Notes: generated from the sequence alone by a model not told the origin. DNA of 64,000 nucleotides from an uncultured Actinomycetes bacterium (GCA_963762075.1 CAVXJC010000007.1:65920-129919), one strand, 5' to 3'; shown: positions 1 through 64,000, counted from the first letter of the stretch. Made by a program: numbers and translations.

Positions 1-1
1 C

Positions 2-1345
2 GAGCAGGAGTCACCGCTGCGCGACGCGCGAGGGTTCGAGCCGGTACCCGGCAGGGAAGGCAGCGACGAGGATCTGGGCCTCGCCAACGTCATCCTTCCC
101 AACGGCGCCCGCTACTACGTCGATCACGCGCACCCCGAGTATTCGACGCCGGAGTGCATCACGCCGCGCGAGCTCGTGGTGCACGACAAGGCGGGGGAGC
201 GCATCCTCGAGCGCTCCCTGCACGAAGTCGCCCAGACGATGGCGAGCGCGCCGCCCCTGTCGATCTACAAGAACAACTCCGACGGGAAAGGCAACAGCTA
301 CGGCACCCATGAGAACTACCTGGTCGACCGGGCGACGCCGTTCGGAGACATCGTGCGCGATCTCACGCCGTTCTTCGTCTCGCGCATCGTCTTCACCGGC
401 GCTGGGAAGGTCGGCGCCGAGGCCCCATGGGACGAACGAGGTCGCGAGCTCTACCAGATCACCCAGCGGGCGGACTTCTTCGAGACCGAGGTCGGGCTCG
501 AGACCACGTTGAAGAGGCCGATCATCAACACCCGAGACGAGCCCCACGCCGACCCCGAGCGCTACCGGCGACTGCACGTGATCGTGGGCGACGCGAACCT
601 GTGCGAGGTCGCGACGTTCCTGAAGATCGGCACCACCGCGATCGTGCTGAAGATGATCGAGGATCGGGCGCTGCCGGACCTGACCATCGTGAGTCCAGTG
701 CAGTCGTTGCACGAGATCTCACGTGATCTGACATGCATGCGCGAGATCTCGCTCGCTGACGGCAGGCGTGTGAACGCCGTGCAGCTCCAATGGGAGTATC
801 TGGAGCACGCCAAGAAGTACGTGGAACGTGAGGACGACACGCCCGAGCACCGCGAGGTGCTCGACCGATGGGAGGCTGTGCTCACCGGGCTCGAGACCGA
901 CCCGTTCACGCTGCATCGAGAGCTCGATTGGGTCGCGAAGCATCGCGTGCTGACGGCTTACCGCGACCGCGACGATCTCGGATGGAACGATTCGAAGCTC
1001 CGAGCGATCGACCTTCAGTACCACGATGTCCGTCGCGACAAGGGCCTCTACTACCGGCTGGAGGCGAGCGGCAAGGTCGAGCGCCTCACCACCGACGACG
1101 AGGTCGACGACGCGATAATGAACCCTCCGATCGACACGCGGGCGTACTTCCGCGGGCGGTGCATCGACAAGTTCCCCGACGCGATCGCAGCGGCCTCGTG
1201 GGACTCACTCATCGTCGATACTGGGGCAGAAGCGTTACAGCGCATACCGATGCGAGAACCACTGCGAGGAACGAAGGCCCATGTCGAGGATCTGCTGGCC
1301 GCCAGCGACGACGCGGCCTCGCTGGTCGCGAAGCTGCAGAGCTGA
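2..1345 (+). CDS. dop: Pup deamidase/depupylase Dop (5'-partial)
   Basis: The frame is open from nt 2 with no upstream stop in the window. The translation ([17 protein letters not shown]...) is PafA/Dop family. It sits directly upstream of pup-prcBA, which is the canonical dop position. Confidence 0.85.
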
Positions 1346-1425
1346 CCGCGGCCCGCGGCTTCAGGCCTAGGCCGAACGTTCCGAAACCCCCGGGTAGGAT
1401 AGGTCGCACCGAAAGGAGCCGTACC

Positions 1426-1632
1426 GTGCCCCAGGAGCAGGAACAGAAGAAGGTCCAGCACAAGGGCGGCGGTGGCGATGAGAGCAGCGCCGACGCCGGC
1501 CAGACGCAGTCGTCGTCCAAGGCGTCGGAACTCAAGGAAGAGATGGACGACATCCTCGACGAGATCGACTCGGTGCTCGAGGAGAACGCCGAGGAGTTCG
1601 TCAAGAGCTACGTGCAGAAGGGCGGGGAGTGA
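1426..1632 (+). CDS. pup: Prokaryotic ubiquitin-like protein Pup
   Basis: GTG start at 1426 with the RBS gaaaggagcc upstream. The 68-aa product ends ...[25 protein letters not shown], the canonical Pup C-terminus with a GGE tail. Its stop overlaps the prcB start as GTGA. Confidence 0.9.
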
Positions 1633-2429
1633 CCGACCTGCTGCGTCCATTGTCGGGCGCGTCGTTCGGCGCGAACCCGAGCTTCGTCGATCTGCTGCGC
1701 GAAGCCCGCCCCGACGAGCTCGCGCACCTGCGCCACACGATCTCGGCAGAGGCCGTGAACGGCATCGCCCACGGCACGACGGTTCTCGGCCTGATCTACG
1801 CCGACGGCGTGCTCGTGGCCGGCGACCGACGTGCGACGAGCGGCTACACCATCGCCGACGAAACGATGCGAAAGGTCTTCGCGGCCGACGACTATTCCGC
1901 GATCGCGATCGCAGGCGCCGCGGGCATGGCGGTCGAGATGGTCCACCTCTTCCAGCTGGAGCTCGAGCACTACGAGAAGCTCACAGGCGACCGACTGTCA
2001 TTGGAAGGCAAGGCGAATCGGCTCGCCCAGCTCATCCGTCAGAACTTCCCGCTGGCGATGCAAGGTCTCGTGGTGGTGCCCCTGTTCGGGGGCTTCGACG
2101 AGCGTCGTGACGCCGGCCGCCTGTTCTACTACGACGCGACCGGTGGCCGCTGGGAAGAGGACGACTATCAGGCGACCGGATCCGGCGCCCAGCCGGCGAA
2201 GAACTCGCTCAAGAAGCGCTGGCGGGAAGACCTCACCCGAGAAGAGGCGATCAGAGCCGCCGCCGAGGCGCTGCTCGACGCCTCCGAAGACGATGTCGCG
2301 ACTGGCGGGCCGAGCGTCTATCGAGGTATCTTCCCGATCGCGCTCGCCGTGACCGCATCGGGAGCCGACGAGGTGCCCGAGGCCGAGGTCGAGGCCGCCG
2401 TGAAGGCCGTGCTCGAGGAGCGTGCCTGA
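1629..2429 (+). CDS. prcB: Proteasome subunit beta
   Basis: Ntn-hydrolase beta subunit with a propeptide followed by the Thr1 motif ...AHGTTVLGL. The GTG start overlaps the pup stop. Confidence 0.93.
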
Positions 2430-3115
2430 TGTCGTTCATGCCGTACGTGGCGCCCGAGCAGATGATGAAAGATCGCTCGGAGTACGCCCACAAGGGCATC
2501 GCTCGCGGCCGATCGGTCATCGGCCTCGAGTACGTCGATGGGTTGCTGTTCATCGCCGAGAACCCCAGCGCCACGTTGCACAAGATCAGCGAGATCTACG
2601 ATCTCATCGCGTTCGCTGGCGTCGGCAAGTACAGCGAGTTCGAGGATCTTCGCATCGCGGGTATCAGGCTCGCCGACCTGCGAGGCTTCAGCTACGGCAG
2701 GGAAGACGTGAAGGCACGCGATCTTGCCAACGCCTACAGCCAAGCGCTGTCGAACATCTTCACCCAGCAGATGAAGCCCTATGAGGTGGAGATACTCGTC
2801 GGAGAGGTCGATGGCGACGCGTCGGGCACCGCGATCTACCACATCCTCTTCGACGGGTCGGTGACCGACGAGCACGGGTTCGTCGCGATCGGTGGCCACG
2901 CCGAGGATCTGACGGAACTGCTCAAGAGCCGCTTCACCGCCGAGTGGGATCTGGCGACCGCTGTCAAGACGGCCGTCGAGGTACTCGGCTCGCCCGACAG
3001 CCGCACGATCGAGGCGGGTGCGATCGAGGCGGGCGTGCTCGATCGAGGACGCACCCATCGCCGCAAGTTCCGCCGCCTCGAAGAGCCCGAGATCGCCCAG
3101 CTCCTCGCAAGCTGA
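2429..3115 (+). CDS. prcA: Proteasome subunit alpha
   Basis: 20S alpha-subunit similarity ([35 protein letters not shown]...). A TGATG overlap links it to prcB. Confidence 0.93.
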   Translation: MSFMPYVAPEQMMKDRSEYAHKGIARGRSVIGLEYVDGLLFIAENPSATLHKISEIYDLIAFAGVGKYSEFEDLRIAGIRLADLRGFSYGREDVKARDLANAYSQALSNIFTQQMKPYEVEILVGEVDGDASGTAIYHILFDGSVTDEHGFVAIGGHAEDLTELLKSRFTAEWDLATAVKTAVEVLGSPDSRTIEAGAIEAGVLDRGRTHRRKFRRLEEPEIAQLLAS

Positions 3116-3156
3116 CGCGTCCCAGCGTTCCTATCGACCGGGCGTAGGCTTGCTCG

Positions 3157-4515
3157 ATGGACCGGCGCATCTTCGGACTCGAGAACGAGTACGGCGTGAC
3201 GTGCACCTTCCGTGGGCAGCGGCGCCTATCGCCCGACGAGGTCGCGCGGTACCTGTTCCGACGGGTCGTGCACTGGGGCCGGTCGTCGAACGTCTTCCTC
3301 GAGAACGGGGCGAGGCTCTATCTCGACGTCGGTTCGCATCCGGAGTACGCGACCCCCGAGTGCGACATCGTGAAGGAGGTCGTCGCGCACGACAAGGCGG
3401 GGGAGCGCATCCTCGAGGCGTTGCTCGGAGCGGCAGAGATGCGCCTGCACGAGGAGGGCATCTCGGGCCAGGTGTACCTCTTCAAGAACAACACCGATTC
3501 GGCGGGCAACAGCTACGGATGCCACGAGAACTACCTCGTCGGCCGCCATGGCGAATTCGCACGCATGGCCGACGTGCTGATCCCGTTCTTCGTGACGCGG
3601 CAGATCTGGTGCGGAGCGGGCAAGGTGCTGCACGGCCCTCGTGGCGCCCAGTACTGCATCGCACAACGCGCCGAGCACATCTGGGAAGGCGTCTCGAGCG
3701 CGACGACCCGATCGCGGCCCATCATCAATACCCGCGACGAGCCACACGCCGATGCCGAGAGGTTCCGGCGGCTGCACGTGATCGTCGGCGACTCGAACAT
3801 GAGCGAATGGACGACGTTCATGAAGGTCGGCATCACCGACCTGGTGCTGCGCATGGTCGAGGGCAACACCGTGATGCGCGATCTCTCGCTCGAGAATCCG
3901 ATCCGGGCGATCCGCGAGATCAGCCACGACACGTCGTGCACTCGCTCGGTGAAGCTCGCGAACGGCCGCGAGCTCTCGGCGATCGAGATGCAGGTCGAGT
4001 ACTTTGAGAAGACCGAGCGGTTCATCGAGCGCCGGGGCGCCGACGAGATCTCCAAGGTGCTGCTGCGGGAGTGGCGAGAGGCCCTCGACGCCCTGATCGA
4101 CGGGGAGCCGGACCGTCTCGTGCGCAAAGTGGATTGGGTCACCAAGCGAATGATGATCGACCGGTACATGGCCAAGCACGACCTCGCACTCGCCTCGCCC
4201 AGGGTCGCCCTGCTCGACCTGAGCTACCACGATGTGAATCGTGCCCGCGGTCTGTATTACCTTCTCGAGAAGGCGGGCAAGGTCGAGCGGGTCGTGAACG
4301 AGGCGCAGGTGAATCTGGCGATGCGCGAGCCTCCGCAAACCACCCGCGCGAAGCTCCGAGGCGACTTCATCAAGCAGGCGAAGGCGAAGCGTCGCGACTA
4401 TACCGTCGACTGGGTACACCTGAAGCTCAACGACCAGGCGCAGCGCACCGTGCTGTGCAAGGATCCGTTCCGCAGCGTCGACGAGCGCGTGGAGCAACTC
4501 ATCGCCCACATGTGA
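3157..4515 (+). CDS. pafA: Pup--protein ligase PafA
   Basis: 452-aa PafA/Dop-family protein ([20 protein letters not shown]...), the second copy downstream of prcA. This is the canonical pafA position. Confidence 0.88.
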
Positions 4516-4545
4516 CGGATCTCCCTTGCCCACTCGGGGAAGCCG

Positions 4546-5205
4546 TCATCGCCAACGCCGGTTCCCTACGGCGAGGCGGCCGGCGAGCACGCCCGAGGCA
4601 CCGGCGGCGAGCTCGTTGAGGGTAGGGGCATCGTGGGAGGTGTCGTCAACATCTGCCAATGCCGGACGCGGATCGACCTCGACCACGTGATGGCCGACGA
4701 AGAGTCCGAGCTGCTCGGCGACGTCACGGACCCGACCCCGGAGGGGCTCCTCGACCGACGGCACGGCGACATCGAGATCAACATCGCAGTCGCGGAGCAT
4801 CGCGCGGGCCTGGCTCGGTTCGTCGAATGCGATCACCGGCAGCGGTCTGCCGCCCAGCATCCTGGCGACCACCAACGTGACCCCCGCGGCCGCCCCGTGC
4901 GAGACGACGAGCAACACCTCGGCGTCAGACGATGCGCGGAGCAGCGATGCTCCCGGAGACCCTTCGCTGTCGGCCTCCACCCGCGCGACGGACGCCTTGC
5001 CTGCCCGCTCGGCGCCTGTGCGTACCGTGGTCTCCAGTGCCGGGTCGCTCAACACCACGACCGGCGTGTTGCGGAGGCCGCCCGGATCGATCTCTGATTC
5101 GAACCGACCGAGCGGAACCCGGGCCTGGCGGGTTTCGACGCCGACAGCGATCTCTGCGACGATCTCGATCGAGCCATCGATCAGGTGCTCCACGGATCGG
5201 ATCAC
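4546..5205 (-). CDS. hypothetical protein (function unknown)
   Basis: 219-aa ORF on the opposite strand between pafA and pafB. Composition is protein-like (V/A/L/G/E/D-rich), whereas antisense frames are R/H/C-rich. No family recognised. Confidence 0.4.
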   Translation of the reverse strand: MIRSVEHLIDGSIEIVAEIAVGVETRQARVPLGRFESEIDPGGLRNTPVVVLSDPALETTVRTGAERAGKASVARVEADSEGSPGASLLRASSDAEVLLVVSHGAAAGVTLVVARMLGGRPLPVIAFDEPSQARAMLRDCDVDLDVAVPSVEEPLRGRVRDVAEQLGLFVGHHVVEVDPRPALADVDDTSHDAPTLNELAAGASGVLAGRLAVGNRRWR

Positions 5206-5249
5206 GGAGGTCCTCGGTGGCTCTGCATGCCCGACTATGATGCCCGACG

Positions 5250-6212
5250 ATGACAGGCGCCGAACGCATGGAGCCGCTCGAGCGGCTGCTGAACCTCGTC
5301 GCCCTGCTGCTCGAGACGCCCACCCCGCTCACCTATGAGCAGATCCGTGACACGCTTCATGCGTACCGGGGCGACAACGTCGACAGCGCCAAGCGCATGT
5401 TCGAGCGCGACAAGGATCAGCTGCGAGAGTTCGGCATCCCGCTGCAGCTCGTCGAGACCGATGCATGGGGAACCGAACAGGGCTACATCATCCCGAAGGA
5501 CGAGTACTACCTTCCCGAGATCGCATTCACACCCGAGGAGCTCGGCGCGTTGCTCGTCGCCGTGCAGAGCGGCGGTGAGAACACCCGCGCCGAGCAAGCG
5601 GCACGCAAGCTGCTCTATGGCGCCGACGGGGGAGTGCTGGCGGGCCTCGCCGGCGGCCCCTTGGCATCGGGGTCAGACGCTCGGGGCACGCTGGTGATCG
5701 AGTGTGCAGATGCGGCCCAACGACGCCGCCGCGTGCGGTTCGGCTACCGCACGTCGCAAGGCCGGGCGGGGGAGCGGATGGTCGACGCCTTCGCGGTGGT
5801 CTTCCGGGGCGGGCATTGGTACCTCGTAGGGCACGACTTCGAGCGCGACGACGTGCGCGCCTTCAGACTCTCACGGTTCACGAGCGACCTCGATGATCTC
5901 GGAGACGGCCACGAGCCACCGGCAGGCTTTCGGGGTGCTGACCATGTGCAGGCAGGACCATGGGCCGCGACCCCGGAAGACCATGCCGAGATCGCGTTCT
6001 CGCCCGACGTCGCATGGTGGGCGGTCGGATCCTTCGCAGGCGCACGGGAATCACGGATCGACGACGATGGGTGGGTCGTTGCCGACGTTCCGATGGCGGA
6101 CCCGGGGCTGCTGGCATCGCTGGTGCTGCAGTTCGGTCCCGACGCGATCGTGCGTTCTCCCGAGGTGTTGCGTGACGAAGTTGTCGACCGCCTCGAGGTG
6201 CTGAGTGGCTGA
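5250..6212 (+). CDS. pafB: WYL-domain transcriptional regulator PafB
   Basis: N-terminal HTH plus WYL, PafBC type. It is the first of two paralogous tandem genes downstream of pafA. Confidence 0.85.
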   Translation: MTGAERMEPLERLLNLVALLLETPTPLTYEQIRDTLHAYRGDNVDSAKRMFERDKDQLREFGIPLQLVETDAWGTEQGYIIPKDEYYLPEIAFTPEELGALLVAVQSGGENTRAEQAARKLLYGADGGVLAGLAGGPLASGSDARGTLVIECADAAQRRRRVRFGYRTSQGRAGERMVDAFAVVFRGGHWYLVGHDFERDDVRAFRLSRFTSDLDDLGDGHEPPAGFRGADHVQAGPWAATPEDHAEIAFSPDVAWWAVGSFAGARESRIDDDGWVVADVPMADPGLLASLVLQFGPDAIVRSPEVLRDEVVDRLEVLSG

Positions 6213-7176
6213 GAAGATACGCGCGAGCCCTCCCAAGACCGCCGAGCGGCTCGGCCGCATGCTCGTGATCGTGCCGTACCTCGTGCAGCATCCCGGCTCG
6301 TCGCTCGGCGACGTCGCGTCGTTGTACGACGTGAAGCCCGAGCAGCTCCGACGCGACCTCGACCTGTTGTTCATGTCGGGCCTGCCTCCCTACGGGCCCG
6401 GGGATCTGATCGATGTCGATGTCGATGAAGACGACCTCATCTGGATCACGATGGCCGATCACTTCTCCCGCCCGCTGCGCCTCAGCCGTCAGGAAGCGCT
6501 GGCAATCACGCTGCGTTCGGCGGAGCTCCTCGCCGCTCCCGGGCTGCCGCAGGCCCCGGCCCTCGCGAGCGCCGTGCGCAAGCTACGTGATGCGATAGGC
6601 CCTGATACGGCCGGCGACGAGCACGCGATCGCCTCGGCGGAATCGGGGCGACCAGCCGAGCACCTGGAGACGCTTCGGCGCGCGGCGCTCGACCATGAGC
6701 GCATCACGATCGAGTATTTCGCGGGTTCGACCGGGGAGTGGTCGACGCGCGACATCGAGCCCGAGGAGGTCTTCTCGGCCATGGGCAACTGGTATGTCGC
6801 TGCGTGGGACCTCGGCGCACGAGACGAGCGGCTCTTCCGCGCCGACCGCATCCGGGCGGCTGCCCGGAGCGGCGTGCGTTTCGAACCCCGCGGCCTCGAG
6901 GGGGCGGGGCGCGCGCTCTACACGCCGACCGGTGACGAGGTCCGTGTGAGGCTGGCGTTGCGGCCAGGAGCGCGTTGGATCGCGGAGTACTACGCGACCG
7001 AGGACCTCATCGAGCGAGACGATGGAACCCTGGAGGTCACACTTCCTGCGGCCGAGCTCGCATGGGTCGCTCGGCTCATGCTCCGCGTCGGTCCCGACGC
7101 GCGGGCGATCTCGCCGCCCGAGGTGAGCGAGGCCGTGGTCGAGCTCGCTCGCGCGACCCTCGCGCTCTATCGCTGA
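6205..7176 (+). CDS. pafC: WYL-domain transcriptional regulator PafC
   Basis: Paralog of pafB with an ATGGCTGA overlap. It has the same HTH-WYL architecture. Confidence 0.85.
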   Translation: MAEKIRASPPKTAERLGRMLVIVPYLVQHPGSSLGDVASLYDVKPEQLRRDLDLLFMSGLPPYGPGDLIDVDVDEDDLIWITMADHFSRPLRLSRQEALAITLRSAELLAAPGLPQAPALASAVRKLRDAIGPDTAGDEHAIASAESGRPAEHLETLRRAALDHERITIEYFAGSTGEWSTRDIEPEEVFSAMGNWYVAAWDLGARDERLFRADRIRAAARSGVRFEPRGLEGAGRALYTPTGDEVRVRLALRPGARWIAEYYATEDLIERDDGTLEVTLPAAELAWVARLMLRVGPDARAISPPEVSEAVVELARATLALYR

Positions 7177-7312
7177 TCTTCAGCGCAGCCGAGGTCCGAA
7201 CGTCTGCGAGCCCGCCGTCGAGGTACGGCCTGGTGATGGTTCGAGTTGAGTAGACCCGTTCCTGCCGCGGGCTCTCAAGGCTCGCCTGAACGCGGCCGAT
7301 AGCACCCCTGAG

Positions 7313-7678
7313 ATGACAACGATCCGGACAACGTGCCCCAGGTGTGGCGAAGTGGACATGGGCCCCGAGGCGATCATGCTCTCGGTGCGCCAGAGCGGTC
7401 GTGAAGGCAGCTACCGTTTCACCTGCCCCAGCTGTGCCGACGACGTGGAGAAGCGTGCCGACCGCAAGATCGTGGCGCTCTTGGTCTCGGCGGGAGTGGA
7501 CATCGAGCAGTCAGAGAGCGACCAGTTGCTCTTCGACGACGAGGGTGCCGAGGATCTGCGGGGAGCGATGCCGCAGGGTCCGCGATTCTCGATCGACGAC
7601 GTGATCGAGTTCCACTACCTGCTGGAAGACGACCGCTACATCGAGGAGTTCGTGGCCTCGAGCGGCGGCAACGGCTGA
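7313..7678 (+). CDS. hypothetical zinc-ribbon protein
   Basis: 121-aa product with paired CxxC motifs (CPRCG ... CPSCAD) and an acidic C-terminus. No family assignment. Confidence 0.55.
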   Translation: MTTIRTTCPRCGEVDMGPEAIMLSVRQSGREGSYRFTCPSCADDVEKRADRKIVALLVSAGVDIEQSESDQLLFDDEGAEDLRGAMPQGPRFSIDDVIEFHYLLEDDRYIEEFVASSGGNG

Positions 7679-7742
7679 CGAGACAGGAAGCTCCACGATC
7701 GACGCGGTCTGCCGCGAGGGCAACGCCCTCGTGTAGCATCGC

Positions 7743-7955
7743 TTGGTGGGCACCTGGCTCATCGTCTGGTTCGTGATCGGCATCGTCTCGACGATCGCCG
7801 TGTTGGCCTTCTTGACCGCACTGATCCGCCATATGTTGGTGCTCGGACGCACGGCGCAGCGCATGCGCGACGAGCTCGCGCCCGCCGTGCGGGAGATCTC
7901 CGACGAAGGTGGACGTGCGAGCGCCCGCGCCTCGCGGCTCGGCGTTCGCCGATAG
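7743..7955 (+). CDS. small hypothetical membrane protein
   Basis: 70 aa with one strongly hydrophobic TM segment and a basic tail. Weak support. Confidence 0.35.
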   Translation: MVGTWLIVWFVIGIVSTIAVLAFLTALIRHMLVLGRTAQRMRDELAPAVREISDEGGRASARASRLGVRR

Positions 7956-7964
7956 GCAGATCTC

Positions 7965-8381
7965 ATGCTCAACATCGGGCCCCCTGAGCTCATCCTCATC
8001 TTCGTCATCGCCCTCGTGATCGTGGGTCCACAGCGGCTACCCGAGCTGGGGCGAACGATCGGCAGGGGCATGCGCGAGCTGAGGAAGATGCAGGACGAGG
8101 TGAAGGACCTCGTGAACACGGGCATGGGCGACGACTTCAAGCAGACGGCCGCGGAGCTGAAGAGGACCGCGACGGAGCTGAAGAGTGCCACCGACGTGCG
8201 ATCGGCGTTCCGCGACGACGGGCCGCACGCCCGGCGCGAGGCACCGAAGCGTCCGACGGGTCGCCCGGCCGAGGACCTCGACGTCCCGTCCGGACACGAC
8301 GGAGCGCCAGCCGTTTCGGCGATCCCACCCTCAACGCCGCCCACTGCGGGCGAGGATGCCGTCGAGGATCCGGCCGAATGA
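7965..8381 (+). CDS. tatA: Sec-independent translocase TatA/TatB family
   Basis: N-terminal TM helix plus amphipathic helix (MLNIGPPELILIFVIALVIVGPQRLPELGRTIGRGMRELRK). Confidence 0.85.
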   Translation: MLNIGPPELILIFVIALVIVGPQRLPELGRTIGRGMRELRKMQDEVKDLVNTGMGDDFKQTAAELKRTATELKSATDVRSAFRDDGPHARREAPKRPTGRPAEDLDVPSGHDGAPAVSAIPPSTPPTAGEDAVEDPAE

Positions 8382-8391
8382 GGCTCGCTGC

Positions 8392-9168
8392 ATGCAGCTG
8401 ATGCCGAGGTTCCTCCGCAAGTCGGAGGCAGAGCGCACAGGCACGATGTCGGTGCTGGAGCACCTCGACGAGCTGCGCCGACGCATCATGATCGCCTTCT
8501 TCGCGGTCGCCGCAGGCGCGGTCGTGGGCTGGTTCCTCTACGACCCTGTGCTCGACATCCTGGTGGATCCGTACTGCCAATACCTGCGCGACAACCCGGA
8601 CGTGCGACCTCCTGCGGGATGCGATCTCACGATCGTCAGTCCTGTGGATGCCTTCCTGACGAAGATCAAGATGGTCGGCTTCCTCGGTCTGATCGTTGCG
8701 CTCCCCGTCGTGCTGTATCAGCTCTGGGCTTTCATCGTGCCCGGGCTGACGAGCCGGGAGAAGAAGTGGTCGATCCCGTTCATCACGACCGCCACCTTGC
8801 TGTTCATCGGAGGTGCCGCATTCTCGATCTGGTCCCTGCCGAGGGCGCTCGACTTCCTGTTGGGGTTCGGTGGTGAGTACGTCGTTCCCATCATCACGTT
8901 CGACCGCTACCTCGGGTTCGTCACGCTCGTGACGCTCGCGTTCGGCGCGTCGTTCCTGTTCCCCGTCGTCCTGGTCTTCCTCGAGGCGGTCGGGGTGCTG
9001 TCGTGGAGGCGCCTCGCCTCGTGGCGGCGATGGACAATCCTCGGCATCGCGGTGTTCTCGGCGGTCATCACCCCGAGCGGCGATCCCTACACGATGTTCG
9101 CGATGATGATCCCGATGTACCTGTTCTACGAGGCCTCTATCATCATCGGCCGGATCATCAAGCGATAG
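8392..9168 (+). CDS. tatC: Sec-independent translocase TatC
   Basis: Polytopic TatC-like protein (...SVLEHLDELRRRIMIAFFAV...). The start at 8392 is assumed (MQLMPRF); an alternative start lies at 8446. The upstream 5' extension of the raw ORF is R-rich junk. Confidence 0.85.
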   Translation: MQLMPRFLRKSEAERTGTMSVLEHLDELRRRIMIAFFAVAAGAVVGWFLYDPVLDILVDPYCQYLRDNPDVRPPAGCDLTIVSPVDAFLTKIKMVGFLGLIVALPVVLYQLWAFIVPGLTSREKKWSIPFITTATLLFIGGAAFSIWSLPRALDFLLGFGGEYVVPIITFDRYLGFVTLVTLAFGASFLFPVVLVFLEAVGVLSWRRLASWRRWTILGIAVFSAVITPSGDPYTMFAMMIPMYLFYEASIIIGRIIKR

Positions 9169-9177
9169 GAACCCTCG

Positions 9178-9921
9178 ATGGCCATCAAGGGCAAGAACAA
9201 GAGCAGATCGAAGCAACGGTCCGCACCCCGCGCCCCCAGGCACGAGCCGATCACGCCCCCGACACCCTTGCTCCGGCGAAGGTGGGTGGTATTCACGGCT
9301 GGTGCGCTCGCCGGCGTGATCGCGATGGTCGTGCTGGTGTGGGTCACGAACAGTCTGCGAGCCGACGAAGCCGATGTCGCGGCAAGTACCGAGGCGTCGA
9401 ATCGTCGAGCTGCAGCCACCTCGTATCAGAAGGCCGTTCGTGACGCATTCAGCCAGGTCGGGGTGGTCGAGCAGGGGATCCCGCCCACGATCTTCGCCGA
9501 TATGGACTCGGCGCTCGACGCCCTCGCGAAGGGCAAGCCACCGGCCGACGCGAAGGACACCTTCGTGCAAGCGGCAGATGACGCATCGAAGGCGGGCAAG
9601 GATCTCGCGAGCTTCGATGTCGCCGCCGCGGTCCGTGATCAGGGTTTCGACCCCGGCGCCATCGTTGCGTTCACCGGTTCGGCGAACACGCTGACAGGGG
9701 TCTTCGACCTCTATCGCCAGTCGGCGCGCGTCGCCGCATCGGCGGTCGCGGTCGAAGGTCCCGAAGGGCAACGCCTGGCCGACGTGGCAGTCGACCTGCG
9801 CGACACGGCACGCGGCGATCTGATCGCCGGGTGGACGCGGTACCTGCAAGCCCTTCAGTCCGGCGGCATCGCCGAGGCTCTCCCCGGCGGCGGGTCGGTG
9901 CCAGACCTCGGCGCGGCATAG
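9178..9921 (+). CDS. hypothetical single-pass membrane protein
   Basis: Basic N-terminus, one TM helix and an Ala-rich extracytoplasmic domain. No family recognised. Confidence 0.5.
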   Translation: MAIKGKNKSRSKQRSAPRAPRHEPITPPTPLLRRRWVVFTAGALAGVIAMVVLVWVTNSLRADEADVAASTEASNRRAAATSYQKAVRDAFSQVGVVEQGIPPTIFADMDSALDALAKGKPPADAKDTFVQAADDASKAGKDLASFDVAAAVRDQGFDPGAIVAFTGSANTLTGVFDLYRQSARVAASAVAVEGPEGQRLADVAVDLRDTARGDLIAGWTRYLQALQSGGIAEALPGGGSVPDLGAA

Positions 9922-9934
9922 AGGAGGCGCGCCG

Positions 9935-10849
9935 ATGGCGGGCGGTGCACCCGTCGTGGTGGTCGCGAATCCCACCGCGGGCCGAGGGAAGTCCGGCAAG
10001 CGCATCGGCGTCGTCGACGCGATGCTTCGAGAGCTTCGCGTCGAACATGAGGTGCTTGTCGCCGGATCGGCGAAAGAGATGGAGTCCACCTGTCGCGATG
10101 CGGCCGAGCGGGGAGCCGGGGTCGTCGCGGTGATCGGCGGCGACGGCACGGTGTCGTGCGCAGCCAACGGGGTGCTCGGCACCGGCGCGGTGCTGGCGGT
10201 GCTCCCGGCGGGCACGGGCAACGACTTCGCCACTGCGATCGGCGCCAGGACGCTTCGGGGATCGGTGCGGCTCCTCGCCGATCCGAAGACGGCGTCGATC
10301 GACGTGGTCCGCGCGCGAACGGTCGGATCCGAGCGTTGCTTCGTGAACATCGCAGGAGCGGGGTTCGATTCTGAGGTCAACGAGACGGCCAACGCGATGC
10401 ATCTGAACCTCGGAGGGACAGGAACCTACGTTGCGGCCCTCGTCAAGACGCTGTCTCGGTTCACCCCCGCTCACTACGACCTGATCGTCGATGACGAGCG
10501 GCTCACGCTCGACGCGATGCTCGTGGTCGTCGGAAGCGGTCTCTCCTATGGTGGCGGCATGAAGGTGCTTCCCGACGCGTCACTCGACGACGGCGTGCTC
10601 GACGTGTGTATCGTGGAAGCACTCTCGAAGGGAGCGTTCCTCCGGGCGTTCCCCAAGGTGTTCATGGGTACCCACACCGAGCATCCGAAGGTGCGCATGA
10701 TGCGAGCGACGAGCGTGACGATCGAGGCGAACCGGGACATGCAGGTCTACGCCGACGGCGAGCACGTCGGCGCGCTACCCGCATCGTTCGACGTGATGCC
10801 GGGCGCCCTGCAGGTCGTGGTGGGGCCGAACGCGAGGGGGATCCGATGA
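9935..10849 (+). CDS. diacylglycerol kinase catalytic-domain (DAGK_cat/YegS-like) lipid kinase
   Basis: VVVVANPTAGRGKSGK...VIGGDGTV...LPAGTGNDFA motifs of the DAGK_cat family. Confidence 0.8.
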   Translation: MAGGAPVVVVANPTAGRGKSGKRIGVVDAMLRELRVEHEVLVAGSAKEMESTCRDAAERGAGVVAVIGGDGTVSCAANGVLGTGAVLAVLPAGTGNDFATAIGARTLRGSVRLLADPKTASIDVVRARTVGSERCFVNIAGAGFDSEVNETANAMHLNLGGTGTYVAALVKTLSRFTPAHYDLIVDDERLTLDAMLVVVGSGLSYGGGMKVLPDASLDDGVLDVCIVEALSKGAFLRAFPKVFMGTHTEHPKVRMMRATSVTIEANRDMQVYADGEHVGALPASFDVMPGALQVVVGPNARGIR

Positions 10850-11592
10850 CCGTGACCGCCGATGGAGTGCTGTTGATCCACGCGTTCCCGATGGACGCGA
10901 GCATGTGGAGCCGTCAGGTCGAGGATCTCCGCGATCGGTGGCCGGTCGCCGCGCCGAACCTGCCCGGTTTCGGCGGCGCCGGCGATGCGGGAGCCGTGAT
11001 GACGATGCGCGCCGCCGCGGACCAGTGCGTGCGAGCCCTCGACGACGCAGGCATCGAGCGTGCGATCGTCTGCGGTCTGTCGATGGGAGGCTACGTCGCC
11101 TTCGAGCTCTGGCGCTCGGCGCGAGAGCGCATCGCCGGCCTCGTGCTCGCCAACACCCGCGCCGGTGCCGACACCGAGGAGGCCGCGGCGACCAGGCGCT
11201 CGCTCGCCGGGAGGTTGCGCGCAGAGGGCAACGCCTCACTCGTGGCCGCCCCGCCGCCATTGCTCAGCCGGCGAGCATCCGAAGCGCTGTGGCAAGAGGT
11301 GAAGGACACGATCGCCTCGCAGCCGGCAGAGTCCATCGCGGCCGCGGCCGAAGGCATGGCGGACCGCCCGGATTCCACCGACGATCTCGCCACGATCGAC
11401 GTGCCGACGCTCGTGCTCACGTCCGATGGCGACACCCTCATCACCCCCGATGTGAGCTTGTACATGGTCGACCGCATCGGGGGCGCCGACTCGGCGACCC
11501 TGCAGGGCGCCGGGCATCTGTCGAACCTCGAGGCGCCCGAGGCGTTCGCGGCCGCGCTCAACGGATTCCTGGGGCGATTCAGCAGAGGCTGA
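10846..11592 (+). CDS. alpha/beta hydrolase
   Basis: GLSMGGYVA nucleophile elbow (GxSxG). An ATGA overlap links it to the upstream kinase gene. Confidence 0.75.
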   Translation: MTVTADGVLLIHAFPMDASMWSRQVEDLRDRWPVAAPNLPGFGGAGDAGAVMTMRAAADQCVRALDDAGIERAIVCGLSMGGYVAFELWRSARERIAGLVLANTRAGADTEEAAATRRSLAGRLRAEGNASLVAAPPPLLSRRASEALWQEVKDTIASQPAESIAAAAEGMADRPDSTDDLATIDVPTLVLTSDGDTLITPDVSLYMVDRIGGADSATLQGAGHLSNLEAPEAFAAALNGFLGRFSRG

Positions 11593-11605
11593 GAGACTGG
11601 GACGT

Positions 11606-14260
11606 ATGAGCTCACCTGCGGCGTTCGCCGCACGGTTCCCGTTCACGCTGGACGAGTTCCAGATGCAGGCCGCTGATGCGGTCGAGGCCGGCATGTCGGT
11701 GCTCGTCGCCGCTCCCACCGGGAGCGGCAAGACCGTGGTGGCCGAGTACGCGATCGAACGATCTCTCGCCTTGGGGGGCAAGACCTTCTACACCACGCCC
11801 CTCAAGGCCCTGTCGAATCAGAAGTTCGGCGACCTCGTCGTCAAGCACGGCCCCGCGACCGTCGGCCTGTTGACCGGCGACAACACGATCAACTCCGAGG
11901 CGCCGGTGGTGGTGATGACGACCGAGGTGCTCCGCAACATGCTCTACGAACGATCCGACACGTTGCGCGGTCTCGTGAGCGTCGTGATGGATGAGGTGCA
12001 CTATCTGCAGGATCCGTATCGCGGCGCCGTCTGGGAGGAGGTGCTGATCCACCTGCCGCTCAGCGTGAGCGTCGTCTGCCTCTCGGCCACGATCTCCAAC
12101 GCCGAGGAGTTCGGCGAATGGGTCGGCACGTTGCGCGGCGAGACCCGGGTGATCATCGAGGAACGTCGCCCGGTGCCGCTCGAGCATCACTACCTCGTGG
12201 GCCATCGCCTGCATCCGATGCACGTGGAACAGGACGGCGTGGCGATCCCGAATCCCTACGTCGTCTCGCTCGACCAGAACGAGCTCCGAACCAAGATCTA
12301 CCACCGGCGCAGCAGCGGCTACCCGCAGCACGAGCGCATCTCGCGACCGCGCGAAGGCCACCGGCGGGTGTACGTGCCGAGGCGATCTGAAGTCGTCGAC
12401 GTTCTCGAGGAGCACGGCATGCTTCCCGCGATCTACTTCGTGTTCAGCCGGGCCGGGTGCGACCGCAGCGTTCGGTGGATCCGTGAGGCGGGCATCTCGC
12501 TCACGAACCGGGCCGAGGCCGAGCGCATCCGTGAGCGCGCCGAGTCCCGCGCTGCGTGGGTCGACGAGGACGACCTGGTCACGCTCGGGTTCTACGACTT
12601 CCTCGACGGGCTCACGGCGGGGGTAGCGGCGCACCACGCGGGCATGCTTCCCGTGTTCAAGGAGACGGTCGAGGAGTTGTTCGAGGCCGGTCTCGTGAAG
12701 GTGGTGTTCGCCACCGAGACGCTCTCGCTCGGCATCAACATGCCCGCCAAGACGGTGGTGATCGAGGACCTCTGGAAGTTCCAGGGTGAACGGCACGAGT
12801 TGCTCACACCGGGTGAGTACACGCAACTCACCGGGCGAGCCGGGCGCCGTGGCATCGACGAGGTCGGCCACGCCGTGGTGCTGTACCAGAAGCAGGTGGA
12901 CTTCGAACGCGTCGCCACCCTGGCGCAGCGCCGCACCTACGATCTGGTGTCGTCGTTCCGTCCTTCCTACAACATGGCGGTCAACCTGGCTCGCAACTAC
13001 ACCGAGGAACAGGCGCATCGGCTGTTGAACAGCTCGTTCGGGCAGTTCCTCGCCGACCGGAAGGTCGTCGGGCTCGAGCGTGAGCGACGTCGCGACGCCG
13101 ATGCGATCGAGGGTTACCGCGAGAACATGCGCTGCCACCTCGGCGACTTCGACGAGTACTGGTCGCTCATGTCGAGGGCTCGCCGCATGCGCGAGAGCGA
13201 TCGCAAGGGTCACGAGAAGGCGCGCATCGACTCGGTGCGCGCAGCGGTCGGCAAGCTGAAGCCCGGCGAGGTGATCTCGGTGCCCAACGGCAGGCGCGGA
13301 GGCCTCGGGGTGATCGTGAGCTCGCGCGAGGGCAAGCCCACGGTACTCACGCAGGACCGGCGGTTCTTCCGGCTGGCTGCCCGCGACTTCCACGACCCGC
13401 CGGCGGTGCTCACGCGGATACCGTTGCCGCGCTCGGGCAGCGCGCGGAGCAGCCGATACCGGCGAGACGTCGCCGCCAAGCTCGTCTCGCTGCAGGTACG
13501 ACCCGCGAAGCCGCCGAAGCACCGCGCCGATCCGAAGGTCGAACGCGAGGCGACCAAGCTCGAGGAACGCGCAACGAACCATCCGTGTCACGCTTGCCCC
13601 GAGCGCGGCAAGCACGAACGGTGGGCCAAGCGCGTCGACGAGCGCGAGGCCTCGCTCTCGGGCATCGAGCGGCGTATCAGGGTGCGGACCGAAACGCTGG
13701 CGCGCCAGTTCGACCGGGTCCTCTCCGTGCTTCGGGAGCTCGGCTACGTCGAGGGCTGGTCGGTGACCGAACGGGGAAGGAGCCTGTCTCGCATCTACGG
13801 CGAGGGTGACATCTTGGTGGCGGAGGCGCTCGCCCGGGGCATCTTCGACGACCTCGAGCCTGCGGAGGTCGCAGCCCTGCTGTCGGCGGTCGTCTACGAA
13901 GGACGTGAACGCGTCCCCCTTTCCGGCGGCATGCCGACCCCGGCCGCGGCACAGAGCTACGAGCGGCTCGAGCGCACGTGGCGGCGGATCCGCCGGACCG
14001 AGGACGACCACCAGGTGCAGCTCTGCCGCGAGCTCGAGGCCGGGTTCGCGACACCCGTCTTCCACTGGGCCAGTGGACGTGCTCTCGAAGACGTGCTCGC
14101 CGAGACCGACATGGCCCCGGGAGACTTCGTGCGCAACTGCAAGCAGCTTCTCGACCTGCTGCGTCAGGTCGAGGAGGTGGCGAACCCCGACGTGGCCGCA
14201 CTTTTCGCGATGGCCCGCTCCTCGGTGCTCCGGGGCGTCGTCGCGTACACGGGCGTCTGA
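11606..14260 (+). CDS. helY: Ski2-like DEAD/DEAH-box helicase HelY
   Basis: Walker A (AAPTGSGKT) and DExH (VMDEVHYL) motifs. The 884 aa length and the position adjacent to tatC match mycobacterial helY. Confidence 0.88.
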   Translation: MSSPAAFAARFPFTLDEFQMQAADAVEAGMSVLVAAPTGSGKTVVAEYAIERSLALGGKTFYTTPLKALSNQKFGDLVVKHGPATVGLLTGDNTINSEAPVVVMTTEVLRNMLYERSDTLRGLVSVVMDEVHYLQDPYRGAVWEEVLIHLPLSVSVVCLSATISNAEEFGEWVGTLRGETRVIIEERRPVPLEHHYLVGHRLHPMHVEQDGVAIPNPYVVSLDQNELRTKIYHRRSSGYPQHERISRPREGHRRVYVPRRSEVVDVLEEHGMLPAIYFVFSRAGCDRSVRWIREAGISLTNRAEAERIRERAESRAAWVDEDDLVTLGFYDFLDGLTAGVAAHHAGMLPVFKETVEELFEAGLVKVVFATETLSLGINMPAKTVVIEDLWKFQGERHELLTPGEYTQLTGRAGRRGIDEVGHAVVLYQKQVDFERVATLAQRRTYDLVSSFRPSYNMAVNLARNYTEEQAHRLLNSSFGQFLADRKVVGLERERRRDADAIEGYRENMRCHLGDFDEYWSLMSRARRMRESDRKGHEKARIDSVRAAVGKLKPGEVISVPNGRRGGLGVIVSSREGKPTVLTQDRRFFRLAARDFHDPPAVLTRIPLPRSGSARSSRYRRDVAAKLVSLQVRPAKPPKHRADPKVEREATKLEERATNHPCHACPERGKHERWAKRVDEREASLSGIERRIRVRTETLARQFDRVLSVLRELGYVEGWSVTERGRSLSRIYGEGDILVAEALARGIFDDLEPAEVAALLSAVVYEGRERVPLSGGMPTPAAAQSYERLERTWRRIRRTEDDHQVQLCRELEAGFATPVFHWASGRALEDVLAETDMAPGDFVRNCKQLLDLLRQVEEVANPDVAALFAMARSSVLRGVVAYTGV

Positions 14261-14287
14261 CGCAACGGTGCGAGCGGTGCGGGAGCG

Positions 14288-15217
14288 ATGACGAGCCCCT
14301 TCGGACGCCTCACGGTCATCGCCGACCCCGACCACGGCGTGGCCGGGAGAGGGGAGCGGCTCACGGAACTGGAGCGCGCGCTGTCAGCCAGCGAGCTCGC
14401 CTATACGCTCAAACTCATGGAGCGCCCGGGCGACGGTGCGCGCCTCACGACGTCTGCCCTGGAGGGAGGGTGTCGCTACGTCGTGGCCGTCGGCGGCGAT
14501 GCGATCGTGCAGGACGTCGTGAACGGCATGTTCCGTGACGGCTCGCCGATCCTCGAGGAGCCTGTGCTCGGCGTGATCGCGGCTGGAACCGAGAACGACC
14601 TGTTGCGGAGCTTCGGGCTTCCGGGCGACATCGACGGGGGAGTCCGGCACCTGCTGGGTGACAACACCTACCCCTTCGATCTGATGCGCGTCACGTGCAC
14701 CGACCCCCACGGCGAGCGCATGACCCGGTACGCCCACAACCTTGCGCAGCTCGGGCTCGGGGCCGATGCCGAGGTGGCGCGACGGCGCCTCCCCGCGTGG
14801 CTGGGTGACCGTACTAGGCGGTTCCTGGGATTCTGGCGCGGCTACGCCGCCACGAGGCGAAGGGTCGTGCAGGTTGGATACGACATGAAGACCTGGGAAG
14901 GCGAGAGCTTCCACGTGGTGATCGGCAACGGACAGTTCGCCTCGGGGATCCGGCTCTCGCCTCGCTCGTACCCGGGCGACGGCGTGCTCGACGCCCTGGT
15001 GTTCACGGGCCAGAAGTCCGACGGGTACACGATGATCCCTCGCATCATGCGCCACGGCGGGCATGTTCCCGACGACGCGATCAAGGAACTGCGAGCGAAG
15101 ATCCGTTTCTCTGTCGATTCCGACCGGCCGCTCGCGCTCATCGCCGACGGGGAGCCGTTCGGCACCACCCCGGCGACCTTCCAGGTCGTGCCGCAGCAGA
15201 TCCTGTTGAAGCTGTAG
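14288..15217 (+). CDS. diacylglycerol kinase catalytic-domain (DAGK_cat/YegS-like) lipid kinase, second copy
   Basis: VVAVGGDAIVQDVVNGM...IAAGTENDL DAGK_cat motifs. Confidence 0.75.
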   Translation: MTSPFGRLTVIADPDHGVAGRGERLTELERALSASELAYTLKLMERPGDGARLTTSALEGGCRYVVAVGGDAIVQDVVNGMFRDGSPILEEPVLGVIAAGTENDLLRSFGLPGDIDGGVRHLLGDNTYPFDLMRVTCTDPHGERMTRYAHNLAQLGLGADAEVARRRLPAWLGDRTRRFLGFWRGYAATRRRVVQVGYDMKTWEGESFHVVIGNGQFASGIRLSPRSYPGDGVLDALVFTGQKSDGYTMIPRIMRHGGHVPDDAIKELRAKIRFSVDSDRPLALIADGEPFGTTPATFQVVPQQILLKL

Positions 15218-15230
15218 AGGAGGCTCACAC

Positions 15231-16331
15231 GTGGACACCGGCCGATTGACGGACCGCATGCATCGTGTCACCAGGGCGGCCGAAGCCCAGGGGCTCGATG
15301 CCCTCGTGGTCGCGCCCTCGCCCGATCTCGCCTACCTCACCGGCTACGACCCAATGCCGCTGGAACGCGCGACCCTGCTGGTCCTGCGGCCCGACCGTCC
15401 GGCGATCATGCTCGTACCCGAGCTCGAGCGTCCGCTCGCGGCGGCGTCGCCCGCGGGAACGATCGTCGAGCTGATCGGATGGGTCGACGGAGTCGACCCC
15501 TACGAGGAAGTCGCCGGGCTCCTCTCGGGCGAGGCGAGGGCGGCCGTCAATGACCGGTGTTGGTCGAGCCACCTGCTGGGTTTGCAGGCCGCCCTGCCGG
15601 GAACGACCTTCAGCCCGGCGTCGCCCGTCATTGGCCGTCTGCGCGCGGTGAAAGACGACGACGAGCTCGCGGCGCTTCGGCGAGCGGCGCGAGGAGCAGA
15701 TGAGTCGTTCCGTCAGATCTGCGCCATGTCGTTCCTCGGACGCCGGGAGGAGGAGATCGCGGCGGACCTGGCCGGCCTGCTCGTCGAGCACGGCCACGCG
15801 AGCGCGGAGTTCACGATCGTCGCGAGCGGACCGAACGCCGCCTCGCCGCACCACGAGCCCGGCGGGCGCACCATCCTGCCCCGCGACGCCGTCGTGATGG
15901 ACTTCGGAGGAGCGCTCGGAGGGTACTTCAGCGACACGACGCGAACCGTGGTGGTGGGAGAGCCCCCACCCGGATTCGAGGCGGTGTACGAGACGGTGCG
16001 CCGAGCACAGGCGGCGGCGTGCAACGCCGTGCGACCCGGCATCGAGGCCCAGGAGATCGACCGCGTCGCGCGAGGCATCATCGACGACGTGGGGTTGGGG
16101 GAGAAGTTCATCCACCGCACCGGGCACGGCATCGGGCTCGAGGTACACGAGCCGCCCTACATCGTGGAGGGGAGCGACTGGATGCTCGAGGCCGGCACGA
16201 CGTTCTCCGTCGAACCCGGCGTCTATCTCGAGCACGAGTTCGGGGTGCGCATCGAGGACATCGTCGTGGTTACCGCCGACGGGGTGGAACGATTGAACCG
16301 CTCGACGCGCGAGCTCCAAGTCGTCGAGTAG
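15231..16331 (+). CDS. Xaa-Pro aminopeptidase / M24 family peptidase
   Basis: Creatinase N-domain plus M24 pita-bread fold with metal ligands (HRTGHGIGLEVHE). Confidence 0.82.
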   Translation: MDTGRLTDRMHRVTRAAEAQGLDALVVAPSPDLAYLTGYDPMPLERATLLVLRPDRPAIMLVPELERPLAAASPAGTIVELIGWVDGVDPYEEVAGLLSGEARAAVNDRCWSSHLLGLQAALPGTTFSPASPVIGRLRAVKDDDELAALRRAARGADESFRQICAMSFLGRREEEIAADLAGLLVEHGHASAEFTIVASGPNAASPHHEPGGRTILPRDAVVMDFGGALGGYFSDTTRTVVVGEPPPGFEAVYETVRRAQAAACNAVRPGIEAQEIDRVARGIIDDVGLGEKFIHRTGHGIGLEVHEPPYIVEGSDWMLEAGTTFSVEPGVYLEHEFGVRIEDIVVVTADGVERLNRSTRELQVVE

Positions 16332-16343
16332 CGAGCGCGGGGA

Positions 16344-17735
16344 TCAGCTCCTGGGACGAACCTTCGTGCCGTCGGGCGTGTCCATGACCTCGAGGCCCAT
16401 GTCGGCGAGCTCGTCACGCAGTCGATCGCTCTCCGCGTAGTTCTTGCGAGCGCGTGCCGCGTCTCGCGCCGCAACCCTGGCCAGCATCTCCTCGCTCGGC
16501 GCCCAGCCGCTCGTGGCCTCTCGCTCGAGATCGAGCCCGAGCACCGAGTCCCACGATGCCAGCAGCGAATACTTCTCGCCGTCGCTCACGTCGTGCGAGC
16601 CGACGACCTCGTTCACGACCACCACGGTGGAGGGCATGTCGAGGTCCGAAGCGACCGCCTCACGGAAGCGCACGTCGAAGGCGCGGGCGGCCGGACCGAG
16701 CTCCTCGGCGCCCGGAGCCCACCCCGCCATGCGCCGGCGGAGCTGCTTGACACGGGCGTCGGCGGTGTCCATCGCATCCCACGTGAAGTCCATCTCCGAG
16801 CGGTAGCGAGTCTGGAACGTGAGCCACCGGAACGCGAGTGGATCAGACCCCCGCTCGACGAGATCGGGGACCCGGACCGTGTTGCCCGTGGACTTCGAGA
16901 TCTTCTGGCCCGATTGCCGCAGGTGGCCTCCGTGCACCCAGATCGAGACCACCCGATGCCCGACCGCCCCCTCGCTCTGAGCTATCTCGTCCTCGTGATG
17001 AGGGAACCGCAGATCGTTGCCCCCGGTGTGGATGTCGAACCGCTCGCCGAGGTACTTCATCGACATGGCCGAGCATTCGATGTGCCAGCCGGGAAAGCCG
17101 AGGCCCCACGGGGAGTCCCACTTCATCAGGCGTCCCGGGCCTGCCGACTTCCAGAGGGCGAAGTCGGCAGGAGTACGCTTGGCCGGGTCGCTCTCGAGGT
17201 CGCGATGACCCTCGCGGAGGTTGTCGAGGGTGTTGCCGCTCAGCGAGCCGTAACCGGGCAGTGACGACACGTCGAAATACACGCTTCCCGAGTCGACGAC
17301 GTATGCATGGCCGCGGTCGATCAGGGTCTGGGTGAGTTCGATCATCTCGGGGATGTGCTCGGTCGCCTTGGGATATCTGTCGGCGGGTCGGATGCCGACC
17401 GCAGCAGCGTCGGCGAAGACCGCGTCGGCGTACTTCTCGGCGATCTCCAGCGGGGAGGTGCCCTCGTCCTCGACCGCGAGCAGCATCTTGTCGACGGCCT
17501 GCGGCGACGCCTCGTCGGTCATGTGCCCGACGTCGGTGATGTTCATGATCTGCGTGACGGTGTGGCCCTCGAGCTCGAGACCGCGCCTGATCAGGTCGGC
17601 GAGCATGAAGGTGCGCATGTTGCCGAGGTGCGCGTAGCGGTAGACCGTTGGCCCGCAGGTATACATCGTGACGTGACCGTCGGCAGACGGTGTCACCTCG
17701 TCGAGCCCGCGCGTCAGCGTGTTGTACAGGCGCAT
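16344..17735 (-). CDS. cysS: cysteine--tRNA ligase
   Basis: Class I aaRS with [16 protein letters not shown] (HIGH-like) and KISKS motifs. [14 protein letters not shown] matches CysRS rather than the MshC paralog. 463 aa. Confidence 0.8.
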
Positions 17736-17765
17736 GGCCCGAGCTTACCGCCGGCAGGTGCGCGG

Positions 17766-20183
17766 CTACGCAGAGTCGTCCGGGCGCGGAGGAGACTGCG
17801 GGTCGAGCATGACGCGTTGCCGGTCGGCCTGCCGGTTGCCCGGGGCCGAGGCGGCGACCTCGATCGGCGGAGGTGGCACCGGAACAGGGATGCGCGTCTC
17901 GACGCCGGCGTGTTCCCTGTGGGCGCGGAGCACCGCATCGTGGTAGCGCTCGATCATCTTCAGGAACATCGGGTCGTGATACGGCCTGCCGTCGACCGTG
18001 GGACCTTGCGTGCCCTCGATGATGGCTTCGACGTCGTCACCCGTGATGGTCTTCACGGTCTCCAAGGCGTGCGCGAGGGCGAGGATGTCCGAGCGGTGCT
18101 CGTCGAGGAGCTCCCAGGTCTTCTCGTAGAGCTCATTCAGCTTGTCCTCGACGCTCTGGCCGAAGACCGAGTCGAACAGCGCCCGGTCGCCGCCGGTCTC
18201 CATGGGCGTCGAGCCCAGAGGCGCGAGGGTGACGGACCGCGAAGCGATGCGGTCGCCCATCGCGTAGTAGGCCAGCGCCTGGCTGGTCATGCCTGTCGCG
18301 GCGCGCATGTCACCGCCGACCCCCATGGAATGATCTCCGTCGAAGAACATGCGCTCACCGGCCAGCGAAGCCAACGCGGTCATCACGTCGATCTCTCGTT
18401 CCGTGCGCCACTGCACGAACTGGTCCTCGGGCGGGATCGACGAGACGAACCCGCCGACGTCCCCACGGCGCTCGATCGTGGCCATGTCGATCACCGCATG
18501 CTTGCGCAACCTGTAGGCGACGACGGCGTGGCATGCCTCGTGCACCGCCACGGAGTGGCGCTCGCGCTCGATGTACTCGTGCTCATCGGGCAATCCGTGC
18601 TGCTTCAGCTGCTTTGCCTTCACGACGTCGCCATAGGTCACCATGTCTCGGTCGTCGCGGATCGCGATCACGAGGCCCTCGTTCACGATGTCCTTGATCG
18701 ACGCGCCCGAGAAGTACGGTGTGATCGTGGCGAGCTTGTCGAGCTCTGCTGTGTCGATCTCGTTCTTCACCTTCGCCAGGTAGTACTCGAAGGTCGCCCG
18801 CCGTCCGTCCTTCTGCGGGTAGCCAACCTTGTACTGGCGATCGACACGGCCGGGGCGCAGCATCGCCGGGTCGAGGGTGTTCGGCATGTTCGTCGCGAAG
18901 ATGTGCAGGATGCGGTACTTCGGCGGGGGCTTCGGCTTCATGCCGAGGAGCTTGCGGATCTTGTTCACGAGCCCCTTCGGCTTCGTGAGCCCCGACATCT
19001 CGGCGAGTAGCGCCTGCAGGGTGCCCATCCCGCCGCCACCCGCCATGCCGCCCATGATGACCCGCTCTTTGTACGGCTCTCCCGCCCCGGCCGACGATGA
19101 TCCGGCATGGAATGCCGCGTCGCGACCAGGCGCGGACAGGTAGGAGACCCCGTTGCAGGTGGGTGCGGTCGACCACGGCGAGACCGACGCACCCGCCCCA
19201 CCGGCGATCTGCTGACCGCGGCTTCCCAGTGAATCTGCCTCGTCGATGAACACGATCGCGCCGCCGTAGCGCATGGAGAGCTTGCGGAGCTTGCGGTACA
19301 AGGAGCGGACCTTGAGGATGCCGACTCCCATGAACATGTTGATGAACGCGCCCGCATCGACGTTCACGAACGGCTTCGCCGTCTCACCCGCCACGGCCTG
19401 GGCCATGAGTGTCTTGCCCGTCCCGGGAGGGCCCCAGAGCAGGATGCCCCCGGGCACGTAGCCGCCGCGAGACTCGATCGCCTCCGGGTCGTCAAGGAAC
19501 ACCAAGGTCTCTTTGAGTTGCCCGAGCGCCGCGTCCTGGCCCTTGACGTCATCGAACCGCGTCTCGATCTCGTCCGGCATGATCGTGTCGATGCCGCCTC
19601 GGGACAGGAACCAGAACAACCCGATGAACTGGAACATCACGAAGAAGAAGCCGAACGCGAGCTGCATGATGAATGGCAGGGCGACAACGAGTCGCGCCGG
19701 GGCCTCGATGATGCCCAACCACACGGGGTCCGAGTTGAAGATCCGACCCATCAACGTGCTCAGGACCGTGAGGAACAGGAAGAGCTTGAATGCGCGACCC
19801 GCCCGGAAGCGCGTGTAGTCGCTCATGCCTCCGAGCCGGCGATCCGCGCCACCGAAGACCGTCTTCTCCCAGAACCTGTAGTAGCCCTTCGAATGCTCCT
19901 CGATGAAGTAATGGGTCTGGCGCAGGAACTCCAACGCCATCAGCGCCAGCAACCACCAGTAGTCGTTGATCGCGATACGGATCGCATCGACGAACGGACC
20001 GTCGAGCGGTTTCACGGTGGTGGACCACACCACCGCGAGTCCCGCGAGCCAGAGGATGCTCAGCAGGACGAGGAGCTTGATGCGATCCCAGAACACGGCC
20101 GGCGCCCGCGTCTGCCGCTCCGATGCTCGCGGCCTCGACGGCCGGTCGGCCAAGATGTTGGAACCGTTCCCCTTGGTGCTCAC
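17766..20183 (-). CDS. FtsH-like membrane AAA+ ATPase / M41 zinc metalloprotease (divergent paralog)
   Basis: Walker A GPPGTGKT, Walker B IVFIDEAD and arginine finger RPGRVDR. The M41 motif is HEACHAV, followed by a downstream Asp ligand. About four N-terminal TM helices. The start is taken as the GTG at 20183, overlapping the upstream stop as GTGA; the raw ORF extends to 20243. Confidence 0.8.
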   Translation of the reverse strand: MSTKGNGSNILADRPSRPRASERQTRAPAVFWDRIKLLVLLSILWLAGLAVVWSTTVKPLDGPFVDAIRIAINDYWWLLALMALEFLRQTHYFIEEHSKGYYRFWEKTVFGGADRRLGGMSDYTRFRAGRAFKLFLFLTVLSTLMGRIFNSDPVWLGIIEAPARLVVALPFIMQLAFGFFFVMFQFIGLFWFLSRGGIDTIMPDEIETRFDDVKGQDAALGQLKETLVFLDDPEAIESRGGYVPGGILLWGPPGTGKTLMAQAVAGETAKPFVNVDAGAFINMFMGVGILKVRSLYRKLRKLSMRYGGAIVFIDEADSLGSRGQQIAGGAGASVSPWSTAPTCNGVSYLSAPGRDAAFHAGSSSAGAGEPYKERVIMGGMAGGGGMGTLQALLAEMSGLTKPKGLVNKIRKLLGMKPKPPPKYRILHIFATNMPNTLDPAMLRPGRVDRQYKVGYPQKDGRRATFEYYLAKVKNEIDTAELDKLATITPYFSGASIKDIVNEGLVIAIRDDRDMVTYGDVVKAKQLKQHGLPDEHEYIERERHSVAVHEACHAVVAYRLRKHAVIDMATIERRGDVGGFVSSIPPEDQFVQWRTEREIDVMTALASLAGERMFFDGDHSMGVGGDMRAATGMTSQALAYYAMGDRIASRSVTLAPLGSTPMETGGDRALFDSVFGQSVEDKLNELYEKTWELLDEHRSDILALAHALETVKTITGDDVEAIIEGTQGPTVDGRPYHDPMFLKMIERYHDAVLRAHREHAGVETRIPVPVPPPPIEVAASAPGNRQADRQRVMLDPQSPPRPDDSA

Positions 20184-20869
20184 GCGATCACCGCCCAAGA
20201 CTCGATCACGGATTCGATGTCGCCGCGATTGCGGCCGAAGCACTCCGCACTGCAGAGGACGGCCAACACGTACACCTTGTCAGACGCCGGATCCATGTAG
20301 GCCGTCTGCGAGATGTGCACGAAACGGTCGTCGAAGAACACGTCGGTTCCACCGGTCGACGTGTTGCCCTCCAGTGCCGATGCCCAGATCTGAGCTTCGA
20401 AATGAAGGCCGCGGAATCCGTCCTTCTCGATGCGGTCGTCGTACGCCAAGAGTTGAACCGCCTCACGCCCGACTTGATCCTGGATCTGGTCGATCGGGAC
20501 GATCAGGTTCCGCAGCGCCCCATAGTTGATGCCGTCGCGCTGCTCCGCCGTGAGGCGGAGCACGACCGCGATGCCCTGAGGGTAGTCGGAGAAGTAACCC
20601 CGTTGGTTCATCACGTTCCCCACGTCGGGCGAAGGGTCGGCGTCGATCCCGATCAACCACTCCACCGGATCGGGTGTGTTGACCGGCGGACCCGCTGTCT
20701 CGCCCTGTAACGTCGCTTCATCGAAGACGGTCCATTCGATCGGCACCTTGAACGCCGTCTTCGCCTCGGCGTTGCGAACGTACTCGTAGCTGGGCGAGCC
20801 GCAGGCCGCGAGGATCGTCGCAACCGCGAGTGCGGCCGCGCACGCCGGAACGCTACGGCGACGTGTCAT
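20180..20869 (-). CDS. putative lipoprotein (function unknown)
   Basis: Signal peptide plus lipobox (AAALAVATILAAC/GS). 229 aa. Its stop overlaps the FtsH-like gene's start. Confidence 0.65.
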   Translation of the reverse strand: MTRRRSVPACAAALAVATILAACGSPSYEYVRNAEAKTAFKVPIEWTVFDEATLQGETAGPPVNTPDPVEWLIGIDADPSPDVGNVMNQRGYFSDYPQGIAVVLRLTAEQRDGINYGALRNLIVPIDQIQDQVGREAVQLLAYDDRIEKDGFRGLHFEAQIWASALEGNTSTGGTDVFFDDRFVHISQTAYMDPASDKVYVLAVLCSAECFGRNRGDIESVIESWAVIA

Positions 20870-20952
20870 CGCATCATCATCTCACGCTTCTTCGGAAGGG
20901 TTCCTCGTTCGGATGACTCATCGGCACGTGACGATCGAACCTCGAGGGAACG

Positions 20953-21396
20953 TCAGCCGCGGAGGGGGCGGCGTTCGAACGGTATCGACAGGGCGATCGT
21001 CGTCCTGGTGTCGACGTTGGCCTTCTCGCGGAGGCGTCGGATCAGGTCCTCCAGGTCGGCCGTCGTGCGCGTGCGCACCTTGAGCACGTAGTTCGTCTCC
21101 CCGGCAACGCTGAGACAGTCCTCGACCTCAGGGAACTCGGCGACCCGGTCGGGCAGATCGTCGGGCTGGCGAGGATCGAGGGGCGAGGCGGCGATCAGGG
21201 CCGTCACGAACAGTCCGAGCGCCTGCGGGTCGACGACCGCCGAGTAGCCGCGGATCACGCCCTGATGCTCGAGCTTGCGCACCCGGTCGTGCACCGCCGA
21301 GGCCGACAGACCGACGCGCGCCGCCACGTCGGCGTAGGTCGCTCGGGCATCGTCCTGCAGAGCGGCGACGATGTCGCGGTCTCTCTCATCGAGCAT
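20953..21396 (-). CDS. Lrp/AsnC family transcriptional regulator
   Basis: N-terminal HTH (RATYADVAARVGLSASAVHDRVRKLE) plus a C-terminal RAM/AsnC_trans_reg domain. 147 aa. Confidence 0.85.
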   Translation of the reverse strand: MLDERDRDIVAALQDDARATYADVAARVGLSASAVHDRVRKLEHQGVIRGYSAVVDPQALGLFVTALIAASPLDPRQPDDLPDRVAEFPEVEDCLSVAGETNYVLKVRTRTTADLEDLIRRLREKANVDTRTTIALSIPFERRPLRG

Positions 21397-21486
21397 GGGG
21401 CAATCATAGGTGGCCCTCGGCAGCCATGGACGTCGGCGGGCATCGGCCGATCGCTCCCCGCGGCGACGTTCGACCTATGACCCGGG

Positions 21487-22356
21487 GTGACCTCGAGACG
21501 CTGGTGCGGCCGATTGCGCCGACTCCGACGAGCGCGGTACAACCCATTCGAGATCGGCGCCGACCTCCTTCCGGCAGCCGGCAACGGCATGAGAGGAGGG
21601 CGGTTGCATCACATGCGCCCGCCGACATCGTTCGAGCGGGCCGACGGTCCCATCCGACTCGAGGTGGTCTCGAAGCCGGACGGGGGATCGCGCCTGCTCG
21701 CCCACTTGCCAGAGGGTGACCGACGGCGCTACGAGGCAGCCGTGGCCGCGGTGACGCCCAGGGTCGAACGGGCCTTGGGCGTGGGCGTCCTCGCGAACCG
21801 GGCCCGGACATCGGGCCCGCGACTCGAGCTCGAGCCCTGGAGGCTCGCCCGACGCAGGTACGAGCGAGGGCTGCGTGCCGCGACGAGCGGGCCGGGCCGC
21901 GCCGCCTTCGTCGGCGATGTGCGCGATTGCTACCGCTCGATCAGGCCCGCTACGGTCGACCGGGCACTCGTCGCGATGGGGGAGACACCCGACCGCATCG
22001 AACGCCTCACGACGGTTCTGAGGAGCTTCGAGGCCCGCGGGGGCAGGGGCCTGCCGATCGGACCCGCCCCCTCGGCGGTGCTGGCCAACGCGGTGCTCGC
22101 ACCGGTCGACGCTGCGCTCGTGGAATCCGGCGACGGCCCCGTCTATCGCTGGGTCGACGACGTGGTGGTGCTCACCGCCGACGTCGCTCGTGCTCGCCGA
22201 GTGGCACTCGCGTTCCGTCGCGCATTGAGCGTTCTCGGGCTGTCGGCCAACGAGTCGAAGTGCCGCATCACCGATGACCCGTTCGTGCTCGTGGCTGCCG
22301 CCTCGACGACGTCCATCTCCTGCACCCCGCGGCGTGGCATGATGCGCGCGCCGTGA
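21487..22356 (+). CDS. compact reverse transcriptase-like protein (retron/DGR-like RT domain, no thumb)
   Basis: RT motifs 1 (RLEVVSKPDGGSRLL), 2 (DRRRYEA), A (FVGDVRDCYRSI), B' (GLPIGPAPSAVLANAVL), C (YRWVDDVVVL) and E (LGLSANESKCRI). The start is uncertain: GTG at 21487, or ATG at 21613 with a GGAGG about 14 nt upstream. Its stop overlaps the downstream start as GTGA. Confidence 0.7.
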   Translation: MTSRRWCGRLRRLRRARYNPFEIGADLLPAAGNGMRGGRLHHMRPPTSFERADGPIRLEVVSKPDGGSRLLAHLPEGDRRRYEAAVAAVTPRVERALGVGVLANRARTSGPRLELEPWRLARRRYERGLRAATSGPGRAAFVGDVRDCYRSIRPATVDRALVAMGETPDRIERLTTVLRSFEARGGRGLPIGPAPSAVLANAVLAPVDAALVESGDGPVYRWVDDVVVLTADVARARRVALAFRRALSVLGLSANESKCRITDDPFVLVAAASTTSISCTPRRGMMRAP

Positions 22357-23862
22357 GGACCCTGTATCGAGCTGCGCTCGTGCGAACCCAGACCTACCCC
22401 GAGTCGGGGGAGTGGTTGCTCGTCGACGACCGGCACGTGCAACGAGTCGGCGTCGGCACACCGCCCGACGCCGACAGGGTGGTCGACCTTCCCGGGGCGA
22501 CGATCGTGCCTGGGTTCATCGACAGCCACGTGCATCTCACCGAGACCGGGCTGTCGCTCGCCCAGGGCGATGTCGAGGCCGCCCGCTCGGCCGGTGACCT
22601 CGTCGCGGTGGTGCGGGGCCGGGCAACCGAGGGCGATGGGCCGATCTTCCTGCTCGGTTACGACGAATCGGCATGGGAGCGGCCGGTCCTTCCGACGATC
22701 GACGAGCTCGACGACGTCAGCGCTCGACCTCTGGTTGTGCGCCGCGCCGACGGGCACATCGCGCTCGCCAACCGGGCGGCGCTCGAGGCCGCGCGTGTGC
22801 TCGACCTTCCAGGCGTGGAGCGCGACGGCGCGGGGCAGCCGACGGGACGTCTGACCCGCCAGGCGAACGCTGCGATCGGCCTGTGGGCCATGACGGTGCT
22901 CGACGATCTCGAGCGCCAGGATCTGCAGCTCCAGGCCGCGTCGCTCGCCGCTTCCAGAGGCATCACGGCGGTGCACGAGATGTCGATGCCGCACTGGAGC
23001 GGCGAGCGCGATCTGGAGGTCCTGCTCGCGCACCGTGAACGTCTGCCCATCGACGCTCTGCCGATCGTCGCTTCCACCGACCTCGGTGCCGCCATGCAGC
23101 GCGGGCTCTCGGCGATCGGAGGCGATCTTCCGGTCGACGGCTCGATCGGCGCGATGACGGCCTGGGTGAGCGAGCCCTACGTCGATGGCGCCGACGGATG
23201 TCGGCTACTGCGCCGACGACGAGCTGGCGGAGCTCTTCCACGGAGGACATGCGGCCGGGCTGCAGGTGGGGGTGCACGCGATCGGGGACCGGGCGATCGA
23301 TCAGGTCCTCTCGGTGTGGGAACGTGTCTACCACGCGCTCGATTCGCGCGAGCGCCGGCACTTCCGGGCCAGGCGGCATCGCATCGAGCATTTCGAGATG
23401 GTCTCGCCGCCGCAGCTGGAACGCGCCGCGATGCTCGGGCTCGCCGCGTCGGTACAACCGGCGTTCGACGCGACCTGGGGCATGCCGGGCGGCCTCTACG
23501 AGCAGCGACTGGGGGCGGAACGTGCCCGACGCATGAACCCGTTCCGCACGATGGTGGAACGCGGCATCGAGGTCGGGCTCGGTTCCGACGCTCCGATAAC
23601 AGCACTCGACCCGATGCGCGCGATCGATGCGGCCGAGCGCCACCACGATCGAGCGCAGCGGTTGTCGCGGCTCGAGGCGATCCGGCTCCACACGATCGGC
23701 TCGGCACGCATCGGTCACCAGGAGGGCAAGAAGGGCTCGCTCTCGCCGGGGATGCATGCGGACTTCGCAGCCTTCGGGTCCGATCCCTTCACCGAACCGT
23801 CGCTCGAGGGTCTGCGGCCGATGCTCACGGTCTCGCTGGGCCGGGAGGTCTTCGTCGGATGA
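22353..23862 (+). pseudogene. amidohydrolase family 3 (metal-dependent TIM-barrel hydrolase), frameshifted
   Basis: N-terminal part in frame 0 (PGFIDSHVHL ... EPYVDGADG). The C-terminal part continues in frame +1 from about 23200 (...GLQVGVHAIGD...HADFAAF...). One-nucleotide frame change near 23185-23210. Confidence 0.7.
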
Positions 23863-24202
23863 GCGCCTTGTCACTCTTTCTGTGCATCGACGGTTGACCT
23901 CTCAGCGTTCGCGGCAGTACCGTGCGGGCCGCGCCACCGCTTCGGCGGCGGCGCACGAGGGTCCGAGTGGCTGAGTAGAGAACGTGGCGCCCCGGCGTCG
24001 CGGCCCCAAAGGTCACTCGGGCCCTCACGTTCTCCCCCTCTGTCTTCGGAACGGGAATCTCTCGCGGTGTGCTCGCGTTCAATCGGTTCCGTGTGACGTT
24101 CGTGCGTCGGTCGATCACGCCGCCGCAACGTGGTTGCACGAGCGAGAAGGGGAAGTAGGATACGCGCGCATCGAAGGGGTCCGGCCCTTCGGAGGGAATG
24201 AG

Positions 24203-24574
24203 ATGAGCGACACGATGAGCGATATCGAAGAACCGAGCGAAGACGAGGCGCCGTCCGAAGAGCACGACGACGAGGAGCCCACCGAGGCCGATCTCGCCGA
24301 TGCAACCGTGCCTCCCGATCCAGCCACCGGGGGCGACGTCGAGTCGATCCAGGAGCTGCTCGTCAAGCAAGAGGCAGCCGACGAGGCCGACGCCGATGAA
24401 GAAGAGGAAGCGGTGATCGCTCTCACCAAGGAAGAGCGCCTGGCCGCCGACCCGGCGGAGTCCCGGGTCATCCCGATCCAAGAGACCGAGTTCGTCTGCA
24501 AGCGCTGCTTCCTGGTGAAACATCGCAGCCAGCTGGCCGACAAGAAGCGGACGCTGTGCCGCGACTGCGCCTAG
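24203..24574 (+). CDS. DUF4193-like acidic protein with C-terminal zinc-binding motif
   Basis: Acidic N-terminus and C-terminal EFVCKRCFLVKHRSQLAD...LCRDC. RBS ggaggga upstream of the ATG at 24203. Confidence 0.65.
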   Translation: MSDTMSDIEEPSEDEAPSEEHDDEEPTEADLADATVPPDPATGGDVESIQELLVKQEAADEADADEEEEAVIALTKEERLAADPAESRVIPIQETEFVCKRCFLVKHRSQLADKKRTLCRDCA

Positions 24575-26847
24575 AGGCGCGTCCCGCTCTTCCGCTCGCG
24601 CTCCTGATCGCAGCGACCTCGGGTCTGCTGTTGTCGGTGGCCTTCCCCCCGGCGGGTCTTTGGCCCGTTGCGTTCATCGCGGTGGTGCCCCTGATGTGGC
24701 TGCTCACCGCCACCGGACCTCGACGGGGGTTCGCACTGGGGCTCGTGTACGGGCTGGCGTTCCACGGAGCGACGCTGTACTGGATCCTTCGTTTCGGCGA
24801 ACTGGCGTGGGTTGCCGTGACCATCGTGTCCGCGCTGTGGCTCGGGGTGTTCGGCGCGCTCGTCCCGGCCTTCCTGCGCCGTGAGCGCCCCGTGGTGAAC
24901 GTGCTCGCGATCGCGTCGCTATGGACGGTGCTGGAATGGCTGAAGGGGATGTGGCCGCTCGGAGGATTCTCCTGGGGCACGATCGGGGTCTCCCAGGTCG
25001 ATAACCTCGCCACGGTCCGCCTCGGCACCGTCGCGGGCGTGTGGGGGGTGACGTTCGCCGTCGTCGCGGTCAACGCCGCGCTGGCTCAGTTCGCCGGCGG
25101 GGGAGGGGGGCGCGACGTCACGGTGGGCCGCGCCGGCGCCCTCGCCGGAGCCGCGACGCTCGCGATCGCCCCCTTGGCGTTGCCGTTCGCGAGCGCCGAC
25201 GGCCAGGCGATCGACATCGCGACGCTCCAGGTCGATGTGCGCGAAGCCGAGAACCAGACCACGGTGAGCGAGGATCTCCGCGTCGCGCAGCTGAACATCG
25301 CACAGCACCGGCTCTTGGACCAGGGGACTCCGCCCGATCTGGTCGTCTGGGGTGAGGGCGCCCTCGACCCGGCGGCGGCGGCCGATCCTGCGGTCCGTGA
25401 GCTCGTCGCTCGAGTCGTGTCCGAGCTCGGTGTGCCGACGATCGTCGGCGCGGTCATCGATGATGCAGACGGGGGCCAGCACACCTCGGTGTTGCAGCTC
25501 GACCCGACCGGCGCCGAGGTCGACCGCTACGACAAGACCCATCTCGTGCCCTTCGGCGAGTACATCCCGTTCCGCTCGCGGCTGGGTTGGATCGACGCGA
25601 TCGACCAGGTGCCCGTGGATCGAGAGCCCGGGCACGGCACCCGTCTCCTGACCAGCCCGGGCCTGCCGCCGTTCAGCACCCCGATCTGCTTCGAGAACTC
25701 CTTCCCCGCGATCACACGGTCGATCGTCGATCGGGGCGCCGGGTTCGTCGTCGTCCCCGTGAACAACGCCTCGTACGGCTTCACCGCCGCGAGCGCGCAG
25801 CACCTGCAGATGTCGCAGATGCGGGCGATCGAGACCGGGCGCTGGTACGTGAACGCCGCGATCTCGGGCATCAGCGCGTTCGTGGATCCGGCGGGACGCA
25901 TCGTCGCCTCGGTCCCGTTGTTCGAGACCGATATCCTTCGCCGCACCATCAGGGCCTCCGACGAACGGACGTGGTACGTGAGGCTGGGGGACTGGCTCCC
26001 CTGGCTCGCCCTCGGATCCCTGGCCGTCGTGTTCGCGGCACCCCCCCGCCGCACGCGCTCCCGTCCTGTCCCGCTTCCCCTCGGACCCGGTGAGCGTCGC
26101 ACCCTCGTGATCCTGCCCACCTACGAGGAACGCGCCACCGTGGAGCAGGTGTTGAGGGGCGTCCGCAAGGCTCCGCACGATGTCGACCTGCTCGTCGTGG
26201 ACGACTCGTCGCCCGACGGGACGGCCGCGGTCGTCCGCGACGTGATGTCGACCGAACCACATATCCGACTCGTTCAGCGGCCGCATCGCTCCGGGCTCGC
26301 GAGCGCCTACCTCGAAGGGTTCCTCCGGGCGCTCGACGAGGGTTACGACCTGATCGTCGAGATGGATTCGGACCTCTCACACGATCCCGCGGAGCTGCCG
26401 AGGCTGCTCGACGCGGCCGCCGCGGGCGCCGATCTCGCCGTCGGAAGCCGGTACGTACCGGGCGGCTCGGTGTCGAATTGGAGTCGGGCCCGCGTCGCCT
26501 TATCGCGAGCAGGCAACACCTATGCGCGCTTCATGCTCGGTCTCCCGCTGCATGACGCCACGAGCGGGTTCCGTGTCTACCGGCGGGCGCTCCTCGCCGA
26601 GCTCATGACCAACCGGATCGCCTCGGAGGGGTACGGTTTCCAGATCGAGTTGGTCATGCGATCCTGGCAGCTCGGAGCCACCTTGGTCGAGGTGCCGATC
26701 ACGTTCCGCGAACGTGAGCACGGGCACTCGAAGATCTCACGCCGAATCGTCGTCGAGGCCCTGTGGCTCGTGACCCGCTGGGGCGTGACCGACCGGCTCA
26801 AGGCCAGGAACTCGAGGGGAACGATGTTGGACCCCGCTTCCCCATAA
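24556..26847 (+). CDS. ppm1: bifunctional apolipoprotein N-acyltransferase (Lnt)-like / polyprenol-monophosphomannose synthase Ppm1
   Basis: N-terminal polytopic membrane plus CN-hydrolase domain (Lnt-like). The C-terminus is GT2 Ppm synthase (LVILPTYEERATV...VVDDSSPDGT...). The Lnt-Ppm fusion is as in M. tuberculosis Ppm1. Confidence 0.85.
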   Translation: MPRLRLEARPALPLALLIAATSGLLLSVAFPPAGLWPVAFIAVVPLMWLLTATGPRRGFALGLVYGLAFHGATLYWILRFGELAWVAVTIVSALWLGVFGALVPAFLRRERPVVNVLAIASLWTVLEWLKGMWPLGGFSWGTIGVSQVDNLATVRLGTVAGVWGVTFAVVAVNAALAQFAGGGGGRDVTVGRAGALAGAATLAIAPLALPFASADGQAIDIATLQVDVREAENQTTVSEDLRVAQLNIAQHRLLDQGTPPDLVVWGEGALDPAAAADPAVRELVARVVSELGVPTIVGAVIDDADGGQHTSVLQLDPTGAEVDRYDKTHLVPFGEYIPFRSRLGWIDAIDQVPVDREPGHGTRLLTSPGLPPFSTPICFENSFPAITRSIVDRGAGFVVVPVNNASYGFTAASAQHLQMSQMRAIETGRWYVNAAISGISAFVDPAGRIVASVPLFETDILRRTIRASDERTWYVRLGDWLPWLALGSLAVVFAAPPRRTRSRPVPLPLGPGERRTLVILPTYEERATVEQVLRGVRKAPHDVDLLVVDDSSPDGTAAVVRDVMSTEPHIRLVQRPHRSGLASAYLEGFLRALDEGYDLIVEMDSDLSHDPAELPRLLDAAAAGADLAVGSRYVPGGSVSNWSRARVALSRAGNTYARFMLGLPLHDATSGFRVYRRALLAELMTNRIASEGYGFQIELVMRSWQLGATLVEVPITFREREHGHSKISRRIVVEALWLVTRWGVTDRLKARNSRGTMLDPASP

Positions 26848-26862
26848 TGTGCATTATGTCAC

Positions 26863-28378
26863 TTAGTCAGAAGAGAGGCCCTCATCGTCCCGCCCCCACC
26901 GCAATCGCAGTCGCCGGGCGGCCTTCGCCTCGTCGAGGCGCCGAACCGGCGTGGTCACGGGCGCTTCGCGGAGAAGGTCGGGGTTCGTGTGCGCCTCGCG
27001 TGCCGCCTGCAGGAACGCATCGGCCATGGCGTCGAGGGTCTGCTTCGACTCGGTCTCCGTCGGTTCCACCATCATCGCCTCGTCGACCACGAGCGGGAAG
27101 TACACCGTCGAAGGGTGGTAGCCGAGATCGATCAAGCGCTTCGCGACATCCATCGCTCGGACCCCCGTCTCGCGCTTGAGGGACGAGGCCGTCGAGACGA
27201 ACTCGTGCATCGGCGGCGCATCGGGATAGGCGAGCGGGAAGGCCTGGCTGAGCCGGGCGGCGAGGTAGTTCGCGTTCAACGACGGCGAGCTCGCTCACCC
27301 CCGTCAGTCCGTCACCTCCGTGGGCGAAGACATAGGCGTAGGCGCGAACCAGCACCCCGACGTTCCCGTGGAAGCCGTGGAGCCTGCCGATCGATCTGGG
27401 ACGGTCGCGATCCCACCGGAACGCGCCGCCATCGTCGCGAACGATGATCGGCGCCGGCAGGTATTCGACGAGACGGTCGGTCACACCCACGGGTCCGGCA
27501 CCCGGTCCTCCCCCGCCGTGGGGCGTCGCGAACGTCTTGTGGGTATTGATGTGCACGATGTCGAAGCCCATGTCGCCCGGGCGCGTCTTGCCCATGATGG
27601 CATTGAGGTTGGCGCCGTCGTAGTAGACGAGCGCGCCCGCCGAGTGCAGCATGCCGGTGATCTCCTCGATCCGCTCCTCGAAGAGTCCGAGCGTGTTCGG
27701 GTTCGTGAGCATGAGGCCCGCGACATCGTCGTCGACGAGCCCGCGGAGGGCCTCGACATCGACGAGACCCCGGTCGTCGGATGGCACGTTCACCGCGTCG
27801 AAGCCCGCCAACCGAACGCTCGCCGGGTTCGTGCCATGCGCCGCATCGGGGATGAGCACCTTCCCGCGTGCGCCCCCCGTGGCGCGTGGGTCGTCATGGA
27901 AGGCCCGCATGATCAAGAGTCCGGTCATCTCCCCGCACGCGCCAGCGGGCGGTTGCATCGTGGCTCGGGCCATGCCCGTGACCTCGCAGAGAGCCCGTTC
28001 GAGGCGCCAGAGCATCTCCAGCGTGCCCTGCACGGTGGCGTCGGGCTGCAGTGGATGGGCCCGCTGGAACCCAGGGAACGCCGCCACGGTCTCGGCGACC
28101 TTCGGGTTGTATTTCATCGTGCACGAGCCGAGCGGGTAGGGGCCCGTGTCGACCCCGTAGTTCTGTTGGGAGAGCCTCGTGTAATGGCGCACGAGATCGA
28201 TCTCGGCCACCTGCGGCAGCTCGGGTGGCCGTGCGCGCGCGTGCGCGGCGGGCAGGTCCGCCTCAGGCACGTCGAGCGGCGCGAACGCAGAGGCTCTGCG
28301 CCCGGGCGAGGACCGCTCCATGATCGTGCCGAGGGACGCGGCGGGGCCCTGCGTGCGTATCGGTGCACCCTCGCTCAC
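26863..28378 (-). pseudogene. gcvPB: glycine dehydrogenase (decarboxylating) subunit 2 GcvPB, apparent +1 frameshift
   Basis: N-terminal three-quarters lie in one frame (…YPLGSCTMKYNP…HINTHKTFATPHGGGGPG…TGVSELAV). The C-terminus (LNANYLAARL…EPTETESK…) lies in another frame from about 27279. GTGA overlap with gcvPA. Confidence 0.75.
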
Positions 28379-29682
28379 GACCGCAGCACCTCTCCCATCG
28401 CCGCGACGAAGGCGTCGATCTCTCCTCGCGAACGGCGTTCGGTCACGGCGACGACGAGCACGTCGTCACCGGCCTGGGGCATGGCGACCCCCGCGAGGAA
28501 GCCTCGCTCGATCAACTCGCCGATCACGTGGGTCGCCGGCCGGGGCAGTCGCAGGGCGACTTCCTTGAACATGGCGCGATCGGGGAAGACGCGAGATACC
28601 CCCTCGAGAGCCGTGAGGCATCCCGCCGCGTAAGCGGTCTTGGCGACGCACTGCCGCCCGAGCTCGGCGAGGCCATCGGGGCCGAGCCACGCGAGGTACA
28701 CGGCCGCAGCCACCGCCATCAGCGTCTGGTTCGTGCAGATGTTGGAGTTGGCCTTGTCGCGGCGGATGTGCTGCTCACGGGCCTGGAGCGTCAGCACGTA
28801 CCCCGGTCGACCCGCGACATCGACGGTCTCGCCGACGATGCGGCCTGGCAGCTTCCTCACGTCCGCCATGCGCCCCGCGATGATGCCGAGGTAGGGCCCC
28901 CCGTAGTTCAGGTGGTTCCCGAGCCCCTGTCCCTCGCCCACGGCGATGTCGGCTCCGAGCTCGCCGGGAGAGGCGAGCACACCGAGCGACAGCGGGTCGA
29001 AGATCTGTATCGCCGCAGCGCCGCCGGCGTGTGCGGCATCGAACAGCTCGCGCGCCGGTCCGAGCACCCCGTAGGCATCGGGGTGTTGCACGACGACGGC
29101 GGCCACATCATCGGTCACACGTGGCTCGGCCTCGAACGACTCCGGCTCGTACCCAGCTCCTCGCCCGGCCGTGCGGAGCGCCTCGACGGCGCGCGGATCG
29201 ACGCCCGATGCCACCAGCACCCGAGATCGATCCGGGCGGATGGTCATGTGCACCGCCTCGACGAGCGCGCTCACACCGTCATACAGGGAGGCGTTCGATA
29301 CCTCGAGCCCGGTCAGCTCGCAGATCATCGACTGGTACTCGAACAGGATCTGGAGCACTCCCTGCGAGAGCTCCGGCTGATACGGCGTGTACGACGTGTA
29401 GAGTTCGCTGCGGCTCGCCAAGGCCCAGACCACCGCAGGCACGTAGTGGTCATATGCACCGCCTCCCGCGAAGCAGACGAGATCATCGGCGCTGCGGTTG
29501 CGGCTCGCGAGCGCCGCCATGTCTGCTGCGAGCTCCATCTCGCTCACACCGTCGGCGATCGCGAGCGGGCGATCGAGACGCACCGAGGGCGGAACCTGCG
29601 CGAAGAGCTCGTCGATCGAGGAACGCCCGACCGTCGCGAGCATCTCTCGAACCTCGTCGCCGGTGTGCGGGCTGAACCTCAC
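28375..29682 (-). CDS. gcvPA: glycine dehydrogenase (decarboxylating) subunit 1 GcvPA
   Basis: ...YTPYQPELSQGVLQ...SNICTNQ... subunit-1 motifs. 435 aa. Confidence 0.88.
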   Translation of the reverse strand: MRFSPHTGDEVREMLATVGRSSIDELFAQVPPSVRLDRPLAIADGVSEMELAADMAALASRNRSADDLVCFAGGGAYDHYVPAVVWALASRSELYTSYTPYQPELSQGVLQILFEYQSMICELTGLEVSNASLYDGVSALVEAVHMTIRPDRSRVLVASGVDPRAVEALRTAGRGAGYEPESFEAEPRVTDDVAAVVVQHPDAYGVLGPARELFDAAHAGGAAAIQIFDPLSLGVLASPGELGADIAVGEGQGLGNHLNYGGPYLGIIAGRMADVRKLPGRIVGETVDVAGRPGYVLTLQAREQHIRRDKANSNICTNQTLMAVAAAVYLAWLGPDGLAELGRQCVAKTAYAAGCLTALEGVSRVFPDRAMFKEVALRLPRPATHVIGELIERGFLAGVAMPQAGDDVLVVAVTERRSRGEIDAFVAAMGEVLRS

Positions 29683-29688
29683 GTCGGG

Positions 29689-30120
29689 TCAGTCTACGGA
29701 GCCGCTCGCCCCACGACCCAGCACTCCCCCGGCATCGACGGGCGGTACCGTGCGGACGTCTTCGAGGCCGTACTTCGTGACGAGTGAGAGGTAGTCGCGC
29801 TGGTAGAAGATCTTGCACGAGATCTCGGGGTACCGCTCCCGCAGTCGACGCACCTTGCCGTTCTTCTTGGTCACGAGCTTCTGGTTCAGCGTCGTGATCT
29901 CGATGTAGAGGTCGAATTCGGGAAGGTAGAAGTCGGGTGTGAATCGCTGCAGCACGCGGCCTTCTTTGTCGAAGTCGATATCGAACGAGGTCGGCTCGTA
30001 CTGCCAGTCGATGTCGTAGAACTCGAGGAGTTTCGCGAACTGGCGCTCGGAGGCGTGCGCGAAGCGGATCGTGTCGCTCTTGAGAGAGGGAACGTCGAGG
30101 TTCGCCGGGCGCGCGCTCAC
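29689..30120 (-). CDS. hypothetical protein, possible PD-(D/E)xK-like fold
   Basis: 143 aa with a TPDFYLPEFDLYIEIT..K motif. ATGA overlap with the upstream MerR gene. No definite family. Confidence 0.5.
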   Translation of the reverse strand: MSARPANLDVPSLKSDTIRFAHASERQFAKLLEFYDIDWQYEPTSFDIDFDKEGRVLQRFTPDFYLPEFDLYIEITTLNQKLVTKKNGKVRRLRERYPEISCKIFYQRDYLSLVTKYGLEDVRTVPPVDAGGVLGRGASGSVD

Positions 30121-30575
30121 GACCCTCCGGCCGCGGCACGCCGGGCCCGCGGTTTCGTCGCCGATGCGACGCTGTCTTCGAGGTCGCTGTAGACGGCGTC
30201 GAGGGAGATCGCGAACACGCCCTGGCCGTTGCGCAGCAGGTCGACGACCGCTTCGGGCGAATGGGCCTCGTAGACGCCCGTTCCGTCGGACATGAGCGTC
30301 ACGCCGTGCGCGGGGCGATCCATCGCCCGCAGGTATTCGACCGCCTTGCGCACGCGCTGAAGGGAGATGCCTGTGTCGAGGAGCTTCTTGATGACCTTCA
30401 GGGTCGCGAGATCCTGGAAGGAATACAGCCGCTGAGTGCCGGACCCGTGAGCGTCGTTGACCGATGGTGTCACGAGTCCTGTGCGTGTCCAGTAGTCGAG
30501 CTGACGGTACGAGATGTCCGCGATGCGCTTTGCCTCGGGCGCACGGAACCCTTGCTCATGCATGACGACTCCCAT
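30117..30575 (-). CDS. MerR family transcriptional regulator
   Basis: MerR HTH (ISYRQLDYWTRTGLV). Confidence 0.8.
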   Translation of the reverse strand: MGVVMHEQGFRAPEAKRIADISYRQLDYWTRTGLVTPSVNDAHGSGTQRLYSFQDLATLKVIKKLLDTGISLQRVRKAVEYLRAMDRPAHGVTLMSDGTGVYEAHSPEAVVDLLRNGQGVFAISLDAVYSDLEDSVASATKPRARRAAAGGS

Positions 30576-30804
30576 GGTCGGTCCACGAGGCGACTCAGAA
30601 TCACGCCGATGTGTTTCAGCAGCGTAGGGCCCATGTCGGCGCCTGTCAACGCCTCACGATGCCCAGATCGCGATGCCGTGGCTCAAGTTCACCAGCGGGA
30701 TGCCCGATGTCTCCATAGTCACCGATCGAGCTGCGTCGTAGTCACGACTCGCACCTCGACGTAGTCACGAAGGACCACCAGCCTCAGGAGAGAGGAGGGG
30801 TACC

Positions 30805-31248
30805 ATGACAACGACCCCCCGTCGGCTCGCAGCGGCCGCCGTGCTCGCCGTCTCGCTCGCCCTGGTGCCGGCCGCTGCACAAGCGCGCACCCCGAACTAC
30901 TCCTGGCAGATGTTCCGGGAGACCAACGAGACCCGCGCCCACCACTCGGCCGGTCGCCTCGATCGAGCGCATCGCCTCGAGTGGATCGCCACGAAACACG
31001 CGCGTTCCATGGCACGCCGAGGTGAGCTCTTCCACTCTTCGGGGCCGAGCCGCTACGGGATTCGATGCCGCACGTGGGGCGAGAACGTCGGCTACACCAG
31101 CGGCGACGTCGAGGACCTGCAACGTGCGTTCATGGCGAGCCCGACGCACCGCAGCCACGTGCTCGACCGGAGCTTCGATCGGGTCGCCGTCGGCTCGGCC
31201 ACGGATGATCGTGGGCGGCTGTACGTCACGCTGTTCTTCTGCACCTGA
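30805..31248 (+). CDS. secreted CAP (SCP/PR-1-like) domain protein
   Basis: Signal peptide plus CAP-domain motifs (HSAGRLDRAHRLEWIATKHARSMA...GENVGY). Strong RBS (aggaggggtacc ATG). Confidence 0.75.
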   Translation: MTTTPRRLAAAAVLAVSLALVPAAAQARTPNYSWQMFRETNETRAHHSAGRLDRAHRLEWIATKHARSMARRGELFHSSGPSRYGIRCRTWGENVGYTSGDVEDLQRAFMASPTHRSHVLDRSFDRVAVGSATDDRGRLYVTLFFCT

Positions 31249-31280
31249 GCCCGTCGGCCCTCGGGCTCACCGATCGAGGC

Positions 31281-31754
31281 TCAGCCCGCGAAGTCTTCGG
31301 GGGTGACGGTGTCGAGGAACTCGCGGAATTTCTCGACCTCGTCGTCCTCTTCCTCGGGGATCAGGATCGAGGCTTCCTCGAGCACCTCTTCGTGCACGAA
31401 GATCGGCACCGACATGCGCACGGCGAGCGCGATCGCATCGGACGGACGGGATGAGATCTCGTAGTCCTCGCCCTGGCGGTTCATGGCGATCGTGGCGAAG
31501 AACGTCGACTCCCGCAGCTCCGTCACCTCGATGCGCCGCACGTCGACGGCGAGGTCTTCGAGGATCGTTCGGAGCAGGTCGTGCGTCATGGGACGAGGCG
31601 TGACCACCCCTTGCAGCGAGAGCGCGATGGCCGCCGCTTCGGCCGCGCCGATCCAGATGGGAAGGTATCGCTCGCCTTCTCGTTCCCGCAACAACACGAT
31701 GGGCTGATTGGTGGGCAGTTCGACACGCACACCGGTGAGTTCCATCTCGATCAT
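31281..31754 (-). CDS. bifunctional nuclease (BFN/DUF151) domain protein
   Basis: MIEMELTGVRVELPTNQPIVLLRE... DUF151 signature. Start chosen at the internal ATG at 31754; the raw ORF has an S/T/P/R-rich upstream extension. Confidence 0.7.
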   Translation of the reverse strand: MIEMELTGVRVELPTNQPIVLLREREGERYLPIWIGAAEAAAIALSLQGVVTPRPMTHDLLRTILEDLAVDVRRIEVTELRESTFFATIAMNRQGEDYEISSRPSDAIALAVRMSVPIFVHEEVLEEASILIPEEEDDEVEKFREFLDTVTPEDFAG

Positions 31755-31821
31755 GTCGGTGCGAGCGTAACCGCGGGTCCACGCTCGGGCAACCGGCACG
31801 CCGCTCGCTGCGCCGCCGGGC

Positions 31822-32397
31822 TCAGGCCGTGGCGAACCGAGGCGCGAGCAGGTGCGGATCGGCGGCGAGGGCATCGAGGTCGTGCACCTGCACGATGTCG
31901 GGGAGGTTGCGGTAGCGCTCCTGGAAGTCGAGCCCATAGCCGACCACGAAACGATCGGGGCAGTCGAAGCCCACGTAGCGCGGCGCCAACGGCACGATCC
32001 GGCGGACCGCCTTGTCGAGCAGTGTGCACACCTCCAGCGATGACGGGCCGCGGGCGCGAAGGACGCCGAGCAGGTACCGAAGGGTGAGCGCGGTGTCGAC
32101 GATGTCCTCGACCAGGAGCACGTCGCGGCCGGCGAGGTCGATGTCGACGTCCAGGAGGATGCGCACGCGTCCGAGAGATTCCTTCGCGTCGCCGTAGCGA
32201 CTGATCGCCATGAAATGTGGCTCGACGATCAGAGGCGTCGAGCGCATGAGATCGGCGAGGAACACCGCTCCGCCCTTGAGGACCGTGACGAGCACGGGTT
32301 CCCTCCCCGCATAGTCCTCGGCGATGGAGCGGCCGAGCTCCTGCACGCGGCGGCGGATGTCTTCGCGTCCGAACAGGACGCTCGCGACCTCCGTCAT
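31822..32397 (-). CDS. hpt: hypoxanthine phosphoribosyltransferase
   Basis: PRTase type I motif (VLLVEDIVDTALTL) and HPRT-like length. Confidence 0.85.
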   Translation of the reverse strand: MTEVASVLFGREDIRRRVQELGRSIAEDYAGREPVLVTVLKGGAVFLADLMRSTPLIVEPHFMAISRYGDAKESLGRVRILLDVDIDLAGRDVLLVEDIVDTALTLRYLLGVLRARGPSSLEVCTLLDKAVRRIVPLAPRYVGFDCPDRFVVGYGLDFQERYRNLPDIVQVHDLDALAADPHLLAPRFATA

Positions 32398-32430
32398 GAC
32401 GCGCGGAGCCTAGCAGGCGCCGCAGATCGA

Positions 32431-33726
32431 TCAGCCCACGACGCCTCCGAGGGCCTGTCCGATCGCGCGGCTGAGCGCACCGCCAGCGCGCTGCCACCAC
32501 GGATCGTCGCCGGCGGGCGGCGGGGGTGGCACCTGTGCCACGACCAGTGGGCTCGCACCCAGCGACAAGCCGGGAACCATCACCCTGAGTGTGCCGACCC
32601 GCTCTCCCATGGCGGGGGGGAACAGCGCACCGGCACGCACGAAGACCTCGTGGCGCACCGCGTCGAGGTGCGGCGTCGGCACGAGCGAGTCGATCGCTCG
32701 ACGGGCCTCGACCGCCACGGTCCCGCCGCGGATGGCGACCGTGCCGATCCCCTGGCCGGCTCGCACGAGCGTGCGTTCCTGGAAGCCCTCGAAACCATGA
32801 TCGAGCAAGGCGGCGGCCTCGGAGAACGGCTCGCCCCTGCTCCCGAGCACGACGGCGATCAAGCGACGGCCATCGCGCTCTGCCGTCGCGATCAAGCAGT
32901 AGCCGGCGACAGCCGTGAAGCCTGTCTTCACCCCGGTGGCTCCCGCGTAGAGCCAGAGCAGAGCGTTCCTGTTCTGGACCCGGCGCGGCCGTCCCTCGGG
33001 AGCGGAGATCTCTCGGAACCTCGACGCGACGATGCGGGCGAACCCGGGCACGGCGTAGGCAGTTCTCGCGAGAACGAGCAGATCGCGGGGGCTCGAACGT
33101 CCACGATCGTCGAGGCCGTTCGGCGAGAAGAACTCGGTGCGCCGCAGGCCGAGTGTGCGAGCACGCTCATTCATCAGATCGACGAACCGCTGTTGGGTGC
33201 CGGCGATGTCGACCGCGAGCGCCACCGCCGCGTCGTTGGCCGACTGCAGCATGAGGGCGTCGAGCAACTCTCTGACGGTCCGCCGTTCTCCGGCACGCAG
33301 CCCGAGGGTCGATGACGAACCGTAGTCGTCGTCGTCGAAGACCGCCTCGGCGGTGACCTCGACCACGTCGTGCAGATCTCTGCGCTCCAAGACGATCAGC
33401 GCGGTCATCACCTTGGTGAGGCTCGCGATGGGTCGCCGGATCTCGGGCGCCTTCGCGAACATGACGTGTCCGTCGTCGAGATCGGCCAGGATCGCCGCGG
33501 GAGCATCGAGCCGCGGAGCCGTGACGGCGTCGGATGGAGTCTCGAGCGCTTGCGGGAACGGTGATGGCGAGCCTCGAGGAGGGACAGGCGTCGGCGGCGG
33601 TCCGGAGCGCTCCGCCGATGAGACGCCCAGCAACCCGACCTGCAGGGCCAGGCAGGCGGCGACCGAAGCAGCGAGGAGCACGAACCTCCGGCTGCCGGTC
33701 GCCCGCGGGATCCGGCGCACGCTCAC
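32431..33726 (-). CDS. D-alanyl-D-alanine carboxypeptidase (peptidase S11)
   Basis: Signal/TM region, then SLTK (SxxK) and SAND (SxN) motifs. Confidence 0.8.
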   Translation of the reverse strand: MSVRRIPRATGSRRFVLLAASVAACLALQVGLLGVSSAERSGPPPTPVPPRGSPSPFPQALETPSDAVTAPRLDAPAAILADLDDGHVMFAKAPEIRRPIASLTKVMTALIVLERRDLHDVVEVTAEAVFDDDDYGSSSTLGLRAGERRTVRELLDALMLQSANDAAVALAVDIAGTQQRFVDLMNERARTLGLRRTEFFSPNGLDDRGRSSPRDLLVLARTAYAVPGFARIVASRFREISAPEGRPRRVQNRNALLWLYAGATGVKTGFTAVAGYCLIATAERDGRRLIAVVLGSRGEPFSEAAALLDHGFEGFQERTLVRAGQGIGTVAIRGGTVAVEARRAIDSLVPTPHLDAVRHEVFVRAGALFPPAMGERVGTLRVMVPGLSLGASPLVVAQVPPPPPAGDDPWWQRAGGALSRAIGQALGGVVG

Positions 33727-34448
33727 GCCTCGCGCAGATCTTCGCCCAGGTTCGTGCGCAGCAGCGCCTGTTTGAGCTTTCGGCTGGTGATCGACAGGTC
33801 GGCGAGCATCTCGGCCGCCACGCGCCGCGCGTCGGGATTCTTCTGACGCAGCCGCGGCGCCACGAGATCCTCGAAGAACTTCGACTCGCGGTCGGCGAAA
33901 TGCTTGTACATCGTGAGATGCCGGGGCTCGATGCCGTACCGGAAGAAGTCCTTCACGATCGACAGGACGATGTAGTCGTCGCCGTCGTAGTAGCGAGCGC
34001 CGTCGGGACCGTGGGAACAGACGATGCCGAACGATTCGAGCTCCTTGATGCGATCGCGCTCGACCCCCGTTGCGGCCGACATCTCCTCGATCGACATCTG
34101 CAGACCTGTCGGGGCGTCGGCGAGCCCCTCGTCGACAGCCGCGTCATCGGCATCGTCGTCGGGATCCGGTGCATCGCCGTCCGTTCCCTCGTCATCTGCA
34201 TCCTGCTTCAACAACCGCTCCTTGATCACCTTGAGCGGCAGGTACTCGTCTCGTTGGAGCCGCAGGATCGACCTGAGGCGATCGACGTCGTCGACGTAGA
34301 ACTTGCGATAGCCCGACGGCGTGCGCTCGGGCTCGATGAGCCCTTCGGCCTCGAGGAATCGGATCTTGGAGATCGTGATGTCGGGGAACTCGGTCTTCAC
34401 GGCCACGAGAACCTCGCCGATCGATTGGTAGTTGCGGGTTCCCGCCAT
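33723..34448 (-). CDS. MerR family transcriptional regulator (FtsR-like)
   Basis: N-terminal MerR HTH (YQSIGEVLVAVKTEFPDITISKIRFLEAEGLI) and a long acidic linker. Confidence 0.75.
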   Translation of the reverse strand: MAGTRNYQSIGEVLVAVKTEFPDITISKIRFLEAEGLIEPERTPSGYRKFYVDDVDRLRSILRLQRDEYLPLKVIKERLLKQDADDEGTDGDAPDPDDDADDAAVDEGLADAPTGLQMSIEEMSAATGVERDRIKELESFGIVCSHGPDGARYYDGDDYIVLSIVKDFFRYGIEPRHLTMYKHFADRESKFFEDLVAPRLRQKNPDARRVAAEMLADLSITSRKLKQALLRTNLGEDLREA

Positions 34449-34455
34449 CGCGCCA

Positions 34456-34917
34456 TCACTCCCCTGCCGAGAAGAACACGAGCTTGAATCGGCCGACCTG
34501 CACCTCGTCGCCGGACGCGAGCTTCGTCTCCTCGACCTGCTCGCCGTTCACGTACGTGCCGTTCAGACTCCCGGCATCGCGGACGAACCACTCGCTTCCC
34601 GCCCGGCGTTCGAACACCGCGTGCGCGCGGGAGACGGTGACATCGTCGAGGAAGACGGCTGCGTCGGTCGCCCGGCCAACGGTGGTGAGGTCGTCTTGCA
34701 TGAGGAACGTCGACCCTGCGTTGGGACCACGTTTCACGAGAACCAGAGCCTGACCTGGGTCGAGCTCGTCGTGAGGGAAGGGGAACTCGTCGTGACCTTC
34801 GTCGTCGGTCTCGAGCGGCGTCAACGAGACCGTGGGGTCGCCATGCAGTGAAGCGCCGCACTTCGCGCAGAACCGTGCGTCATCACGATTGGGATGTCCA
34901 CAACGGGTACAGAACAA
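34456..34917 (-). CDS. garA: FHA-domain protein (GarA/OdhI-like) with N-terminal zinc ribbon
   Basis: C-terminal FHA (…GRATDAAVFLDDVTVSRAHAVF…NGTYVNGE…). The N-terminus is CTRCGHPN…CAKCG. It lies adjacent to gcvH. Confidence 0.75.
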   Translation of the reverse strand: MFCTRCGHPNRDDARFCAKCGASLHGDPTVSLTPLETDDEGHDEFPFPHDELDPGQALVLVKRGPNAGSTFLMQDDLTTVGRATDAAVFLDDVTVSRAHAVFERRAGSEWFVRDAGSLNGTYVNGEQVEETKLASGDEVQVGRFKLVFFSAGE

Positions 34918-35085
34918 CGTCGGCTTCCCCTCTGGTTCGGTCTCCCGCCGAGGGTTCGGGTCGAAGGTTCCGCCACCCGCCGGGACGCTCGGATGACGTT
35001 ACCGCAGGGTGAGAGAACCTTCAACCGTACCGAAGAGGAACCCTCGACCCCGCAAGCAGTGAGGTTCGACCATGGGTCGATGGGG

Positions 35086-35502
35086 TCAAGTCTCGATGTC
35101 GCCCGCGCCCTCAGCGAACGCTCGATACGCAGCAGCGTCGAGCAGGCCTCCGATCGCCTCGGGGTCGTCGGCGGCGACGACTACGAGCCAGCCGTCACCG
35201 TAGGGTTGTTCGTTGACGAGCTCGGGCCGTTCTTCGATGAGCGGGTTGCGCTCGAGGATCGTGCCGGCGAGCGGACTGTACACATCGGAGACGGATTTCG
35301 TCGATTCGACCTCGCCCAGCGGTTCGTGTGCCTCGACCCGCGCACCAACCTGCGGGAGGTCGACGTAGACCACATCGCCGAGCGCATCTTGCGCGAAGTC
35401 CGTGATGCCCACGCGCACACGATCTCCCTCGGCTCGAGCCCATTCATGCTCCTTGGTGTACCGAAGTTCCTCGGGAAACTCCACTGAGCGCCTCCTCTTC
35501 AT
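35086..35502 (-). CDS. gcvH: glycine cleavage system H protein
   Basis: Lipoyl-lysine motif ESTKSVSDVYSP and YTKEHEW at the N-terminus. Start at the ATG at 35502. Confidence 0.88.
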   Translation of the reverse strand: MKRRRSVEFPEELRYTKEHEWARAEGDRVRVGITDFAQDALGDVVYVDLPQVGARVEAHEPLGEVESTKSVSDVYSPLAGTILERNPLIEERPELVNEQPYGDGWLVVVAADDPEAIGGLLDAAAYRAFAEGAGDIET

Positions 35503-35566
35503 CGACCCCGGACAACGACCCCCACGAACCGTGGATCCTGCGGCTGCACGATAGTGCGAAAGGCGC

Positions 35567-36166
35567 TCACGCGGATGCATGTGCCTGCCCGCCGGCCACC
35601 GCTCGGCGCGCGTCGCGAGCGTACGCGCCCGCGGCGATGTAGTACGCCACGATGCCCACCGCGTAGGCGAGCCACCCGACCGCGAGAGCGGCCGCAGACG
35701 GCCACACTCCCAGCGAGCCCCACGAGATCGCCGGGATCGCGATCATCAGGGCAAATGTCGCCACCTTGCCGATGCGCCGAACGTCGATGCGCACGCCGCG
35801 CCGCAAGAGGACGGCTCCCGCCACCAGGATCGATACGTCGCGCACCAGGATGACGACCGCCGCCCAACGAGGGAACACGCCGCGCACGACGAGCGCGATC
35901 AGCCCGGCGGCGATCGCCGCCCTATCGGCCAGCGGATCGAGGATCGCGCCGAGTTCCGTTACCTGACCGGTGCGACGCGCGATCGTGCCGTCGACCCAGT
36001 CGGTGGCCACCACCAGGCCGAACACCGCGATGCCCACTGCCGTCGTGTCACGATCGACGATGAGCGCGCAGAAGACGGGGATCGTGACGATCCGCAGGAG
36101 CGAAATCGCATTGGGAACGGTGAGCACACGCTTCGATGCCGGCGTCGGCTCACCTGGCGCATCCAT
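35567..36166 (-). CDS. CDP-alcohol phosphatidyltransferase family protein (PgsA-like)
   Basis: Polytopic membrane protein with D(x)2DG(x)2AR…G(x)3D(x)3D (DWVDGTIARRTG…LDPLADR). Confidence 0.8.
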   Translation of the reverse strand: MDAPGEPTPASKRVLTVPNAISLLRIVTIPVFCALIVDRDTTAVGIAVFGLVVATDWVDGTIARRTGQVTELGAILDPLADRAAIAAGLIALVVRGVFPRWAAVVILVRDVSILVAGAVLLRRGVRIDVRRIGKVATFALMIAIPAISWGSLGVWPSAAALAVGWLAYAVGIVAYYIAAGAYARDARRAVAGGQAHASA

Positions 36167-36169
36167 CGG

Positions 36170-36243
36170 TCGGGACGGCGGGACTTGAACCCGCGACCCC
36201 CGGTCCCCCAGACCGGTGCGCTACCAGACTGCGCCACGTCCCG
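36170..36243 (-). tRNA. tRNA-Pro (anticodon GGG)
   Basis: Cloverleaf in the reverse complement: CGGGACG/TG/GCGCAGTCTGGTAGCGC/A/CCGGT-CTGGGGG-ACCGG/GGGTC/GCGGGTTCAAGTCCCGC/CGTCCCG. Anticodon loop CUGGGGG gives GGG. Confidence 0.85.
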
Positions 36244-36318
36244 TGTATCCGCGAGTGTATCGGCTGCCACGCGGTCCCCGCATACCTAGTCTGGTCCGGA
36301 CTAGGCATGCGGGAGTCG

Positions 36319-37656
36319 TCAGCGCGACCTCCTCGGGCGGTATCGAACGCGAACGGGCACCCCCTCGAGATGGAACTCGCGCCTGAGCCGACCCTCGATG
36401 TACCGGCGGTACGTGGCATCGGGCTCGTGGGCGCCGCCGAAGATCACGAACGTCGGAGGGCCGGTCGAGACCTGAGTGGCGTAATGCAGCGTGCCGGCCC
36501 GGCGAGGCGTGGGACGTTCACGCTGCGCTCGCTGGATCACGTCGTTGACCTTCGATGTCGGTACCCTCGAGCTCCACCTGCCGTGCAGGTCGATCAGGAT
36601 CGCCGGAAGACGGTGCACCCCACGCCCGGTCGTCGCCGATGTGCGCATGACCGGCGCGCTCGCGAACTGCCTCATCGTGCGGGTGAGGTCGGCATAGGCG
36701 TCGTCCTTGTCCACCACGAGATCCCACTTGTTGGCGACCATCATCAGCGCCCGGCCGGAATCGATCACGACGTTGGCGATCTTCTTGTCCTCGACGGTGA
36801 AGCCCTGGTCGGCATCGATCAGGAGCAACGCCACCTGCGCCCGCTCGATGGCCTGGGTGGCTCTGACGACGCTGAAGTACTCGACCCCGTGCAGCCTGGT
36901 GCGCCGGCGCATGCCGGCGGTGTCGACGAATCGGACCAGCCCGCCGGGCCATCGCACGATCGCGTCGACCGCGTCGCGGGTGGTACCGGCTTCCTCGTAG
37001 ACGACCGATCGCTGCTGACCCACGATGCGGTTGAACAGGCTCGACTTGCCGACGTTCGGCCTGCCGACGAGCGCGAAGCGCGGCGCGGCGGCGTCCGAGG
37101 GTCCGTCGCCGCGAGGCGCATCGGGCAGGAGTTGCACGATGCGGTCGAGCAGGTCCCCGGCGGCGCGACCGTGCATGCCCGACACGGGGAACGGATCACC
37201 GAGGCCGAGCGAGTGGAAGGCGGCGGCGTCGGATTCTTCCCGCTCGGTGTCGACCTTGTTGGCGATCACGAGCACGGGCACCGTGGCCCGTCGCAGACGC
37301 CGGGCGAGCGCGCCGTCCTCCTCGGTGATCGGGGCCTGGGCATCGACGACGAGCATGATCAGGTCGGCCTGGTCGATCGCACGGTCGGCCTGCTCGCGCG
37401 CGAGCGCCTCGATGCCTCGAGCTTCGTGCAGGTAGCCCGCGGTGTCGACGAGGGAGAAGCGCCTGCCGCGCCAGGTCGCTTCGAGCTCGACACGATCTCG
37501 CGTGACGCCCGGCAGGTCGTGGGCGATCGCCTCGCGCCCGCCGAAGAGCCGATTCACGAGCGTCGACTTCCCGACGTTCTGCCTCCCGATCACGGCCACC
37601 CGGGGCACGCGGGCGCCGGCGTCCTCGCCCGGACCCCGTCGATCGGGCCCGGTCAC
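36319..37656 (-). CDS. der: ribosome-biogenesis GTPase Der (EngA)
   Basis: Two tandem GTPase domains (GRQNVGKST…DTAG ; GRPNVGKSS…DTAG) plus a KH-like C-terminus. Confidence 0.92.
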   Translation of the reverse strand: MTGPDRRGPGEDAGARVPRVAVIGRQNVGKSTLVNRLFGGREAIAHDLPGVTRDRVELEATWRGRRFSLVDTAGYLHEARGIEALAREQADRAIDQADLIMLVVDAQAPITEEDGALARRLRRATVPVLVIANKVDTEREESDAAAFHSLGLGDPFPVSGMHGRAAGDLLDRIVQLLPDAPRGDGPSDAAAPRFALVGRPNVGKSSLFNRIVGQQRSVVYEEAGTTRDAVDAIVRWPGGLVRFVDTAGMRRRTRLHGVEYFSVVRATQAIERAQVALLLIDADQGFTVEDKKIANVVIDSGRALMMVANKWDLVVDKDDAYADLTRTMRQFASAPVMRTSATTGRGVHRLPAILIDLHGRWSSRVPTSKVNDVIQRAQRERPTPRRAGTLHYATQVSTGPPTFVIFGGAHEPDATYRRYIEGRLRREFHLEGVPVRVRYRPRRSR

Positions 37657-38315
37657 GGCACGAGCTCCGGCGCCCGCTCCCGCACGACCGCGAGGGCGGC
37701 CTCGAGGGTCTGAGCGGGATCGAGGTCGCTCGTGTCGAGCACGATCGCGCCCCGGGCGGGTTCGTGGGGGTTCGTCCGGGCATCGCGGGCGTCACGTGCC
37801 GCGAGCGCATTCGCGACCTCGCCGACGCTCCTCGTCTCACGCTCCTCGGCACGTCGCTCGGCCCGCAGACGCGAGGGAGCTCGCAGGTAGAGCTTCACGG
37901 GCGCGTCGGCGAAGACTACCGACGCGATGTCTCGACCTTCCATCACCGCACCGTGCGTTTCACCGAGACGTCGTTGTTGGCGGCGCATGTGGGCCCGGAC
38001 GGAGGCATGGCCCGCCACCGCCGAAACCGTCGACTCGACCTCGACGCTCATCAGCTCGTCGAGACCGTAGCCCTCGACCTCGAGCTCGTCCGGCGACCCT
38101 GCCACCAGGTTGAACCTCAATCTCCTCATCGGGCCGAGCACGTTCGGCTCATCACCCGGTTGCACTCCATGGCGCAGGGCCGCTGCGGCGAGCGCTCGAT
38201 ACATCAGGCCGGTGTTCACGTACGGGAGCCCCAATGCGCGCGCAAGGCTCCTCGCGAGCGTGCTCTTGCCGCTGCCGGCCGCCCCGTCGATCGCGACGAC
38301 GCGTGGAGCGTTCAC
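37653..38315 (-). CDS. cmk: cytidylate kinase
   Basis: P-loop AIDGAAGSGKST and Cmk family length. Confidence 0.88.
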   Translation of the reverse strand: MNAPRVVAIDGAAGSGKSTLARSLARALGLPYVNTGLMYRALAAAALRHGVQPGDEPNVLGPMRRLRFNLVAGSPDELEVEGYGLDELMSVEVESTVSAVAGHASVRAHMRRQQRRLGETHGAVMEGRDIASVVFADAPVKLYLRAPSRLRAERRAEERETRSVGEVANALAARDARDARTNPHEPARGAIVLDTSDLDPAQTLEAALAVVRERAPELVP

Positions 38316-39712
38316 GGGCCCCCCAAGGGCTCGACCGATGCCCCGAGCGCGGCAAGCGTCGCGACGAACCCCGGGAAGGACACCGCCGCGCTCTCGATCC
38401 CTTCCAGCTCAACCGGGCCCCGCGCCGCGAGAGCTGCCACCGCGAACGCCATCGCCATCCGATGGTCGTCGTGCGCATCGACGCGACCCCCCACCAGCCC
38501 GCCCCCGGCCACCACCAGATCCTCGCCCTCTGCCGCCGCATGGCCGCCGAGGCCCCGGATCCCCCCAGCGAGACCCTCCAGTCTGTCTGCCTCCTTCACC
38601 CTGAGCTCCCCGGCCTCCAAGAACCACGAATCCGACGCCGCGAACGCTGCGAGCACCGCGAGCACCGGCACCTCGTCGATCACCAGCGGCAGTTCCCCCG
38701 GCTCGACACGTACCGAATGGATGCCGTCGGTGGGCAACACGTGGATGTCACCCACCGGCTCGCCGAGCTCTTCCCGGCGAACGCTCTGCTCGGTGCGCAC
38801 GCCCATGCGGGCCATGACATCGAGGAAGCGGGTTCTCGAGGGATTGAGCCCTACGTCGCTGATCGTGATCTCCGACGCGGTCAGGGCCGCCGCCCCGATG
38901 AGGAACGCCGCAGACGACGGATCGCCGGGCACCGACGCCGAGAAGCCCTCATGCTGGAAGCGGTGCACCGCGACGCGCCCTGGGGTGATCTCGATGGGCG
39001 CTCCCAGCGATCGAAGGGCTCGCTCCGTATGGTCGCGCGTCGCGGCCGATTCGTGGAACTCCGTCGTGCCGTCTGCATCGACGCCCGCCAGGAGCACGGC
39101 GCTCTTGACCTGCGCGCTCGTCACGTCCGGCGCACACCGCACCCCTCGCAGCCCCTTGCCGTCGACGGTGACCGGAGGATGGCCGTCGAGCGTGCCGATG
39201 GAGGCACCCATCGCTCGAAGCGGTGAGGCGACGCGCTCCATCGGGCGGCTCCGCAGGCTTGCGTCGCCCGTCAGCACCGATCGGAACGTCGTCGTCGACA
39301 CGATGCCCATGAGCAGACGCATCGCCGTTCCCGAGTTGCCGCAGTCGAGCTCGGCATCGGGCTGCACGAGCCCCTGACGCCCCTCACCCTCGACCTCAAG
39401 GACCCTCGAGGCGCCCGTTCTGGACGCACTCTCAACCATCGGGTTCCACGTGGAACGATGAACCTCGGCGGTGACACGATCGTTCGCTGCCCATGCGTTG
39501 AGTGCAGGTCGACCCTTGATCGTCAGAGAAGCGAGGCAGGCAGCCGTCGAGCGAACATCGAGAGAGGCCGGAACCTCGAGGAGACTGCTACGCCCCTGCG
39601 CGGTGGCGGCCAGCATCAGCCATCGGTGCGCGATCGATTTGTCGCCCGGCACGCGAGTCGTTCCGTGCAACCTTCCACCGGGAGTGATCAGAGCCCGCAT
39701 CGCCGTGCTCAA
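38312..39712 (-). CDS. aroA: 3-phosphoshikimate 1-carboxyvinyltransferase (EPSP synthase)
   Basis: PGDKSIAHR, LDCGNSGTAMRLL and KEADRLEG motifs. Confidence 0.88.
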   Translation of the reverse strand: MSTAMRALITPGGRLHGTTRVPGDKSIAHRWLMLAATAQGRSSLLEVPASLDVRSTAACLASLTIKGRPALNAWAANDRVTAEVHRSTWNPMVESASRTGASRVLEVEGEGRQGLVQPDAELDCGNSGTAMRLLMGIVSTTTFRSVLTGDASLRSRPMERVASPLRAMGASIGTLDGHPPVTVDGKGLRGVRCAPDVTSAQVKSAVLLAGVDADGTTEFHESAATRDHTERALRSLGAPIEITPGRVAVHRFQHEGFSASVPGDPSSAAFLIGAAALTASEITISDVGLNPSRTRFLDVMARMGVRTEQSVRREELGEPVGDIHVLPTDGIHSVRVEPGELPLVIDEVPVLAVLAAFAASDSWFLEAGELRVKEADRLEGLAGGIRGLGGHAAAEGEDLVVAGGGLVGGRVDAHDDHRMAMAFAVAALAARGPVELEGIESAAVSFPGFVATLAALGASVEPLGGP

Positions 39713-40803
39713 GCGAGCCTGATCGGGTCGAGACCGACGGCGCCGAGCACGGAGCTCGCTCGTTCAGCGGAGTCGACCGCTACGGTGAGATGCACCGTGC
39801 CGCGCCCTCCCTCGGGCGAGTGCACGATCTGGAGGTCCTCGATGTTCACCTCGCCCGTGCCGAGCACGGCGGTGAGATGAGCGAGCGCTCCGGGCCGGTC
39901 GGGAACCTCGATCTGCAGCACGGCCACTCCCGCTCGCACTGTCGGCTTGGCGGCGAGCCGTAGACGCGCCTGTTTCGCGCTGGCGAACGTCGCTTCGACG
40001 TCGTCAGCCTGCTCCCCGACGATCTCGTCGCGCAGTCGGGTCAAGCGCTCTGTGTATAGGTCGATGGCCTCCGCGATCGCCGCCCTGTTCGCCAGCAAGA
40101 TGTTGCTCCAGAGCTCAGGGTTCGACGCCGCGAGGCGGGTAAGGTCGCGGAACCCGCCCGCAGCCAACAGCAGGATCTCAGGCTCGTCGGCTTCCTCGGT
40201 GGCGGCCAGGCTCATCAGGGCGGTCGACGCGACCTGCGGAAGGTGACTCACGAACGCCACGAGCCGATCGTGACGCATCGGGTCGAGCCGCACCGGTCGG
40301 GCCCCTAAGGAAGCGACCCATGCCTCGAGGGTGTCGACCGCCGCCGGGTCGCTCGCATCGTGCGGGGTGATCGCCCACACGATGCCGTCGACCACCGAGG
40401 GCGACGCGTGCTCGGGGCCCGATCGCTCGCTTCCCCCCATAGGGTGGCCGGGCACGAAACGCGCGACATCGCTCGTCGGCGTCATCTCGATCGCCTCACG
40501 CACGAGGGCAGTCTTCACGCTGCCGACATCGGTCACCACCGCCCCCGGTGACGACGCGAGGCACGCGGCGACGAGGCTCGCGATGATGGGGATCGGGGTC
40601 GCGACCACCACGATGTCGGCATCCTCGACCGCTTCGCCGAGCGAGGCTGCGGGCCGGGACGCTGCGATCTCCGCTGCACGCCTGCCGACGGCTTCATCGG
40701 CGTCCCATGACGAGACCATCGAGCCGGTTCGAGCGGCAGCGAGCGCGATCGACGTGCCGATGAGGCCGGTGCCGACGACGGCAACGTGCTCTGTGGTGGT
40801 CAT
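39709..40803 (-). CDS. tyrA: prephenate dehydrogenase with C-terminal ACT domain
   Basis: Rossmann VAVVGTGLIGTSIA plus PDH domain plus ACT. Confidence 0.85.
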   Translation of the reverse strand: MTTTEHVAVVGTGLIGTSIALAAARTGSMVSSWDADEAVGRRAAEIAASRPAASLGEAVEDADIVVVATPIPIIASLVAACLASSPGAVVTDVGSVKTALVREAIEMTPTSDVARFVPGHPMGGSERSGPEHASPSVVDGIVWAITPHDASDPAAVDTLEAWVASLGARPVRLDPMRHDRLVAFVSHLPQVASTALMSLAATEEADEPEILLLAAGGFRDLTRLAASNPELWSNILLANRAAIAEAIDLYTERLTRLRDEIVGEQADDVEATFASAKQARLRLAAKPTVRAGVAVLQIEVPDRPGALAHLTAVLGTGEVNIEDLQIVHSPEGGRGTVHLTVAVDSAERASSVLGAVGLDPIRLA

Positions 40804-41171
40804 GTCAGGTCATCACGCAGCGACTCGGCACCGTCGAGGTACACGGCTTCCATCTCGTTCTGTGATCGATCCGTGTGCAGGTGCATGAGCACGCGAACCA
40901 CGAGCGGCATCGAACCTGCCACGGGGATCTCTCGCGCACACATCAGGGGCACGAGGCCGAGACCCATGCGCCGCGCCGCTTCGGCGGGGAAGACCGAGGA
41001 GATGTCGTCGGTGACGGTGAACAGCATGCTGATCAGATCGTCGCCGGTCGCTTCGTTGCGCTCGAGCATCGCGTCGACCAAGCGCTCGGTGGCGGCGAGC
41101 ACGCAGGGGGACGTGTCCTCGGCCACCTTGATGGCCCCTCGAGCCGCGCGAACCGTCATGTCAGTCTCCAT
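40800..41171 (-). CDS. aroH: chorismate mutase, AroH class
   Basis: RAARGAIKVAEDT…FTVTDDI…REIPVAGSMPLVVRVLMH matches monofunctional AroH. Confidence 0.85.
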   Translation of the reverse strand: METDMTVRAARGAIKVAEDTSPCVLAATERLVDAMLERNEATGDDLISMLFTVTDDISSVFPAEAARRMGLGLVPLMCAREIPVAGSMPLVVRVLMHLHTDRSQNEMEAVYLDGAESLRDDLT

Positions 41172-41205
41172 CGAGATCCCGCCGGTCGGCGGGCCGGACC
41201 ACAGG

Positions 41206-41932
41206 CTACCGTTCGGCTGCGGCCGCGGCGGCGAGCGCTTGGATCTCGTCGCGCGGGAGGGGACGCCATTCGCCCGGCGCGAGGCCGCCGAGCACGATCG
41301 GCCCGACCCGAAGTCTGACGAGCCGCGTGACCGGGAGCCCGACCTCGGCCAGCAACCGGCGCACCTCGCGCTTGCGCCCCTCGGTCATGACCAGTCGCAC
41401 CGCTCCCCGTCCTTGCGAGGACGCCACGATGCGGGCGCGCACGGCCCGGGCAGGACCGTCATCGAGCTCGACTCCGGTTCGGATGCGGGCGAGCTGCTTG
41501 GCCGTCGGGGGATGACCGACTTCCGCGAGATACTCCTTCTCCACCCCATGTCTCGGGTGCATCAGCCGGTTGGCGAGCTCACCGTCGTTCGTGAGCAGCA
41601 GCAGACCTTCGGAATCGCGATCGAGGCGACCAACGGGGAACACACGGGGCCCCTCGGGTGGCAGATAGCGCGTGATGTCGGGCCGTCCCTGCGGGTCACG
41701 CATCGTGGTGATGACCCCGGCAGGCTTGTGCAGCGCGAAGTAGCGCACGCTCGGGTCGAGGTTGACCTCGAGACCGTCGACCTGCACCCTCGACACGCCA
41801 GGCTCCGCCTTGTCGCCGAGCGTGGCCACCGCGCCATCGAGGGTCACTCTTCCGTCGACGATGAGCTCCTCGCATGATCGCCGCGAGCCGAACCCCGCCC
41901 GCGCGAGCGCTTTCTGCAAGCGCTCCTCGACC
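41206..41932 (-). CDS. rluB: pseudouridine synthase (RsuA/RluB family) with S4 domain
   Basis: S4 (…LQKALARAGFGSRRSCEELIVDGRV…) plus catalytic HKPAGVITT…GRLDRDSEGLLLLTNDG. Start set at the GTG at 41932; the raw ORF has an R-rich upstream extension overlapping scpB. Confidence 0.8.
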
Positions 41933-41942
41933 ACGGGGGGCC

Positions 41943-42584
41943 TCAATCCTCCGGGGACGGCTCGCCGGGGTCGTCGTCGGCCACTGCCCCCGCCAGGGCG
42001 TCGTCGGGTGCGGGATCGAGCAGCGGTGCGAGCGACGGCAGGGAGGCCAGGGACGCCAAGCCAAGCCGTTCGAGGAATCCTGGAGTGGTGGCATAGAGCA
42101 CCGGACGCCCCGGCGCCTCGTCGCGTCCGGCTTCCTCGATCAAGCCGCGATCGGTGAGGGCTCGAAGCACGCCGTCGGAGTTCACACCTCGGATGCCGCT
42201 GACCTGATGCCTCGTGACCGGCTGCTTGTACGCCACGATCGAGAGCGTCTCGAGCGATGCCTTGGTGAGCCGAGCCTGGCGCGACGAAAGCACGAACTGC
42301 TCGACGAGCGGGGCCGTCTCGGGATGGGTGTACACCCGCCATCCGCCAGCCACGTTGCGAAGGACGAGCCCCGAGCCGCGATCTTCCATCTCCGCCTGTA
42401 GCCGGTCGCAGAGCGCCTCGATGCCTCGACGGTCCATATCGAGGGCCTGGGCGAGCACCGACGCGGTCAACGGCTCGTCGGAGACGAAGAACAGCGCCTC
42501 GAGTACGCGAGCGGCGTGGGCATCGGCCTCACTCGTGCCCGTGTCTGCTGCGCCGAGCTCCGGGGTCCCCTCTCGATCGCTCAT
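41943..42584 (-). CDS. scpB: segregation and condensation protein B
   Basis: Winged-helix ScpB motifs (LEALFFVSDEPL…SLETLSIVAYKQPVTR). The start at 42584 (MSDREG) is preferred over 42659. Confidence 0.82.
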   Translation of the reverse strand: MSDREGTPELGAADTGTSEADAHAARVLEALFFVSDEPLTASVLAQALDMDRRGIEALCDRLQAEMEDRGSGLVLRNVAGGWRVYTHPETAPLVEQFVLSSRQARLTKASLETLSIVAYKQPVTRHQVSGIRGVNSDGVLRALTDRGLIEEAGRDEAPGRPVLYATTPGFLERLGLASLASLPSLAPLLDPAPDDALAGAVADDDPGEPSPED

Positions 42585-42591
42585 CGTCTCC

Positions 42592-43332
42592 TCAGCCTGT
42601 CCACTCGACCTCGATGTCCCCGAACGTCTTCGCTTGAGCAAGCTCGACCTTTCCTTCACGGTACAGCTCGAGGATCGCCAGGAACCGTACGACGACGTGT
42701 ATCCGCTCGTCGCAGTCGGCCACGAGGTCGCGGAAGGTCGCGCCGTGACCGAAGCTCGAGATCCGCTCCTCCAGAGTCGTCATGGCTTCGACGACCGTGT
42801 AGCGAACGGGGGTCACATGTGACAGATCGAGGGTCGGTGGGAGTCGCAGCAGGGTCGCGGCCAACGTCGCGAGCTGTTCGGGTCGCAGGCTCGCCATGGG
42901 ATCGGGGTAGAGGTGGGCCAGTTCGGGACCGGGACCGACGTCTCGCGAGAAGTACCCCGCCTCGTCCTCGAGCCTGCGAGCGATCTCGACCGCCACCTTG
43001 CGGAACGCCGCGAGCTCGATCGAGCGGGCGTACGCGAGGTCGGGAGACCCTCCCAGCAGGTCGTCGTCGTCGAGCTCCGTGTGCTTCGGGGTCAGGCGCG
43101 AGACCTTGAGCTCGAGCAGCACGGAGCAGATCGCCAGGAACCACGTGGCTTCCTCGAGGCTCCATGCGTCGGCATGTTTGCTGTGCTCGAGGTAGCGATC
43201 GGTCACCGACGCCACCGCGATGTCGCAGACATCGACCTTCTGCTCCAGGATCAGCTCTGCGAGCAGACGGAACGGCCCGGCGAACACCGGTAGCTCGACC
43301 GCGAACTCGCGTGTCGGGGGTTGTGCGCTCAC
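42592..43332 (-). CDS. scpA: segregation and condensation protein A
   Basis: ScpA/kleisin (…FAGPFRLLAELILEQKVDVCDI…). The GTG start at 43332 overlaps the trpS stop as GTGA. Confidence 0.82.
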   Translation of the reverse strand: MSAQPPTREFAVELPVFAGPFRLLAELILEQKVDVCDIAVASVTDRYLEHSKHADAWSLEEATWFLAICSVLLELKVSRLTPKHTELDDDDLLGGSPDLAYARSIELAAFRKVAVEIARRLEDEAGYFSRDVGPGPELAHLYPDPMASLRPEQLATLAATLLRLPPTLDLSHVTPVRYTVVEAMTTLEERISSFGHGATFRDLVADCDERIHVVVRFLAILELYREGKVELAQAKTFGDIEVEWTG

Positions 43333-44318
43333 GACAGATGCATCGCCTCTCGAACCGCATCGAGGGTGGCCCGCGCAACTGGCCTCGCCTTCTCGGCGCC
43401 CTCGGCGAGCACCTTCTCGACGAGCCCGTGCTCTTCGGCGAGCTGGGCCCGGCGTTCCCGATAGGGGCGGAACCGCTCGATGAGATGGTCGGCCAAGATC
43501 GTCTTGCAGTCGACGCACCCCAGCTCGCCCGAGCGGCAGCCCTGCTCGATCTCATCGAGCCGATCAGGGGAGAACTTGCGATGCAAGGCGAAGATCGGGC
43601 AGATCTCCGGGCGGCCCGGATCGCCCCGGCGCACCTTCTGCGGGTCGGTCACGAACGAGCGCACGCTCGCCCGGATCGCGTCGTCGTCGTCGCGCACCCA
43701 GATCGCGTTGTCGAGCGACTTCGACATCTTCCTGCCGTCGGATCCGGGGATCAGCGGCGTCTCGGACAACAACGGCTGCGGCTCGACGAGCACCTCACCG
43801 TAGAGCCGGTTGAAGCGGCGCACGATCTCGCGACTGATCTCGAGGTGCGCGACCTGATCCTCCCCCACCGGCACGAGCTCGCCTCCCATGATCGCGATGT
43901 CGACCGTCTGCAGCACCGGGTAGCCGAGCAGTCCGAAGTTTGCGATGTCGCGCTCTGCGTGATCTCGGAGCCGCTCCTTGAACGACGGCACCCGCTCGAG
44001 CCAGCCGAGCGGCGTGATCATGCCGAGCAACAGGGTCATCTCGGCCACCTCGGCGATGTCGGATTGGCGGTAGACCGTGGCTCGGTCGGGATCGATCCCC
44101 GCGGCGAGCCAATCGAGCGTCAGCTCTCGCGTGAACCCGGGAAGCTCGTCGGTGCGGTCGTAATGCGTCGTCAGCATGTGCCAATCGGCGATGAAGAAGA
44201 AGCAGTCACGTGTGCGGTCGGCCTGCAGGGCGAGCATGTTCTCGATGTTGCCGGCCCAGTGTCCGACGTGGAGCGGCCCTGTCGGGCGATAGCCGGTGAG
44301 CACGCGTGAAAGCGTGAC
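43329..44318 (-). CDS. trpS: tryptophan--tRNA ligase
   Basis: Class Ic aaRS with TGYRPTGPLHVGHWAGNI (HIGH) and KMSKS. Start approximate; the raw ORF extends to 44408. Confidence 0.85.
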   Translation of the reverse strand, partial: VTLSRVLTGYRPTGPLHVGHWAGNIENMLALQADRTRDCFFFIADWHMLTTHYDRTDELPGFTRELTLDWLAAGIDPDRATVYRQSDIAEVAEMTLLLGMITPLGWLERVPSFKERLRDHAERDIANFGLLGYPVLQTVDIAIMGGELVPVGEDQVAHLEISREIVRRFNRLYGEVLVEPQPLLSETPLIPGSDGRKMSKSLDNAIWVRDDDDAIRASVRSFVTDPQKVRRGDPGRPEICPIFALHRKFSPDRLDEIEQGCRSGELGCVDCKTILADHLIERFRPYRERRAQLAEEHGLVEKVLAEGAEKARPVARATLDAVREAMHLS

Positions 44319-44416
44319 AGGAAGCGTCGAGGAGGCCGCGGACTGGTCGATGCCGCGATGATAACGCGGGCCGGTGAACCACCCCGGGAGATCGGGTGCC
44401 GAACCCAACCAGACAC

Positions 44417-45094
44417 TCAGACGCCGGGGAACTGCATCGCCCCCTGGCAGTCCAGATCGGTCGCCGCATCACAGATGGCGCCGGCCAGGGTCGTCAGGAA
44501 CCCGAGGATGAGCGTCGAGAAGACGAAGAGCGCCACCAGCACGAACAAGGGCAGGTACTTGTCGGCGTTGCGATACACCTCGCGAGGGTGTGGGGGCAAC
44601 AGCAGCCCGACGATCCGCGCCCCGTCGAGCCCGGGGATCGGCAGCAGATGGAAGACGACCAGGGCCGCATTCGTGAACGCGAACACGACGGCCGCCCGGT
44701 ACACCTCGAGGGGAAGCCCCCCGATCCGCACCACCAGGCCCCCGAGGAAGGCGAACACGAGGTTCGTGATCGGACCGGCGACGGAGACCAGCACGAGGTC
44801 GCGGGTTCGCCGCAGGTAGCTCGGGTCGACCGGCGCAGGCTTCGCGTACGCGGCCGGGATCACGAGCACCTGCACGGACCACAGGATCGCGATCAGCGCC
44901 GGCACGAGACCGCTGCCGAACGACTCGAACCACGCCTTCGGGTTGAGGGTCAGGCGGCCCCACAGCCGCGGGGTCGGATCGTGTAGCTTCGCCGCGGTCC
45001 ATGCCCGGGCGAACTCCCGCGCCGCCAGCCCGATCGCGAGCGAGACGAGCATGAACAGCGCGAGGCGGAACCCGAGCCAGGTGAAGTTGCCCAT
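44417..45094 (-). CDS. site-2 protease (peptidase M50)-like membrane protein with degenerate HExxH
   Basis: Polytopic protein with the hallmark LLPIPGLDGARIV motif. The position of HExxH reads AREFARAW. Confidence 0.65.
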   Translation of the reverse strand: MGNFTWLGFRLALFMLVSLAIGLAAREFARAWTAAKLHDPTPRLWGRLTLNPKAWFESFGSGLVPALIAILWSVQVLVIPAAYAKPAPVDPSYLRRTRDLVLVSVAGPITNLVFAFLGGLVVRIGGLPLEVYRAAVVFAFTNAALVVFHLLPIPGLDGARIVGLLLPPHPREVYRNADKYLPLFVLVALFVFSTLILGFLTTLAGAICDAATDLDCQGAMQFPGV

Positions 45095-45106
45095 GCAGTC
45101 GTCTCC

Positions 45107-46462
45107 TCACTCGAGCCAGGTGTGCACGAGGGGCGGGGGGTCGGCCTTCCCGTCGCGCAGCACGATCGCATCGAGCACACGACGGGCCGCCTCACGGGCG
45201 CCGCCGTCATCTCGCGCGTGCACCTCTCCGATCGGCTCCCCCGCATCGAGCACGTCACCGATCTTGCAGCGCACCACGATACCCACTGCCGGGTCGATCG
45301 CGTCGCCCTTACGCGCGCGGCCGGCCCCGAGCGCCCCGCTCGCGAGCCCGATCTCCTCGGTCGCCATGCCCGCGACTGTGCCGGCCCGATCCGCCTCGAT
45401 CGGCGTCACGACGGGCGCCGCGGGCAACACCCCACCCGGGTCGTCGACGACTCTCGGATCGCCTCCCTGGGCTTCGATCATGGCGCGGAATCGATCGAGC
45501 GCGGAGCCGTCGTCGAGAGCGCGTTCGGCCTCGGCCGTCGCACCGTCGAGATCGCGCCCCGTCGTCACCGAGGCGGCCCGCGCCGCGAACGCGACCGCGA
45601 GCTCGCGCAGCCGGCCGCGGTGTTCGCCCCGGAGCACCGCGATGGCCTCGGCGACGTCGAGGGCGTTGCCGATCGCGTCGCCGAGGGGCTGGCTCATGTC
45701 GGTCACCGCGATCCTCGCCGCTCGCTCCCAGCCCTGCGCGAGCTGCAGACATGCTCGCGCCAGGGTCTGAGCATCCCGGGTCGTCTTCATGAACGCGCCC
45801 GAGCCGGCCTTCACGTCGAGGACGATGAGATCGGTCTCGACCGCCAGCTTCTTGGACATCACGCTGGCAGCGATGAGCGGGATCGAGGGAACGGTTGCAG
45901 TCGCATCGCGCAGCGCGTAGAGCGCCCCGTCGGCCGGGACCAGCCGGGGCGACTGGGCGCCGACCGCGCACCCCACCTCGGCGACCTGACGCCGCATCCG
46001 GTCGGGATCGAGGTCGGTCTCCAGGCCCGGGATCGACTCGAGCTTGTCGAGGGTTCCACCCGTGTGCCCGAGACCGCGGCCGGAGAGCTTGGCGACCGCC
46101 ATCCCGAGCGAGGCCGCGATCGGGGCGAACACCAGCGTCACGCCGTCGGCGACCCCTCCCGTGGAGTGCTTGTCGACCGTGGGCCGTTCGAGCCCCTCGA
46201 ACGCCACGGTGTCACCCGAGGCGATCAGCGACCGGGTCAGCGCGATCGTCTCTTCAGTGTCCATGCCTCGGAGCAGGCACGCCATGAGGAACGCGGCCAT
46301 GAGTGCGTCGCTGACGTCACCGGTGGTGTAACCCTCGACGAAGGCCTGGACCTCATGGTCACCGAGGGCATGTCCGTCGCGCTTTGCGGCCACGACCGCA
46401 CGTGGATCCGTCACTGTCACTGGTGCATCTCCCCTACATTCGAGTGACGCCCGAGGTGACAT
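45107..46462 (-). CDS. deoA: thymidine/pyrimidine-nucleoside phosphorylase
   Basis: Glycosyltransferase family 3 (…VDKHSTGGVADGVTLVFAPIAA…SGRGLGHTGGTLDKLES…). Confidence 0.85.
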   Translation of the reverse strand: MSPRASLECRGDAPVTVTDPRAVVAAKRDGHALGDHEVQAFVEGYTTGDVSDALMAAFLMACLLRGMDTEETIALTRSLIASGDTVAFEGLERPTVDKHSTGGVADGVTLVFAPIAASLGMAVAKLSGRGLGHTGGTLDKLESIPGLETDLDPDRMRRQVAEVGCAVGAQSPRLVPADGALYALRDATATVPSIPLIAASVMSKKLAVETDLIVLDVKAGSGAFMKTTRDAQTLARACLQLAQGWERAARIAVTDMSQPLGDAIGNALDVAEAIAVLRGEHRGRLRELAVAFAARAASVTTGRDLDGATAEAERALDDGSALDRFRAMIEAQGGDPRVVDDPGGVLPAAPVVTPIEADRAGTVAGMATEEIGLASGALGAGRARKGDAIDPAVGIVVRCKIGDVLDAGEPIGEVHARDDGGAREAARRVLDAIVLRDGKADPPPLVHTWLE

Positions 46463-46486
46463 TCGACTGGAGCAAGCATCACCCGG

Positions 46487-47698
46487 TCAACGGAATCCCA
46501 ACCGGTCGATGAAAGATTCACCGTGTAAACCCTCGACGTCAACGTGAAGCAGAGCAGCCACCGTATGCCCCAGATCACCGAACCCATGCCTCACGCCGAT
46601 CTCGCGCGGCGCATCTTCGGCGAGGCCCGCGACCAACAGCGGAGTGCGTTCTCGGGAATGGTCGGTGGGAGGGGTCGTGGGATCGCAGCCGTGGTCACCG
46701 GTGATCAGCATCACCCCCCCTTCGAGAGCGTCAACAAGCTCGGGCAGGCGACGGTCGAAGGCCTGCACGGCTCGCGCATAGCCCTCGGGGTCGTTGCGAT
46801 GGCCGTACTTCGAGTCGAAATCGACGAGGTTCGAGAACACGAAGACAGGCCCGGGACGCCGGAGATATTCGAGCGTCAGGTCGATACCGTGATCGTTCGA
46901 ATCCGAATAGACGGCCTCGGTGATCCCGCGGCCGTCGAAGATGTCCTTGATCTTGCCCACGCCGCACACCGTTACGCCCCCCTCCTGCAGCGCATCGAGG
47001 ACGGTGGGGCCGGGGGGAGGAACCGAGAGATCTCGCCGCTCGGGACTCCGAACGAACGCGCCGGGCTCACCTTCGAACGGCCGTGCGATCACACGCCCGA
47101 CCCTGTGGGGGTCCACGAGCAGACCGCGTGCGATCCGGCACCACGCGTACAGCTGCTCGAGCGGCACCACGCTCTTGTGGCATGCGACCTGGAACACAGA
47201 GTCTCCGCTCGTGTACACGATCGGCCTGCCGGTCGCGATATGTTCCTCGCCGAGGTCGGCGATGATCTCGGTGCCTGATGCCGGCTCGTTGCCGAGGATC
47301 GGCCTGCCGATCGCGCGCTCGAACGGCTCCACGATCTCCGGTGGAAACCCATGGGGGTACACGGGGAACGGTTCGGCGAGGATGATTCCCATCATCTCCC
47401 AGTGACCCGTCGTGGTGTCCTTGCCCGCCGATCGCTCGACCGCCCATCCGTGAGCGGTGCCCGCCTCGGCGCTGCGCTTCACCCCCTCGATCTCGCTCAG
47501 CAACCCGAGGCCGAGCCCTTCGAGCGCGGGCACGTGCAGTCCCCCTACGGCGGCGGCGGTGTTCCCGAGCGTGTTCGAGCCTTCGTCACCGTATCGTGCG
47601 GCGTCGGGAGCACCCCCGACACCCCATGAATCGCAGACGACGACGAGCACCCTCGGCACGAGCCGGCCGACCGAACCCCCCTCGAGCGACTCGCTCAC
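46487..47698 (-). CDS. deoB: phosphopentomutase
   Basis: Metalloenzyme superfamily (VVVCDSWGVG…ITGDHGCDPT…). The GTG at 47698 overlaps the DksA-like stop as GTGA. Confidence 0.85.
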   Translation of the reverse strand: MSESLEGGSVGRLVPRVLVVVCDSWGVGGAPDAARYGDEGSNTLGNTAAAVGGLHVPALEGLGLGLLSEIEGVKRSAEAGTAHGWAVERSAGKDTTTGHWEMMGIILAEPFPVYPHGFPPEIVEPFERAIGRPILGNEPASGTEIIADLGEEHIATGRPIVYTSGDSVFQVACHKSVVPLEQLYAWCRIARGLLVDPHRVGRVIARPFEGEPGAFVRSPERRDLSVPPPGPTVLDALQEGGVTVCGVGKIKDIFDGRGITEAVYSDSNDHGIDLTLEYLRRPGPVFVFSNLVDFDSKYGHRNDPEGYARAVQAFDRRLPELVDALEGGVMLITGDHGCDPTTPPTDHSRERTPLLVAGLAEDAPREIGVRHGFGDLGHTVAALLHVDVEGLHGESFIDRLGFR

Positions 47699-48069
47699 GC
47701 TTTCACTCCTTCGTGCTTGCAACGGATGCACAGGATCGCCCACGGAAGTGCATCGAGTCGCTCACTCGCGATCGGCTCGGCGCAGCGTTCGCACACGCCG
47801 TACGTGCCGACCTCGAACTTCGCCAGGGCCCGGTCGACATCGCGCAGGTTGGACCGCAACGCCGCCGCCACCGAGATCAGCCGAGACCGCTCCTCGGTAT
47901 TGTGTGAACGATCCGCGAAGCCGGAGTCGTCGATGAACGTGACCTCGTCGGAGTCGGGATCGGCCCCCTGGGACACCATCTCCGCGCGCAGGTGGATCCG
48001 CTGCTCTTCGAGGGTCGATCGGCGACGTGCGGTGGCCTCATCCATCGTGGTCCTGTCCTCCTGACCCAT
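47695..48069 (-). CDS. DksA/TraR family C4-type zinc-finger protein
   Basis: C-terminal CERCAEPIASERLDALPWAILCIRC (Cx2C-x17-Cx2C). An alternative start at 48045 would avoid overlap with xerD. Confidence 0.75.
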   Translation of the reverse strand: MGQEDRTTMDEATARRRSTLEEQRIHLRAEMVSQGADPDSDEVTFIDDSGFADRSHNTEERSRLISVAAALRSNLRDVDRALAKFEVGTYGVCERCAEPIASERLDALPWAILCIRCKHEGVKA

Positions 48070-49021
48070 GCTCCGGCCGGCCCCCGCCGGCAGTGGGTCG
48101 CCGCGCCCGCGGGTGTGACGTGTAGTAGACCTCGCGAAGGTGCTCCCGTGTCACGAGCGTGTAGATCTGGGTCGTCGCGACGCTCGCGTGTCCGAGCAGC
48201 TCCTGCACCACCCGAACATCGGCTCCCCCTTCGAGCAGGTGGGTCGCGAACGAATGCCGCAGCGTGTGCAGCGACACATGACGTTCGATGCCGGCGGCTC
48301 GCGCGGCCGCGCGCACCATGCGGTCGCAGCTCTGCCGCGTGAGCCTTCCGCCACGCTGGTTGAGGAAGAGCGCTCCTCGTCCACGGCCGGTGGCGAACAC
48401 GGGCCGCGCGCGGACGAGGTAGGTCTCGACGGCATCGCGTCCGAATCGCCCGACGGGCACCTCTCGTTCCTTGCCTCCCTTGCCGAGCACTCGCACGAAA
48501 CCTCCCTCGAGGTCGAGGTCGTCGACATCCAGACCGGTCAGCTCCGAAACGCGCAGCCCCGAGCCGTACAGGAGCTCCAGGATCGCTCGGTCGCGCTGAC
48601 CCGCGGGGGTCGCCGCATCGGGCGCATCGAGCAGTCGTTGCATCTCATCGACGGTCAAAGGATGCGGCAGTGCGCGGGGCAGCTTCGGCTGGACCACCCC
48701 CGCGGCGGGGTCGCTCTCGACGACGCCCTCCCGCAGCAGGAAGCGATGGAAAGAGCGGACCGACGACAACGTGCGAGCCACCGACGTTGCACGATACGGC
48801 CGCTCGTCCTCACCGTGGGTCGAAGCGCTGATCGATGCCAGGAACGATCGCACCACGGATCCGTCCACCTGTTCGGGCTCGCTCACGCTCCGAGAGCCGA
48901 GGAAGCGCAGGTACCGGACGAGGTCGCGGCGGTACGCGGAGAGCGTGTTGTCGGACAGGCCCCGCTCGACGGCGAGATGGTCGAGGTAGCGGGCGACCTG
49001 GGTCTCGATCGATGTCTCCAC
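48038..49021 (-). CDS. xerD: site-specific tyrosine recombinase XerD
   Basis: R…HxxR…Y catalytic residues (LRHSFATHLL…TQIYT) and XerC/D core-binding N-domain. Confidence 0.88.
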   Translation of the reverse strand: METSIETQVARYLDHLAVERGLSDNTLSAYRRDLVRYLRFLGSRSVSEPEQVDGSVVRSFLASISASTHGEDERPYRATSVARTLSSVRSFHRFLLREGVVESDPAAGVVQPKLPRALPHPLTVDEMQRLLDAPDAATPAGQRDRAILELLYGSGLRVSELTGLDVDDLDLEGGFVRVLGKGGKEREVPVGRFGRDAVETYLVRARPVFATGRGRGALFLNQRGGRLTRQSCDRMVRAAARAAGIERHVSLHTLRHSFATHLLEGGADVRVVQELLGHASVATTQIYTLVTREHLREVYYTSHPRARRPTAGGGRPEHGSGGQDHDG

Positions 49022-49027
49022 CCGGCG

Positions 49028-50158
49028 TCACCGCGCGCCGGCTCCGTCGACGACGGACCCGACCGGCGTCGTGTCGAGGCCGTGTGCCGCCGCGACGCCA
49101 TCGTTCGTGACGAGCCCCGAGTGGACGTTCACACCCAAGGCCAGCGCCGCGTCGGCGCGGATCGCGTCGTCGAGACCCTGGTCGGCGATCGCCGAGACAT
49201 AGTGCAGCGTGACGTTCGTCAAGGCGTAGGTCGAAGTGCGCGGCACGGCGCCCGGCATGTTCCCGACGCAGTAGTGCACGACGCCGTCGACCACGTACGT
49301 CGGATCGGAATGCGTCGTGACGTGCGACGTCTCGAAGCACCCGCCCTGATCGATCGAGATGTCGACCAGCACGGCCCCGGGCTGCATCGCGCGCACCGTC
49401 TCGGCGCTGACCAGGTGCGGCGCCTTCGCACCCGGCACGAGCACGGCGCCGATCACCATGTCGGCCCCGAGTACGAGACGCTCGACGGCGAGCGCGGAAC
49501 TCATCACCGTCTGGATACGCCCGTGCCAGATGCGATCGATCTCGCGGAGCCGGTCGACGTTGCGATCGACGACCGTCACATCGGCTTCCATGCCGGCGGC
49601 GATCTGCGCGGCGTTGGCCCCGGCCATGCCCGCCCCGAGCACCACGACCCGTGCCGGCGCGACCCCCGACGCCCCGCCCATCAACACGCCTCGACCGCCT
49701 CGTGGTCGCTCGAGCGCCGCCGCCCCCTCTTGTGGTGCCATGCGGCCGGCGATCTCCGACATCGGGGCGAGCAGCGGAAGTCGTCCGTCGGGGGTCTGCA
49801 CCGTCTCGTAGGCGACCGAGACGACCTCGCGCTCGGCCAGGAAACGCGTGAGCCTTTCGTCGGCGGCGAGATGCAGGTAGGTGAAGAGCACCTGTCCCGG
49901 CCGGAACCGCTCGTACTCTTCGGGCTGCGGCTCCTTGACCTTCACGATCATCTCTGCCTCTGCGAAGACGGCCTCGGCGTCGGGAAGCACCTCGGCACCC
50001 GCGGCCGAGAACTGCTCGTCGGAGATCGACGATCCTCGCCCCGCCGAGGCCTCGACCAACACACGATGCCCGGCTCTCGTGAGCTCACGGACCCCTTCTG
50101 GTGTCGCCGCCACCCGATACTCGCTGTCCTTGACTTCTTTCGGGATGCCGACATGCAC
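49028..50158 (-). CDS. ald: alanine dehydrogenase
   Basis: VHVGIPKEVKDSEYRVAATP… and Rossmann VVVLGAGMAGANAA. GTG start at 50158. Confidence 0.88.
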   Translation of the reverse strand: MHVGIPKEVKDSEYRVAATPEGVRELTRAGHRVLVEASAGRGSSISDEQFSAAGAEVLPDAEAVFAEAEMIVKVKEPQPEEYERFRPGQVLFTYLHLAADERLTRFLAEREVVSVAYETVQTPDGRLPLLAPMSEIAGRMAPQEGAAALERPRGGRGVLMGGASGVAPARVVVLGAGMAGANAAQIAAGMEADVTVVDRNVDRLREIDRIWHGRIQTVMSSALAVERLVLGADMVIGAVLVPGAKAPHLVSAETVRAMQPGAVLVDISIDQGGCFETSHVTTHSDPTYVVDGVVHYCVGNMPGAVPRTSTYALTNVTLHYVSAIADQGLDDAIRADAALALGVNVHSGLVTNDGVAAAHGLDTTPVGSVVDGAGAR

Positions 50159-50261
50159 GCGCGCGGCCTTCCTTGCCAGCGGCGAACGACCACACGCTGT
50201 TGCGGAGTCGTCCTGTCCGTTCCGGCGCAAGCGTACTCAACACCGCGCGGGAGCGCGATGA

Positions 50262-50783
50262 TCAGGGCGATGGCAAGGGTGGCCGGCCGGCCACCATCAT
50301 CAACATAAGCGCCGTCTTGGCGTCACGCACGCGACCCGAACGCGCGGCGGCGACCATGCGGTGGAGCGGCTCCACGACGAGCTCGATGCCGGGCTCGACC
50401 GGCCCTTCGGGCTCGGCCTCGGTGCGAGCCCAGAACAGGTGCACGTACTCGTCGCTCGAGCCGACCGACGGATAGATCCCGCCGAGGAACTCGATCGAGG
50501 TGTGGCGGTAACCGGTCTCCTCGAAGAGCTCACGGCCGGCTGCGGTGAGTGCATCCTCTCCGTCGATGTCGAGCAATCCCGCGGGCACCTCGGTCACGGC
50601 CAGGCGCACAGCCGGACGGAACTGCCGCACGAGCACCACGCGATCGTCGGGGGTCAGGGCAAGCACTGCCGTCGCGTCGTGCCGCCGTACGACCTCCCAG
50701 GGCTCGAGGCCGGGCCACTCCTCGAGGTCGACCCGCACGAACGAACCATCGAACACGGTCCGCGAGGCGAGCGGCTCCGGCAC
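50262..50783 (-). CDS. NUDIX hydrolase (ADP-ribose pyrophosphatase-like)
   Basis: Nudix box GRELFEETGY. The start was trimmed to the GTG at 50783, just after the pyrG stop. Confidence 0.75.
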   Translation of the reverse strand: MPEPLASRTVFDGSFVRVDLEEWPGLEPWEVVRRHDATAVLALTPDDRVVLVRQFRPAVRLAVTEVPAGLLDIDGEDALTAAGRELFEETGYRHTSIEFLGGIYPSVGSSDEYVHLFWARTEAEPEGPVEPGIELVVEPLHRMVAAARSGRVRDAKTALMLMMVAGRPPLPSP

Positions 50784-50790
50784 CGCCGCG

Positions 50791-54157
<3,367 letters not shown>

Positions 54158-54166
54158 GTTCGGATG

Positions 54167-55033
54167 CTAGCCGTCGCCGCCGACATCGGAGCCGGGCGCG
54201 CGATCGCCCGGCTGCCCCGGAAGGCCGAACTTCTCACGCACGAGCGACAGGAATCCCGGTGCGTCGTGACGGCGCACGAGCCGCGCCGGACGGGCCGAGG
54301 CCCTGATCCTCACCGTCGACCCAACCGGAAGCTCGATGCTGCGACGACCGTCGGCCGACAAGACTCCGCTCTCCTCCCCGAGAACCTCCAGCTGAACCTG
54401 GCTCGTTGCTTCCAGCACGAAGGACCGGTCGAAGACCATGTGGGCGGCGATCGGCGTGAGGACCAGCGAATCGACGCCGGGCATCACGATCGGGCCCCGG
54501 GCCGAGAACGAGTAGGCCGTCGACCCGGTGGGGGACGCGACGATCACCCCGTCGGCGGAGAACGTGGTCACGTAGTCGCCGTCGACCTGGACGGCGAGCC
54601 TCACGAGGCGGTGACGGACCTGCTTCTCGACCATCACTTCGTTGAGTCCCCACTGGGGAGCGAAGTCGGCACCGGCGACCGGCTCGGCGGTCAGGGCAAG
54701 CCGCTCCTCGACGTCGGCATGCCCCTCGAGCACGGCTCGGACCAATGGCAGCGCCTCGTGTGGCTCGACTTCAGTGAGGAAGCCCATCCGGCCGACCTTC
54801 ACGCCCAGCACCGGGCACCCGGCGTGCGATGCGGCGTAGGCGGCCCGCAGGAACGTGCCGTCGCCGCCCACGCTCACCACGAGATCGAGATCTCCTCTGA
54901 GCTCGGGCGCATCGCCGTCGTCGGCGAGCACGGTCGCTGTCACCCCTTCGCGTCCGAGGGCTTCGACCAGGTCGTCCGCGGCCTCGACCGCGGCCTCGCG
55001 ACCCGGGTGCATGACCACTCCGACCCGGTTCAT
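54167..55033 (-). CDS. nadK: NAD kinase
   Basis: GGDGT motif (VVSVGGDGTFLRA) and NAD-kinase C-terminal domain. Confidence 0.9.
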   Translation of the reverse strand: MNRVGVVMHPGREAAVEAADDLVEALGREGVTATVLADDGDAPELRGDLDLVVSVGGDGTFLRAAYAASHAGCPVLGVKVGRMGFLTEVEPHEALPLVRAVLEGHADVEERLALTAEPVAGADFAPQWGLNEVMVEKQVRHRLVRLAVQVDGDYVTTFSADGVIVASPTGSTAYSFSARGPIVMPGVDSLVLTPIAAHMVFDRSFVLEATSQVQLEVLGEESGVLSADGRRSIELPVGSTVRIRASARPARLVRRHDAPGFLSLVREKFGLPGQPGDRAPGSDVGGDG

Positions 55034-55824
55034 CTCGAGACGGCCTCGCCCTCGGCGATCGCTTCGCCGACGGCGAGCATCGCCGGCTCACCGCCCATAC
55101 GCGTCCACAGCAGGAACTCCACGTTGCCCGCGGGACCTCGTGAGGGCGACGCCATCAGAGATCTTGGCTCCAGACCAGCCCTGCGAGCCGCCTCGATGAC
55201 GGAATCGAGGACCCGCGTCCACACCGCGGGGTTTCGGACCACGCCCTTCGGACCGACGTGATCGGATCTCGCTTCGAACTGCGGCTTGACGAGGAGCACC
55301 GCGTCGGCATCTTCGCTCGCGACCATCGACAGGGCAGGAAGCACCGAGCGCAGCGAGATGAAGGAAAGATCCACCACGATGAACGTGGGCCGGTACGGCA
55401 GAGCCACGGTCGTGAGATCACGAACGTTGGTGCGCTCGAGGACCGTCACGCGGTCATCGAGCCGGAGGTTCCATGCGAGCTGGCCGTACCCGACGTCGAC
55501 CGCGACGACGTGACGGGCGCCGGCCTGCAGGAGACAATCCGTGAACCCCCCCGTGGAAGCGCCGGCATCGAGACAATCCGATCCCGATGGGTCGAGCTGG
55601 AATCTCGACAGCGCCGCAGCCAGCTTCTCACCACCCCGCGAGACGAACCTCTTCTTCGGTTCCGCCAGCGCGACCGGCATGTCGTCGGACACGAGCGTGG
55701 TCGCCTTACTCGCCGGAGAGCCGCCCACTCGCACGAGGCCGGCAAGCACCGCGCGCTGCGCGTCGGCGCGTGACGCAACCAGGCCTCGTCGCACCAGCTC
55801 CGTGTCGAGTCGGCGGCGCGTCAC
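55030..55824 (-). CDS. tlyA: TlyA family rRNA 2'-O-methyltransferase (S4 + FtsJ)
   Basis: S4 (LDTELVRRGLVASRADAQRAV) plus FtsJ (LDAGASTGGFTD). GTG start at 55824; upstream R/P-rich extension ignored. Confidence 0.82.
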   Translation of the reverse strand: MTRRRLDTELVRRGLVASRADAQRAVLAGLVRVGGSPASKATTLVSDDMPVALAEPKKRFVSRGGEKLAAALSRFQLDPSGSDCLDAGASTGGFTDCLLQAGARHVVAVDVGYGQLAWNLRLDDRVTVLERTNVRDLTTVALPYRPTFIVVDLSFISLRSVLPALSMVASEDADAVLLVKPQFEARSDHVGPKGVVRNPAVWTRVLDSVIEAARRAGLEPRSLMASPSRGPAGNVEFLLWTRMGGEPAMLAVGEAIAEGEAVSR

Positions 55825-55840
55825 CGCGGCCGAGCCCGGG

Positions 55841-56269
55841 TCACCCGCCGGAGGCCGAAGTCGACCTCTTGGCCGCAGGCTCCTTGCGACGGGCCCGGGA
55901 GCTCGCGGTCGTCTTCTTCGCGGTCGCACGCGTCCGAGACCCGGACGAACGAGTGGTCTTCGCGCCACCCGAGGCGGTCTTGCCGGCGGCCCGTTCGAGG
56001 TCGCGCACACGCTTCTTGAGGGCGTCGAGCTCGGCCTGCGTCGCAACACCTCCGACCGACTTCAGCTGATCGGAGATCTCACGCCGAACGAAGCTCGACA
56101 AGCGCTCACGGTTGGTCTGGGACCACTCGAGCAGATCGGCCGCGGTCTTCGCCACCTGTTCCTTGGCCGCGCTCGGCTCCAACATGTCCTTGGCCAGCCG
56201 CTGTGCCCGGGCTGGGGTCAGCGTGCCCACGACACCTTCCAGGGTCTTTCGCAGGTCGTCGATGATCAT
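55841..56269 (-). CDS. hypothetical protein (coiled-coil, basic C-terminus)
   Basis: Conserved position between tlyA and the HAD gene. Start taken at the internal ATG (MIIDDLRK). Confidence 0.5.
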   Translation of the reverse strand: MIIDDLRKTLEGVVGTLTPARAQRLAKDMLEPSAAKEQVAKTAADLLEWSQTNRERLSSFVRREISDQLKSVGGVATQAELDALKKRVRDLERAAGKTASGGAKTTRSSGSRTRATAKKTTASSRARRKEPAAKRSTSASGG

Positions 56270-56353
56270 CGCGAGTTCCTTTCGGCATCGATCACGGAAT
56301 GACATGCCAGCATACCCGTGGGTGTCCTGCGACCGGGTGAGACCGCCGTTCGC

Positions 56354-57133
56354 TCAGTCCTCGGTGAACAAGGCGTTGAGGTTCTCCGCCACGTAGGTCG
56401 GACGCACGGGCGAGTCCGCCACTTGGTCCCGTCCGTCGATGCCGGTGAGCACGAGCATCGAATCCCACCCGAGGCGAGCGGCCCCAGCGATGTCGGTGTC
56501 GAGTCGATCGCCCACGAGGAGCGGCCGGCCGCCTCCCGCCCGCTCGAGAGCGGCGAGCAGCAGCGGCGCATGCGGCTTGCCGATCACCTCTCCGCGCACC
56601 CCCGTGGTGGTCTCGATCGCCGCGAGCAGGGCCCCAGCACCTGGCCATCTGGTGCCGTCTTCGGCTGGGAAGGACGCGTCGGGGTTGGTCGCGACCAGCG
56701 CGGCGCCGCGCTGCACGAGCACCGACGCGGTTCGAAGCTTGGCGTAGTCGGCGCCGCGGTCCCAGCCGACCACGACCACATCGGCACGCTCCGGGTCTCC
56801 GTGGACCACGTGCACCCCTGCCTGCGTGAGCGCTTGCACGAGACCCTCCTCACCGACCACGAAGGCGAGGCGGACATCACGGCGGGAGAGCACCGCGGCG
56901 GTGGTCAGCGCAGAGGTCTCCACTTCGTCGGCACGAGCCTCCACGCCGACCGACCGCAGCCGTTGGGCGACCGCTTCGGGGGTACGACCGGAGTTATTCG
57001 TGACGAACACGATGCGCCTGCCCATCGCCCTGAGTCTCGCGAGCGACTCCGGGGCAGCCGGCACGCGGTCGGCGCCCCGATACAGCACCCCATCGAGGTC
57101 GAAGAGGATCGCGTCGTATCGATCGGCGATCAC
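56354..57133 (-). CDS. HAD-IIA family hydrolase (sugar/glycerol-phosphate phosphatase-like)
   Basis: DAILFDLDGVLY…TNNS… HAD motifs I-III. Confidence 0.82.
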   Translation of the reverse strand: MIADRYDAILFDLDGVLYRGADRVPAAPESLARLRAMGRRIVFVTNNSGRTPEAVAQRLRSVGVEARADEVETSALTTAAVLSRRDVRLAFVVGEEGLVQALTQAGVHVVHGDPERADVVVVGWDRGADYAKLRTASVLVQRGAALVATNPDASFPAEDGTRWPGAGALLAAIETTTGVRGEVIGKPHAPLLLAALERAGGGRPLLVGDRLDTDIAGAARLGWDSMLVLTGIDGRDQVADSPVRPTYVAENLNALFTED

Positions 57134-57194
57134 GATCGCGGACCCGTGAGCCGCACGCGACCCGAGGCCGGGACAGGACTGCTATACAAGACGC

Positions 57195-58490
57195 GTGCCT
57201 CGCCTCTCCCCGTTCGACGGACTCGTCTTCGACGCCGCGGTCTCGGGTCCCCTCGAGAGCGTCACCGCCCCGCCGTATGACGTTATCAGCGACCGTCGAC
57301 GACTCCGATACCTGCAGGCGAGCGAGTTCAACGTGGTGCACCTCGATCTCGCCGAGGGCACGGCCGATCCGACGCACCCGGAGAACCGCTACGCGCGTGC
57401 GGGGCACCTGCTGCGCGCCTGGGAAGAGCGGGGCGTGCTTCGACGGGCGGTCGAACCCAGTTGCTACGCCTACGAGATGTCGTACGACGCCGAGGGCGCG
57501 AAGTGGGCTCACGCGCCCGCGGCCGATCACGCGATCCGTGGCCTGATCTGCGCCATGACGATCGAGGACTGGGGTGGCACCGTGCTCCCGCACGAGCGGG
57601 TGCGCAAGGGCCCCGTCGCGGACCGTCTCGCACTGCTCCGAGCCACACGCACACACCTGTCGCCCGTCTACGGCACGATCGAGAGCCATGACGACCGGCT
57701 GGACATGTTCGTGCGGGAGATGACCTCGGGTCCCGCACCGTTCGAGGCCGTCGACGAGCAGGGTGTGCGCCATCGCATGTGGCCGGTCGACGGCGACGCG
57801 TTCGTTCGAGCGGGACTCGGTCGCACCCACGACGAAAGGCTCTTGATCGCCGACGGACACCACCGCTACACCACGGCCCTGCGCTACCGAGACGAGCGAC
57901 GCCGCGTCGACGGACCCGGACCGTGGGATGCCGTTCTGACCCTCGTCGTCGACGCCGCCGCAGAACACATGCACGTGATGCCATTCCATCGTGTGCAACT
58001 CGCGGGCCAGCCGCCATCGATCGAAGGAACGTCTGTGACTGGGCTCGCCGCCATGATCGACGGCCTGAGCGACGACGACCTGACGATCGGCACGATCTCG
58101 CTCGACGAGCGTCATGAGGTCGAGTACCGGATGAGGCGCCTCGAGGGCGAGCCGCCCACGGTTCGCGCCTTGCACGAGACACTCCTCGACGGGCCCGGAT
58201 CCAACGCGTCGCTGCGGTACGTCACAGACGCTGCCGAGGCGGACGCAGCCGTGCGCAGTGGCGAAGCCGTCGCCGCCTTTCTGCTGCCGCCCACCACGCC
58301 CGGTCGCATCAGAGCCCTCGTCGAGCGTGGCGAGCGGCTGCCCGCGAAGTCCACCTATTTCTGGCCCAAACCCCTGACGGGGATGATCATGATGCCGCTC
58401 GATCCGCCCCTTCCACCTGCCCCTCTGCCGACGGCCGCGGTCGATCGAGCGGCCGATCCTCGGGCGGATCCAACGGGTCGAGCTTCTTGA
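57195..58490 (+). CDS. DUF1015 domain protein
   Basis: MPRLSPFDGL…APPYDVISD… N-terminal signature and about 430 aa length. Confidence 0.7.
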   Translation: MPRLSPFDGLVFDAAVSGPLESVTAPPYDVISDRRRLRYLQASEFNVVHLDLAEGTADPTHPENRYARAGHLLRAWEERGVLRRAVEPSCYAYEMSYDAEGAKWAHAPAADHAIRGLICAMTIEDWGGTVLPHERVRKGPVADRLALLRATRTHLSPVYGTIESHDDRLDMFVREMTSGPAPFEAVDEQGVRHRMWPVDGDAFVRAGLGRTHDERLLIADGHHRYTTALRYRDERRRVDGPGPWDAVLTLVVDAAAEHMHVMPFHRVQLAGQPPSIEGTSVTGLAAMIDGLSDDDLTIGTISLDERHEVEYRMRRLEGEPPTVRALHETLLDGPGSNASLRYVTDAAEADAAVRSGEAVAAFLLPPTTPGRIRALVERGERLPAKSTYFWPKPLTGMIMMPLDPPLPPAPLPTAAVDRAADPRADPTGRAS

Positions 58491-58776
58491 TACCGCTCGC
58501 GACCACCTCGGTGAGGCTGCGAGCTCCGGCTCCGCTCCGGTAGAAGCGGCGGACCAGTTGCCCGTGCACGAGCACTCGATCACCTTTGGCGATCTCGTCG
58601 AGCGCTCGGGCTCCGACCGTGGCGTGCCAAGCCGCGATCGGGAGGGGGAGGAGGCGTCTGCCCGCCTCCGGAACGGAGAGCCGGAGCTCGGTGACCTCGT
58701 CGCCTGACGGCATCCGGCGATTGACCGGATCCGCCGAGACGGTGCCCGCAAGCACGACGACGTTGACCGTCACCAT
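58387..58776 (-). CDS. SSB-like OB-fold protein, short, lacking acidic C-tail
   Basis: VNVVVLAGTVSADPVNRRMPSGDEVTELRLSV… resembles the SSB N-terminal OB fold. Convergent overlap with the DUF1015 gene. Confidence 0.55.
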   Translation of the reverse strand: MVTVNVVVLAGTVSADPVNRRMPSGDEVTELRLSVPEAGRRLLPLPIAAWHATVGARALDEIAKGDRVLVHGQLVRRFYRSGAGARSLTEVVASGIKKLDPLDPPEDRPLDRPRPSAEGQVEGADRAAS

Positions 58777-58887
58777 GGCTCCTCCTTCTCGTGGGTTCTC
58801 GGTTCCTCTCCCCTTTCTCGGCCCGCGTTCGGACCCGAGGGCACGCTAGCAGCGGGGTCCGACACTCCGTGTGCCAAACTCCAGCCC

Positions 58888-59862
58888 GTGACCGTCGACG
58901 GACGCCACCCCGTGCGAACCCCAGTGGCCGACGGCGTCACCATGATCGACACGCTGCTGAGCGGTGAACCCGAGTTCAACGCGGTGTATCTCCTCGATGG
59001 CGACGAGCCCTGTCTCGTCGAGACCGGGCCGGGGGCAGATGGTGCGCTCGTGCTCGAGGCCCTCGACGACCTCGGCATCGGGGACGGCGATCTCGCGCAC
59101 ATCGTCGTCACTCACATCCACCTCGACCACGCCGGAGGAGCCGGTGCGCTCGCCCAACGCTTCGCAGGTGCGACCGTGTGGGCGCACGAGCGCGGCGCAG
59201 CGCATCTCGCCGATCCCACGCGCCTGATCGCGAGCACCGCCCGCACCTATGGCGCCGAGCGCATGCTCGCTCTCTTCGGCGAGACGCACCCGGTGCCGGC
59301 CGGTCGCCTGCGTTCGCTGACCGACGGCGACACGATCCGAATGGGACGCCGAGAGCTCGCCGTCATCCACACGCCCGGCCACGCCTCCCACCACGTGGCG
59401 CTGCACGATTCCGAGAGCGGTGCCGTCTTCACCGGCGAGGCCATAGGCTCGTACCTTCCGTGGGGGCCTGCGTTCCGCCCCGCGCTTCCGCCGCCCGAGG
59501 TCGATGTCGCGAGCGCCACTGCAAGCATCGAGCGGATCCGTTCGCGACATGCATCGGGGCTGCTGACGTCGCATTTCGGTCCCGCTCCCGACCCGGATGG
59601 CGCCTGCGATGTGGCGAGTCAGCAGATCAGATCGTGGTCGGAAGCCGTGCGCCGCCGGCTCGAGAGAGAACCCGACGCGGGCACAGACCCGGTAGCCCAC
59701 GACCTCGAGGATCTTGCCGCGGCGGAATTTCAGCGAGTGACCGGAAGGCCGATCGAGATGACGCGCTACGACGCGATCGGCTCGATCCGCATGAACGCCG
59801 CGGGGCTGCTCCGATACTGGCGCAAGCGCTGGGAGCACGAGTCGCTCGAGCCCCGAGCCTAG
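58888..59862 (+). CDS. MBL-fold metallo-hydrolase
   Basis: HIVVTHIHLDHAGG (HxHxDH) and downstream His/Asp ligands. Confidence 0.85.
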   Translation: MTVDGRHPVRTPVADGVTMIDTLLSGEPEFNAVYLLDGDEPCLVETGPGADGALVLEALDDLGIGDGDLAHIVVTHIHLDHAGGAGALAQRFAGATVWAHERGAAHLADPTRLIASTARTYGAERMLALFGETHPVPAGRLRSLTDGDTIRMGRRELAVIHTPGHASHHVALHDSESGAVFTGEAIGSYLPWGPAFRPALPPPEVDVASATASIERIRSRHASGLLTSHFGPAPDPDGACDVASQQIRSWSEAVRRRLEREPDAGTDPVAHDLEDLAAAEFQRVTGRPIEMTRYDAIGSIRMNAAGLLRYWRKRWEHESLEPRA

Positions 59863-60548
59863 GTCAGCTCGGCCAGGCGCTCGGCGGTATCGAACGCGCT
59901 GGCATCGTGGCGCATGATCCTTCGGAATTCCCCCGCAGCCTCGTCGCGTCGGCCCGCCTTCGCGAGGATGTCTCCTCGCACGTACCACAGTCGCAGCGTA
60001 TATGGAGCGGAGACGCCCTCTTTGGTCTTCGCCCGCGCGAGGAACGCGAGGGCCTCGGCGAACCTCTCCTGATCGGCGAGCGCCGACGCCGCCACGATGA
60101 CCGCTTCCGCTTTCGCCTCGGGCGAGACCTTCGCTCGAAGCTCCTCCTCGGCAAGCGGCACGGCTTCCTGCGGCTTGCCTACCGCACGCAAGCAATCGGC
60201 GATGACATGATTCTGATCCGCGCGACCGCTGAAGCGGCGATACGCCTTCAGCTCCGTCAAAGCCTCCTGCCACCGACCCTGGCCGTACAGGGCGAGTCCG
60301 AGCACCTCGCGGACAGCGGCCGAACGCCCCGAGAGTTGCTTCGCCTTGGCAGCTTCGGCCACGGCGGCGCCTGCGTCGCCGCGCTCGAGCAGCTCCACGG
60401 CCCGTGACAAGCGCGACACCGCGTCACGTACCTGGGTCGGCTTCGTCGCACGTTGCAGCTCCTCCAGGACATCCCGAGGCAGGCCGGCCGGGCCCGTTGG
60501 TCGTGTACGTCGATTCCCCCCGTGACGGGGTGTGAAGGCTTTGGACAT
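59859..60548 (-). CDS. tetratricopeptide-repeat protein
   Basis: Repeated TPR-like helical hairpins. Start at the ATG at 60548 (MSKAFTPR) with an RBS. Confidence 0.7.
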   Translation of the reverse strand: MSKAFTPRHGGNRRTRPTGPAGLPRDVLEELQRATKPTQVRDAVSRLSRAVELLERGDAGAAVAEAAKAKQLSGRSAAVREVLGLALYGQGRWQEALTELKAYRRFSGRADQNHVIADCLRAVGKPQEAVPLAEEELRAKVSPEAKAEAVIVAASALADQERFAEALAFLARAKTKEGVSAPYTLRLWYVRGDILAKAGRRDEAAGEFRRIMRHDASAFDTAERLAELT

Positions 60549-60595
60549 GAGGACTCCTAGGCTACCGACGCACGAGCCTCTCGCCTGACACAGAA

Positions 60596-60617
60596 CGAGC
60601 CGCCCGAAGGCGGCTCG
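60596..60617 (-). terminator. rRNA operon terminator hairpin
   Basis: gagccgcc-cgaa-ggcggctc perfect 8-bp GC stem, immediately 3' of the 5S rRNA on the minus strand. Confidence 0.45.
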
Positions 60618-60626
60618 TTCGAAGAT

Positions 60627-60746
60627 GCTCCGGCGGCGACCTACTCTCCCACCAAGTCTCCCTGGCAGTACCATCGGCGCTGGAGGGCTTCACTTCCGGG
60701 TTCGGGATGGGACCGGGTGTTTCCCCTCCGCTGTGGCCACCGAAAC
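60627..60746 (-). rRNA. rrf: 5S ribosomal RNA
   Basis: The reverse complement reads …TTTCGGTGGCCACAGCGGAGGGGAAACACCCGGTCCCATCCCGAACCCGGAAGTGAAGCCCTCCAGCGCCGATGGTACTGCC…GGGAGAGTAGGTCGCCGCCGGAGC. About 120 nt. Confidence 0.85.
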
Positions 60747-60841
60747 GGTGGTTCCCGAAGGATCCTCGAAAGGACCGACGAGACAACTCTGAGGATGCGC
60801 CCCTCGAGCAGAGCTCGAAGAACTGCGATAGCGAGCGCGAG

Positions 60842-63947
<3,106 letters not shown>

Positions 63948-64000
63948 AATAGATGCTCGCGCTCGCTATCGAGTTCTCAAGGTGCTCGAGGGGCTCGCAC

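Follow-up and report, generated by a model that had tools for sequence, protein, structure and literature searches.

We found that an FtsH-like protease gene of the window, by which we mean the whole analysed stretch of 64,000 nucleotides from an uncultured Actinomycetes bacterium (GCA_963762075.1, CAVXJC010000007.1:65920-129919), belongs to a distinct protease family present in several Actinomycetota lineages, and that the pair it forms with an upstream lipoprotein gene is widespread in Actinomycetota. Our preferred reading, to which we give a probability of roughly 0.6, is that the two genes constitute an operon whose products are an accessory AAA+ zinc protease of the membrane and a dedicated extracytoplasmic lipoprotein partner. 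The features of the locus are listed below, in positions of the window.

20953..21396, minus strand: gene for an AsnC/Lrp-type regulator, 83 nt upstream of the lipoprotein gene (Pfam)
20180..20869, minus strand: lipoprotein gene, 229 aa (open reading frame and family alignment)
20801..20812, minus strand: lipobox L-A-A-C, residues 20-23 (read in the sequence; kept in the family)
20180..20183, minus strand: GTGA, the protease GTG start overlapping the lipoprotein TGA stop (sequence)
17766..20183, minus strand: FtsH-like AAA+/M41 zinc protease gene, 805 aa (Pfam AAA, AAA_lid_3, Peptidase_M41)
19596..20183, minus strand: predicted N-terminal membrane domain, residues 1-196 (AF2 helices, hydropathy, K/R counts)
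19053..19214, minus strand: insertion 1, residues 324-377, 54 aa (alignment with canonical FtsH and conservation profile)
18921..18986, minus strand: insertion 2, residues 400-421, 22 aa (alignment with canonical FtsH and family conservation)
18021..18569, minus strand: M41 peptidase domain, residues 539-721 (Pfam; invariant zinc-site residues)
18528-18542, minus strand: HEACH motif of the M41 domain (sequence)
16344..17735, minus strand: cysS (Pfam tRNA-synt_1e)

Both genes were recovered by open reading frame analysis at the coordinates and on the strand that the initial annotation had given, as were two further details that it had described, namely the GTGA overlap, where the gene junction reads ...GCG GTG ATC GCG TGA / GTG AGC ACC, and cysS on the same strand, 30 nt beyond the TAG stop of the protease. 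A longer protease of 825 aa, beginning at the GTG at 20243, is unlikely because homologues are about 800 aa long and the start codon overlaps the lipoprotein stop in 44 of 68 loci. cysS accompanies the pair in the three loci of the window's own lineage and is absent beside it in Pseudonocardia and Nonomuraea, which places it outside the conserved unit; the AsnC/Lrp-type regulator is also syntenic in the window's lineage only. A scan of 16.2-21.7 kb found no promoters or terminators. A reverse-transcriptase-like gene is located 1.3 kb from the pair.

Across 71 evaluable loci, which cover family members down to about 50% identity and include cultured Pseudonocardia and Nonomuraea, a lipoprotein homologue lies directly upstream on the same strand in 68, showing that the lipoprotein is conserved with this FtsH-like clade. 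The proposed coupling of the lipoprotein stop to the protease start also extends beyond the window, as an overlap is kept in 51 of these 68 loci, being 4 nt in 44 (ATGA in 24, GTGA in 15 and TTGA in 5) and 1 nt in 7. The pairing persists at lipoprotein identities of about 25% and protease identities of about 50%, while the other neighbours change; we observe no third conserved neighbour, the commonest other one occurring in 10 of 85 loci. Three loci are without the lipoprotein gene, and the protease can therefore exist without an adjacent partner gene.

The lipoprotein N-terminus is MTRRRSVPACAAALAVATILAAC, with the lipobox LAAC ending at Cys23. The segment MTRRRS...ATILAAC fits a signal peptide that ends in the lipobox pattern [LVI][ASTVI][GAS]C, and Cys23 is the predicted lipidation site. 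A lipobox is found in 66-68 of 69 homologues (66 by regular expression, with two of the three missed sequences displaying TSAC or TVAC by eye). In the family alignment C23 is nearly invariant and C206 and C210 are invariant, the latter two forming C206-x3-C210 in the window protein; a CxxxC motif is present in 66 of 69 homologues. Cys23 is followed by a domain of about 205 aa, and the AF2 model has a pLDDT of 80.7. The best Foldseek matches to this model are CyanoP (2xb3, E 4e-7), PsbP, M. tuberculosis MTC28, LpqN, Mog1 and EagT6/SciW, and almost all of the 21 matches in the PDB with E<=1e-3 fall in the PsbP/Mog1/DUF1795-like fold group (TM-scores of 0.26-0.51 normalised by the query and 0.40-0.73 by the target). 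The modelled lipoprotein thus has a predicted PsbP/Mog1-type alpha-beta-alpha sandwich fold. At the sequence level, the lipoprotein has no Pfam or NCBIfam match, including to PF01789 (PsbP) or related Pfam models, for which the Pseudonocardia homologue reaches E 0.15; a profile search against PDB sequences returned nothing relevant, and Pfam detects no SPFH/Band-7 domain.

In the protease, Pfam identifies the AAA domain in two pieces (247-323 and a later part), AAA_lid_3 at 480-516 and Peptidase_M41 at 539-721, the last (PF01434) scoring 74.6 bits against a cut-off of 29.9, and the best PDB relatives are AFG3L2 and FtsH. The motifs comprise Walker A GPPGTGKT (251-258), pore-1 MFMG (283-286), Walker B FIDEAD (312-317), sensor-1 ATN (430-432), the arginine fingers RPGRVDR (443-449), HEACH (548-552) and Asp625, which we take to be the third zinc ligand from the alignment to 2dhr. 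All catalytic motifs are invariant in a family alignment of 63 sequences, including N432, R443/R446, H548, E549, H552 and D625. Judged from this alignment, the protease keeps every residue expected to serve ATP hydrolysis, substrate gripping and zinc proteolysis, in agreement with the earlier proposal that a protein retaining Walker A/B, the arginine finger and HEACH...D is plausibly active.

The membrane domain is predicted to consist of a basic cytoplasmic tail, four helices (H1 35-57, H2 75-93, H3 131-149 and H4 165-193; AF2, pLDDT 70-88), two short loops outside the membrane, each of about 18 aa, a basic cytoplasmic loop (95-130, about 9 K/R) and an FWFLSRGG junction. H1, H3 and H4 are clearly hydrophobic family-wide, and H2, in which E85/R88/Q89 are conserved, is weakly so (family median KD 1.2). 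The distribution of K/R is as expected for an N-in, four-pass topology, and AF2 helices, hydropathy and K/R counts agree on about four N-terminal transmembrane helices, rather than the two of FtsH, as initially annotated. A two-helix topology with a 108-aa outside domain is less likely, since H3 is clearly hydrophobic and loop 95-130 is rich in K/R. Residues 1-200 have no Pfam match, including to FtsH_ext (PF06480), even at E<=10. Family representatives that are 43-53% identical retain both the membrane domain and insertion 2.

Two insertions interrupt the ATPase domain at the places described earlier, with lengths of 54 aa (about 50 claimed) and 22 aa (about 25 claimed), their boundaries being set by alignment with actinobacterial FtsH. 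Insertion 1 follows Walker B and precedes the GGGG...TLQALL helix, occupying the position of pore loop 2, and combines a conserved SPW..P.CNG.SYLS core, in which C343, N344 and G345 are invariant, with a variable G/S/A-rich tail. Insertion 2, TKPKGLVNKIRKLLGMKPKPPP, is basic and proline-rich, stands directly ahead of the sensor-1 strand and is nearly invariant in the family; it is common to this family and a sister family of 600-690 aa. In the AF2 model of the 805-aa protease the ATPase domain has a pLDDT of 59, and we therefore argue the positions of the insertions from the alignment.

Compared with the canonical FtsH of 76 species, the protease displays 27-34% identity, whereas the canonical proteins share 40-89% among themselves, and its TIGR01241 score is 271.1 bits, in two stretches, against an equivalog cut-off of 600. 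By sequence comparison, the family is placed outside the whole canonical FtsH radiation. It forms about 18 full-length clusters at 50% identity in 1.84 billion representatives, and its homologues at 65-100% identity make up at least 120 clusters among the matches listed. Its hosts include the cultured genera Pseudonocardia and Nonomuraea. On the 11.85-Mb replicon of Nonomuraea gerenzanensis both the pair and an intact tilS-hpt-ftsH-folE-folP cluster are present, which makes the family a true paralog in that genome. In Pseudonocardia dioxanivorans, pyrE and a SpoU methylase gene flank the pair, which does not sit at the ftsH locus. The Pribosyltran gene that precedes the Pseudonocardia pair, considered as hpt and hence as a sign of the orthologous ftsH site, is pyrE by TIGR00336. 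Canonical ftsH has its neighbourhood of tilS/hpt and folE or folP, whole or in part, in six loci; in the window, the protease gene is flanked by the lipoprotein gene and cysS, and hpt, at a distance of 11 kb, has no adjacent ftsH. A scan of contigs with the full family alignment matched generic P-loop patterns, and among the matches listed were mostly canonical FtsH and three family loci, which makes it unfit as a phyletic survey. The initial designation of the protease as a paralog of housekeeping FtsH is thus upheld for Nonomuraea gerenzanensis and by the placement outside the canonical radiation. For the window organism, in whose 64 kb there is no housekeeping ftsH, we infer that a housekeeping FtsH is also encoded elsewhere.

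Under the preferred reading, the protease would form an FtsH-like hexamer, each protomer crossing the membrane four times and exposing two loops outside; since these loops would be its whole outside part, the protomer would be without the FtsH periplasmic domain. The lipoprotein would be kept close to the outer face by a lipid anchor only a few residues away, beside the protease loops, as an outside-facing module that may regulate access, or may recognise envelope or membrane-protein substrates and hand them over. The pore-1 loop would then pull substrates through a channel lined by the enlarged pore-2 loop into the M41 chamber, and the basic Lys/Pro-rich insertion ahead of sensor-1, on the membrane-facing side of the ring, could contact the inner leaflet or the basic cytoplasmic loop. 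The pair may thus have a role in substrate delivery or quality control, as was suggested initially. A more specific version, which we put forward tentatively and consider doubtful, is a "split FtsH" in which the lipoprotein would replace the lost periplasmic domain in trans, docking on the two outside loops of each subunit in a 24-helix hexameric anchor and gating proteolysis by an envelope signal, possibly with C-x3-C as a redox or folding sensor and with the insertions relaying the signal to the ATPase ring.

Several alternatives bear on this reading. Co-transcription without a complex, the lipoprotein being a substrate, a level-controlled target or a separate envelope protein that shares the promoter, retains a small chance of being correct, since the tests of the partnership covered gene order and overlap, the mycobacterial PsbP-fold lipoproteins LpqN and MTC28 have protease-unrelated roles according to their Foldseek match descriptions, and the lipoprotein is missing from three loci. 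Against it, the pairing outlasts the divergence of both proteins while all other neighbours change, translational coupling is kept in most loci, and the protease appears to have lost an outside domain of its own. It is unlikely that this family is the sole FtsH of the window organism, the housekeeping copy having been lost and its functions taken over by non-orthologous displacement. Such a loss would account for the window's dacB-hpt (DD-carboxypeptidase-hpt) remnant of the usual conserved dacB-tilS-hpt-ftsH cluster (PMC4255298), with no tilS, ftsH, folE or folP within the 64 kb, and would fit the stable core-genome context of the pair in three distant relatives, one of them on a 1.8-Mb contig; in addition, no canonical FtsH of the window's lineage is among the best 120 matches listed per homologue search, all of which are family members. 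However, FtsH is described as universal in bacteria, most of which are said to have one copy with one or two transmembrane helices (PMC9020784); Nonomuraea has a canonical FtsH in addition to the family protease, and the Pseudonocardia pair is found at a site other than the ftsH locus. Moreover, tilS is missing there in the window as well, a sign that the cluster has moved rather than been lost, and 64 kb is a small sample of a genome of about 2-3 Mb.

It is improbable that the protein is a non-proteolytic translocase or unfoldase driven by ATP, resembling the chloroplast Ycf2/FtsHi motor and with insertions that adapt it to protein movement across or out of the membrane. The large ATPase-domain insertions and the expanded membrane domain do bring to mind Ycf2, which is distantly related to FtsH (PMC9020784), but all 63 sequences keep HEXXH and the third zinc ligand unchanged, whereas FtsHi/Ycf2 lost the catalytic site. 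We give very little credence to a phage-defence or conflict module with an AAA+ protease effector: PADLOC reports weak matches to the IetA and TRIP13 ATPase models, and the reverse-transcriptase-like gene is nearby, but these matches span the generic AAA core alone, the lipoprotein has none, and the PADLOC scan found no system with a specific match to both proteins. Furthermore, within each lineage the pair keeps to one place in the core genome, among housekeeping neighbours such as cysS, pyrE and aspS, and the one family match in a plasmid collection comes from a mislabelled chromosome record.

Literature searches returned nothing specific on the protease family or on a link between PsbP-type lipoproteins and FtsH, no family model for the protease was found, and its public records carry only the label "AAA family ATPase" or "cell division protease FtsH". 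The machine delimited here is a second one of the FtsH type, distinct in structure and stably inherited across several lineages of Actinomycetota, with an unusual trio of features: a new, predicted four-helix anchor, large insertions at pore loop 2 and ahead of sensor-1, which are mechanistically sensitive places of the ATPase, and an operon-encoded lipoprotein across the membrane. The split arrangement, if true, would represent a new coupling of extracytoplasmic sensing to an AAA+ protease. Since cultured hosts exist, the substrates and the role of the lipoprotein are directly testable, and such tests could show a link between envelope state and regulated proteolysis in actinobacteria.

Housekeeping bacterial FtsH (TIGR01241; E. 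coli, T. thermophilus and T. maritima; 2dhr, 2ce7, 7vhp) has the same order of parts, namely anchor, classic-clade AAA, lid and M41, and shares Walker A/B, the pore-1 aromatic residue, sensor-1, the arginine fingers, HEXXH and Asp with the protease described here. It differs in having two helices that flank a periplasmic domain, where this protease has a predicted four helices, short loops and no FtsH_ext, and in being without the two insertions carried here between Walker B and sensor-1; it is also found in the tilS-hpt-ftsH-folE context, outside which the family protease lies. In the mitochondrial m-AAA protease AFG3L2, pore loop 2 is enlarged relative to other FtsH-type proteases, but insertion 1 is far longer, and AFG3L2 has neither the pre-sensor-1 insertion nor the four-helix anchor; its structure (6nyy) is the best PDB sequence match to the protease (E 9e-55). 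The sister family of 600-690 aa, represented in the comparison by one locus and three proteins, is 37-38% identical and shares the pre-sensor-1 insertion, whereas its insertion 1 is shorter, its N-terminus is short with about two hydrophobic helices, and the locus compared has no upstream lipoprotein gene.

For the lipoprotein, PsbP/CyanoP, Mog1, LpqN, MTC28 and the DUF1795 Eag chaperones match the predicted fold (E 4e-7 to 4e-3, probability about 1.0) with no detectable sequence similarity, and C-x3-C is specific to the lipoprotein family described here. CyanoP and LpqN are also lipoproteins, and we know of no member of these groups that is encoded with an AAA protease. As accessory proteases beside housekeeping FtsH, P. 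aeruginosa clone C FtsH2, defined by its membrane-cytoplasmic linker (PMC10850787), and FtsH3 of the actinomycete S. lividans, which bears the FtsH InterPro signature and serves as a precedent for an auxiliary copy in this group (PMC5994538), resemble the family described here; both are annotated as FtsH, and their descriptions report no lipoprotein partner or comparable insertions. Finally, in FtsH-HflK/HflC of E. coli and in the m-AAA-prohibitin complexes a protease is likewise combined with a dedicated access-controlling protein on the other face of the membrane (PMC9020784), a role that the lipoprotein may have here; HflK/HflC form an SPFH/Band-7 cage, whereas the putative partner here is a small PsbP-fold protein with a predicted lipid anchor, whose gene shares the operon and overlaps the protease gene at the stop and start codons.

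The lipoprotein and protease genes lie in a minus-strand row with an AsnC/Lrp regulator gene and cysS, in a window with a G+C content of about 68%:

20953-21396 (-), AsnC/Lrp regulator gene
20180-20869 (-), lipoprotein ORF, 229 aa
17766-20183 (-), FtsH-like protease ORF, 805 aa
16344-17735 (-), cysS

We read in the window sequence the stop/start overlap and the cysS spacing described by the initial annotation: the lipoprotein gene ends in the codons GCG GTG ATC GCG TGA, a GTG overlapping this TGA opens the protease frame VSTKGNG..., and cysS starts 30 nt past the protease TAG stop. An 825-aa protease from the in-frame upstream GTG at 20243 is unlikely, as the homologues are ~800 aa long and start at the codon that corresponds to the overlapping one. 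Simple scans returned no promoter- or terminator-like sites between 16.2 and 21.7 kb.

Among the matches listed, protease homologues form at least 120 clusters of 65-100% identity, all about 800 aa long, from metagenomes and from MAGs whose only name is 'Actinomycetota bacterium'. When 1.84 billion representatives were searched exhaustively, about 18 full-length clusters (50% identity) scored over 500 bits; below them came a 600-690-aa sister group and then canonical FtsH. With a 52%-identical member as the query, many cultured Pseudonocardia species proved to have the family. Three relatives (contigs of 0.55-3.45 Mb) share the order Lnt/Ppm - DUF4193 - amidohydrolase - RT-like - AsnC - lipoprotein - protease - cysS - M24 peptidase, with a 4-nt lipoprotein/protease overlap; the overlap is likewise 4 nt in P. 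dioxanivorans CB1190, where pyrE and a SpoU methylase flank the pair. Scanning metagenomes with a sub-alignment specific to the family added 80 loci. We observe a same-strand lipoprotein homologue directly upstream of the protease in 68 of the 71 loci with enough upstream sequence (overlap of 4 nt in 44/68 and 1 nt in 7, nearly all others within 30 nt); in the remaining loci the gene directly upstream is AsnC (L092) or aspS (L097 and L141). We found no third conserved neighbour, no other being common to more than 10 of 85 loci. Because of these counts, the conserved unit is exactly the lipoprotein gene plus the protease gene; the gene pairing noticed at the single locus holds across the family, and the linkage is near-obligatory.

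Several other features were observed beside the pair and further along the window:

21487-22356 (+), small reverse-transcriptase-like ORF, motif YRWVDDVVVL
22353-23897 (+), Amidohydro_3 gene, GTGA overlap with the end of the RT-like ORF
~23170-23200, frameshift splitting the amidohydrolase gene
24400-26847 (+), putative counterpart, by position, of the Lnt (apolipoprotein N-acyltransferase)-glycosyltransferase fusion gene of relatives
36170-36243 (-), one tRNA gene
60628-63947 (-), complete 23S and 5S rRNA genes, right end

In PADLOC the RT-like ORF has core matches to RT_UG23, UG33 and Drt8, at E 1e-21 to 1e-18. Since the RT-amidohydrolase pair keeps its position in three distant relatives (RT of 234-248 aa with RVT_1), this appears to be an RT fixed in the chromosome and not a mobile element. 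A relative's 502-aa amidohydrolase aligns with frame 3 up to 23201 and with frame 1 from 23200, so either the gene is a pseudogene or the assembly is wrong at this point. The relatives' Lnt-glycosyltransferase fusion gene lies a few kb from the pair and resembles mycobacterial Ppm1.

Pfam models identify AAA (split in two), AAA_lid_3 and Peptidase_M41 in the protease, and its score against the NCBIfam FtsH equivalog TIGR01241 is 271 bits (cut-off 600). Among solved structures its best relatives are AFG3L2 and FtsH of bacteria, to which it aligns in two stretches, about 200-330 and 425-725, separated by about 95 residues vs about 22 in FtsH. Multiple alignment with actinobacterial FtsH resolved two insertions, as the initial annotation had proposed for the ATPase domain:

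residues 324-377 (54 aa), insertion 1, between the Walker B strand and the GGGG-MGTLQALL helix
residues 400-421, insertion 2, TKPKGLVNKIRKLLGMKPKPPP, between the GGGG-MGTLQALL helix and the sensor-1 strand, the pre-sensor-1 position

The site of insertion 1 is the pore-loop-2 position in classic AAA proteins. Insertion 1 combines a conserved core, SPW..P.CNG.SYLS, in which C343, N344 and G345 never vary, with a G/S/A-rich tail that does vary; insertion 2 hardly changes within the family. The ATPase part of the AlphaFold model is poor (mean pLDDT 59), and we therefore infer the spatial roles of both insertions from their alignment positions. Across 63 family members, Walker A, Walker B, the pore-1 MFxG, the sensor-1 TN, both SRH arginines, H548/E549/H552 and D625 are invariant; the catalytic residues are intact. 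Two long homologues, P0186 (1140 aa) and P0432 (1176 aa, PF14528), carry a ~335-aa insertion directly after GPPGTGK, ending ...THN|T and resembling an intein placed within the Walker A P-loop; other ~1000-aa members have C-terminal extensions, not a P-loop insertion. The 600-690-aa FtsH-like sister family from Actinomycetes MAGs (locus L007, 5707-7728 (+); proteins P0225, P0230, P0241) shares the pre-sensor-1 insertion, whereas its insertion 1 is shorter and its N-terminus is short, with about two helices; L007 is without an upstream lipoprotein gene.

One or two TM helices are usual for FtsH (PMC9020784), and about four had been suggested here. Residues 1-200 match no Pfam model even at E<=10. 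The AlphaFold model places N-terminal helices at 31-60, 64-74, 76-97, 99-118, 122-148, 154-167 and 169-196 (pLDDT 70-88), and family-wide hydropathy gives three clear TM segments and one weaker, with median 19-residue Kyte-Doolittle maxima of 2.3 (H1), 1.2 (H2), 1.9 (H3) and 2.4 (H4); the weaker H2 contains the invariant E85, R88 and Q89. Per sequence, Lys+Arg number 6.7 for the N-tail and 8.8 for loop 95-130, against 1.4 for loop 58-75 and 0.6 for loop 149-166. Hydropathy and charge distribution both fit four helices and, the ATPase being necessarily cytoplasmic, the best-fitting topology is N-in and four-pass, leaving two ~18-residue loops outside; a two-pass arrangement is the less probable, still conceivable alternative. 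The family is distinct, with a new anchor and two conserved insertions.

The N-terminus of the lipoprotein, MTRRRSVPACAAALAVATILAAC, is a signal peptide with the lipobox LAAC at its end, and the protein has no match in Pfam, NCBIfam or a PDB sequence search. Of 69 homologues, 66-68 have a lipobox and 66 have CxxxC; in a 42-sequence alignment the lipobox cysteine is nearly invariant and the C206-x3-C210 pair invariant. Foldseek matches its AlphaFold model (pLDDT 80.7) to cyanobacterial and plant PsbP, M. tuberculosis MTC28 and LpqN, Mog1, and the DUF1795 chaperones EagT6 and SciW (E 4e-7 to 4e-3), and the predicted fold is a PsbP/Mog1-type alpha-beta-alpha sandwich. The domain probably sits close to the membrane surface, since its first modelled strand begins about four residues past the predicted lipidated cysteine.

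Among canonical FtsH proteins of 76 species, drawn from many phyla, pairwise identity is 40-89% (median 51%), and the window protease is 27-34% identical to any of them. In actinobacterial loci of several classes, canonical ftsH has tilS/hpt on its upstream side and folE or folP on its downstream side, a cluster whose conservation is already known (PMC4255298). The 11.85-Mb Nonomuraea gerenzanensis replicon NZ_LT559118.1 has both a family member, next to its lipoprotein gene, at 9.196 Mb and an intact tilS-hpt-ftsH-folE-folP cluster at 0.477 Mb, so the family is a genuine paralog there. This replicon, filed as 'plasmid I' in a plasmid collection with annotation nearly nil, behaves as the chromosome, since it carries that cluster. 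The window contains a remnant arrangement:

31822-32397 (-), hpt, adjoining the S11 DD-carboxypeptidase gene and MerR-type genes
32431-33726 (-), S11 DD-carboxypeptidase gene

No tilS, housekeeping ftsH, folE or folP occurs in its 64 kb, so the actinobacterial dacB-tilS-hpt-ftsH cluster is broken in this lineage. That the window protease is the organism's only FtsH is improbable. It departs from housekeeping FtsH in all four tested features (equivalog score, periplasmic domain, identity range, synteny). The claimed paralogy is seen directly in Nonomuraea gerenzanensis, and in the window organism the protease would likewise stand beside a separate housekeeping FtsH.

Overall, the pair is well supported as an entity. 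The window protease probably works as FtsH does: it would assemble as a hexamer with 24 TM helices and hardly any outside mass, its pore-1 loop threading substrates past the enlarged pore-2 loop into the M41 chamber, while the basic Lys/Pro-rich insertion would face the membrane or the anchor's basic cytoplasmic loop. The lipoprotein would be the outside-facing module, regulating the protease or presenting substrates; less probably, it is a substrate of the protease or a passenger. Two further alternatives are unlikely: that the protease is a non-proteolytic motor, against which its invariant zinc-site residues speak, or that the pair is a defence system. The pair is testable in cultured hosts.

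Database and literature searches found no family model or paper on this protease family. Both P. aeruginosa clone C (PMC10850787) and S. lividans (PMC5994538) are known to have a second FtsH copy, the features of the window family being described for neither. In pairing a protease with a partner across the membrane, the arrangement resembles FtsH-HflKC or m-AAA-prohibitin; the window lipoprotein, by contrast, is without an SPFH domain.
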